Program-made: the position numbers and the translations under genes
Shown here: one piece after another, positions 1-64,000 of the stretch
How the letters are laid out: each line of letters starts with the position of its first letter
Numbering within the stretch: position 1 is the first letter of the stretch
DNA from: Octopus sinensis
Lineage: Eukaryota
NCBI RefSeq assembly: GCF_006345805.1
Contig: NW_021831989.1
Location: 62,001-126,000, forward strand
Reading direction: 5' to 3'
DNA length: 64,000 bases
Notes under the pieces: generated by a model
Databases searched by the model: none
What the model was told of the DNA's origin: nothing
The model's input: the letters and a program-made list of their open reading frames with translations, nothing else

Positions 1-3000
1 ATTTTAACAAATGGAACTCAAGAAAGTGTGGACCTGACAGTTCATGGTCATCCTGATGCCTCAGGCAATTGCAATTACGGACCCCCACAGACCCCTTCAA
101 CTTTGATTCCCATGAAAGCTATTTGTGAGTCAATCGAATCTTCCAACCCTGGAGAATGGATGTCATCTCTATTGATTTGTGTCAAAGACCGTCTTAAACG
201 AGTCCCCAGAGGAGGTTGGCCCCTCATTGCTACATATTTTAATTCTAAATTCGGAAAAAAGAAATCAATATATGAATTAAAGAAACTCGCTTCTGTCTTC
301 GGGAATAGAAGCGAAATTTCCAAAAATGAAAATAGAACGAATAATAATTCCCCTGATTTGGCACTTTACAACAAGGTGCATGAGGAATTATTAATTCAAA
401 TTGATGCAAATAATTCTAAAACAATCGATGCGAGGCAACAGACAAGGAAGATACCGTCTCAATATGTAAATCACGAGTTAATCGAAATAATAATAAATCA
501 TTGATCGAATATACAACAAACAACCTACCTACAAGTATTGAAGATATTTCAACTCTGATATATTCCGCGCAATGTGTATATCAACAAATTACAATGAGAT
601 CCAATTAAAACGAATTGGAAGCAGAGAATACAAAATAAAATGAGTCTTTGACTGAAAAAAATATATTAATATCAAAATACTTTATGTCTACTATCAAAGA
701 CGAAGAAAAGAAGAAGTCATTGACATTTTATGTTCTTACAATTACATAAAATCCAAAAGGGGAGAATTTGAAAGAATCTCGACAACAATCACAGACCATA
801 TTCGAATTCTAAACAAAAAGGTGTTTATTGCAGATTCAAGGCGACAATACGGAATTGATAATCGGAAGTTTGAGTTGAATCGAAGGTCGTTCTACAGAAA
901 CCTCCATTCTAACTCTGATAATGCTCTGATTGATTGTTTCGACACATCTGATTGTCTCAAATTTTGGATGGACGTCTGGAAGAAAAAGGACAAAAATGAG
1001 TTAAGTTTTGGAGTGAATAAGAGAGTTACTGGTGCTGAGCACCATGACTCCGATATCAATGATGAGTTCATTTTAAACTTAATTGAACCTCTTCCTAACT
1101 GGAGAGCTCCGGGATGTGATTGTGTATACAATTTTTTCATAAAAAAATTGGATTCTCTTCACAAATTCCTATTTCAAGAAATCAGAAATATTATTAACGG
1201 AACTAGTCACCCGCAAATTGGTTTTATACTGGAATCACTTACCTGATCCCAAAGAAAGCAACCTTTATTGACCCCAAGGACCTCAGACCGATCACATGTA
1301 TGCCATGTTTGTACAAACTGGTTACAAAGTGTGTGAATGAAAAAATTGCAATATATGCCGACACTTACAACTTGATAACTGAGTACCAGCTTGGAACTAA
1401 CGACATTGTCAAGGAGCAAAAGAACTTGCACTTTTAAACAGATGCGTTAACAAAGCGCACGATAATAAATTATTTTGTGCATGGATCGACGTCAAGAAGC
1501 ATTTGACTCAGTTAGTCATGACTTTCTTGTTGAAATCCTCGAAAACTCTGGACTGCCTAATTGGATAACTAGTTTTATTATGTCAATTATTCCAACTGGA
1601 AAGTCTCTTTGAGATTGGGAAAAAACAGCTGGGAACTGTTAATATAGAACGTGGTATACTCCAAGGCGACTCTCTGTCGCCCCAATTATTTGTACTTGTT
1701 TTGGATCCGTTAAGTAGACTTTTATCTTCAAAATATCCAAATATATCGATAAATTCTGGTGACATTAATTCCTTAACCTTTTCTACAAATCACTTCCTAT
1801 TCATTGACGACTTGAAGCTATTGTCCAAAGAAGAGGAGACATTGGCGTGGATGATGGAAGATGTGAACTATTACTTTGAATCATCTGGTCTGGAGAGGAA
1901 CTTCGATAAATCAGCAACAAATAGTTACCTATTAAGAAATGATGGTAAATTGATGGATGGTCTGGACAGCTACAGATATTTGGGAGTTTTAGAAAACAGA
2001 TGTAGTAAAGTACTCAAAGAAGATGTACTCAAAAATATTAAAGAAGAAATGCAAAACCGTATTGAAAAGTTATCGGAAACTAAATTGAACTCAGTCAATT
2101 TATTTAAAGCAATCAATGAACATGCTCTATCACTGTGCAATTACATATTGGACTCATTGACTTAGAACCCTGTGAATTTGAAGAAATTGATAAATTAGTC
2201 AGAAAAATACTTATGAATTTGAATGTGCATATGAAACCAGCTTGCAAAGAAAGACTTACTTACCGAGGAATATGTTTGGAAGGGGATTGATATCTATCAC
2301 TTTCAAAGCTGAGAAAATGTTGCTTGATTTTAAAACAAGTCTGGAAAGGCGAAAATTTACTTCTCTGAGGAGTGCAGGAATTCTGTGGGCTGAACACACA
2401 AGAAAGTCACATATGGCCACAATCACAGAATTCTTGCAAATAAAATTTGAATCAACCCAGCACATTGAACAGACACTAAAGAGTCTGCAGATTGAGTGTC
2501 TCTTATCAGCTATTAAAAAGAAAACTCTCCATTCAAAATTATTTGAATCACTTGATAATGAGACTTTCGATATACAGACATCCTCAAAATGGATTGTAAA
2601 AGGAATATTTCCCCTAAATCTGAAGCCATGTTCTTCCTTCTGCAGACAGGAATATTTTCTTCCGCGAGCTTGGTTCTAAATGCCCACATTGCAAATCTTC
2701 TAATAAGACAGTCGACCATTGGCAACTCGATGCAATAGAATGCTTAATTCCGATTATACAAGGCGACATAACGAAATTGTTAAATGCATACACATGCACC
2801 TATGCAGAAAATTTGGATTCAAAAAATCAAAAAGGTTAAAGACTCACTCTATCCAAAGCGTAATTACCAATGATCGTGCTGAATTACGAGTTGACACTAC
2901 TATCCCTACCGAATCAAAAATTCAATATAACAAGCCGGACATTTTCCTATACGACAAAAAATTAAACCAGATATGGCTAATAGAGATTGGAGTGACGTGT

Positions 3001-3680
3001 ATGGATAATTTAAAAGCAGTTGAAGTTGAAAAACTTCATAAATATGATATCCTGGCAAGTGAATTAGAAATCATTTACAAACCCAAAGTCAAAATACTTC
3101 CGATTGTCATTACTTGGGATGCGATCACCTCCAAGTATTTTAAAATATACATGGATTGGCATTAAAGACAGTTTTCTGGCATACATCCAAACGATTGCAT
3201 TAAAGAAGACGTTGGAAGGAATGTTCGTAGAATATAAACATGGTTTCGAAGACGTAATGACTAAAGCATTGATTCTCAACAAAGATTATGCAGTGTGGAA
3301 CACTCACCAAAGGGGAGCTAACTCGATGAAGAGGAGACATGATGAGGTGACAGAAAACGAATACTCTGAGGAAGGACAAATTAATAGCAAGAGGATCACG
3401 AAAGATGATGGTGCTGTTCAGGGAGGCCCAAGACCAGTAAATTGAAAAATTTAATTAATCTAACTTTTAATTTATCATTAATTATTTTATTATTGCATAG
3501 TAATCATCCACGTTCAGTTCCGCTGAGAACAGGATAAGTTCGCTTTTCCAACATGTGGACTGAGCGTCGCTACAAAAGTCAACCACAATGAAGCTAATTC
3601 AATAGCCGAACCCAGAGCCGAGTAAAAAACAAGAACAAGTTGGGTGGCCTTGATAGAAATTTGAAAAAAAACTTGAATAA
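1..3680 (+). mobile_element. Non-LTR retrotransposon, R4/Dong-like clade (RT + CCHC knuckle + restriction-like endonuclease), frameshifted; 5' end may lie outside the window
   Basis: ORF pieces 28-3445 give WRAPGCD, RGILQGDSLSP, NHFLFIDDLKL, YRYLG, LNSVNLFKAINEHA, YLPRNMFGRGL, CPHC..VDH, RRHNEIV and NKPDIFLYDK..IEIG..KY (PD-(D/E)xK). A putative 3' UTR follows the stop at 3445. Confidence 0.9.
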
Positions 3681-3760
3681 AATTTAATTTAGTTAAAAAA
3701 TAATTTTGTTATTTTTAAATTTGTAAATAATCTTTTGCATAAACTGCTTTACATTGTGTC

Positions 3761-5365
3761 ATGTTGGCATTTTATTTTCTGCTTTTATTCAATGTTTCAT
3801 CTCGCATACACAAAATAAAACTGAATGTGATTTTTAATTCTTTTAACATCAATTTAGGATGAGGAAAGGTCATTTTTTCCAGTTAGCACTTTCGGGTTTT
3901 TTGAGGGAGGAATTCTTCGTCTAAATATACAAAATTTGTCCTTCTCCTTAAATCCCAACATAAAAAGCACCAAGAACACAGACACAACTCCCACACACAA
4001 CAAGACTCAATTTATGCTCTCACTTATAAAATCAGAAGGAATTCGCTCCCAACAAATGGCAGTATTTATTTACAGGATTACTCAACAGGAACAATTTTGC
4101 ACCGAATCCCAGATCTCGGAAACCCCCGGAATTTTAATCCTGAATTTTGATTTTGACAAACTGAGGTATCATAGAATGTAGAATATGCAGTGTGGATATA
4201 ATCAATCGTAATATAAACATATTTGTGGTGGACGGGCAGACTAATGCCTCCTGCGATTGGTTTGGCCAGCAATGTCAGTCGGCGGAGAACGTGTTGATCT
4301 CCCGACAGGACTATTTTTACAGCGTGGACGTATGAGTAGTGTAATAATGTCAGATGGTGTTCTACATGGGCAGGATGAGTGAGGGGGAGTACACTCTCTA
4401 CTACCATAATTGCAGAGATGCCTTTACAGTGTCACTTTTGGCTGATTTGACCGAAATAAACGGAAATAGTTATTTATCGGCAGGCGAAACTCCACTGCCT
4501 TTGATTTATGTCTTATTTTCACTGCTTTATTTGATTGCTGCCGTTTCCTGGTGTTCCATTCTGGTGAGTTGTCCGCGGGGGATGGGTCCTCACTACATGA
4601 TGTTGATGGTGGTGGTTTTGAAGGCTGTTTCTTTACTCTTTCTCGATGTATTCGGTCTCGGAATATTTTAGTTGAACTACTTTTTTGTCAAGACACACGG
4701 ACTGAATGATCCTGCTTTCGCCACATTATTTTACATAACCCACGTGTAGTTTTCCTGCTTATTCTCAGAATGAAGGGAGCCTTCATGGTGGCCACAATTG
4801 CTCTCATTGGGGCAGGTTGGATCTTCATCAAACACATTCTCTCTCCTTGTGATAAACGCCTTTTCTTTCTGCTGATTCCTCTGCAGGTTAGTAGTTGGTT
4901 TGAGTGTAGATATTGGCGAATGTGGCCTATGTCGTTATTGAGGAGAACGAGCAATTCAATCGAGCCTTCAAAGCCTGGAGACTGGTCTTTCTCATTGTAG
5001 ACTTGATGTGTTGTGCAATACTTCTGTTTCCCTTTATTCAGTAAGTCTTATTCTTTATCAAGTTCTATCCAACTGCTCAAATCTCACCCCAAATGTGATC
5101 ACAAGGCTAAGGTCAACTTGCGGAAGCTTAAACTATTTCGTCGGTTTTATTTTCTGGTGGGTTATTGAATTTCAATGTGAAGGTCGTGTGTTACTTGTAT
5201 TTGTCGAGAGTTCTTGTGTACTTTCTAAACGCCGTTCTTCCGTATGACTTGTTTTGGGTGTCGGTTGTTCTCTCGGAACTGATCACGCTTGTGTTTTTCG
5301 TAGTCACTGCCTGGTGTTTTCTCCCCAGCAGAATGAATAAATATCTGCCTTTGCACGACGTTTAA
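3761..5365 (+). CDS. GPR107: GPR107/GPR108 (lung seven-transmembrane receptor family), multi-exon
   Basis: ATG 3761 gives a signal-peptide-like start then RIHKIKLN|DEERSFFPVSTFGFFEGG, EGEYTLYYHNC, SYLSAGETPLP, IALIGAGWIFIKHILS, KLKLFRRFY; short GT-AG introns; stop 5365. GPR107 versus GPR108 not resolvable. Confidence 0.88.
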
Positions 5366-5794
5366 TTTAATAACTAGTTCTATTTTCATGTGACAGCAAT
5401 TAGTATTGCTAGAATAAAGTCTTTTCATTTATTAATTATTAGATTTATATTATGAGAGCACTAGTCTACGCTGTCAGATGAAAGGATGCCACTTTATTTG
5501 ATAATCCTGATTGGTTATGGTTCGATTGTTACTTTATTAAAATATTCGATAATATTGCGTAATGGAAAATAAAGAGAATTATAGAATTCGATCTTAATAA
5601 TTACAAAGTGCTAGAAAGTCAATAATCTCCAGATTATTGTAAATATGACAAAGGAATATTCTTTAGAGGAATACAGTGGCAAATAAAAACAGTTGGATAT
5701 CCTTTAATTCGACTTTTTCTTAAAAAAATTATAAATTAATATTTTGCAACAATTCTTGGCAAGATTTAAATTATTTGCTTAGCATAAAAAATTA

Positions 5795-5995
5795 TAAAGA
5801 TGAGGATTGCCGTGCTGACAAGCACACAACTGCCCATCTATTCCGCTGTCCTGGTCTTTTTTCGCTACGTAAAAAATTTGCCATTCACTTCCCGGAGGTC
5901 CTATGGGAGCAACCTGGGAGGGCGCTGTTGTTTCTGCAAGCTGCTGGTCTCATAACTTAATGTGAGATCGGGGTTATGCAACAATAGCAATAAAG
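5795..5995 (+). mobile_element. 3' remnant of a LINE (C-terminal knuckle, Ingi/Vingi-like)
   Basis: Translates C..DKHTTAHLFRCP...LWEQPGRALLFL*, followed by a CAA-rich tail-like sequence (gcaacaatagcaataaa). Clade assignment tentative. Confidence 0.45.
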
Positions 5996-6128
5996 ATGAG
6001 GATTAATCTCAACTGGATTGTCTAGAAAGGATGCGCATAAAAAGTGAAGATCATTGTTATATGATTAGTTAAAATTAACTGTTTTTCACTCAAAAATAAA
6101 GTTTGTGTTTTGCCCAAGCTGAGTTATA

Positions 6129-6759
6129 TAGTGCATCCCAGAAAGATAAATAATAATCCTATTATTATAAAGAATGATCCTAATATTATAAATACAAATC
6201 CCAAAAAGATAAATAACGATCCCAATATTATAAATAATTCGCATAAAATTCAATGTTAATGTTGACAAACTGTTAATTTCCAAATTATCAGCAACTTTTT
6301 TAATGTTTTCTTTTAGTTGATTTCTTGTTGTTGCTCTCGGACGAATTTTATTTAAATCATTTTTAATTTTTGCAAATAAATGTTCGATGGGATTTAATTG
6401 TGGAGAGTAACTCGGCAAAAATTCAACGTGTATATTTAGATTTCGAAATAAATTTTTTATGTTATTACAATGATGTATCGGTGCGTTGTCCATTATTAAT
6501 ATTTTGTGAATTGCAGAAGGTGATATATCAACTATTTTGGAAATTTCTTTAACAGGAATATTGTTTCTTAATCTTAGAATTTGATTAAATAAATCAAATG
6601 TGAGTGTCTTTCATATGTTATTTATCCTTACTTTACGCACTTTGTAATTTTTATTTATAATATTGGGATCGATATTTATCTTTTTGGGATTTGTATTTAT
6701 AATATTAGGATCATTCTTTATAATAATAGGATTACTATTTATCTTTCTGGGATGCACTA
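6129..6759 (-). mobile_element. Internally deleted Tc1/IS630-like element (631 bp) with ~108-bp TIRs
   Basis: TIRs tagtgcatcccagaaagataaa... and ...tttatctttctgggatgcacta, flanked by TA at 6127-28 and 6760-61. Interior keeps the transposase C-terminus DNAPIHH...LPSYSPQLNPIE (D34E spacing counted). Confidence 0.9.
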
Positions 6760-7139
6760 TAAATATTATGGATCTCGTGGAAAAGGAAATTATTATTAAA
6801 GATAAGAGCTTTTTAAAGCGTGTAGGGATTATGTGACTTTATTTGTTCCGTTTCTTGTGTTTTATTTGGGGAATGACAAAAATTTTTAATGCTACAAATT
6901 TAAAGATCGACTTTGGGATTTGTGACAAGAAAATCTTCTAAAGACGGCATCACAATGCGAAAAATTGCATTAGAACGTTCCCGAAACTGGCTTTAGTTCA
7001 GAAAAATACATTACAATTAATCTCGAAGAATGAACCATAAATTTTTGTGTATCTGAAATCGCCAAAACTAATTTTACTGTTGACGTGTATCCAAAAATGC
7101 CTGGGTAGCAAACAGAAACCTCTACTGACGTAAAAAATA

Positions 7140-7400
7140 TCCAATCCAGATAATTTAATTTCAAAAAAGCTTTTAACCATATTTAGCGAGAAATGGAAGA
7201 AAATCATTTTTACCACTTCTTTATGTTTCCGGAAATAATCATTGTTTAGCATGCTACCACGCTGCGTGGCTAGATAATCCACATTCTTCCTGCTTTTTTG
7301 CAATGAACATATAGTGATCCTGTGTATGCAAAAAACAAATTCTTATTTGCAAAAGACAATACAATTTTTAGCAAGATAATACCGTTACGAGTAATAACCT
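7140..7400 (-). mobile_element. Degenerate R4/Dong-like fragment (knuckle/RHN region)
   Basis: KSRKNVDYLAT..SMLNNDYFRKHKEVVK parallels VDH.ATRCNRMLNSDYTRRHNEIVK of the element at 1-3680. Confidence 0.6.
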
Positions 7401-8239
7401 GAATATATGAAAGATAGAAAATATAAAATTTTGGTAGCATTAGTTTTGGGTAAAAATCGAGATTTGATAAAAACTGATAGATTTGATAAAACTATGGAGC
7501 GAATGGCTTATATGTGATGAGACATTAAAAAGTATGCAATACTTATTTTATTATTAGATATCCCAAAAATAAGAACCGCTCCTTCCGAATTGCAGTCAAT
7601 TTAGGACATGAATGCCTGGAAATTGCTGCAGTTCGAAGTTCAGATACAGGAATATCCTTCCCTTTAAACATCCAATTCCTCCTTTGCTTGGAAATGCAAA
7701 AAAACTGTTTGTGCTCCTTTGCTTGGAAATGTAGGCAAAGTGGCAGATTTGATCTACCATTTGTTAGAAATGTGCCGGTCACATATTATATATTTTGACT
7801 TAAATTCCACAATTATTAAAGCAGAGGGAGATTGTGTTTGATTTTACAAGTGTTCTAATTTACCGAATAGCATCCAAAAGAGGATTTTTGACTTAACTCC
7901 TAAATGACATCGGTAGGAAAATTTCTTCGAAAACAAACGACCTAAGAAAGACGAGCTGACTTTTTCGACGAATCTCGGTCGCTGTGCTCCGAGACACGGC
8001 GTCATTAAGCTGACTTTCAGGCTTTTGACTATCCTTTTAGTTACTTATTTCGCTTGCATCTAATTTTGTTTTCAGATTTTCATAAATAAGTTGTGTAAAA
8101 GAAAGTTTCATCTCTAACGAGTAATTTTTTTCAAACATTCTTTCACATTCATCAAGTTCATCATGAACGATTTCATTATATAAAATATTCTTCAGAATAT
8201 GATTAAGTTCAAAGTGAATAAAGAAAAACAATGGTCAAA

Positions 8240-8690
8240 GGGAACAATGTAACCAATGTAGAAGTAAAGCGATGACCGTTGACCATTTAATCACCAAGTG
8301 CTCGAATGTGCTGCATCATGATTGTACATAAAGACATAACGAGGTGGCAAGTAAATTCAATCGCTGTGTGAGAACTCAAAGGTGTGCTTTAGTTTCCAGC
8401 ACAACAAACCCGAGATTGTGATCCAAGATAAAGTCAGCAACAAGACTGTTATCATGGAGGTTGGAATGCAGAAAGTGGAAGTAGGAAGAGGACGTATGAC
8501 CTTCTTGAAATGAGCTAGGGCTGATGTAAGTTACAGTAAGAATTCGCATATTTGAGTAACAACTCAGTCCACGCCCTAGCTGCCCGCGAGACAAATAAAA
8601 TCTTTTTATTGCTGGCAAACACGTAAGCGTGATTCTCTCGGAGTACTTTTTAAACAATAAGGTCCAATCACTCGCACACCTCAAATTCGA
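8240..8690. mobile_element. Two R4/Dong-like fragments in opposite orientation
   Basis: Plus strand ~8260-8470: CNQCRSKAMTVDHLITKC..RHNEV and HNKPEIVIQDK..MEVG. Minus strand ~8550-8690: PAIKRFYLSRGQLGRGL. Confidence 0.7.
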
Positions 8691-9035
8691 TTAGACCAAA
8701 GTAGTAGTTTAGCATTGAGATCGCGACATTTGTTCAAATAGGGCAGTGAAAACTCTATTCAACGGTTCTAGGTAAAGGAAAAACAGTATTCAAGGAATGA
8801 AACAAGTTTCGTCCATTGAGACAAATTTTGCATTCCCGCACTACTATCAACACTCTCCAATACGCACTTTTTCGATTCTGGAGTAATTAATGAGGCTGGA
8901 CTCTCAACCAAACCAAGATACAGTCAAACCTCTAAATCTCTTATTTTTCAATTGTTTGTTGAGTAACATTTTCCACCCGAAATACGTAAACAGAAGACCG
9001 TCTTTTAAATTCAATTTCTTATGTTAATTGACAGA

Positions 9036-10687
9036 ATGAGTTCTATTTTTGGAGAAAAGGTTTAAAGAAACTTCATCATGTGAGTCGAGGACATCGTTGT
9101 TGTTCATTTTAACCAAAATGCAGAAAATATTTTTTTCGGATGACTCGCGTATAAACTATTATGAATTATTATTTACAAAAAGGCATTTAGATAATCCGCT
9201 CAGCATTGTTAAGGTACAAAAATGTAATAAATCATTTTAGACTGTTCTCTATCCCGTAAATTGTACAAACTGCTCCCAAGCCTGGATTCCTTTCGGTATA
9301 GATGCGGTCGATTTGATTACCAATCAAATAATAATTAATTGTTTAATAAATTCAAATAAAAGTAATTACAAAACTCTTTTGAGCGGACTGAACTCAGCAT
9401 TTCTCTTTGGCTATGCCGCAGGGATGTTTCCTTTCGCTCAGACCGTGGAAGGACTGGGACTCCGCTACATTTTATCTTTCTCCAACATCTTGGCCATGAT
9501 GTTTGGGATTGGGTATTTCTACTCTATACACTTATACATATACTATTTATTTACCCAAGTACTTGAATTTACATAAGGCATAGTTGTTTTGTGGACTGGC
9601 AATGTCTGCGAGTTGGCCTTGCGTTGTCGCTGTCATGTCCAACTGGTTTTCCTTCAAACTGTTTCTTGTCGTAAACTTATTCTAGCCGAGGACTGATTAT
9701 GGGAATTTGGACGTCCAATGCAAGTCTCGGAAACATTGTCGGCACTTTGATTGCCTCTTTATTTCTAAAAACCGATTGGGGGTGGTCATTTGTCGTCCCC
9801 GGACTTCTTCTTTTATTATTTCCCATCCTTACTTTTTTCTTCCTTCTGGAGAGTTATAATTTATAACCATTTGTGAAGGACCTGAATCTGTCGGAATCGT
9901 CGTTCAAACCTATCGACTTTTGGAAGATGAAGAAAATGAAGATTCGACCCATGAATCCATTTCCCTAAAGAATCTCTTCAAAATTCCGGTTTTTATAATC
10001 TTGATAATTAAAAAGAATATTTTCCTCTACTCTTTTGCGTCATTTTTTCTCAAATTGACAAGTTATACTCTTCTATATTGGCTCCCTGTTTATATTCTCC
10101 ACAAATATCATTCCAAATTCACTCCAGAGCAAGCAGGGAGGATGTCGACCTTCTACGACATGGGAAGTATTCTTGGAGTCATTGTGGGTGGTTTAGCCAC
10201 CGACTTTCTCGGAAGACGTATCCTCGTATGCGAGATTTTATCCATCGTTGCATGCCCTCTCTTGTTCTTTTACAACTTCTACAGCATTGTCTCGTACAGC
10301 TATTCTGCAGGTATACTAGACTTACATTGTAGTAATGTTGTTTTTTATCGGATTTTCTATAAATGGATGTTTTGGTCTCCTTGTTACTGCAGTTTCCATT
10401 GACATGTCTCACGACCCTTTGGTTAAGAAGATGGGGAGAAGTGGGGCCGCAATAACCGGCTTTCTTGACGGATTTGGATCTCTTGGTTTATATTTGTTAA
10501 ATTTTTTCTAGGAGGTGCATTAGGACCGGTCTTGTCAGGGTTTCTTTCTTCATATTCGTGGCACTATCTTTTCTATTTACTTGTTACCTCAGTCGGAAGC
10601 TGTGCTTTGGTAGTTCATTTTGTTTATCTTTTTAAGGTATTGATCAAACCTTTGATTTCCGAACTGAGAAGAACAGAATTGTGTTAG
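9036..10687 (+). CDS. SLC37A: SLC37A1/A2-like sugar-phosphate exchanger (MFS); 5' region irregular, possibly degenerate
   Basis: PLSIVK, NYKTLLSGLNSAFLFGYAAGMF, WPCVVAVMSNWF, RGLIMGIW, KLTSYTLLYWLPVYI, STFYDMGSILG, ITGFLDGFGSLG; stop 10685-87. Start codon and first exons uncertain. Confidence 0.82.
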
Positions 10688-11003
10688 CTAATTTTTAATT
10701 TTTGTTCGACAATACTTTATTTTTTTAATTGGTTCCTAAATCCATTACTGAAACATTAACTTATAGTGACCACAAAAAAGTAAATTAGTCTTTGACAAAT
10801 CACCATTGCATTAATTTGTTTAAGCCATAATGTTTTAATGTCTCAAAAAGTGACAAATCTCCGGAGAAATTAAAAAATCAAGGATTCCTATATTTTCCGA
10901 TTATTAATAGTTCGAATTTTTCTCTAGCACAATTAGATCAAAAGTAAATATTTTAGATAAGGAGTAAGCTAACAAATTTTATTTAATGCAAAGAGGTGTT
11001 AAA

Positions 11004-14000
11004 TTTTTTTTTTTTTTTTTTTTTAATTTATACAAACAAGACAAAAATTACAGATAGCTAAGTTAGTTAAAGGCCTCACGAGACACCCGACCAGCCGCGC
11101 GAATGGCGAAGACGTTCCCTCGGATCACAGCAATCGACAGACGTTCCAGGAGCCAAGAAAACTCTCTTGGATCGTGACTAGTCCTTGAAATCCGTCGACC
11201 GAGCGAGCGAAGGAAGCGGAGTGTCTTGGGACCGAAGATCCCGGAGACTCCAAGGCAATTGGAGTAAAGAGCAGCGAGTTGGACAGGTGCCCGTACTTGA
11301 GAATCTTTCGCTCCTCGGCCTGCCTGGAAGCGTGCCCAGGATTGGCGGCGGACAGCGCGAGATTTCCCAGCGAGAACGTGTCCGAGCAGGTAGAATCCCA
11401 AATAAGGGATTTCCCCTGCTCGTAGGGGAAGGTGGACATGCCGTCAGGGCGTTTGCCATCCCCTCTATCCAATCCAACAGGTTCAAGGATAGACGGGATG
11501 CCTGCTGAGGCGAGGGCTCTCTGTACGACTGAGTTGAGTTCACTGTGACGGGGGGCACGACCGGCACTCCGCCGGCAAGCGAGGGGATGCAAACCGTACT
11601 CGTCAACAGTTCCCCCACAACGGCATTTGTGCGACTGGCAGATTTTCAGCCCGACACGGAGGGAGATTGCAATTCTTAGGCATTCCTTGTCCAACAGGTT
11701 CCCGATGGAAGGGAGAGGGAGAGCCTTTAACCAGACACCGCTGCTTTCACAGCGACCTGCACGGAGGCAAGCGACACGGTGTTGATTGGAGACAGGAAGC
11801 AGGCCTTCGAAGATTGCCTGACAAGAGATTTCGTCCCATTGGCGCAGTACAGATTGAGAGTTGGGCAGCTTCGAACCAAACCGAGCCTCCCACCGACCAC
11901 GGGCTGCAGAGTAAACTTCAGACAATTTCCGTTCGGGGAGGTTTCTAAGAACGATGTCTGAGAGAGTACGAGAAGCGTGATGAGCGGATAGGAATGCCGG
12001 GAGGGCAAGATCGGAATAGGATCTCAAGCCAAGGCCACCCCAGCGCACAGGCAGGGATGCCTGAGTCCAGCCTGGATCGTCGAAAGCCAGATTGCAAAGA
12101 GAGCTCGTACCGAGCCTGAGGATATTGTCAAGGTCGGAAAGAAGGTCGCCTCTTTGAAAGCAGGGTGCACATCTTAGGGTGTAAAGGATCTTAGAAACGG
12201 AGAAGTGGTTTCGGAGGAGGAAAAAAGCCACATGAGGCTCGATGACTTTAAGTTTGTCGATCATTTTGGATAAGTGGGAAATTTTTCCAGCGAGTGAGCA
12301 TTCGAGGGCAGAAGGCCCCATGGGGGCACCGAGAATCGTAAGATTTGATTTGTCCGTAATCCGGACGTCTGAGAGAATGCCTCGGCACGTGGAAATTGAA
12401 GCAGTGAAGTCACTCGGATTTAAGGCAATGTTCACGATTTCGGATTTATTGGCGTTTATAGATAGGCCGATGTCCGAGAGGGAAGGGAGGATAGAACGAA
12501 GGTCGTCGAAAACAGCGTCGGGGGGACCGCAAATGGTTGCGTCATCCAGATACCATATGTTAACTGGGGATCGAACAGAGTGAGCGATACTGTTAACGCC
12601 CAAGGCAAAAAGGACAGGACCCAGGGGATCTCCCTGTTGGACCCCGGTGGCCGAAGAGATGGGAACATCGTCGAACATGAGGATACTCGGAGAAGCGTAT
12701 GAGAGATGTACAAGGGGATAAGCGAACGGAACCAGTTCGCGACAGCACTCCAGCAGGTGGTCACGTCTGATGGAGTTGAAAGCGTTTGAGACGTCTAGTT
12801 TGACCATGATAGCCGACTGGGAAGATTCGATGAGTTCACGGAGAGAATGAACGGCCGCTTTGCAGCCGTTTGGGACACCGACCCCGAGTTGGGCGGGGAG
12901 AAACACTTGAGACAAAAAGGGGACAATTGCGTGGCACAGAAGTTTGGCAGAGAGCCTCCGAAGATATTCCCAACGGCAATGGGTCTCACGCCGTTGTCCT
13001 TTTTCCAAGGGCAGTAAGGTTGGCGGAAAAGAAAATATCACGAGCAAAATCGGGGAGGGAACCGGAGATGAAGCGGTTGCACAGGTTGGTAATTGAGCGT
13101 AGGAGTTTTCGACCAGCTTCGGCGGTAGTGGGAGACGTCAGGTCTTTCAGATGACCTGGTCTCAGACCATCTACACCACCACTGCTTCCAGGTGAAAAAT
13201 CCCTCAGGGCTTTCAGTACAAGAGTTTCCGAGACAGCAAAAGGATTGAGAGCGAGGGTGTCAGGGGACGGCTGAGGCCTGAAGTCGTTTGGCTGAGGGGG
13301 ATGTTTTTCCCTGAGGGAATTCAAAACAGCAGGGGTCGTGGGCAAAAGGGGACTTGTCGAGGCAACCAGCCTAACTGCACCACGAACGTCGCCGTCCAAG
13401 AGTTTACTATTAATCTTTCTGTTGAGGTAGTCGACGTCATTCGCGTGAGAGGACACATTATGGGATGGTGAACCACAGGGAAATTCGGAGCTAGCGAGGT
13501 GGTCCCGCAGCCAGCGGATGGAAAAAGAGTTCTTATCGTACAAGGCCAATTCTTGTTTGACGGTTGTAGCCAGCGAAATGGAGGAGGTTTTCACACGGGC
13601 TCTTAATGGGGCAAAACCGAGACCAAAAGAGGCGAAGCAAAACAGCTTAAGCCAATCGGAATGGCCATCAGATGCCAAAGCCTTATCGATTGCGGCGGAC
13701 AGGGAGGAGGCTGCAAAGATACGCGCAGCTTTTGGGATTCTGGATGGGATTTTCCGGAGACGACGGAAGAGCTTGATAGATTTGAGAACTTCCTCGGCAG
13801 ACGGGGATGTTGCGAATGGCGGTTTTTCGGGGAATTCTTGCGGGCTGGAACACTGAACCGGCTGGCAAGAGCGGCAGGAAGGACAGTCCCAAATTAAGAG
13901 AGAGGCAGAAACGCGCCTGGAAAGACGCACGCAAGAAAGGTGGAAGAATCTGTCGCAACTAGAACAGACTCTCCCTTTCTTGCGGTTGTTACTAACTTCG

Positions 14001-14046
14001 CAAGTAGAGCATAGAACAGAAGTGGGTTGGAAACAGAAAGACATAG
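11004..14046 (-). mobile_element. CRE-clade non-LTR retrotransposon, family A copy 1 (PHD + RT + RLE), 5' UTR-truncated
   Basis: ATG 14044, stop 11063. Motifs GVDGLRPGHL, RPIAVG, QLGVG, KLDVSNAFNS, GVQQGDPLGP, WYLDD, RHSELN, KRPDG..WD. Poly(A) tail (T run 11004-11024). 15-bp TSD AAAGAGGTGTTAAAT at 10990-11004 and 14047-14061. Confidence 0.95.
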
Positions 14047-15218
14047 AAAGAGGTGTTAAATGTAATTGATTTTTCATAATTTAGTTAACAAATGTAGAAT
14101 GTCCCAAGGCGGAGTTTTCCCCAAAATAAAGTCCACCGCAATTTTACAAAAGACCGCCGTTGATTCGATTCCCAACCTACTTTTCATATTTTCAATAAAT
14201 CGCTATTCTTTGTAAAACTTCCTTGGTGTGTTGCCATACCATGGCCTTCATATATCGCGGATATGTTGTGACGAAACCAGACAAAACTAAATGCTATAAG
14301 TCAGTGTTTCGCACCCCCAAAAATTTTAAAAAACCAACCCGGCACCCGCATTTTTAAATCTAATAGAGAATATTATTTTAAAAATTAGTTAGGTTCCTCG
14401 AAATTTTTTTGCCTTTTAGTTTTAATTAATTCTTCGAAACGCGATATTTTGTTCGCTAATGGAGTTCTGAGGTCGTTTTCAGGGCTAAAAGAGTTTCTGT
14501 TCTTATTTTTTTATATAGTGGGGATAAAATCCAGATTTACATAGTCAAGTTGTTGCAAATGATACCCGAATCTGAGTGATTTCTTTGCAAGTTTCAGAAA
14601 CCCTACTTGCAAACCGCAACAAAAACCTCCAAAGAATTTGAGTTGTAAAACATTTTCTGCGATGTAGATGTTTGCAATTCAATTAACTTGTCTTTAACTT
14701 CTTTTTTACCATCTATATTTTTTATTTTGAATACGAACGGATTAATATGATACAAAGAACAATGGCGTCATCATAATCAATACATAATGCTTTGAAAATC
14801 TATGATTCAAAGCTCTTCCTCGAATAAAATTTACTATTTTGATACATTCATTTAAAACATCTTTCATGCAAGTGCATGTCAACAAAGAACACAGTGAGTA
14901 ATCTTTACATTTGGAACATGTAAATAAGTTGCAAACCCCGACCTATTTCCTAACATAACTAGAGGCCTAAATTGATCCGATAATTTCCAATGGAATATAA
15001 TGTGCATTAAAAAGTATCAAGTATATGGAAAACATTTTTTGCAGACTTCTTTTTAGAAAGGTTTACAAAAAAAAATTTCGGCAATTAAATTTCCTTACAC
15101 ATAACGAACAAAGGCAAATAGTTGACTGCAATTAGCAACATCAGTAGATTCAGCAAACTACATTTAAATCTTGATGGAAACATTCTTTATGCCCGAAACA
15201 ACACGACTAAGAATATTA

Positions 15219-17066
15219 TGTCGCGTCCCACACGAGCTACCCATCCCATGGTGATTACATGTCACCTGTAAATAAATAATAATGCCTGTCATGGTGACTG
15301 TCAAATTTAATAATTAATTTAATTCCAGATGATATCGATCGCAATCTTGCGAGGTAACTCGCTTGCAATCCGAGGTGCAGCCACTGCTGACTCTTAATTA
15401 GCCATTTTGGTTAAGTTTTTTTTTTCGATTGAAAAAAAAATTTAATTGCATTGATTTCTAATCAATAATCGTTTCAACAATAAAAATTTATTAAAATAAA
15501 GCGTCTACGTTTTTTTAACTTGATTCATATTAACTATTTTAGACTTCCCTAAACTTGTTTTAATCTGTTAAATAAAATAATAATAAAATAGACCTCTAGT
15601 CGATTGTTTGACAAAATTTGAACAACTTCAGCAGGTTCTCCATATGGGGATTCAAATCGGTTTAGCCTTAGGGAAGGATTTGTCCCAAAATCCTTTAGAA
15701 CTCTAACCTAACAATTATTCACTAAAAATACTCCGCTCCCAATTGAACAATCGTATTTCGATTGATGAACATTCATTTTTTTATTCATGCGTTTAAAATA
15801 TGGTGAATTTAAATTAGGTGGAGAAAAATTCAATATAAAATCACTAGCATCCAAGTTGTCTAGCATATGTTATTCAAAATTTACCTGAAACATCTAAAAT
15901 ATTTTCTACATCCATATCCTCTGATGATACATGATAAAAATCATCCGAACACTCACTTTCTTTGAAATTAAACAAATTAAAAAAACTTTTATCATCATGA
16001 ATGACAGAGTTTATACCAGAAACTCCTCTTAGTTTTTTAAATGGTGTTTCATTTATAGAAGAATGAATAGTCGTGTTATATGTAAAAGTGCTTCGTTTAA
16101 TAAATTGGATCTAGTTTTTAGTTGATTCTTCACTCATCAGCTTTGAAAGATTTCGTGTTAAAGTTTGATTAAATCTTTCCACGATACCCTTAAACAGATA
16201 AATATTGTGTCATTACTTGTGATTGAGGATGATTTGGTCTTCCGTAAATATGTTGGATTTTGTTTTTCGTGCAAAAAGAATCGAGATATTTATTCCTAAA
16301 CTCAGTTTCATTATCTGTTTGTAGAATCTCGCAAAAGCCGATTTCTAAACAAATTTCTTTGAAAGCCTCACAAATATCTAAATTCCAATATAAAACATAA
16401 ATATACTTATTGCAGATTTATTTTTAACTCCTTTACAAATAACATACTTACTGTAAACATCAATGACGGTAAATATCCATTTGTAGCCATCGTTCGAATC
16501 GTTAAATTTTTTAACGTCTATAAGGTCTGCTTGGAATCGTTCATTTGGTCTTTTGGCAATCACATGGTACTTAGAATCTGAAACCTGCTATATAAGTTTT
16601 TTATTTTATACTTTAAGTGGAATGGAAAACTTGCATATTGAGCACTCTTTGACGACTCGTTCGATAATTTTACGCTTTATTGTAAAATAGGAGTGTAAAC
16701 ATTCCTGTTGCAGGAGGTATAAGCAGTCATCAATGACAATAAATTTAGTGGATTTTTTAGTTAATTTATATTTTATTTGTCTTGAAGATGTCTGTACAGG
16801 TTGGCCATTTAAAATATTGACTATAGTATGATATTTTGAGATATTTTTTACAAAACCTATTATTACATATACAGGGGAATACATTTTAAAGAGGACATGT
16901 TGAAAATTGAATAATAACGCTAAAAATATTAAATATGCCCACACGAGTAACGAATGATTAAACCACATTAATTATGACATCTGACAGCCAATGACCTCGT
17001 AAAAATGATTGATTGACAGGTGACATGTAGCCAGCATGGGATGCGTAACCACCATGGGACGCGACA
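15219..17066 (-). mobile_element. Ginger2-type DNA transposon (Gypsy-like integrase), decayed
   Basis: Imperfect TIRs TGTCGCGTCCCA..ACATGTCACCTGT with TGT..ACA ends; 5-bp TSD TATTA (15214-18, 17067-71). Integrase remnants VKECSIC, RPNERFQADLID..VIDVYSKY, LQTDNETEF, GIVERFNQTL. Confidence 0.88.
15335..15395 (+). mobile_element. CRE retrotransposon 3'-end remnant inside the Ginger2 element
   Basis: ISIAILRGNSLAIRGAA matches LSIAVIRGNVFAIRAAG at the C-terminus of CRE family A. Confidence 0.7.
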
Positions 17067-17686
17067 TATTATCACCGTTACAATTAGTTCTATTCCAGAT
17101 AGAATTATTGTACAAAAGAATCTGCTGCAATTTTTGTAAGGCACCTGAACCCAGAACTGTTATCACAATTTCCAATGCACACGGTTTAATAAGAGTCTCC
17201 GCAATAATATGCGGGTTTTTGGATTTTGTATCTTCATATGCTACCTGGAATGATGCTAAAAGTAGTAGTTTGTCAATGGAGGTAAATCCATGCTTCGGAA
17301 GCGTTCTTTTGATATCGTATCGCACCCTTTTAGCCTTCAAACATTCTAAGTCATCTCCTGAACGATTTATTCCCTGGTGCATAGACATAAAATGTTTGTT
17401 CAGTTTTGATGGTCTCAAATTAGAATTCGAAAAAAATTGCATCACAAAGCATGCATTGGAGTCGATCGATTCCATTAATAATTATCTTTGTAAAACCACA
17501 ATCAACAGTCTTCTTCCCATTTTCGAATTTTAACACACGCTAACATAAATACCACGAGTTTTTAATGATATATTTTAAGAAATATATTAAATTTTCAAAA
17601 TCATTCCTGGCACCTCCTCAATCGGGAAGCACTGTTAGAGCTTCTCGGGATGATTGACATTTTTTCGGATACAATTTTTGATATGT

Positions 17687-17878
17687 CGGGCTCGATTATT
17701 TGTGTAGTCCCGACTTTAATCAAAGCCGATAAATTTTTATCTGTGATTTGTGTTTTATAAACATTTTTTGATAATTTATTAATGAAAAAAGTTTTTCACG
17801 GGCTCAATTATTTGTGTAGTCCCGACTTTAATTAAAGTCGATAAATTTTCATCTGTAATTTGTGTTTTTATGAACATA
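17687..17878. repeat. Direct repeat, ~75-bp unit, 112-bp period
   Basis: cgggctc(g/a)attatttgtgtagtcccgactttaat.aaag.cgataaatttt.atctgt.atttgtgtttt at 17687 and 17799. Confidence 0.85.
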
Positions 17879-17959
17879 TGTCGAACAAACATAGCAATTA
17901 TTTTGGTAGCAAATTTTTAAATTGTTTAAACTTTAGGAAAATGCGTAAAAAACAGGTAT

Positions 17960-18514
17960 TCCAACCTCCAAATATTTAGCTTTTTAATATAAAATCCGAT
18001 TGGATCTCAAACAATTGTATTTATAAACTTTTATCTGCATTTGAATCATTGAAAGCGAATTGTGCTTTAAATATTGAAAATTCGTGTTCGAAAAACGAGA
18101 AATCATCAAATCTTTCCTAAAATTTCTTTAACAACAAATCCAGTTTTCTCTCAAACTTGAAGAAATTCATTACAGTATGTACAATTGATATCATCTTGAC
18201 AACTGAGTGATGAGCTTGTTTTGCCCTATAATTCCAAATTAAGGTCGTTCAAATGTGTAGTAATATTAATTGCAAAAACAAAATCTTGGATCCAAGATTC
18301 ACTTTTTATCTTGTATGTCTTTTGGGTTTTAATTTGCATAAATAAAATTATTTCCTGTTTTAACAGATAAATTTTTTTGACAACTTTGTGAATCGATAAC
18401 CAATGCAATTTGTATTTTATAGGCATAAAATTGAACTGCACGGTACTGTTGCATTACTCCACTAAACGCTACTGTTGAACATAAGGCTCGCGGGCTGCAC
18501 GTTTGATATCCTTA
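17960..18514 (-). mobile_element. hAT transposase fragment (GTF2IRD2/EPM2AIP1-like region)
   Basis: LHWLSIHKVV..LKQEI..F..W..DF.F..NITTHLNDLNLEL*GK; hAT-terminus-like cgcgggctgcacgtttga near 18490. Confidence 0.65.
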
Positions 18515-18781
18515 GTCTATACTCGAAATACTCAGTATAGACTATATATAGAGTATCTTAAAAATCAAACATAGATCCAAATTTCACATTAAAAATCTGT
18601 GCACACTCGAAATTCAAGATTAAATGTTCAGTTTATGACTTCATTAAAACTAATTTAGAGGTTATGAAAGATTTAAAATGTTCAGCTCATTTACTAATTT
18701 GATTAAAAATCCATAGATTTTTAAAATTTATAAGAAAATAAAATGAATAAACGTCCAAAAAAATTAGTAAACGTTAGTGAG

Positions 18782-20674
18782 CTATAACATGTTTGCTTGT
18801 GAAGAAATGTATTTAATTTGTTTCTGTTTTCTTTCTTTCAAATAATTTTTGATTCTAATAGCTGGAAGGAACCCTATTGGGACGCCGACTAATATTATAA
18901 TAACTACAACAAAGCCAGGTGGATACTCTGTTTTCATCATATTTCCCTAAAGTAATAAAAATCGTAACTGAACTGTTTCTCTAATATATCTGCTGTACTG
19001 AAGTCCATTTATGAATTTGTTTATTAAGAGTGAACTGAGGATGAGCACCATAAATAGAGGAGCCACGAACTTTACTGTATACTTGTACAACAAACCAGGA
19101 GTTCGTCCCGTTAGCTGTTTCATTTCCTCATTAAAACTAAAACTTATTATTATTTGCAAACGCGTCAATGTCCACAAAATAAGCAAAGAATATAAATTCC
19201 AAAAAAATGATAAAAACAATTGTATAACTTGCGGTGAAATCGTTAAAGAGGTCAAAGATATAAAGTCCGTTTTCTGCAATAAATATAAAACTCATCAAGA
19301 AGGACAGTCCACAAAATGTTCCTTGTCAGTTAAATTAGCTTATTACCTGACAGGATCCATTTTTTGTTAATAACCCGAGGAAGATTAATTTCACATATTG
19401 CTCCAATTACGCCTTGAATGTTTCCAATTTGTGTTCCTAGTCCGAGTGAGAAAAGCATTAGAAAGTAAAGAACAGCCCATAGTATTGGAATGTTGAACTT
19501 GGAGATCACATCGAGCATTGTTATAAAAGCAATCCCCGAACCTTGCCCATTCTAGGAATGACTAGAGTAACAAAATAAACTTGGACAGTTTTATTTTTAA
19601 TGCACTCAGTCATCATATCAGATGCTCTAAACAGTTACCAAAAACATGACTCACATTCCTGAACATAGCTGGTATGCATTAACTCCAAGAGCAATATAGA
19701 TGACCACAATAGTTAAAATAGATGTAAAAATATTAGTAGCCACAATAAGGATACTGTCCATAAGACAGTCGTTATGGCGAGGCATATAACTGGACATAGT
19801 AATAAGAGAACTTGTCCCTACGCTGAGGGAAAAGAATACTTGTCCAGCGGCATCAGCCCAAAGTTCAAAATTCTTGAACTTACTTAACTAAAAAATTATT
19901 TATTAATTTATAACATCAATATCAAACAAATATTTGATTCCACTAGAAGCACCTGTTTTTGATGCTCCATATCCCAAAAATATTGACAATACAAGATAGG
20001 GGATAAATGTGGTAAAATAAACAGCCTAAGACAGTTTTGTTATTTTATATACTTTTCCCGAAGATTTAACACCCTTGCAGACAGAGAAAAAGACAGCAAA
20101 CCAAGACCCAAAAGAAGCCAATACTAGTTTCCAATCAACGGTTCCAGACGTTTGAATATTTGGACCAACGTTGAGAAATTCGTTGAACCAAAAAGTCTGA
20201 GCTTTACTGAAAGACCCATTATGTGAAGTGGTAGTCCACTTTTCAGGGAAAAATGAAATGACCAAGAAATAAATACTCCACGCCACCAATACATTATAGT
20301 AAAGACACAGTGCTGCTGTCATCGCAACGCAGCACCACCCCAAACCGGCAAAATTTTTGTTAATTTTTTTCCAAACGTTGACTGCACTGACCTTATAATA
20401 CTGTCCGAGTGACAATTCGAGATATTGTGCTGGAATGCCCAGTGTTATCATAAAAAATATGTACGGGATCATAAATGCACCTAAACAATATCGAAATTAG
20501 TTTACTTCCGCTATGGCGAGATACGAGAAGAGGAAGACGCCATATATTGCCCAAGCCAACTGCATACGAAATACAGGACATTATATAATCCATCTTTCCA
20601 CTCCAGGACTGTCTTTCTTTAGTCTTTTCTGCTTTTTCATTGGAATTTTGTACATGATTATTTTCCACTGACAT
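18782..20674 (-). CDS. SLC6 sodium:neurotransmitter/amino-acid symporter
   Basis: RQSWSGKMDYIMSCISYAVGLGNIWRLP, GIPAQYLELSLGQY, LYYN, KGVKSSGK, WADAAGQVFFSLS, WAVLYFLMLFSLGLGTQ; micro-introns; stop 18782-84. Confidence 0.93.
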
Positions 20675-21419
20675 TTAGCGAAATTTGAAGAAAGAATATT
20701 TAAATTGCATTTTATACGAAAGCTAAATTACAGGAATTATGAATTTATTCCATTTTAGTTTATCTTTATTCGGGTTCCTGATATTTTTGTTCGAAATAGA
20801 AACTCTAAAATATGTCGTGTTGACCTAATTTTTAGACACTCCTCAATACTTACTTGTCCCCCGATTATCAAAATATAGTCAACCAGATAAAATTTCAAAG
20901 TTATTTTTTTGAAAAGATTTTGGAAATTTACTAAAAAAAGTTAGTTAAAATTTCTTTTCTTGATTGGTATGGATTTCTATTATTCTTTAGAAACTTTGTT
21001 TAGATTTTTTCATTCACAAAACCCCAAAAACGTAAAGTTAGAAGGGGCAAGCCTTCTTCAGATAATCTAAGCTTATCGACACGTTTTAAATAAGCTGAAA
21101 TTGTCGAATCAGTCAAAATTTATACATTTTTGTGTGACAACTTTTAAGAGGGTAATTGAGGTAGATAAGTCCCATTAGTTATATATTCAGTCAACTGTTT
21201 TTAAGGAGATTCTTAGTAAACAAAAGAGAAAAACTTTTAGTTTTTACGGCGCTGGGGAAATGGGATATGAAATTCTCTCTCTTAACAATTCTAAAACTTT
21301 TTTTTCTAAAAGAAAAAAATGTTAATTACTTATTATATTTCACAGACTTGGAAAATAAAAAGATGTATTTTGAATAAATTAATTTAAACTAAAAATATTT
21401 TTATACTTGTTGGTTTGAG

Positions 21420-24260
21420 ATGGACTACACTAAAGCATTAATATTACTAGACAGCTGTAAGTTCTCTTCAATAACAAATCAGACTTCCACAACGACAAGG
21501 ACGCCGACAAATATGCAGCAATTTCTTTTTGTTCTCAACTACTCACTCGCTACCCTTTCACCAAATTTGTAAACGCCGTATTTTCAAAACTAATCGACGT
21601 TTATATCGAAGGGTAATAACCAATATTAATCATAGTGATAATTTAAAACAAATCTCAATTCTACTGCTCTTTCAGGAACAACAAATTCATCTCCCAAAAT
21701 TGTGGTCCCTCGGAGATTTTACTTCCAAAATGATATCAGTCCTCCACACCAATGACCACGTAGCCAGGTCGGTCACTCTTCGGTATATTCAATTCCCCCA
21801 CCATAGACTTATTGCCACTTTTTCTCACGTTCTTACTGATTTTCGGGAGGTCAGTCAATTCATCATAGACTCCCTTGGTTCTTCCGAGTCCAACGAAATT
21901 GAAAGTGCCGCACTCGCCGCCTCTTCCTTTGCAGTCAGGCGGAGACTGTCTTCTTCAAGGTTTTCCTTAAAAAATTATTTAGTGCCCCTTCCTCACGGTT
22001 TTTTCTCAAATGGTTAATTTTAAGGAGTTTTTCTGATATTTTCAAGTTCAAAATAATAAAAATATTATTAAATTCGAATGTGGAATCGTCAAGTCGAATA
22101 CATATTTTGCATGTACTGAGGACAATGGATGCATGTTATTCCACTTTCCAACAAATATGGACCCTCTGTCGTGATCTTTACTTTTCGGTCACAGATCCTC
22201 GTCTTTCGAGTGAAATTATTTTATGCCTTACTGATATTTCCAACAAGTGTCCTTCGCTTATTATTCCCTATGTATTTCCTATATGATTTGGTAGAGTTTA
22301 TTTTTATTGGGAATATGTGACAAGAATAGTATTTCTGCCTTAAAAGCACTTGGGTCTTTACGGTTGTATTATTTTGATGTGCATGTTATTGAGGTTTTTT
22401 AATTTTATTATGTTTAAGGGAATTATTAATTGTATTTCATTGTTGTTAAATCAAGGAGAAGATGTCCTTGTGGAATGTGGATTACTCATAAGAAGGGTTT
22501 TAGAATCACATTTAGACTTCACCACATTAATCATTGGTATTTTTTATTAATAATTATTCTAATAAATATATATTTATAGATAAATTAACTAAAATCATTG
22601 AATTACTCTGGGAAAGTTCAATTTCATCTCCCCTTGCTTCTGCACATGTACTTTTGTCAGCATTTTCTCTTTCCAGTCGACTAAATGGCAGAATTGAGCT
22701 GTCATTAATGTCCCGAACTGTCGATTTTTTATCCCTTCTTGTTGCCGGAAATACTCCAATCACCGGGGATGGAGAGATGGGGGTTAATACTTTTAATTAC
22801 GAACTAGAAATTGCTTTTTTGTATATCAAAACAAGTCGATCGACTCAGTTGGCACCGTCCACTGACAATTTGGATTATTTCCCAAGTTAGATCTGAGTCG
22901 GGGGACAGATTAAAGTGTGTTCTGAGTTATCTCCCACACTCTGTCCTCTCTGCTGTCGACACAAATTGGTCCATGTTTCCCTCTTCCACAAATTTATGGG
23001 AAATGTACAAACAAGGGAGAATGTATTCCACGTGTGGTGGCTCTTTGGTTTCCGCTGTTGGAATGTTTTTTTACATTCATTCTCGGGTTTAGTTTTGACT
23101 TTGATTTCAGATTCCTGATGGGAGGTGGAAGAACTGGATATTTTATTGTGCTCATTTGTGTCAGTATCACGTCGATTTGGGGAATATAAAACACATTGAC
23201 GAGCTTTTGACTTCATGTAGGGCACTTCAATTGAAACTTATGGTTTGTTTTGGCTTATTTGATCGAAGAATGTGGAAGGAATAGAGGGATACATCACGAC
23301 TCTCAGAAATGACTTTTTATTTATTCAGAGACTCTTTGTGACTCATTTATTCATTCTTAAAACTATGGTGAGGAAATTCTCAGACAGTTTGGACTCTGTG
23401 AATGACAAATCGATGGTTGGTCGAGTTATTTATTGGAATAAAACTGTAAAAATTCATGTTTATGTTAAGTTTGAGCATCAATTTGAAGACAGTCTTCATC
23501 TTCTTTCTCAAATTGTACGTTTTCGACGACGAATGTTCGATTGTGATTCTCTTTCTGTCCAACGAGTTGTATTGTGAGTATATTACACTTTAAAGTTTAG
23601 TTTTGAAAGTGTTATTGAACATATTCTTAGATTTCTTCATATTGAGTACGCGTCTAATGGCAATGTTTAGATCTGTCGAGTTGAATGTTCCGGACAAGGA
23701 GGATTGTGTCTTTAAAGCGTGTGTTTATTTGCATAATCCCAACTTACCAGCAAAAAAACAGGCCTTGTCTGCTTTTGAGCTGCTGATATCTTCTTCCTTG
23801 GTGACTACTTGTTCAAATATTCTTCCTTTTCTGTTTGTTGAATGCCAGAGGACGAATATTAATGTACTATAAATGATGACTATAATAGTTGCATTTGACC
23901 TTGGGGATTGGAAACGAATCAAAGTTTGCATTTGGCTCGTTAGTTCCCTTAACTGTTGAGGGAACTGTCGACCAAACAGCGTCTGGTGGTGGAGTATTGA
24001 TCAGAAAAGTGATGGCATGCCGAGTTGTGATATCTCTGGTTTGTTTTATTTGGTAATATAAGAACACCTGCAAGTTATTTGAGGATACTATTCTTGTCCA
24101 TGATGGATTCTTTACTTGTTCTGTCTTATTGAGGGCGGAAACTAGTTTGGGAAGAGTTGAGGTTTTTTTATTGGATGATTCTGGAATTGAATTTAATGCG
24201 GCTAATGAGAGAACATTTGAAGTCACTTCTTATTCTACTAGTGCTTATTTTTCTATTTGA
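21420..24260 (+). CDS. INTS7: Integrator complex subunit 7
   Basis: Spliced N-terminus KALILLD..RYPFTKFVNAVFSKLIDVY..G..VLHTNDHVARSVTLR..SLGSSESNEIESAALAASSF matches the INTS7 pattern (YPFP..INSAF.KL.D.F, HSNDPVARAITLR); stop 24258-60. Internal exons not all resolved. Confidence 0.85.
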
Positions 24261-25866
24261 TTATTTTTTGTATTAATTTTTGTAATAAATTTTTTGACTT
24301 GTCCTTGTCTGGGTAGCTCTGGGGCTGTGCAGACAATATATTTCCTTGGAAAATGGTGCATGAGCCAATTCTATTTCTCAATAAAATTTTATGGGCTTAG
24401 TCCGATTCGTGGTCCGAGGGAAAATGGTCTCCAAAAATTCGATGAAAGTTACTAGAAATTGCATACTTTGGCGAATTTAAGAATAGGTCAAGAAAAAGAA
24501 GCGAAATACATATATTTTTTATCTTAATTGATTGTCAAAAAAAATTGGATTTGTAATAAATCGACTTTTTTTAAAAATAAATTATAATTTAATTTTCTTA
24601 CATCATTCTTGGTAACATTAGAATTATTTTTTTAATTTTTAAAATTATTTGTGCCTTTTAGAATTTAATTTTAAAGCAGAATTTAAAATTTGCTGGACAA
24701 AAAAAATTGGATTTTTTTGTTTTTGAACTGATCTCGTATAAATGAAGCGTAATTCAAAAATCCATTTATCTGATTTTACAAAAGGAGTAATAATTGGCCA
24801 TTACTCTTCAGGAAAAACAATTGAAGAGATATCTAAAATACTGAAAATTGCCAGATCGACCGTGGAATTTTTGACAAGAAAATTTTCCAAAGAAGGCACC
24901 ACTACGCGAAAAATTGGATCTGGACGTTTACCGAAATTCTCTTCAGATCAAAAAAACACAATACAATTAATCTCAAGAGATGAACCCTCAATTTCTGCTG
25001 CGTCTCTTTCTGAGATAACAAAAACTTAATTTAATGTGGAGGTATTTTCCAGAACAATTGGTCGTATACTAAATTCATTTGGATTACATGCCCGAGTTGC
25101 AAAACACAAACCTCTTTTAACATCAAAAAACATCGAATTCAGATGGTTAATTGCGAAAAAGTTTTTAGCCATATCTGACGAAGAATGGAAGAAAGTCATG
25201 TTCTTCTATGAGTCATGTTTTGAGGTCTATATCAGCAAAATAAGGATCTATAACAGCAAAAAAACGGTACTGCCTATGAAAAGTCCAATATCGTACCTAC
25301 TGTTGAGTATGGTGGAGGAAAGTTAATGGTTTGGAGATGTTTCTCATATGAAGGCGTCGGTAATCTTGTTATTATAAATGGAAAAATGAACAGTGCTTAT
25401 TATTTAAACATTTTGTCAAATAATCTGGAGCAATCAGCTTTAAAAAAGAGGTTAAACTCATGTATTTTTTGTCGTAAGTTATAATGTCTAGGCCCGTTCT
25501 AAGTGTCCGGAGTGATAAATCGGATTTATCACTCCAAATCATCTAAATTCTTTGTTTAAGACCTGAAATTCTTAATGATTACTTTTGTTAATTCAATAAT
25601 TTTTTAAATTATTAAAATTTGAAAAAAGTAACTCAGTTAACAAGAACGCGGAAATTAAACAAAGAAATTTTCATCAATCAGGTGATTGAGCGTCATAGTA
25701 ACGAACATAAAAATGTCTCGTATAATATAAATTCAGTTTTCAACAGAGTCTGTATTCAACCGCTACAGATTCTGTGCATATTCTCCTTTGCTATTGATGT
25801 GTATCGAGCGCACCATGAACAGTTTAAAAAACGTGAAACTGTTAAATAAAAATTTAAACTTTTTAA

Positions 25867-26637
25867 TATAAAAATCCGGAAAAAAATATAGACACCAAGA
25901 CAATAGCAGACGTGGACTATGACGAATTTTCCTCATATTTTGAAGGATTAGTCACTCCAAAAGTCATAATTACCACTCAGCGTAAAAAAGTCGAACGAGT
26001 TTCACCATTTTGTTCTCAATTGGCCCGGATTGTTCCAAATTCTGTCCTCATGGTAAGACGGAGGATGTCGATCGACAAATTAACCCAACAAGCAATCGCC
26101 CACAACTTCACAGTCATTATTGTGGTCAACCAAGATAGAAAAACTCCAAGTATTGTGACCTGAGTATTCTTTTAAAAGATGGGATGATCATTTCTCACCT
26201 ACCGGACGGCCCTACTGCGAGATTTAGACTTTCTGGAGTTACTTTGCGCGGGAAAATCAAAAATCGAGCTAAAATGGGCGATGGTTGTCCAGAGATTTTG
26301 GTTTCAAATTTTACTACCAGGCTGGGGACAACGATCAGCCGACTTTTTTGTGCAATTTTTAATCAAAGTCCGGATTTCCGAAAACGACGTGTTGTCACGT
26401 TTAGAAATCAGCGAGATTTTATATTTTTTAGACAACATCGGTTTTAAGTTGTATTTGGATTGTAGATATGTGTTTTTGGATAAAGAGAGAGTGGCTTTGC
26501 AGGAAGTCGGTCCACGTTTTACGTTGAAATTGAGGTCTTTACAGAAAGGGTTGTTGGGGACAACTTCTACGGAATATATTTGGTTTTTTAAACGTCATCA
26601 AATGGAAACTGGGCAAAGAAAGCGTTTTTATTTGTGA
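25867..26637 (+). CDS. RPF1: Ribosome production factor 1 (Brix domain); 5' end missing or unresolved; inside the Pack element
   Basis: DEFSSYF..PKVIITT..VPNS..RR..DRKTPN|GMIISHLPDGPTARF..NFTTRLG..FRNQRDFIFFRQHR|YVF..LQEVGPRFTLKLRSLQKG..RKRFYL*. GT-AG introns 26150-26178 and 26441-26465. No upstream ATG found. Confidence 0.9.
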
Positions 26638-26730
26638 TTTTTTAATTCAATTATAATTAAATTTTTGTTGTTGTGGCTGTACAAATCTCTACTGTTAGCA
26701 TAACATTGATTGCAGACTTTCTATTTAATT

Positions 26731-26855
26731 GCCTCCTCGAACCGGTCGGACTCGATCGGGGAGATGGCAAAAGGCCTGACGGGATGACAATATTCCCGTA
26801 CTCGTCGGGGAAGGCCCTCGTATGGGATGTTACCGTTGTGGATACCTTTTCAAAA
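26731..26855 (+). mobile_element. CRE endonuclease-domain fragment inside the Pack element
   Basis: LLEPVGLDRGDGKRPDGMTIFPYSSGKALVWDVTVVDTFS closely matches the family A RLE. Confidence 0.85.
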
Positions 26856-27539
26856 TCGATGCGGGTACATTTTACCAATAATTTCATCCGTATCCCCGTA
26901 TAGGACGTTATTTAACCAAAATTAGGCGACACAAATAAAATTTATTCCCAAAATCATAATGACTTGGAGTGATAAATCCGATTTATCACTCCGGACACTT
27001 AGAACTGGCCCGGACGCTATAACTTACGACATTTTTTAACAAGATAATGCTCCATGCCACAGTTCTCGAAAAGTTAAAGAATTTATATGCGATAGAAAAT
27101 ATAAAATTCTTGATTGGCCGTCTCAATCACCTGACCTTGATCTAATTGAGCATGTTTGGGCAATGATGAAGAGAAAATTATTGCAAAAACCGCCGAAAAA
27201 CTTGAAAGATTTTGAGACAAAATTACCTAGAAAATTTAGTTATATCAATGAAAAAAAGAAGTTTGGAAGTTTATGAAGCACGTGGAGGGATATCAACTTA
27301 TTAAATTTTAATTTGTTTCATTAAAATAAAAAAATCCAATTTTTTTTGTCCGGCAAATTTTTAATTCTGTTTTAAAATTAAATTCTAAAAGCCAAAAATA
27401 ATTTTAAAAATTAAAAAAATAATTCTAATTTTGCCAAGAATGATGTAAGAAAATTGAATTATAATTTATTTTTAAAAAAAGTCGATTTATTACAAATCCA
27501 ATTTTTTTTGTCAGGTACTGTATGTGCGTATTCTCTCAC

Positions 27540-27900
27540 TTATTTAAGCAAACGTGCATGTTTTAGGAATTTTTGAGTTAAAAGTCCATCCCACGTTACT
27601 AAAATAAATACTGTTTTCACTCTTGCATTATTGATTAATTTCGGCTCTTTCGATAAAAGGTTGTATTTTATTATTTGTTTAATATCCACTCGCTGCCAAT
27701 TTTGGCAAGATGTTATCGCAACTTTAACCAAAAAACTTAGTTCATTACCTTGTCGGGCTTGTTATGTTCCAAAACGATGCCAGTCTCTGTAAATGTGTTG
27801 ACTTTGATTTCGACCTTCACATTCGCAGATACAGATTCTACCAAATGTGAGCTTTTTATCATTCTTGAATTCAAATTATCGACACGAATAATTCGAACAT
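27540..27900 (-). mobile_element. R4/Dong-like endonuclease fragment
   Basis: VESVSANVKVEIKVNTFTET.IVLEHNKPD; KYNLLSKE..ILVTWDGL. Confidence 0.65.
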
Positions 27901-28505
27901 GTTAACTCCATTCAGTTTTGTATTTGCCCACCTTTCAATCCGCGTCATTACTACTCCAAAAATGATGTCTGGTTTTTTGACTTTTCAAGTTAAACTTTAA
28001 GTACTTCAGATACTTATATCTATCAATTTCGTCAAGAACTTTGCTGATAACAAACAATGCAAAATTCTTAGCTAACTTTTCCAGATTTTTCTTGAACCCA
28101 GCTGCGCAAAAATAAAAATTATGACTACTTTATCATCAATATTTTATTCTAAATGCAATTTTTTGTAGTCAAATTATTGTTATAATTGCTAAGATCAAAC
28201 TAAGAGTAATTCTAATCTTTAAATCAATCAAAAAATATTAGCCGTAAGCTTATCCGGATTATTTGTGAAATGTGTAATGACGAAATCCAAATAAATAAAA
28301 AATTAATTTTTCATCATGTCATAAAATACTACCCATTAAGTAAAATTATAAAACGACAAAATTTTGAACTTTGATGAAAAACATCAAAAAATGAAGTTAG
28401 ATATGCTGTTCAACTGACAAATATTTCCACACAATAAAAATTAGTTAATTTCATTGGATTATTTGTTAATTTTGTTATCAAAATAATTTCATTAAAAGTG
28501 TTTAG

Positions 28506-29086
28506 CTAGTATTCGTAGAAGCCACCGTCAACTTTCCTTTTGTATCCTCCATTCGTGGACTGAATATGAGGACATTCTATCGGATCGTGACAATAAACAA
28601 ACCAATTCCTTTCTTTACGCTGAAAAAGTTTTCTTTATATGGAATTTGTTGAATGACGAGTGGATGGTTCATCGGAAGTTTTACGGGGGGAGTAATTTTA
28701 ATCCTGTTTTTGAGCAAGCGTCTGTTAAACTTAACGTAACTATCAATGCCCATGATCATCCGAAATGGTCTCTTTTTGGACGACAGTCTCACTTCTCTGA
28801 AATCCGAAAGAAGTATGATTGTCATAAACTGCTTTTAAAACAAAATCCAAGTCATCATTCGAAGCCAATGGGTCAAAGTATTCGACATTTCTACGAGCAG
28901 AAGAAAGAGTATTGGTCGAATAGAGGCGTTTCCAGGGCTTCTGTCGTTGAGCCAAATAAACACACCCAGTGGGAACTTTCTAATCCAAATGAATCAAAAT
29001 AATTCAACAGTCTCTGGTTTGGGGATTTTCGTAAAATCATTATCATTTTCAAACTTGGCAGCTGGATAGGGATCACGACCTACCAT
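28506..29086 (-). CDS. CFAP276: Cilia- and flagella-associated protein 276 (C1orf194)
   Basis: MVGRDPYP..FENDND|..LAQRQKPWKRLYST.TLSSARR..YFDP..DDLDF.L.A.Y..|..STNGGYKRKVDGGFYEY* matches C1orf194 hallmarks; three micro-introns, one GC-AG. Confidence 0.88.
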
Positions 29087-29182
29087 AATGACAGTCTCCT
29101 GGAAACAATTTACTAACTTAAACAAAATGAAAAAAAGAATACAAATTAGAGTTAATCAAATTAATAAAGCTAAAATTCACAA

Positions 29183-31108
29183 TCAATTGATACGTCCACG
29201 TCTTGTTAAGAACGATTCCTGAATTTCCTTCACCAACATAATTCTCCTTAGCATTTTATCAATATCTTTTGAGTTCATCATTTCCGCGAAAAAACAGTCA
29301 TTCCCCGGCTTTAGATAAAACATATCCCCACGATTCCTCATTCCGGGAGGACTACTCAAATAAAGATACTCCACAACTACCATTTGTTCAAATAATAGTC
29401 ATAAATACGAACTGGACACCGAGAAGTGTTAGCAGTATTCTCAGGCTGTTCCAAAACCTCATCTCCTCTATACATGTTATCCTCTAGAAATATAAATCAC
29501 AAACAACCAGATGGTTTGGGATAATAACACAAACATAATTGACGAGTTGGTTGTCCTCCATACACAGTGTTGTCCCTGAAGGAAGACGGAGGCAGAATCC
29601 GTCGTGATTGTTTGATAATATTAGAAAAAGACAGCGACATGTGATCATTCACTGTACCCAAATAAAAATATTTTGTATTAAAATAAAGAATTGTGTTGAG
29701 GACAACATGTGGGGAATGTGTCCCCAATTGTTTAGTGTCCCACAAATGATCTTCCTGAATTCTACAGACCAACTGGCCTACCAATAAAGCGCTTATTTAC
29801 ACCATTATCATTCAATCTCGGGTCCCAACGTCTGAGGATTGAATCCAACAAGTCCGTAAATGTCTTATAATCTCCCAAATCAGCAAATATGTTGTCAGGC
29901 CGTCCATAGTGTTGGATATACTGCTGAATGCCTCACCACTAACACAAACAACCCATACCAAGACAGAGATAATAAACACTGTCGGGGGCATAATGTTCCC
30001 CAGATGGCTTACGAATATCCCTCAAGAATTGGCAGAGTCCTTCATTCACTTGTGGAGGAGTACTGTACAACAAATCAGGAGAAGAAGCCCCAGAATGATA
30101 CCTACAGTCAGGAATGACAGTACATTCTATCCAATCGGTTATTAAGCCAATTATTCCAGGCATTCACTCCATATGACCTCTTCAGTACATTCGATCCTGA
30201 CACAAGTCGTTCTTCCGTCTCAGTGAGTGAACGGAATCGCTCAGAAGTGTTTTTTTTAACATCAGTAAATACAAAAGGGACGGGGACCAGGACAGGAAAC
30301 AGAAATGTCTCAGGCACCTTCTCCTGATATAGTCCCAGTGGGATTGGTTGGTGGTAAGGAATCGGAATTGGCACAACTACCCTCTCCAAAGAGTCGAAAT
30401 CAAGTTCTTAAATAATTGTCCCTTTAAACCTGTCTGGACTGAAACGCCAATTCCAGAACTGACCGAATTGACCCCTTTCGAAGTCATTGAACACTCATAT
30501 TGGACTTGTCTATGTTTAGACTGCACATTATCCACTCTAGTCTACACAATATATACAAAATATACATTTTTTGCACGAGATCGAGTGCCGGGTGGACGAC
30601 CGACTTTCCCTCTGCCACGACCTGTCCCATTTGCAGTCCACAAACAGGATTCTGAGCAATAATAAGTGTCCTTTCCTCTCTGAATCATATTCCTGCAGTT
30701 TCCCCTACTCCCACAACTTTTATGACCATGTTTTTACAACTAGTGGCACTTTGAAGTCTTTCTATTGGCAATTTTGTAAATAGACAGACAGTCCTGAGTG
30801 CAGAATAGCAATTCTCCCTCCCCGCTATTCAGAGAGGGGTAACTCCCAGGAGAAATAAGCGACAAAGAACATTGTGCACAAAATATATCTGGTTGGTTGT
30901 TCAATTTCAGTCGTTTGTTAGCAGACTAGGCTAAATTGGGTAGAAATAAAACATTTTTGGGTATGTAGTCTGCGGGAGAACGACGAAAGGTTTGGAGACA
31001 CTCGTTACTGCAGAGGACACGAGTTTCCCCTTCGAAAAGGATGTTGAATTGTGATTTGAATGTTTGGTATCGACACACGAGACATGAATAATGTTCTATT
31101 GAATCCAT
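29183..31108 (-). CDS. ZMYM: MYM-type zinc finger protein (ZMYM2/3/4 / WOC family), compact
   Basis: N-terminal C..C..(L/Y)CS..C fingers, VVVPIPIP, LKRSYGVNAWNNW, GEHYAPDSVYYLCLG, EDHLWDTKQLGTHSP.V.LNT..YFNTKYF, RCPVRIYDYYL (DUF3504 region). Confidence 0.9.
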
Positions 31109-31686
31109 TTAATTTCTAAAAAATTATAAATAATGTCATATATATTAATTAAGTAAAAAAAGCAATTAAAATTATATTAAAATTAATATTCTTGTTATAA
31201 ATTAATTTAATAAACGACACAACTACTAACACAATGTTAACTTCATCTTATAAATATTAATTATATCTATTTATTTATAATTTTTTAATAAATTTAATTA
31301 AATGTAACTTTTAAGAAATATATAAATTTATAAATTATAATAGCTATCGTTAACTTCACGTGTTATTTTTCCCCCAACTAGGTTCGATGAAAAACTTTTT
31401 AGCACCTATAGTTCGTCTAGAATTTTGTGTGTCTTTCCTAGAAGTAGTTTATATTCCTTTATATGGAAATAAAGTAGGCCATGCCACCCACGAATATTTC
31501 ACAAACCGAATCTGTTTTAAAAATATGATTCTGAGGACTTATTTCATTCACAATCTACCTAGTCGTATTGTTGCCTATAAACAACTCAATTCGCGAAATA
31601 TAAAAAAGTTTTCAGTAGTTTCTAAAGAGGATATTCACTTGTAGTTAAAAATCTATTCAGAAATAAAGAGAAATCAAAAACACTAG

Positions 31687-33339
31687 TTAGGAAGGCCCAA
31701 GCATTTGTTCAGGCTTGACAAACCTGTCAAACTCAGACTCAGTTAATATTCCCAATTCTACTGCTGACTCCTTTAAATTAATTCCTTTAGAATGAGCATT
31801 CTTTGCGATCTTAGCTGCCTTGTCGTAGCCAATATGAGGGTTAAGAGCAGTCACAAGCATTAGGGAATTGTCTAAATTACGTTTAATATTTTCCCGATTA
31901 GCAGTTAAGCCAGAAACACAGTTGGTAGTGAAGGATACACAACAGTCAGCTATCAAATAAATACAGAAAAGTTACCAATTAGTGAAATAGACTGAAGAAC
32001 GTTGGAAACAATCATCGGTTTGAACACATTCAGTTGCAAATGGCCACAACTGCCTCCAAAAGTAACAGCCACGTTATTCCCCATGACTTGTGCTGCCACC
32101 ATAGTCATGGCCTCACACTGGGTTGGATTTACTTTGCCTGTTTATTGATAGACAACAGTCGACCTGGCATTATTGATGATCCTGGCTCGTTTTCAGGCAA
32201 ACTTAGTTCTCCCAGTCCACAACGGGGACCGGATCCTAAAAGTCTCAAATCATTCGCAATCTTCATTAGACTGCATGAAATTGTGTTGAGAGCTCCATGT
32301 GTCTCCACCATAGCGTCATGAGCAGCGAGTCCTTCAAATTTATTCTCCCCGCTGATAAAATCAAGCTCTACGAATAATTGAGGTTTGAAACTAGTTTCAA
32401 GCGATATCTGACGGGCTACTTTCTGGGCAAATCCTTTGGTTGTGTTAAGTCCCGTACCAACCGCAGTTCCACCTTAAAATTAAACGTTGCTAAACTATCA
32501 ACCAATAGCGAGTTGTAGCAGTCTAGGCATTGTATCCTGAATTCTTAAAATAGAATTATTAATCTGATGTGCATAGGCTCCAAATTCTTGTCCAAGAGTG
32601 AGAGGTACTGCGTCCTAAAGTATAAAAAGGGTTCTCAACAAGCCTGAAGATGAGTCCTGCCTATTTTTATTATGTCTTTAAACTCATCGGCTTTTCTTCG
32701 AAGAGAGTCCATTAACATTTCAAGTGCTGGAATCAATTTACGGTTAAGTTCCAAGGCAACCGCAATATGCATGGCAGTAGGAAACGTGTCGTTAGAACTC
32801 TAACAACAAATCCATATTTTATACTTGTCCCATGTTAACGTGATCATTCGGGTGGACTGGATTTTTAGACCCGATCTTTCCACCAAGTCTCTCAATCGCC
32901 AAATTCGAAATGACCTCATTCACATTCATATTTGTTTGTGTCCCTGATCCTGTCTGCCATATAACAAGAGGAAAATTAGCCCAGTCGACTTTATTTTCAA
33001 GAATCTGACACAAATGATGCCATTAGTATACCGAGTCAGATGCCTGAACGATGGCTTCGGCCAATTCTGATTTTAAACCGTAGTCAATATTCACAAGAGC
33101 AGCACATTTTTTGAGAATTGCAAAAGCAGAAATTATGGGTTGCTTTAAGAGTTATTTTTAAAGAAAACAGGCATTCTTTCAGATTTTCCACCAATATTAA
33201 AGTTGATAAGAGATCGGGCAGTGTTTGCTCCGTAGTATAAATTATCGGGAACTTTGATCTCGCCGAAAGAATCTGTTTCCTTTCGATACGTCGACATGTA
33301 GCGTAGATTGCTACGTCTAACTACATGAATGAATCTCAT
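31687..33339 (-). CDS. FH: Fumarate hydratase, class II, with mitochondrial-type presequence
   Basis: Fully reconstructable with 8 introns of 24-30 nt: [37 protein letters not shown]|[11 protein letters not shown]|[21 protein letters not shown]. Confidence 0.97.
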
Positions 33340-33717
33340 CGTTAATGACCAGGACTATTTTTAAAATATTTAAAATTATAATTTTGTTCTTAAAATTTAC
33401 AAATACGATTTTAATTAAATCCCAAAAGGAAAAGTATGGTATTACAATTTCCGACGTCAAGAATAAATAATCAAAAGGGAGTGAAAGATTTTGTTTGAAA
33501 GAATAAATAATGTTTAATACTTTCCTGAGTGTTCCAGGTGATTTCTGTACATCAAATTGAACATTAAAAATGACAGTATCGATGCTATTTTTATTTCTCA
33601 CTATTTTATTTTTGTTTATATTGAAGTTATCTATTCCATTTTTAAGTTGATTGAGTTGATGTTGAATTTGTATAGAAGTTGATTTATTTTTTTGTTAGTA
33701 TTGTTAAAGTAAAATTG

Positions 33718-36240
33718 TCAGTCAATTGTATCGGACGACAATTGGTTAGTTAATCTTATGTTTTCCTCTTTTAGGTAATTTAACTTAATTGTCAATTCCT
33801 CAATGCTTTTAGTTGCAGTCGTCTGTCTAGTTTGACATTCACTAAGATATAGCCATATTTTAGGATTACTTGATTGATTCCTGAATTAAAGATATTGTTC
33901 GTTTGTCTTTACACTTTGGAAGTGCAATTCCTTTTTGTATAATTTCATTTTGTTCTTTTTCAATGTTCTAATTATATTAATAGTTAAAATACTAATTGAT
34001 TCTCTTTCCAATTGTTTTTTCCGCTTTTTAGCTGCTGAATAAATTCATTTTCCCATTTAAAAAATTTTTCCTATAAAAATGTTTTCGGAATATACTTTAA
34101 TTATCTCAGAGGCATTAATGTCTCCATCATTACCTTCCAAAGTACTTGCGGTAAAAACAGTTTTTTAATACCTGATATTGCACAAGTATTCGACGTCCTG
34201 ACTTATTTTAGCAATTTCTTCTTTAATAGAATCCTCGGATAGATTGCTCTCAATAGTGGATAATATTAATTTCCCGTTCATCTCAATCATATTCTTATGG
34301 ATTTCCAACATCTAGAAATTTTGGCATTTTTTCGTTACATTTTTTTCACAAAAAAAAGTTTTTTGATTTGTAGCTTCAAAAAATTCCGAACTAGATTGTT
34401 TTATTTTGATAGACAACAATATTAAGTGACTCGTTTTTCTAAAATTAGTAATAAATGTACTTTTCTTTATTTAATGATTGATATTTTTTAGGAGTTATTG
34501 ATATATTATTTCTGAACCAATTTATAGTCTTTTCCATACTAATTCGAATATCTTCGATATACATATTTGAGTCTTGTTGAAGAAAATTTTTCAACAAACG
34601 TACACATTCTAATTTTGTTAAATTAATAAAATCAATGCCTCGAATATTCTTTATATCTTGATTAACACAATCAATACACACTAGGATGTCTTCTTTGAGT
34701 GACTCTAATCTGTTATTACCCACATTTGATAAAAAGCTCTCAAAATTTTTAAACGAATCAAAATATTCCTCTACTTTACTATAAATGTGAACATCATTAT
34801 CTTCATTGATAGTATTTTCCAATATCTATCTATTTGTAAATTTTTGCAACTTTGTGTATTTCAGATCGATTTACGTCAATATTTCCTCCTTTAAATTGTG
34901 AAATGTGTGATGCCACTTCATCAATTCTGTTAAAATTGAATGTCAAATGTCCGTCCAGTTGCGCAGAACATGTGAAAAATTTTTGAAAAAGTAAATTTAT
35001 TTGATGAATGTTTTCTGAATTGGTTTGTTTAAATTTCACAATATGTCGTCTTGTAGTGATCTCCCAATTTGCTACAAGAGAATTCAGAATCTCAAATGCA
35101 TATATTTGTTCGTCTTCCAATATCTACAGCTCAACGTAATTTAATACTTTAGTCAATAAACAATAAACAATTCTAGTCCATTTTTCTCTTTCTTTTCTTA
35201 ATTTAGCTGTGTCTTCCTCAACACGACAAGCGTAGAGTTCGTGCAATTGAACATAATTATTGATCATTTCAGCATTTTTATTGCAACTTTCTCGATTATC
35301 TTTAATCTAATTCAGGAATTTTGAAATTTCAATTTCTTACCACTGATTTAAGTTGATTTACAGAAATTATTGCATTTTCATTGTTTATTTTTGAGAATTC
35401 CAACTCCCTTTATTTATTAGGTCTATTTCAAAAACTTTGTCAGCTGATCTCTTATCTTTTTATATTCATCGATCTTGTTGGCCAATTTCTTATTCTTTAC
35501 GTTTTGATTATCCAAATCTTCTTTAAAACTGTTTCATTATTTCTATAAAACTACTTTCGAATAATCTTCGGGATCCTCATATAATAACCAATATAGTCAT
35601 TTCGAATTTTATTGAGAAGACATTCACGCTCTGGACAGTCTATATTAACTTGACTAGATATTTCTCTAAAAAATAAGTCAAATTTTGAAGCTGATTTTTC
35701 TATAATTTCCACGATTTTTTCCTAAAATTAAAAAAAATTTACTTTATCAAATTTTTTTAGATTTGAAATTTTTTTGAAAATTGAAGGTGCCTCGTTATTA
35801 AATTTTTTTGCAAGTTTTATCACAGCGTCTCGGCTGTCTGGGAGACTGATTTTTTAAGTTTCAATAAGTTACATTTGAGGAAGAAAAAATGGATATTGTG
35901 GATTTATTGTAGGCTGTGCATCAATCATTTTCACCTGTTGAAAATTAGAATAGTATACTTTTTTTCTGTCAATCCGAACAATAGAAATGTCGTTCTTTTT
36001 TATTTTGGGTTGTTTTTTAACATGAAATTTATTTTTCTCTAAGAGAAATGAGATATCATTTCTGACAACTTGTTTTTCCTTACTCTCTAAATAAGTTGTG
36101 CTATTTATCTACCTGAGGAATGATAGCTATTTGTTTTTGAGGGTAAATAGCCTCAATTATTTCTAATGGAATTGAGTCGTCATATAAATCTGATTTACTT
36201 AGGAATATAATAATTTATACCTAATTGATTCATATTAATT
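33718..36240 (-). CDS. AXDND1: Axonemal dynein light chain domain-containing protein 1; 5' boundary approximate
   Basis: ISSQVNIDCPERECLLNKIR (p28-type light-chain motif) and KNAEMINNY..L.EL...RVEED..KL.KE...W...Y.L..K resemble AXDND1; coiled-coil C-terminus; probable stop 33718. Confidence 0.72.
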
Positions 36241-36678
36241 GCATAGAGACTGTAGTTTATTAAAATGTCACAATATTTAAAAAAAACGTTATAAAATAAA
36301 TAATAACTTGTTAATATAAAATATTGGCTTTTTTGAATTCTATAATTAATATTTAGATTAAATCTTAAAACCAAATGAAAATAAAAATGATATTTTTGAA
36401 AATAGCTCTAAAATAACTATTAATTTCAAATGTATAGGAAAATAATGAAATTTTAAGAATGCATTCTTAAAATATTTAAAGTTTTTTGGCGTATGACAAC
36501 AAACCTCTATATCGGATTAAATCCGTAAGAACTAAACAGATTAGGTTGTAAGTTTTGAAAGAATTAATAAATATGCTTATTAACAAAAAGAAACTAATTA
36601 ATCTCCTAAGTTCAGAGCTTTCGAAATAAACAGAAGAAAAATTAATACAAATAATTTCGTTAAGTAATAAGTATCAGA

Positions 36679-37880
36679 CTAAAAATTTGTTGGATTTGAA
36701 CGGTTTTTAGGTCGGGCAATCGATAGGCGCTAAAAATTAATCAAAATAAATTACTGAGTGGTAGGCGTCTAAAACTGAAGACTAGAAAACTTAAAGTACA
36801 TCAAAATAAACCTCTGTGTTTTTCTAAAATATACACAATTTAACATCAACCAAAGATTCGCCTTGAGATATATCAATTTCAGGCAATGAATTTTCAGCTT
36901 CAACAGGAAGTTCACTAAATCGTATTTTTTTCCTTTGAGAATGTCTGCTCATCCCCATCATCGGCATATCTTTAAATAGATTAGCCTTTTCTAAAATTGA
37001 CATTCTTGGATTCTGCTTTTCTGCTGGTTCTGTGAAGTTAATGCTTTTCTCTACGGGCGATGGAATTTTTTTTGGCCTTAGCTGAACAACTGGAGGTTTC
37101 GTATCAGTTAAATTTGTTAATGGTTTTGGTTTTGGAGGTTGAGTGGCATTTGCCATTGCTGGCATGTTTTTAAACATGTTAATTTTATCTTTTATCGACA
37201 TTCTTCCAGGATCTACGATTTTAGGTTCTTCAGTCTTTTCAGGCTGTTCAGAATTTTCTATATTTTTTGACGTGGATTTGTTTTCTTGTAGATTACTTTC
37301 CTTGTTATTTCTTTCGGGGAATGTTAATTTTGTTTCTTGCTTCTGTATAGTTTCGGTATTCTCCTCGATTAAACTTGGTTTTTTTTCCTGTTGTGGCTGA
37401 GATTCTTCAATTTTTTCAATTTTTGGTAATTCTTGGTAGTCTATTATTTTTCCAGCACTTTCATCAAATTTTTTCACAGTGACCTCATTTTGTTTGGCAT
37501 GAAAAAACTATATAAATTTTATGATTACTAGCACTTTCATGGTACTTTCTTCAATTGGAGGACTTCTATCTGCAATACCATCGGGATTTTTTTCCAATTT
37601 TTCAGTTTCGTTTCCATTGAAACCTACTTTTAGATTTTGATCCGATTGTGGCTTGTGGGTAGTGTCAGGTTCAACAATCACTATTGGATTTTGACAATCA
37701 GATTGGATTTCCACCTTTTTTTCACTTTTTTCTTTATGTTTCTTAAAGTATGATTAAGCTACGTTTTTAACATACTTGGTCAGTCATTTCGAATCTATTA
37801 TTCCACTCTTCGTCCCAGGCTGCACATGCTCTAGCAAGAGCAGCCATTCTTTCTTTAAGGCTAGGCATTCTTCTCTGCAT
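36679..37880 (-). CDS. Unknown low-complexity protein A with repeated S-[IL]-K-[DE]-[RK]-like motifs
   Basis: ATG 37880 MQRRMPSLKERMAAL; exons 37508-37740 and 36824-37500 contain SIKDKINMF and SILEKANLFKDMPMMG; last exon RLSIARPKNRSNPTNF*. Confidence 0.65.
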
Positions 37881-38044
37881 TGGCTAAGTTCAAAACGACT
37901 AATTTGGAATTTTGCGTAATTCCCTAAAATACTTATTTAAGCTTCGACCTTCCTATACGCTAAATACAGATTAATATTATTTATTACTTCCGTATTGCTA
38001 ATTAATATTTAATAAGAGAGATTTGAATTCTTTTTTACAGTTCT

Positions 38045-38250
38045 ATCACAAAATAACTAGCATGAGTTGGAGTACTATGTCAGAGTGTTTGTGCCCCTAG
38101 CTGTCAAGAGATCAAGGACCTTCTACTTGGAATCTGCTCCAACGAATTTCTCTATTTAAGGAGAATGTTACTGGCGACCCATCTGGGCACCGCTATTTAG
38201 CAGAATGAATTTCTCGGGCTATATCTTGAGTAAGCATCCCTATTAATTTC
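38045..38250 (+). mobile_element. CRE family B 3' remnant
   Basis: RVFVPLAV..GPSTWNLLQRI..VTGDPSGHRYLAE.IS parallels the C-terminus of the element at 59010-62106. Confidence 0.7.
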
Positions 38251-38630
38251 CAGAAAGATGATACAATGAATGAAAAAATGTGATAATAGAAAATCGGTTT
38301 AAATTTAGGTTTTGAGTTAAAATAAGTACAAAAAAATAGTCATAACAAAACTAAAGTCTATGCTGGAGCTTATCTAACAAAGAGCAACCAATGATGAAAT
38401 ATTTTGATTGTAAAATCAGACAGATTATTATCGTTTAAACACAAAAATCAGAATGGAAATATTTATGTTACAAATCTCGCAGATCAAAAGTTAAAACATC
38501 TTTAGTTAAATGACCCTGGTGGTTATTGATTACAAAGCGCCAAATTCTCTTCTGTAGTCGATTATTAACCCATTTAATTTATAACTCAGGTCAGTAATTA
38601 TTATCGTTAAATTATTAAAAGTAAATAATT

Positions 38631-39937
38631 TTAATAATCATTGAAATTAGTTGGCTTTTTAATGTTCGGATTTCTAATCATTGTTTTGCGCTAAATGTTA
38701 TAAACAATAAAATCATACCAAATGATAAATATCATGAAAAGACTCCTAAAAATTTTAAATTAGTTTATAAAAAAAACTTTATTCAAGTTTTCAGAAGATT
38801 GTTCTTCTTCGATCGAGAAAATTTCGATCAACGGCTCGTCAATTTTCATTTTTTTGTTGTTAATAGGAGTCCCCATAATTGGAATATCTTTAAATATATT
38901 AGCCATTTCTCTAATAGATTTCTTGTTCAAGACAATTTCCTTTTCTTCAGGTTTAATTTGGAAATTGTTATGTTGTGCGAATTTAGAAACAGCTTCACTC
39001 CGAAATGGTACAGTTGGTGAAGGAGTTTCATATTTACAGGCAGAACTTCTAACTGCTGTGGTTTTTATGAATTTAGGCTGAGTATTACTTATCGTTGAAG
39101 GAATATTTGTAAACATTTTGATTCTGTCTTTTAGTGTAAGTTTTTCGGGGTCTTGTATAATGTCGTTTTCATTTTCCAAGAGTATTGGTTTATATTCATT
39201 TGACATGGTTCGCAAATATTTTACTCTGTTTATACAGTCTGTATTTGATGATGTTTCAGTAGTTTCTCCACATGGCTTGTCCTGATCGAGAGAGATTTGC
39301 TTACATACACGTATTTTATTTAACGAAAAGTCGGGTTCCTTTTTTGCTATTTTCTGTAATTGGGGTTTATTTTCAATTTTCTTAGTAAGACTAAAGTATA
39401 ATTATTTAATTGTGAACGTTGATTTAGTTGGAATGTTTGAACTATTGAAATTATCTGTCATAGATTTCACAAATGATTTAGGAATATTAGATTCCCTGAA
39501 CCCTGTCCCAATAGTTTTCGAAGTCTCTTCAGAAATCTGAATATTTTTTAGTATTGTATTTGTTCCATAAGTTTCGACTTTTTTTTGATCAAGAAAATTA
39601 ATCTTATAAGACTAAACACTAAATATTACTTTTCCTGGTCTGCGTGGTTGCAGTGTACTTTGTGGTGATTTTATGCCCAACATTTCAACATTTTGGTTAG
39701 ATTTATTATCAACGTCAAGAAATGGCGATTTTATTTTCTTAAAAACATGGGATTTTTTTTCCGATAAGTCACCTCGAGGTTCTGATCTAATTCGATCACT
39801 ATTTTTGAAAGAAAAATTTTTCTAATTTTTTTAAAAAGCATACTTACTAGAGCAGGGTCGTATTTAGTGTCAACGTTATTCATATTTTCTTTAAGAAAGT
39901 TGATTCTGTCTTTAATTGTTGGAAAATTGTTTTCCAT
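38631..39937 (-). CDS. Unknown low-complexity protein B, probable tandem paralog of A
   Basis: MENNFPTIKDRINFL, TLKDRIKMFTNIP, SIREMANIFKDIPIMG; last exon RKTMIRNPNIKKPTNF. Confidence 0.6.
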
Positions 39938-40295
39938 TCTGTCTAATTGTTGGAAAATTGTTTTAAAAATCACGCTTATTTTATTTTTAATTTAATTTCT
40001 AGGTTAATAGATACGAAATAATCTTCCTTCTTATAACAATTATAATTTAAGTTCCGCTTTTTGATTATTTTTGGGAATAAGTTAAGTTTAATCATTAGTT
40101 TATGTAAAAAATGGTCAATTGAGGCGACTTGTTTTAAGATAACCTCAGTTTTATGACAGTTTTTTTTACTTTAATCTAGTTTAACGTAAAATCAGGTTAT
40201 CAATGTAACCTTTTTAACGTCGAATAAAATTTGACATTATCTTCGCAGCTATCGATGGTTTTAGTGAAAAAATTTATTTTTATTGTTGACTAAAA

Positions 40296-42030
40296 ATGGA
40301 GAGAAAATTATTTGCTACTTTCACAACCAAAACCAATTATACCGAAATGACTCTGGTTTTTTTTGCAAACTCAGTCCTCTTTTTCACTCAAGGTCACATT
40401 CACGAATGGAAATCCCTATCTACGAATAGAATAATAAATTCATAGACAAAACCTTCAAGCTCATCCAGGTAGACTGACCATATAATCTGAAGTCTGCATG
40501 TATCTAATCTTTAGGAATGAGATCAAAACTCTTTTTAACCTCCAGACAGTCTTTTCCCACTTGCCTAGAAAATATTCAAATACATGAAAGTCGAAGACAT
40601 GAAAATCGAGTATTTCCATTTGCTCACATTCGACTAATTCAAGTAAAAGAGTATTCTGAAAAATTCCAAGAATAAACTGAAAACTTATTTAATTCTAGAC
40701 AAAAAATCCACATGCTACATGAAATTTCCTTATAAAGATAAATGATCTCGATTTCGAAAAGCTTGCTCAAATTTATTTAAGCCAAACCACATGGACACTA
40801 GAGGGGCTAAAGACTGGTCAGGAATGCCCATTTTGTCAGTATCCATAATTGTAAATGTTTGTAAAGCTATTTTGCTTGCTAGTATCAGGAATGAGTATCT
40901 TCTCCTCTTTACCTAAAGTTAGCTTCCTGAATCAATTTCGAGAGGTTTCTGGCCAACAGGCTACCCTCAGTAAGACAACTTTCAACAACATACCCAGAAG
41001 TATTATCAAAAAATTGTTATTATACTCTTTTATCATACTCGATTCTCCCTTTCGTGCATTAAATTCTAAATTTCCTTTGCAACTCGAGAATAAAATAAAG
41101 TGCCAATATGAAAAGGCGAAATTATTTGGATTTTTGGAAATTAACATTTTCTTTAAATACTGCCGCAAATAAATAAGCCCCAGGTTCCATGTTGCTCCCA
41201 CAGCCCCGTTTGCTGAAGACTATGCTATTGATGTTGGAATACAAATGTTGTGGGTTCTATTCCGAAGGAAGCAAGTTTCCAGCAGAGGTCAAGTCTTGTC
41301 ACCGTTCCCAACTGTGAGGCGACGAGACAGATGTAGAAAGGGGACCTTCTACCTCCCTTGATCACTTACCAATGAAAAATCTTCAGTATGTAAAACCCTT
41401 TGGGAAACAAATGACGTGCGGTGATCGACGGTAGGAGGCTGACAAATGGGAACTGAGCAAACCAGATATTCTCCACCTCTATTTGGATCCGAACAGCTGT
41501 ATTGAAGATTTGGAGGCTAATGTTGATCAGCACGGACAGTTCCTTCTTCCTTGGCTTTTTCATTTGATTAGTTAGCTATGACTGTTTGTGCCGGGTTTAC
41601 TATTCTAAGCAAGCTTGGAGGTTAATAATAATAATGTTGCTCCCACAAAAGTCAAGTTTTTCTAGTTGGATCCAGCGGCAATAGTACTTTCCCTGGTGCT
41701 TTTTACATATCTTTTTTGTATTTTCAAAGTCCGAATGTTTTAATTTCTTCTGTCCGTAAGCACCGTAAGATAATTTTTAATTCGACATTTTGGTAGGTAA
41801 CTCGGCATATATTTCTTACAATGAAAGAGAAAAAAAGACTCCTCTTTCACTAAGTCTTTTTTTTCCCTGCATTTGAAATCAGTGATGCTATTGGCAAACT
41901 TGCATGTGGATTCGTTCTGAAATCAAGAAAGGACCTCAACGGAGACCCACAATCGTCAGAAAACTATTGGTGTTTAAAAGGGTGCCACATGCAATTCTTT
42001 AAGTCAATATGTTGCCAGTTGTGTCTATAA
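40296..42030 (+). CDS. Unidentified micro-intron gene or pseudogene containing a SINE insertion
   Basis: ATG 40296, then alternating open segments (WTLEGLKTGQECPFCQY, GQQATLSKTTFNNIP, SDAIGKLACGFVLKS..YWCLKGCH) and short GT..AG intervals. No family recognised. Confidence 0.35.
41203..41633 (+). mobile_element. tRNA-derived SINE (431 bp)
   Basis: 14-bp TSD ATGTTGCTCCCACA at 41189-41202 and 41634-41647; (TAA)n tail; GCCCCG start with B-box-like GTTCTATTC at 41254-62. Confidence 0.78.
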
Positions 42031-42322
42031 TACTCTAGTTATTAACTAATTTTTATAGTCAAAAAAGTATGTTAGGATCTAAAAAAAGATTTTTAAAACA
42101 TTTTTCTCAAAAAGTCCACGATAGAAGATATATTTGGTTACTTGAAGAAAATAAAAGTTAATTACATAAAAGAGTATTCAGCGGTAAGATTAGTAAAATA
42201 ATGAATTCACCAATTTTGTTCATTATTAGCCCGATTTAAAGCAGAATAATATAAATTATTTGTTTTAATAATAGTATAATAAGATTAATCTTAAATTTAT
42301 TTAATGATCTGGATCATTTCTA

Positions 42323-44208
42323 ATGGGAGCTTTACGTTATTTCTTTGCTAAAATAAGTTTTTGTCGATTATGCATTCTCTCAATTCTATTCAAAGTTCTT
42401 CTGTTTCCTTTATAGTATGAGAATTTATTAACTTACAAGTTTCTCAACTGACTTTGAAGTTCACCGACATTGGCTTTCCATTGTCAGTACTCTGCCAATA
42501 AAGAATTGGTACAAAGACGTATTTTTAATATTTGATTTTCACTTTTAGGAAACTTCTCAATGGACTCTTGATTATCCACCTTTCTTTGCTTGGTTTGAAT
42601 ATATACTGTCATTCCCTGCTAAATATTTTGACCCAAACATGCTCCAACTTTCAAAAAATTCTTATGTCTCTGATTCTACAGTTCTCTTTCAGAGATCTTC
42701 CGTCATTCTTGCTGAGATATTTTATTTAGTCGTCATAAATCAGTAAATATCTTAGACTTGTAACTTTTAGGTCGTTCAAGACATTTGAAGATCATTTCGG
42801 TAGATTTAGTAACCCTTCAAAGCAGTTTATTAGGATTTTTATGATTTTCAACTTTTCCATCACTTTGGTGGACAGTATCCTTTTTTAATACTTTTTACTC
42901 GTCTTTTTATATTCCTTAAAAAATATATATTCATTTTCAATACAACTACCTCTTCATGGCCGTACTTATAATGTCTGTTACAGAAATGATCAAAGTATTT
43001 ATTTCTTTGTATTTTATTGGGAAAATATATTTTATCCGCTATTCTTTTTTCAATTTTGGTGAATTTAAAACATCTTTTTTTGCCTCTTGCTCCGATATAC
43101 GGAATTGTTCTATTCCGGCAGTATTGTGTAATTCGGCCTAATGGTATTCCTTGGGTCTCTATTTAGGTCGATGGGCATATATTTCGCTAGAGAGAGTACT
43201 CAATCTTGTAATTGTTGTCCTTGTTGTTTTTTCCTTATCTTTTGGTCCGTTCATTTATTATGTATATTAATAATAATATATCCTTGAAGAACGTGCTTTC
43301 GGATGTATTTTCGCGACTTTTTCCATTCGGAAGGGGACTCTGTCATTCTTATTGGGCTCCGAATTTTTGGGCTTTGTATTCAATAGCGGATAAACTACTC
43401 TTTCATTATGGTTTTGTTAATTTTTAGTTATTTTAGAATGCTATTTTGGCTTAAAAGCAAGGCTAAATTGCAGTGTAGTCGGACACATGACTGGGGGAGT
43501 TGTCAAACGGGTTGTACCCCTGTCGTTGCCCGACATAACTCCTCAGTACACGTTCTATATATACGTGGCATCTATTCTGGTAAAACGATTTATTATTTTT
43601 GTTTAATTAGTCTTATTTATGATTTATTTTAGCCATTCATTTTCAAAATATTGTTCTGCAGTGTCAAAAATGTTGATAAAGTTTTTCTCAGGTCATTGTT
43701 CGTCGGTTCGTTCGCATCGTTCATGTTTGGATGGCATGTCCACGAAAAGGCTATAATTATCCCTAATCTTTTAATGGGGTATGTTAGTAGTTTTTAAAAT
43801 TGTTAGTCTCTTACTTTTTTGCGACAAATTCTCTCGACGTGACATAGTTATATTTTCTACTGTTGCTAACTTTTCACTCATTCCTCTGATACATACGCCA
43901 AATGGTAGTTTTGGTAGTTTATTGGTTTAGAGACTCCGATTGTTCTTGTCTTTCTTTTTGTTATAACCTTAATTCTTATAGAACTCACACGAAATGAAGA
44001 AATGAAAGGATTGTTTTTCCTTTGGAAATTTGAAATGATTTATTTGTGTGGTTTTTTATGTGCAATCTTGTATTGCTATTTGGGTCATCCGTTTTTTGAT
44101 TCGAGAAAAGTCTACCCTTTTCTGCCGACGTTGATTGTGAGTGTTTTTGGGGCTATTGGGAATGCATATTTATTTGTCATTTCCTATGTAGGTTTACTGA
44201 TTAATTGA
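42323..44208 (+). CDS. ALG8: Dolichyl-P-Glc alpha-1,3-glucosyltransferase ALG8
   Basis: [32 protein letters not shown]|[49 protein letters not shown]. Confidence 0.95.
42875..42926 (+). other. Putative U12-type (minor) intron in ALG8
   Basis: 5' splice site GTATCCTTT, branch-like TTCCTTAA at 42912-19, no AG in the interval. Ending at 42926 (..AT) restores V-D-N-I-H-F-Q-Y-N. Confidence 0.8.
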
Positions 44209-46364
44209 CTTTGGTTATTAAATATTTTCTTTTTGGAAATTTGTAGGCTGCTAACGGTGTTTTGGTGAAAATTATTTAAAAATTTATGTTCTAATGATTT
44301 CTGTATAATAGCCAAAATTTGCAAGAGTCTGTTCAATTCGTTATTCACATGTTTTTACCACACGTGACTGTAAAATCCAAACAATTCAATTTTTTACTAA
44401 ATCATAGTTAACCGTTTTTAATTAGTTGCATCAGCTAATCTCCGGGAAAGATCAAAAATAGAATCTATCAAGAACGTTGAATTAAAATTTTTAAATACGA
44501 TCAAAGAATTAACGATCGACTGTTTATTACTGACTATTGTTTTTGACCAATAAAATTTTATTTATAAAAAAATAAATACGACTTCATAATCAACAATTTG
44601 GTTCTTTTGTATTTGGCTACCCTGAACAGGTAAAAATGTCTTAATCGAATCATTAAAATTTTCACAATGACAGCTCCAGATCACACTGACACAAGTCTTA
44701 ATTTGAAGAATTAGCACAAACAGTCAATATTTCGAACAATCCGGCTAGTTATATAATAAATAAATCAAAGAACAGGCAAAGTAAGTAACTAAAGGATAGT
44801 CGAGATCCTAAGGGTCAGCCCAACAAAGCCGTGCTGAGTATTGAACGACAGTTTCCGGTGATTAGTTTCCGTCAAAATCTTTTAACCAATGTCAAAAAAT
44901 TTGGTCACAGCCTTGCCGACGATTTTACGAGATTTCGAGAGCGAGGTGGACAATTTCGAGAATAATCCTCTTTGACTCTACATTCTAAACACTGAGGGAA
45001 CCCGGGGCTTCCATATAACTTAATCATTTATAGATTAATGTTCCCTTCCTAAAATTAACGAATCTCTACTGCATATAAAAAAGTATGTTCCCATATAAAA
45101 CTATTGGGATATATTTTATGGACTCGTAGAACACCAAATAAAATTTGATGTGGTTGACATCCAACTTATTAAGACATGTTCTCGAGATTGTTGTTAAACT
45201 CGAGTAATAATGTATGGAACTGTGAGACCAGAACTACAAAAAGAACTGGGGTTAAATTCCAACTAACAACAAAAACACGTTGTACAAATGTTTTATTACA
45301 ATTAGTTGAATCATTTGAAAACTTATAATAAAACAATATTTTTTATTTTCGGAAATATAAGTATTTTGTGTCTTATGTCATTTTGGAATACTTATTGGTC
45401 TTTGATCTCTTCTGTGGAATTAGGTCAGGATCGACTTTTGAAACACAAATATTATCCAATTTTTCATTAAGGTCTTAAACTAAAAAAACCAAACCTAAAA
45501 GAAGAAAAATCGTTAAAAACAAAATAAAACAAGGCACTGTAGTGTCTCTTTCAATGGTAACCACAATTATAGCATCAAAAAGTTTTCTCCATTACCACCC
45601 GAATCGTGAGCACAGAGAATTCTCCCAAGTCTTCTAGCCTTGCGTCAAGTTGTACTCCGTAAGAAAAACGTCTTCATTATTCCAAGCATCTGAGATTATT
45701 ATTACCACTTGGAGAAAAATTTAGTTTGGGTTTTGACAAAGCAATATTCAAATTTTACAATGCGATATTCAAATTTAAGATTGTAATAAATGTATTGGTC
45801 AGCTAGTGATAGGAAATGCAAGGTCTTATGTGCTCGGGACGTAAGACATGGAAACCGTTGCAACTGGACTTGCAGAACAATTTAACTGCATTTTGATGTC
45901 ATCTTCAGTAAGACTGAGTTAACAGAGGTCATTCGGGAGAGTTCGAAACTTTTGGATGTTCCGGATGCTTTGCCTACACTAAGGTGAGAGCCTCAGGGAT
46001 GGGGTCATTTCTGGATATTTTTCTGTTTGTGGTGACAATCATGCTAATGCGGCAGGAATCGTATTTTGATCAGTGTTATTATCTTTCTTTTCGCAGGACT
46101 GCAATAAAAAATAGATTTGTCCCAATGAGGAGGTCCACCGCAAATAGAGGTTGCACTGTATTTATATTTATTATATCTTAATGGTTCTTTATCTTAGTGC
46201 TAAGAGAGACACGTCCGGAAAACCCGGATTATTACATTATATGTCAGAGTCTAAAAACTGTAAGACTGATAATTTATCAAGTTTGATAGTATTAAATTTG
46301 GATTTTTTGCGTTAATTGATTATTAATAATTAAAAAACTTGCAATTAGTTGCTCTCCCTTCCAG

Positions 46365-46560
46365 ACAGAACAGGAACCTGAAGACGGTAAACGCCCAAAT
46401 AGATTCACTATTTTTCCGTGGAGTAATGGGAAATGTCCCGCGTGGAACTCTACGTGTACGGACACCTTTTCGAAGACGATATAATTGACTCCGGAATCAG
46501 TTTAGGTTCTGCCAAAGAATCTCCATGCGATTCTGAGGGGCAACGTCTTCTCTATCATAA
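46365..46560 (+). mobile_element. CRE endonuclease/3' remnant with internal deletion
   Basis: EDGKRPNRFTIFPWSNGKCPAWNSTCTDTFS, then AILRGNVFSI. Confidence 0.7.
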
Positions 46561-47249
46561 GTAGTTTTGGAAGATGAAATAGTGCGATAAATAGCCATTT
46601 AAAGATCACTATATTTTGACGACACAATAATTCAAGACTAAATAAGCTTGTTATTAACTCTTGTAAAATGATATTATACAAATTATTGGTAACTCAAAAA
46701 TGATGGGAGTTAATTATTTTCTTAGCCTTTTTCATGTCAATCTTTGACAATACACGTTTTTGTCGTTTCAATGTTCTTATTATTTAAATGCTAAAATTTT
46801 TTAACAAAAATCAGTTGTATTCAATTATAATTGTTGACATCTGATTTCAAAATGTTTGTTAATCTTTTAGAACATTGAGGTTTCACTGTCTTCCTGTCTG
46901 ATAAAAAAGGTTTCTATCTTATTTGTCCTGGAAATGGTGGTTAAGTTTTCTCGAAATGTAGAAAGTGAGTCTTTTTAGACAGGTTTTGATGCTAATTTTA
47001 TCCGATTACTCTGTTTGAATTCGAATGCGATTATTGCCGAAATTATATTTTTCGTTGACAAATTTATTAAATAAAGAACTGAAAATAATTTTTTACATAT
47101 GAATTTAAACAAGATTGAATCAAGGAGTTTTAATTTAATAATATCCATTTCTTTTTTTTGACACAATTGTTTGGCTTTCAAATAAAATTAAGACTTTTCC
47201 AGTTTGTTTCAAAGTGCGGAAAATTTTTAAATTAAGGACATATTTTAAT

Positions 47250-47430
47250 ATTCGGCCCGCAGACGCTATCGTTTCTCCGCCGCCTTGGATCTAAGCTCGT
47301 GGTTGCCACGAAAGATCCCAACGAGTCGATCAGACTCTTTCAAAGGATCTCATTGGCCATCATGCGCGGGAATTGCCAGTCGATCCGCTGCACATTTTAA
47401 CTTTTTTCGTTTGTAAAATAAATAAAATTA
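47250..47430 (+). mobile_element. CRE 3'-end remnant
   Basis: [38 protein letters not shown] followed by an A-rich tail. Confidence 0.75.
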
Positions 47431-47524
47431 ATTTTAATATTTTAAAAAAAATTCACTCCACTGTTTTTCTTTTTTAAAGATTAAAATAAATAAAAATGAT
47501 TTTTAGTGAGACTGTTTTAATAAT

Positions 47525-50003
47525 TTAAGTTTTATTAATATTTATGAGTTTATCTGAAATATTTTTGGAAAATGGCATTTTAAAATCATCAAAGTCAATT
47601 TCCCAGCCATTCCTTTCTCTTTGCTCGACTCTTTGACGAATGAGGTCACGTGTGGTCATTTGTTTTTTCCAAACATTTCGTGAATAAAATATTGCGTCAT
47701 TGTCAAACGTCATCCTTTCTAATACAGATGCAGGTCTTTCCAGGTTATATGTTAACTTAAATGAAGAGTCTAGACCGATATTCTTTTTTGGAGAACGTTG
47801 ATTTGTAGTAACTTTGGGACTTTCTATTTTTTTTGCTGGAGTTTTTTTAGCTTTTTGATTTTTTGCGGTTTTTTTGAGTGCAGGTAATTTGCTAAATTTT
47901 TCTTCCAAATAACTAATCAGATTTGGATCTGACCAATCATGAGAGAGTTCCAGTGGAGTTTTTCCTTTTCGTGTTTCAGTTCTTAGCTTTGCTCCTCCTT
48001 TTTCAAGCAAGTATTTAACTACATCGAACGCAGAAGACTCGATTGCACGAGTTATTGGAGTTCCTCCATTGAGACTGATAGCGTTTACATCAGCTCCCGC
48101 CTCAACTAAATGAGCCACAACGTCTAATCGGCCAGAATGGCATGCATGATGAAGAGGAGTCCATTTCATATTGTCCTGAGTAGTTAAAGATGCTCTATAA
48201 TTTAATTTGTATAATAAACCCGTTCTCAGTAAGGAATTTTACCATTTTTAAATCTCCAATATGAGCTGCAGTCATCAATGGAGTTTTATAAAAATTATCC
48301 ACTGTGTCAATATTATATCCGTGGTACAAAAATTTTTCCAATGTATCGACATCCTGTGCCCACACAGCCCAACTTATGCTCACGATTGGAGGTTTCACCG
48401 GGTCAATATACCAAGCGCTGTCGTCTTCCAAGGGATCATTTGGAGGATGGTCTCTATCGAACCGTGTAATGTCCGTTTGCTGGTATTCCCTGTTAATATT
48501 ATATTTATGGATTTACGTTTCGATTCTAATGTCGTCTATATTTGATAATCTGGCCGGAAGCTGGAAAGGAGGTCGTTTCATTGGTTTGGGAGGTTTTTTG
48601 TTTTTTCTATTCTTCTTGTCAGCATATGCTCCAAGTAGAAATTGTTTGTTGATAGAACCTTTTCCGTTGAGAAAGTTGACATAGTTTATGACCTTTTCCT
48701 CAAGACTGGGTTGGGCCAAGGAGTCGAGCCAACCTTGAAATAATTCACAGTCAAAGTTTGGAGGGTTTAATTCTTCTAAAATATTTGTTAGGACCGAAAT
48801 GGAAATCATTTTGGTCAAATTTGGATCAAATTTTGAAATTTTGTAATTTATCATTTCCAAATTCGCATTCCACCAATCATAGAGTTTAATCATCCATATT
48901 TTTAGATCAGAGTCAGGTTTTGAAATTCGATTATAAAACTTTTCTGCTTTTCCAACTTCTTTAGTACAACCCTTCTTTCCTTTGGAGTAAACTTTCGCTG
49001 TAATTCCCTCAGAATCTTTCAATTTTGCATTGCAGCCTAAAATTAATATTTATAAAATATTCTGCCTCTTTGAGCTAGGAATCGACAGCAACTACCGTGA
49101 CCATTCATCGCTGCCAAATGGATTACAGTTCTGGCCGTATTGTGTTCAATTATGCTAAAATCACTTCCATATGCAGACAATAACATTAAAATATCGAGAA
49201 ATCCTTGTTTGGCTGCAAAGTGAGCTGCTACACGACCTAAAATATTTTTGAAGAATATTTGACCCTTGTGTTCTAAGAGATTCGGATTTGCATTTTTCTC
49301 TAGTAACAATTTAACAACTTTTGCATTTCCAGAATCACAGGCTGCTATAAGCGGGGTCCTTCGAGTTCCGCTCTATCAAATTTTCCTAAAATTGACAAAA
49401 CCGGAGTTCCGTTGTAATGAACTACGTTTGGGTCTGCTCCGTTTTCAAGTAGTTTAATACAAATTTCTTCATTCTCTTTGGCGGTTTCACAACTAAACAA
49501 AAGTATAGGGATTCCGTTCTTGTCGACATTATTTACATCAGCACCTCCTTCTATAGCCAGTTCCATGCATTTCCTATGCCGTTCAGTCGGTTTAACTCCA
49601 TAAAACAATATTCCTAGAACTCCTTTTCTAACACTAACCTCGTCCTTCAATGTCCACAATATCGGTCTTGCACTGTACTTCGTCCATAAGTAGTTTAAGG
49701 CATTCAAGATTTGCATACTTCATCGCAAACATACAAGCAGTACGGCCTTTCTTGTCCTGAACATTAGGATGTGCAGTAATAGAAAGCAAATACTTCACCA
49801 TTTCTTCATCATTGTCAATTGTGGCTGACAAATAAATATTTTCATTTACCTGCGATGAGAGGAGTCTTTCCTTCAGGACCGCTTTCACATGCGTTGATTA
49901 GATTGGGTACTCCTAGTTCGCACATCTTTTCAATGTGTTCAAAGTCACTTGCCCTTACATACTGAATTAGCTTGACTGCTTGCACATCTTGTAGTTCGTC
50001 CAT
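47525..50003 (-). CDS. ANKEF1: Ankyrin repeat and EF-hand domain-containing protein 1
   Basis: MDELQDVQAVKLIQYVR..IEKMCELGVPNLIN, AHPNVQDKKG, PTERHRKC..A...GADVNN, RFLAQRG, RFDRDHPP..PLEDDSAWY, D.FYKTPLM, KWTPLHHACHSG. Confidence 0.92.
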
Positions 50004-50142
50004 GTTTAACGTCTATTATATCTCGTAGCAACCTTTAATATAATTTAATGATAATTTTATTTATTCAAATCATTTTTTCAATTTATAAATTGATGAATTC
50101 TCACATGGCTTGATTTATATTTAAAAAATTTTAAGAAATCTT

Positions 50143-50560
50143 ATGAAGATGTTACATGGGAATTTTGTCAGGAGGCATAACGAAGTAGTGAGATGCATTT
50201 ACTTTCATTTTTGTCGAGAATTTGGACTCAAGAATAACAAAAAGCTATCGGAAAATGAGAAGGTTGAAATCAGAGTAAACACATTTATAAAGACTGACAT
50301 CGTCTTGGAACATAACAAACCCGATTTGTTTGTTTTTGACAAGATAAAGAATCCACTTTTGATTGTTAACGTCGAGATAACATCTTTTCAAAATTTAAAG
50401 CAAATGGAAATCTAAAAAATGACCTCCTATCCAAAGAGCTGGAATTAATTAATTATGTAAGAGTGAAACCTATTGTATTAACATAAGCTGGGCTTCTACC
50501 ACAAAAATTTCTAAAATATGCAAATTTACTTACCATCAGTGAGAGAACTCACTTACTTTG
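50143..50560 (+). mobile_element. R4/Dong-like endonuclease fragment
   Basis: RRHNEVVRCI.FH.CR.FG..NEKVEIRVNTFIKTDIVLEHNKPDLFVFDK. Confidence 0.75.
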
Positions 50561-50764
50561 AAATAAAGAAAAAATTAAAAAGATTCATCATCAAATAAAT
50601 GTGTCTACTAGAGGATGGATCGACCAGAAAAAGACGATTATTTAATTAATACTAACTTTGAGTTCTTGATATTAATACTTGATGTACGTTAAAAAAGTCT
50701 ATAGGTAAATTGTCGATATTATAAAAGTCATTTCTACCAAAATAAAACAAAATAGAGTTGAACA

Positions 50765-53644
50765 TTAAACAAGTAAACCCCTTTTAGGATGTATATAATA
50801 ATGTATCGCATCAGTAAACGGAATAAACTCAGAAGAAAAAGAATATCCACAACCTACAAGTCCGGCACTCAATTCTACATAGCACGGAGCTAATCAACAA
50901 AAAATGACAAATAACCTTCCCAATGGTCGTGTGATAACAGTAAATTCTGCTTCACAGAAACAGACTTAAATTGTCCTTCAAAATCCGCATAAAGACTATT
51001 AGAATCAACATAATGATAAGCAATATTACAATCCGGATAGACAATCTACTCATTAAACCACAATCAAACCCGAACGGCAATAAAATATTGACTTAAATCC
51101 ACATTCTTTACATATAATGTCAGTGGCACTTCTGTGGCCAAACCTGCTCTAAAAATATGCGGATTAACCCCATTTCTTTCATTAGTCAACACTACATCCA
51201 GACTGACAGACTCAATCTCGTCTGAATAAACACAAATACAAACCCAATGGAAGAAAAGGGACGACTACATTTTCCCTCAGAATAGAATAACAAGTTCTAA
51301 TTATCTTTTCTGGGGAACAAGTGAGAATAGTTTCCTCAAGCTGGGAAAGACCAATCGGGCAATTGGCACTATACACTCAACTGAACTAATCAAACGGCAT
51401 TTGCTTGATCTCCGATATAATTTCTGAATACTTCGAAACCTCAAAATGAGGCTGGAATTTGAAAAAATGGACCAGACACAACAGCCAAAAACGAACAGAC
51501 ATAAAAAGACAAAAAATATTCTTCTGTTCTGTGTAATTCACATATTTCTGAGTCAACTGTGTGATAAGACTCCCGAGCTACACACATTTTATATTTTTAA
51601 ACAACCTTATTCAAATCATTACTCATTTTCTGTGCACTGACTGTTTTTTCTGAGTTTAAAAAACAACAAAAAGTAGATCCCCAACTTAGACGCCTCAAAC
51701 GAGTCTCAACATCAACAAAAAGTGCCAAAAAACAAAAATAGCTTTTGTTTTTCTCATCGGCAATGTCAGCCGACACTCTCAATGTCTCAATAACTCGATC
51801 AAGCTCATCATTCCTCGTATTATTCTCCCATTCTGTCCCACTCATCAACTCCAAACATATAAAATAGTTTTTCTGCACAAAATCCATCTGATTGTGTAAA
51901 GTATTATATATTTTAGAGTCTGGAATGGGCTCATCCGCATGAAAGTGCTCAATCTGTCAGAATAACATCACAATATACCCGAGGAGTCAATTCTGGGACT
52001 AAACTTTGAAGGTAAAAATAATGAGATTTGACGTATGGGGGGAGGAGATTGAGAATGCTCTCATTCCGTTTAGCCGCGTTGAATATAAGCACAAGAATGG
52101 CCAGATCTAGTGCCTTTAGAAGGATTATTGACAACGTTGGCTGTCGTTTATGTGTGGCTCCACTGTGTCAAAGTCAGGGTCAATATTGAGCAATTCACAT
52201 GCCATACTGTCCACGAAATGTCCATTTATATTCCCCATCTTTGCAAATATTCTAAAAAATAATAATAAATGAATAAAATACCGCCAAATTGGACGAGTGT
52301 CTTGTGGGAACAATTTAAGGTTAGTAAGAATACACTCCACAGCCTTATCAAAGGCTTCTTTGGAATCAAAACAGCAGAGAGGAACAAACCTATAAAAAGT
52401 CTGTCTAATCTCCTCATTCACATCCTAAAATACCACATTTGAAATGCCAGACCTGCAAAACATCAAACATAATTTCAGTCTGGTCAGCTCTGAGTGGACA
52501 TGTGCCAATAATCTGACTCAGACAGTGAATTGCAGAGATACGGACAGAGGCAATCTCGTCACTGAGTAGATCAATCACATAATCCATCGCCATGGCTAGG
52601 AAATTTGGATATTTTGGTGCGAGAATAGCAATAGAGGAAGCACAGGCAATTCGGACAGCTGGAATGGCCAGTTAGCACTACCAGAAAACTCGTCTTCCAA
52701 GGCCTCGAGGAAGCATCCTGTAGCACCCAGGCCTGTTAGGAATATATCCTTAGGGTGCATTTCCCCCTGAGCAAACGTAGAGTTCCCAGTTGTCCATTTT
52801 TGCCCATCAGACCACAGACCTGAACGATAAAGTTCTTTTTGTTTTTGAGAAAATCCAATAACTTTCTAAATAATATTATTTAATTATTATTATTTAATTA
52901 TTTAAATAAAAAATAAAACTTTTAAATCTGAAATGACTTGTCTGTTGAATGTGGTGCAAAGCAATTTTTCACTGACTCCTTCAAATTCTCCCTTAAAATA
53001 AACAATTTTTTGCGAGAAAAAAATACCAAAGTTTTTGCTGCTTTGATTCGAACAGATTTAGCCGGGTCTCTCATCATTTCCGCACATTTATCAAAAAATT
53101 CGTCAATTTGTGACCTTGTTTTGTTCGTATGAGTCATCACAAGCTCAATCGAGGCCACTCTGACACACTCAGATGGGTCATTTAAAAGTTTTGAAAAATT
53201 ATTTCTTATATTTGGCAAACCATCTGTTTTTTGGCGGTAAATTGACGTCTTTTGGTGGTATTATAAGCAAAAATGTTACAAGGGCGTTGATTGCGGCAAC
53301 ACGGACGGTCGAATCAACGTCGAAAAAGCAGTTTATAAACATTTTAATCATTTCAAATGGCTTTATCCCAGAACTGATGTGAGTTTCTGTCAGAAGGGTG
53401 ATGGCGTTAATTCTGAGTGATGGTTTTTTGTTGTGAATGTACTAAAATGGTGTTTTGAGTGGGAACTTGGAAGGCAGATGATATAATGAGCTCGATTTGG
53501 TCAAAGTCGGGTTTTTTCTTTGCTATTTTTATGAGGGCTGGGATGTCATTTGGTGCTTGAAATATTTATAAAATGTTTTATACATATTTTTGTCGTTTTT
53601 AAATCGATTAGATCTTTCAGATCTGCAGTAATATTTGTATTCAT
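50765..53644 (-). CDS. INTS4: Integrator complex subunit 4
   Basis: HEAT repeats DVDSTVRVAA, DPSECVRVAS, FDKCAEMMRDP..VR; ELYRSG.WSDG.KW; GCFLEALEDEF|AVRIA; DLLSDE; LK.FPQD..IW; ELLNIDPDFDTVEP; C-terminal YIHPK. Confidence 0.88.
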
Positions 53645-53973
53645 GATAATAGATAAAATTATATGTAGGGCTCACGTTCAATATAAGGGTTGTATTATTT
53701 ATTTAAAAATAATATAATTTTTAAAATATTTGAATTATTAAAATAAATTTGAATAATTTTGATGCGTATTTTGAGCAAAGATAATTTCATTTTCAGAACA
53801 ATAAAACAAAATTCTGGTTTCATGTTTGTTTTTAAAAAACGGAGAAATTTTTTAATAAAATCGGTTGCTTTTACGCTGAAGTTTAAAATAAAGAAAAGAC
53901 TTCTATTATTTACTTTTTTTTAATTCCAAACTTTTAAATTGCAACACTTGAAAATAATCAAAGGCTGATGATG

Positions 53974-54048
53974 CTTTTAATAAACTGATCTTTTTAATAA
54001 ACTGATCTTTTTAATAACTTTCAAATTCTACTTTTTAATAAACTGATC
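53974..54048. repeat. Short repeat of ttttaataaactgatc (3 full copies plus one partial)
   Basis: Unit visible at ~53975, ~53992 and ~54033. Confidence 0.7.
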
Positions 54049-54929
54049 AAACTATTAAAAAGAAAATGGCACTGAAGAGTGACAGTTATACAGACTATGT
54101 TTAATTGCTGACTATGTCTTGATTATGTCTTGAGCTAGTTTAAAAAAATTTCTTTTTAAATTTTGAATACCAGAGACAAAATAGATTAAAATCTACCTCG
54201 ATTAAGTCGCTCGTCTATTATACCATTTCAAATTTATAGTGGGTTTTACCAAAAGCAAAGAGTTGGACGATCTTTTTTAGATTTTTGTTTCAAACACAGC
54301 CAAGTATTGGAATATGTGTATTTGAGAAATTAAAAATCCTTAATTTGTGGTAGAAATGTCTGGATTATTTTTTATCAGTTTTATTATTAATTTTTCAAAA
54401 GTAAAGAGAACTTATATTCATGAATCTAAAAAGTGTAAATAATTTACATTTTAAGTTATATTATTGTTAAATCACATTCCCTAGGATCATAAAGCCCCTC
54501 TGTAATGATCAAGAGCCCGTAGAGTTACCTCGAGGTTATGGGTGATGACAGAAACTGGATTTGGTAGTATGGGGTAGTAGTATGGTAGTAGTATGGGGGA
54601 GAGTCTAACTTTGCTCTTTACTACGTCGGCTGGAAACGGTTCTCCATATTTCAGAGTGTCCTGAAAAAGCCTGCGATTAATTTGAACGTCCTTTATTCGC
54701 TGTGTTTAAGATGTAGTGCGGCGACTATTTTTATTTCAAAAACCGAGGTTAGTCCAAGCTTTATTCCCTGTGTTTGGATGACTTGATCGACTACCTTGCA
54801 CTGGACTTGCATGCTTTTGCTAATAGGTGTGCAAGGGCCACGTCTTGAAAACCATTTTAATTGAGTAGTTTTTTGTGGATATTTGGAAAATGCATTCAAT
54901 GCAGTTGTTTTTTAATCACCAAAACGAGT

Positions 54930-55180
54930 CATCACCCAAAGAATCAAAAATGTGGTTTCACTGAGCGGTTTTCATACAAAATTTCATGTTGGAAATTTAA
55001 TATCTCCAAGATTAAAAAACACTCATCTCATAATTGACTCAGACGGGAAAATAGTGGAAAAATACCAAAAAACTAACCTTTTTGATATTCCCGGGAAATT
55101 CCAAAAAAGTGAAGTCATTGATGGCGGGAATACACTCGTGTTGCCCGTTGAAACTCCTACGGATTCTGTAGACGCAAACC
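54930..55180 (+). pseudogene. Nitrilase (NIT1-like) fragment
   Basis: SLSGFH..LKNTHLIIDSDGKIVEKYQKTNLFD..GNTLVLPVETP resembles NIT1 (GGFHE..YNCH..YRKTHL.D..PV.TP). The catalytic Cys region (ICYD) is absent. Confidence 0.7.
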
Positions 55181-58179
55181 AAGTTTTTTTGCTTATTCAG
55201 TTCTGATTGAATTTGTAAATATTTCCTCTTTCTTTCTGGCCGTATGAATATCTGATTAGGCGTAGAAGTTTTGGTGGGTACCCTGAGACATGGAGTAATT
55301 TGTAACGAAGAACTCAGTTTCGACGAATTGGTAGATTCGAATTATACAATCCAAAAAATTGAAAAAGCTGTAGAAAAACATTTTTCTAAATCAATAATAT
55401 TTAATGGGTTGAATCTCTTACGGGGACGCAGTCTAAAAATGAAATATATGTAAATTAAATGAACCCAAATTTATTTTGTCAAGACTTTAATAACAAAAAA
55501 TCATTTGATTAAATTTAATATGCAACTTAATTTTGCTTTTATTTTAAGAGTTTTTCGAAACAAGGAGTTTATTGATATACGCAGTACACAATAATAGTTG
55601 GTTAAAATGCTCATCAGTCAAAAAGCTACAAAATTTTGTTATAATAAATACCAATTTACTAAAGAGCGATTCACAAACATATATGTTGACGCAAACACTA
55701 AAAAAATTTTGACCACTACAAATTAAATTGAGATATTTCCTTCAAAATTAAAGTATTGTACACATATTAAATACAGATATCATGCTTATATCCGACTGTA
55801 ATTCTAACAGTTTCATTTGAAATTCGCCAGGAGCAAAGTCCGAATCAATATGATTGCGTACTGAAAATACTTTAACAAATGCAAATAATTTCTTAAATCA
55901 CATTCGTTAATCAAATCATCAATAATGAACTGTATTGATTGAATGATGCATTACGCTCAGAAAGTGAAATAAAATATTTTGTATCGCAAGATGAAATTTG
56001 AGTTCTCTAAATATGAAGGTTTGCAATGAAGACAGAGACTTTTCGGTACAATTCGTGACATAGCTTGTTACTACCTTGAAGAGCACAATTTAATTTTGAA
56101 AGATAAAGACAATACATACCTAGCTTAAATTCACTATGTAATTCACTATATAAATTTAGTTTGAAAAAAGTAGCTAAGGGTCCGCAAATAAAATTCATCG
56201 GGCCGCGGTTGAGGACCTCTGCTCTAGTCTATTGGATCTACTTTAAAAATAACAATAAAAATAGTATTTTATGAAATTAACATTATTTTTGATTCATTGC
56301 AATTGAAATAAGGTTTATTTTGATGTTAGATTATTTGATTGAAAAGGATTGATTAGTTTGGTTAAATAAGCAATATTTGTTGGTTAACCTATAAAATTGA
56401 ATAAAATGTTAATTATTCGACTATATCAGAAAATGCTTTCAATACTAGGTTTGACATTAACTTGTAATATTCTATTTTATAAGGATTTCTATTTTTCATG
56501 AATTTGTCACAGAGTGCAATTACAGCCATTCAAGGAGTTAGTAATAGTTTAAAGTGAATATATTTAAGGAATCAGATGATACATGCGCATCCTGTATAAA
56601 TGGTCTTGCGATTGGATTGCAGTTTTACGTTTGTTCAACGTGTAAAATCCTTAATAGAGTCAATACTCTCCTGATCATTTTGATCCAGTAATGCGGGCGA
56701 CTCAATTTTGCATGGATAGTGGACGCTGCCCAGCAGATTATGTTTCTGCTTAATCAGCACAAATTAACCTTCTCTTTCCTCGGCTTAATTATTCTCGGCT
56801 AATCAATTATCTTTTTAACCAATAAAAAAATTATTTTTACTTATATTTTGTGTTTGTCCAACTTTCGTATTAGTAAAAGTGAAAATTTTAAATTTGCTGT
56901 TTCAAAAAAGCAATTTTTTGTGAATTGTAATTTTCTTATTGAATCTTAATTTCACATTAAATACTTATATTTTTCGTGAGAACAGTTTTGGAGATATTTT
57001 GAGGTTACATTTTTTGTAGGCATTCAATAATTAATATTTTACATTTGATTTATTAATGTGGTTGGAAATTTTTATTCGATTTAAATAATGTCGGGTTTAT
57101 ATCGAAATTTCTTGGTTATTTTCGACTTTTAGAATACAAGGAAGATTACATTTTTTGTATTTATGGCCCCTGATTAAAAAAGTTTGAGAATAACTGGTTT
57201 ATACATTTGAGTTAATTATATTGGTCTAAGACTTTTTAGATAAAGTAGATTACATCCGTTTGAACCATTATATTATTTTTTCGACTTATAATGAATTGAA
57301 TTAAATTTTTTATTCACCCTAACATGATTTATTGAAGCAATTTATTTTTTCAATATTTATCATTATCCACAAAATTTGACAACAAAGACGTTTATCGATA
57401 TTTGTCCCTGATTCCGAATGATTATTTTTGTTAGACAGCTTTACACAACTCTTAGGACTGCTACTCTTCAGTATTTTCTAGTCAAATTCTAACATTTTTT
57501 ATTTCATTTTGTATAAATAGTGACAGGGTTGTGCGTAATCTGCTTCAAAAGCAACAAGTGTTTTGAATATACAAATTCATTATGTCGTCTAAAGAAAATC
57601 TATTTTCCAAGTAGCTTCCATCGAGCATTACTCATAGTGGTCCCCAAGCATTCAAATTTATATTTAATCCATAAATTTTGTTCGGATACCGCATCTCGTT
57701 CAGACTCCACATTCCCGAGTTGTATCACAGAATAAATGTGTTATCAGTTCTGATCAGTTCGCCTTAATTTTTGTTGATAGGTCCCTGAGGGCAGCCCCCA
57801 GGTAGATAAAAATAGTCTTAGCGATAAGGAGTCGCCTGGGGTACCAATATTTGTCCCAGTCTGAATCAGCTCAAATTTTTATTTCGACGTTCGTGAGTAA
57901 AATACATATCATATTCAGATACAGTTTTGTCTTTATTATAACCTTTCCACTCTATAATAAAATTTTTCAGTCTTGTTGCGTAAAGTTAGTTAAATTTAAT
58001 TAGCCTTGCAACACGTTTGAATATTTTAGAAAAAATAGCAAAGTTTTACTTTCGCAAAACAAGTTTTGTCACAAACTAAGCAATTCAGTGTTCCAGCATT
58101 TAGAGTATTGCTTCTATTACTTTTTTTATTTTGTAAATTATATTTTATTCAAAAAAAGACTTCTTTCTTTTTTGATGAA

Positions 58180-58395
58180 AAAAGTCGTTAGTAGGCCGGT
58201 TACTCCAGATGTCTCCATAACTATAGGAATGAAGTAATACCGTCATCAAAGATTTACCCATTTGGAAACATCTGCAACAAAACAAGAAGAAACAGCAGGA
58301 AAGACCATGTTAGTTTAAAAATGGGTGTCTACACACATTGAATCCCAAATCAACAATTTCCCATCTCCAGGATTTAACTGGCTCTAACACATCCT
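58180..58395 (-). mobile_element. CRE endonuclease remnant
   Basis: VLEPV, GKLLIWDSMCVDT, YFIPIVMETSGVTG. Confidence 0.6.
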
Positions 58396-59009
58396 AAAAT
58401 AAAATTGTCCAAGTATCTATTATTTATCCATTATTTGAACTCCCAAATATCAAAATATATCTTTTAAACACATTTAAAAATATTTAAATATAAAACAAGT
58501 ATAGAAACAAAAAATTCAATTTATCGGAGAGAAAACGCAAACAAAAAATAAACAAAAATGATTAGTGAAATAATACTAATGGGGAAACTGTTTGTCAGAA
58601 GAAGTGCCTATAATAAATAATAAATAAAATACTTTTGGCATCACAGGAAACAATTTTTAGCGTTTCTACAGTTACACTGTCAGATGAGTCTCGAGATCCA
58701 CTTTTTCTAAAACAAATGTCCAAACATTATCACAGAAACGATATGTGTTTAATTTCCCCTATTTTAAATTTAATAAATTAAAAACTCGGATTGAGACTTT
58801 ATTTCTGACTTTACTGACCAAGGAGTGATTTATAGATTTGTCGAACTGTAGAAGAATCTTTTCTGCAATGGCTGTGGTTATTTGACCATCCTTCGACTAT
58901 TTAGAAAATATACATTTATTAAATCTTCTAATGTTTCCTGGAGGCAAATACCAACAGTGGTTGTGCGATATAACTGATATGACATACACAACTAGAATTA
59001 TTACTCAAG

Positions 59010-62000
59010 TTTATTTATTTATTTTTTTTTAATTATTTAAATTTTATTTATGTAAACCAAAAGAGAAATAGTCATTGGCAGATAGCCAGAGTATTGCCTC
59101 TGACTATTGCTATAGATATTCTTTCGATTAAATACCGGTGCTCACACGGGTCGCCGGTAACCCTTCCGATTAATGAGGCAATGCGCTGGAGTAGGGTCCG
59201 AGTAGAAGCCCCTGTATTCCTGACGTCTCAACAGCCAGGGGGGCAAACACTCTCCCATTCCCAATTCCAGCGTATTTCTCAGCTTTTCTCTTTTCTGCCC
59301 GTTCAGACGGGGCTCCAGGATTCTCGATGCATAATTTGATGTTCTGATTGGAAAAGGAGTTCACACACGTGACGTCCCAAACCAGACACTTTCCCCTCTG
59401 GAATGGAAATGTGGTCATCCCATCGGGTCTTCTGCCGTCCTCTACGAAAATCCCTGCAGGTTCCAATTGTGTGTGGAATCCAGCAGTTCGAAGAGATCGA
59501 CAGATGATCTGGTTCAGTTCGGAATGCCGTGAGGAACGTCCAATTCCGTTTCGACAGGAGAGGGAGTGATATCCAAACTCGTCAGTCCACACGCCGCACC
59601 GGCATTGGTGTTTTTCATAGACGCGTAGACCGAGGCGCAGACAAACTCCAATTCTTACGGCTTCATCATTAAGAAGGCAGCCAGTTGTATTACAAGGGTA
59701 ACAGTTTAGCCATGCGCCGCTTAGGGGCTGGCTGCCCGCTTGTAAACAAGCCAACCTTCTCTGGTCCATGGTTTCCTTTAGGCATGAAAACGTATTGGCG
59801 TGGACTTTCGACGTCCACTCCGATTGGCAGGTCACATCAGATGGCAATGGCAATCCCAGCTTTTCCCATACGGCGGCGCAATCATCCACAGCAAATGATT
59901 TCCTCTGTTCGTTTATTTGAGAAAGAACAGTGTCGATCATATCTCTGGACGAGAGTACTGAGGAAAAATATGCGCCGTGCGCTGAATCTGCCGGGGTGAT
60001 CAAGCCGATCCCTCCCAGGGAAATTGGAAGAGTTGCCTGTTTCCACGACTGCGTATCGAAGCTAACGTTGAGGATGTTCTCAGTGCAAGCTCTCATATGC
60101 TTGGAATAGTCTTCGAGAAGATCTGTTTCCTGATAGCATTGGGCCGTCCTCAAAAGGTATGTTAACTTCGGAATAGATAGACAGTTCCTCATTAAAAAGA
60201 GCCCAATGTGGCTATCCACACAACGTAATTTTTCAGAAAGAAGGGAAAATTCCGAAATTTTAGCCTTCATAACAGCTTTGATACCACTTTTAAAAATAGG
60301 AGATCCAAGAAAAATCAAATCCTCTTTGAGGGGGAAGGTGCATCCAGGTAGCAGTTTGTCGAATTCGGTCATCCACTTACGAAAGGAAAGTTCGTCCGTG
60401 TTGACATTCACAATTTCGCATTTGCCGCAGTTGAATTCAAGCCCAAGCGCTCCAAATTTAAAAACAAGAGACTTCAGCGTTTCCAAGATGCCCTCAGGGG
60501 TTCCTCCAATTACTCCATCATCCAAATACCACATGTTAAGATCATTTTTACATGATCTCGTTGTATGGTGAATTGCGAGCGAGAATAAAAGAGGACCTAG
60601 AGGGTCACCTTGTTGAACTCCATTGGCAGAATCAAGTATTGTTGTTCCGAATACAAGTGCGGAAGGCTTGGAGTATGCCAAATTTACAATCGGTAGGATG
60701 TGCGGAATTTCTTTGGCACAAGCTTCAAGAATACAGTCTCTTCTAACAGAATTAAATGCATTCTTTAAATCGATCTTGGCCAGAATTCGTTGGGAATCCG
60801 TGGAAGAAAAAACAAACTCACGCAGAGCGTGGACCCCGGCCTCGGCGCCTCCTCGGACACCAACTCCGAGCTGTGTTGGTACGAAGTACGACAGAAGTTC
60901 CCCAGAGCCTGCCTTGCTTGCTATCTTGGAAGCAATCCTTCGGAAAATGTTTCCGACAGCAATGGGGCGAACTCCGCCATCCGTCTTCTTTAGGGCCGTC
61001 AAACATGAGGAGAAGATCAGTTCACGGGCAAAAGAGCATAAGTCGCCGGACAGAATCTTGTTAGAGAGTCCGACGATCTTTTCGAGCAAGGTAGTATTGT
61101 TTTCCCCTGAGAGCCGACACATCAAATCACGAACATGCCCAGGCCTTAGGCCATCCACACCACCAGAGCTGCTGCGACGGAAAGATTTCAGGCTATCGGA
61201 GATGTCCGCGGCCGAGGCTACTAGTGGCATGACATTAGGGAGGTGGAATTTACGAAAGTCTTCAGGGGCGCTGGGATGTTTCGCCTTCAATGCAGAAACA
61301 GTGGCAGTGCTGTATGGAAGGGTGCCCAGGTCGGAGGATATGGTTCGTACAGCGGCCTTTACGTCTCCTTCCATGAGTTTTGTCCGTACCAGCCGCCGTA
61401 TCCTTTCGGCCTCAGATGCCTTTGAAGGCCTTCTTTCAACTTTGTGCGTCCCTTCGGTAGGGGGGCAGAGGACGGACTCGAAATTGGACATGAATTCAGC
61501 GATCTGCGCTTTCAAAACTTTAGCAAGGGATTGCCCATCCCTTTGTTGCTGTATCGGGACGCCCAAAGCGTAGACGGGAAAGAGGAATAGTTTTGCCCAT
61601 GAAAGGGCGTCGGAGTCTTTCTTCGTGGCATTTCCAATCAAGGTGGCAAGACTCTCTGCAGCAAGTAGCCTGACTGCCTTCGGAATCCTGACGGGGATGT
61701 ATCTGCACCGTCGCAAAGCGGACAGATATCGCAGAAATTCCTCTGCATCAGAGACGGGAAGGGCAAAGGGAGGTGGACACCATCCAGGAACTACGCACGA
61801 AGGGCAATTCCACGTCTGGAGGGCAGATGCCTGCTTCCTCTTGAGACCAATACAAGAGAGATGGAAAAAATTCTCACAGGTCGAGCAATTAATTCCACGT
61901 TTCCGTCTGTTCGATTTCTCGCAAGAAAGGCATGCTGGATTATCTGCTTTTTCCATGAATAGATTAGAATAGAATATAATAGGATACACAGAAAATAAGA

Positions 62001-62106
62001 CAATACAATAAGATACACAGAAAATAAGATAATACAATGAAGAACAACAATGAATGTGACAAAATTACAAGTGGGAACAAATTACACCACCACAACAACA
62101 ACGTGC
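59010..62106 (-). mobile_element. CRE-clade non-LTR retrotransposon, family B, apparently full length (PHD + RT + RLE)
   Basis: ATG 61956; ORF open to ~59200, one late frameshift, stop 59072. GVRPIAVG, KIDLKNAFNS, GVQQGDPLGP, WYLDD, RHSELN, RRPDG..WD. A-rich tail 59010-59030; 5' UTR with a 28-bp tandem repeat; no clear TSD. Confidence 0.95.
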
Positions 62107-62312
62107 TTGCTATAAATAATTTTATTAAAGTTTATATTTTAACAAAATCAATTTATTTTTATAACAAATTTTTATTCTTATTTATATTTTTTATAATCTA
62201 CGTCACTATTAAAAAAAGAATAACAAAAAAAATTTAATCAAATTATATTAAAACCTTAAAATATTAATTTTAAAAAATAATTTAATATTAAACCAGTAAA
62301 AAAAACATAATT

Positions 62313-64000
62313 GCACGTTGTTGCACGTTGTTGTTGTTGTTCATTTCTTTCTTTTCATTTGTTCATTTCTTATTCTATAATCCATTTTTGTAATTGTCAT
62401 CTATCTAATAATCTCTCTCTTTCCATTTCTCTCTGTCATCTATTTTTTCATTGTTTCTATCTTGCTCTCTTTCTATGTCTTTCTGTTTCCAACCCACTTC
62501 TGTTCTATGCTCTACTTGCGAAGTTAGTAACAACCGCAAGAAAGGGAGAGTCTGTTCTAGTTGCGACAGATTCTTCCACCTTTCTTGCGTGCGTCTTTCC
62601 AGGCGCGTTTCTGCCTCTCTCTTAATTTGGGACTGTCCTTCCTGCCGCTCTTGCCAGCCGGTTCAGTGTTCCAGCCCGCAAGAACTCCCCGAAAAACCGC
62701 CATTCGCAACATCCCCGTCTGCCGAGGAAGTTCTCAAATCTATCAAGCTCTTCCGTCGTCTCCGGAAAATCCCATCCAGAATCCCAAAAGCTGCGCGTAT
62801 CTTTGCAGCCTCCTCCCTGTCCGCCGCAATCGATAAGGCTTTGGCATCTGATGGCCATTCCGATTGGCTTAAGCTGTTTTGCTTCGCCTCTTTTGGTCTC
62901 GGTTTTGCCCCATTAAGAGCCCGTGTGAAAACCTCCTCATTTCGCTGGCTACAACCGTCAAACAAGAATTGGCCTTGTACGATAAGAACTCTTTTTCCAT
63001 CCGCTGGCTGCGGGACCACCTCGCTAGCTCCGAATTTCCCTCTGGTTCACCATCCCATAATGTGTCCTCTCACGCGAATGACGTCGACTACCTCAACAGA
63101 AAGATTAATAGTAAACTCTTGGACGGCGACGTTCGTGGTGCAGTTAGGCTGGTTGCCTCGACAAGTCCCCTTTTGCCCACGACCCCTGCTGTTTTGAATT
63201 CCCTCAGGGAAAAACATCCCCCTCAGCCAAACGACTTCAGGCCTCAGCCGTCCCCTGACACCCTCGCTCTCAATCCTTTTGCTGTCTCGGAAACTCTTGT
63301 ACTGAAAGCCCTGAGGGACTTTTCACCTGGAAGCAGTGGTGGTGTAGATGGTCTGAGACCAGGTCATCTGAAAGACCTGACGTCTCCCACTACCGCCGAA
63401 GCTGGTCGAAAACTCCTACGCTCAATTACCAACCTGTGCAACCGCTTCATCTCCGGTTCCCTCCCCGATTTTGCTCGTGATATTTTCTTTTCCGCCAACC
63501 TTACTGCCCTTGGGAAAAAGGACAACGGCGTGAGACCCATTGCCGTTGGGAATATCTTTCGGAGGCTCTCTGCCAAACTTCTGTGCCACGCAATTGTCCC
63601 CTTTTTGTCTCAAGTGTTTCTCCCCGCCCAACTCGGGGTCGGTGTCCCAAACGGCTGCGAAGCGGCCGTTCATTCTCTCCGTGAACTCATCGAATCTTCC
63701 CAGTCGGCTATCATGGTCAAACTAGACGTCTCAAACGCTTTCAACTCCATCAGACGTGACCACCTGCTGGAGTGCTGTCGCGAACTGGTTCCGTTCGCTT
63801 ATCCCCTTGTACATCTCTCATACGCTTCTCCGAGTATCCTCATGTTCGACGATGTTCCCATCTCTTCGGCCACCGGGGTCCAACAGGGAGATCCCCTGGG
63901 TCCTGTCCTTTTTGCCTTGGGCGTTAACAGTATCGCTCACTCTGTTCGATCCCCAGTTAACATATGGTATCTGGATGACGCAACCATTTGCGGTCCCCCC
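62313..64000 (+). mobile_element. CRE family A copy 2, with full 5' UTR, running off the window end
   Basis: Nearly identical to the reverse complement of 12521-14052; ATG 62475; pyrimidine-rich 5' UTR starting GCACGTTGTT. Confidence 0.95.

Follow-up and report, generated by a model that had tools for sequence, protein, structure and literature searches.

A single RPF1 gene capture within a likely Ginger2/TDD-type transposon copy of an Octopus sinensis assembly

The locus examined here raises the question of how part of a host gene came to lie between the ends of a DNA transposon. In the window, a stretch of 64,000 nucleotides from an Octopus sinensis assembly, a unit at positions 25470-27031 interrupts a Tc1 transposase gene and carries a segment of RPF1, a host gene that acts in ribosome assembly, together with a piece of a CRE retrotransposon. 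A preliminary description had proposed that the unit belongs to a "Pack-Ginger" family by which host genes are shuttled and which a Ginger integrase mobilises in trans. As that description stated, the unit is bracketed by terminal inverted repeats (TIRs) of 73 bp each (25470-25542 and 26959-27031; 6 mismatches) with the ends TGTCG..CGACA, and the sequence TTTTT on its left flank (25465-25469) is exactly duplicated on its right flank (27032-27036). The arms of the surrounding Tc1 element (24533-24723 on the plus strand, 27323-27513 on the minus strand) form a 191-nt inverted pair at 95%. Removal of the unit together with one TTTTT restores the Tc1 DD34E frame CIF*QDNAPCH, and the site is empty in all 14 other Tc1 copies compared (15 of 40 scored Tc1 matches were examined, one of them the window's own copy), which establishes a single bounded insertion. 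The TAA stop is already present in three of the 14 empty-site copies (L083, L085 and L087). Besides the insertion, the window's Tc1 contains a frameshift further upstream and its first Asp is altered, so it would have been dead without the insertion too. The site GTA TTTTT TAA fits the sequence TA-N5-TA, the target preferred by the inserted family, only with the TAA stop, so target choice explains why the unit lies just before the catalytic Asp of an already broken Tc1. An Rfam search of 25400-27100 gave no matches at E 0.1.

To define the family, we searched the genome with a 25-base TIR pattern. It gave 59 matches versus none for the reversed control, and hence the matches are not due to chance; one further left end with more mismatches was found beyond them. 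Pairing of ends within 6 kb yielded 17 copies, the window copy included, two of them at a single site, and hence 16 distinct sites. Every one of the 17 has TGTCG..CGACA termini and an exact 5-bp target-site duplication (TSD) in AT-rich targets, and TA-N5-TA is found at 15 of the 16 distinct sites compared with 0.65% of window positions. An integrase-coding element with the same TIR, which the preliminary description had suggested looking for, is present: copy L040 (2.24 kb) contains one intact open reading frame of 418 residues from the first Met, with D-D(35)E spacing, in which Pfam recognises rve and Integrase_H2C2 only and from which the GP[YF] motif is absent. MULEs and Pack-MULEs have long TSDs and a Mutator transposase, whereas this family has 5-bp TSDs in 17 of 17 pairs and an rve integrase, in agreement with the Ginger-like character first proposed. 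The homologues of the L040 protein are integrase-only proteins with up to 44% identity; residue 1 of a microsporidian homologue (37%) aligns at the first Met of L040. Judged by eye rather than against a reference alignment, the N-terminal ~40 residues that the integrase shares with the homologue P0004 look like a degenerate YPYY region. Family names in the homologue matches are KRBA2-like and never GIN1 (among 120 of 141 matches listed), and KRBA2 is described as derived from Ginger2 in the accessible part of Llorens et al. 2012 (PMC3575427).

By the definitions of Bao et al. 2010 and Llorens et al. 2012, the family with the L040 integrase is likely to be of the Ginger2/TDD type. The accessible text of Bao, Kapitonov and Jurka 2010 (PMC2836005) gives Ginger2/TDD elements TGTNR termini, TIRs of ~50-180 bp (longer in TDD), an H2C2 plus DDE integrase and an AT-rich target. 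The window family has TGTNR termini, a 73-bp TIR within this range, a single H2C2 plus DDE integrase and an AT-rich target, and likewise has no GPY/F motif, no OTU or Ulp1 domain and no reverse transcriptase; its 5-bp TSD is that of TDD-4 and TDD-5. Ginger2/TDD integrases also lack a YPYY motif upstream of the zinc finger, and the YPYY-like look of the N-terminal stretch noted above makes membership no more than likely. It differs from the animal Ginger2 families of the same source, which have a 4-bp TSD in RTATAY as opposed to 5 bp in TA-N5-TA, and at 2.24 kb it is shorter than the published Ginger2/TDD elements. The characteristics of Ginger1, a 4-bp CCGG/CCGT TSD, a GPY/F motif and a C-terminal OTU or Ulp1 domain, are not those of the window family. 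In its Ginger parts the window copy departs from the most frequent base among the other copies at only 2 of 598 positions, which indicates a young family. Internal deletions are the rule in it, and an identical 585-bp deletion occurs at four distinct paired sites (L031, L035, L037 and L039).

Comparison with these copies identifies the unit as an internally deleted copy of the integrase-coding family. Its features lie on the plus strand unless stated otherwise. The left TIR, which contains an internal 27-bp palindrome, opens a family left end (25470-25716; 98-99.6% to most other copies) that extends up to a ~180-bp deletion with the 2-bp microhomology GT at 25715-25716. This deletion was considered as a spliced intron, an explanation ruled out by the one G that would be left over and that makes the join a GT microhomology. 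A short non-coding family segment (25715-25778), delimited by copy comparison, leads to a ~1.39-kb deletion with the 2-bp microhomology CA (25777-25778), which takes out almost all of the integrase. What remains of the gene is its 5' leader, the start codon (25816-25814) and the first 13 codons (25777-25894 on the minus strand; 100% to L040 and L043 over 118 bp), and the remnant Met aligns with residue 1 of P0004. The unit had been described as having no transposase; nearly all of the integrase is indeed gone, but the start codon and the first 13 codons persist on the minus strand at 25816-25778. A MITE shell is ruled out by these interior remnants. The family right end, with the right TIR inside it, spans 26859-27031 (98.8% to L043 over 173 bp). 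Relative to L043, 77 bp that lay ahead of the integrase start have given way to a two-part cargo of 964 bp, which comprises 835 bp of RPF1 (25895-26729) and 129 bp of CRE. No target duplication surrounds it. Microhomology at its joins amounts to 0 bases for Ginger|RPF1, 0 exact bases for RPF1|CRE and 1 base for CRE|Ginger.

The RPF1 piece contains a Brix domain and is 50% identical to an RPF1-type protein, a second RPF1, on a chromosome-scale contig, versus 34% to IMP4; the names RPF1 and IMP4 are those we presume from family motifs. It starts with the last 5 nt of an intron and the 3' splice acceptor (25895-25899), followed by the 3' part of the gene (25900-26637), whose exons 25900-26149, 26179-26440 and 26466-26637 are separated by GT-AG introns of 29 nt (26150-26178) and 25 nt (26441-26465). 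Once spliced, the piece has an open frame of 227 codons up to the stop; a start codon is missing, and the first Met is at codon 51. Its 3' flank (26638-26729), also seen in parent-type contigs, contains ATTAAA at 26656, a possible poly(A) signal, and the piece reaches ~70 nt beyond it. Contigs of five public runs, X1 to X5, bear on the gene structure. X1 is possibly the source sample and so not independent, and X4 is from another study. Spliced RPF1 is found in X2, X3 and X5 and intron-bearing RPF1 in X1 and X4; both introns are spliced out in the X2 and X3 contigs and the 25-nt intron also in X5, which corroborates the intron-containing RPF1 segment noted at the outset. Upstream of 25895, ~26 nt of intron are found in the DNA-type contigs (X1, X3 and X4), and the preceding exon is found there in X2 and X5, which are spliced. 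The cargo therefore begins within an intron, 5 nt from its end, with the acceptor kept.

The second part of the cargo comes from the interior of a CRE non-LTR retrotransposon (26730-26859) and has one base (A, 26859) in common with the Ginger right end. Over all 129 bp of 26730-26858 it matches other CRE copies with 93-100% identity in 9 of the 12 loci tested, in keeping with the CRE fragment reported earlier; the piece begins ~440 nt from the CRE tail and ends ~310 nt before the CRE A-tail. CRE contigs continue as CRE before 26730. Parent-type RPF1 contigs continue after 26729 in sequence that is not CRE, and therefore the RPF1|CRE join belongs to the window copy. RPF1 and CRE taken as one pre-existing block are ruled out by the same 3' flank of the parent.

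Compared with the main allele of X1, the best-matching run, the RPF1 copy has 15 differences in 737 positions; compared with X4 it has 34 in 722 (14 of the 15 and 32 of the 34 differences are among those listed). Six substitutions in 681 RPF1 coding nucleotides are private to the copy, versus two in 598 for the Ginger parts. The private coding changes comprise 4 amino-acid and 2 silent changes in the cargo versus 1 and 19 in X4 (Fisher p 0.005), an excess that points to relaxed selection on the copy. All four amino-acid changes are conservative, the expectation for each under random change being 12% if mutation bias is ignored; this may reflect a donor allele that was not sampled or some residual constraint.

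Searches of the assembly at the DNA, protein and family level, and with three patterns, did not find the parent RPF1 locus, nor are its 5' exon and flanks stranded anywhere in the assembly. X1 has parent-type RPF1 contigs that extend into flanking sequence of the parent on the 5' and 3' sides, and X4 has the 5' flank. With the parent missing from the assembly, copy counts are lower bounds. The other four Brix genes of the compartment, BRX1-, IMP4-, RPF2- and SSF1-like, are present on similar short contigs. We infer that the window comes from an organism with small introns whose genome was incompletely assembled together with a much larger one. No contig bridging Ginger|RPF1 or the other cargo joins was found among the public-run contigs listed, a neutral result since variants are dropped from contigs; equally neutral is that the non-bridging contigs listed cover, by our own arithmetic, the whole X1 depth in the Ginger|RPF1 bin.

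The preliminary description had likened the ends of the unit to those of the integrase-coding element at 15219-17066 of the window and had seen in the latter a possible source of mobility. The likeness holds for the terminal TGTCG but not for the rest of the TIR, in which 17 of 73 bases are identical without gaps, and the protein of that element is 28% identical to that of L040. Its family gave 75 pattern matches and 24 paired copies, 20 of which have a 5-bp TSD; TAWTA is duplicated at 18 of these 20 sites, and TA-N5-TA is found at none. On these sequence comparisons the element is a member of a separate family. As a mobiliser of the RPF1-bearing unit it was rejected because of this separate family, its differing target sites and the intact integrase of the unit's own family, and mobilisation in trans by it is neither needed nor likely.

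Is the RPF1 capture part of a gene-shuttling family? RPF1 is present in one of the 17 paired copies, the assembly contains one full match of the cargo (a lower bound), and the five private junctions of the window copy are absent from every other locus compared. Extra DNA with Ginger on both sides in the 16 other paired and five unpaired copies appears to be LINE, CRE, Merlin-like, Helitron-like and other Ginger-like sequence; the 2.1-5.6 kb copies contain LINE, CRE and Merlin-like inserts. Eight large nested inserts in paired copies each have their own 5-13 bp duplication, unlike the cargo. Pfam found transposon-type domains in 10 of the 13 insert reading frames tested and none in the remaining 3; assignments to Merlin and hAT, and one to Helitron, are presumed from motifs. 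Filler at deletions is also seen in other copies, with 17 bp in L044 and a 103-bp CRE piece in place of 16 bp in L046. In 24 and 19 paired copies, respectively, of two further Ginger-like families, no host gene was recognised among 25 rare segments (at least 60 bp, the window's own copy counted; several short ones without a reading frame; judged on the frames listed), in a survey where cargo common to at least 4 copies would escape flagging. Decayed BRX1 copies had no enclosing TIR element within the 10 kb examined.

Host capture is thus seen in 1 of 17 paired copies of the Ginger2-type family and in a single one of all 61 paired Ginger-like copies that were examined, the 15219 copy counted. 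The unit is a single gene capture, with no sign of a gene-shuttling family. The notion of a "Pack-Ginger" family had to be abandoned: different host cargos were not recognised between other TIR pairs, whose longer copies hold transposons, and several copies with the RPF1 cargo were not found, there being one full match in an incomplete assembly. The preliminary description had itself named a one-off insertion into a resident MITE as a contrary outcome; no host cargo was recognised in the other paired copies, but the shell is a deleted autonomous element and not a resident MITE. Identical cargo at several sites with distinct TSDs, the mark of a mobile multicopy Pack-TIR, was not seen in this incomplete assembly, and by its sequence the unit qualifies as a single-copy Pack-TIR, with host DNA between TIRs and a parent gene that appears unlinked to the element.

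As to how the cargo arrived, we give about an even chance to a one-off DNA-level capture in which the repair of a broken element involved template switches, probably at the present site. A copy would have been inserted at the Tc1 site by the family's own integrase. During repair of a break inside this Ginger copy, or of an excision gap, synthesis would then have strayed from the Ginger template to the RPF1 locus, of which 835 bp were copied, moved on to a CRE copy for another 129 bp and returned to the Ginger right end through a 1-base overlap. The intron-internal start, the two retained introns and the extension ~70 nt beyond ATTAAA imply a DNA template, and single-copy Pack-TIRs arise mostly by gap filling in place according to the accessible text of Tan et al. 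2021 (PMC8277862). Weak microhomology at the cargo joins (0, 0 exact and 1 base) speaks against template switching, and the all-conservative amino-acid changes are poorly explained by plain decay. The RPF1 duplicate, having neither start codon nor integrase with it, is likely non-functional. Its intact TIRs mean that the unit could be moved in trans; we found no sign that it has been. If the same capture took place elsewhere, the finished package could have been moved into Tc1 in trans by the family integrase as a mobile Pack-Ginger, its donor since lost or unassembled. Such a history would suit the perfect TIRs and TSD, the intact integrase frame in L040, the 585-bp deletion at 4 sites, by which deleted copies move or are common among sites, and an assembly so incomplete for the source organism that the RPF1 parent is missing from it. 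We regard it as rather unlikely, given that the loci compared contain neither a second cargo copy nor an intermediate sharing even one of the five private junctions, and that no host cargo was recognised in the 16 other copies or in 43 paired copies of the two other families. A bolder version has Ginger2/TDD elements capturing and moving host exons, with the unit as a mobile Pack-Ginger spliced onto an upstream Tc1/Ginger transcript to give a chimeric Brix-domain product; it draws on the retained splice acceptor, two working introns and the open 227-codon frame with its conservative changes, and we hold it to be very unlikely.

A retrotransposition route is also unlikely in our judgement. A 5'-truncated CRE would have inserted into Ginger with RPF1 joined at its 5' junction, either by a jump of the reverse transcriptase onto unspliced RPF1 RNA or as repair filler, and the CRE tail and 77 bp of Ginger would later have been deleted. 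Known template-jump chimeras have cellular sequence 5' and LINE sequence 3', both sense, and the cargo has this arrangement, with RPF1 and CRE both sense and CRE on the 3' side; CRE pieces occur in four other paired copies of the family (L035, L036, L041 and L046), and the CRE start in the window copy is 20 bp from that of a 5'-truncated CRE insertion in L041. Yet both introns and the intron tail are kept, the RPF1 piece passes the possible poly(A) signal and ends without poly(A), and the lack of a CRE tail or target duplication obliges this route to assume an extra deletion. Finally, the organism's only RPF1 might have been misjoined into a repeat during assembly, as the absence of the parent locus beside the four other Brix genes of the compartment could suggest. 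An artefact of this kind is highly improbable in view of five clean private junctions in 1.5 kb, the exact TSD in the family's preferred target, an RPF1 sequence that differs from the main allele in the best-matching run (15 of 737 positions) and so was not copied from it, and the parent's 5' exon and flanks, which are not stranded in the assembly.

Captured host gene fragments are not mentioned for Ginger2/TDD in the accessible text of PMC2836005, and we found no report of host-gene capture by Ginger2 in the literature searched, most subscription journals and Repbase Reports lying outside its scope. A related case is GingerRoot. According to the accessible text of PMC6839031, 22 of 77 GingerRoot copies carry host fragments, 84-1654 bp in length and with introns; the transposase has usually been lost, and in some cases two fragments are present. 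The window unit has in common with it an integrase-type transposon, an intron-containing host fragment, transposase loss and two fragments. GingerRoot is, however, a separate plant superfamily with mostly TA..TA ends and a 6-bp GC-rich TSD, whereas the window family has TGT..ACA ends and a 5-bp AT-rich TSD, and the capture frequency of 22 of 77 compares with 1 of 17 here. With the animal single-copy Pack-TIRs, as presented in the accessible text of PMC8277862, the unit shares captured genomic DNA between TIRs, the single copy, filler-type junctions and the gap-filling model. Those elements are mostly hAT and Tc1/mariner with a median cargo of 224 bp, as against 835 bp of gene in a two-part cargo here, and the word "Ginger" does not occur in the main text and 12 supplement text files of that study. 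Pack-MULEs, including those of a myxozoan parasite (bioRxiv 10.64898/2026.02.11.705288, as far as its text was accessible), are likewise TIR elements with gene fragments, in the myxozoan also within a compact animal genome; they have a Mutator transposase and long TSDs and are not Ginger, a word that occurs nowhere in the accessible main text of that report.

The locus would extend DNA-level gene capture to a Ginger2/TDD-type element, the related GingerRoot superfamily being already known for it, while the wider evolutionary claim of a gene-shuttling family is unsupported. With their intron-internal start, second template and 77-bp replacement, the junctions are unusually readable and provide a test case for gap-filling models. 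The same genome contains three young Ginger-like families, all with 5-bp TSDs and with different target rules (TA-N5-TA versus TAWTA); together with one intact integrase, they could serve in studies of how integrase-type transposases choose their targets.

The second Ginger-like family, represented by the window copy at 15219-17066 and by loci L109-L132 of the genome assembly searched (G000), yielded 75 end matches. Its target site duplication (TSD) is 5 bp long in 20 of 24 pairs of ends, with TAATA/TATTA as a strong target (18/20). The integrase is decayed in the window copy, which also bears a 100-bp CRE-like piece near 15328-15427. A third Ginger-like family, with TGTCACCGG ends (L058:1508-2995; L133-L151), gave 67 end matches; 17 of its 19 pairs show a 5-bp TSD, and the target was TA-N5-TA in 12/17. 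One copy of this family is nested within the Ginger2/TDD-type family studied. Additional elements with TGT..ACA ends, seemingly flanked by 5-bp TSDs (L045:942-2377, L126 and L162), bring the number of Ginger-like families in this genome to no fewer than five or six.

In the Ginger2/TDD-type family, a short T-run at about family position 250-280, in the left end, is an insertion hotspot for LINEs: six insertions (L032, L037, L044, L047, L049 and L056) lie in or beside it. Each terminal inverted repeat (TIR) of the window unit contains a 27-bp near-perfect palindrome (25509-25535 and 26966-26992), a candidate integrase binding site.

The Brix-family genes of G000 fall into two sets, one on chromosome-scale contigs (C7, C10 and C13) and the other on short contigs resembling that of the window (C8460, C9002, C9073, C12596 and C8999); for the latter, the captured piece is all that the assembly has of RPF1. 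The existence of two sets suggests two organisms in the assembly. A 58-bp RPF1 exon piece (93% identical) stands alone in AT-rich DNA at L101:4940-4997 and in L102, two versions of one locus (C12471 and C12462). No TIR was found in 10 kb of DNA containing it, and it is possibly another small templated insertion. A decayed BRX1 duplicate of ~610 bp, with introns present and about 79% identity to locus L165, has no enclosing TIR element in the 10 kb covered; it too occurs as one locus in two versions (L163 and L164; C9532 and C12179), with different transposons inserted in each.

Elsewhere in the window, the CRE retrotransposons look recently active: the copies at 12520-14052 and 62467-64000 are near-identical, oppositely oriented and 48 kb apart, and a 964-residue CRE frame spans 59170-62064. 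A diverged Tc1 copy at 5684-7342 (about 78% to the Tc1 hosting the captured unit) contains a nested TIR element (6127-6761), whose 111-bp arms carry 21-bp repeats.
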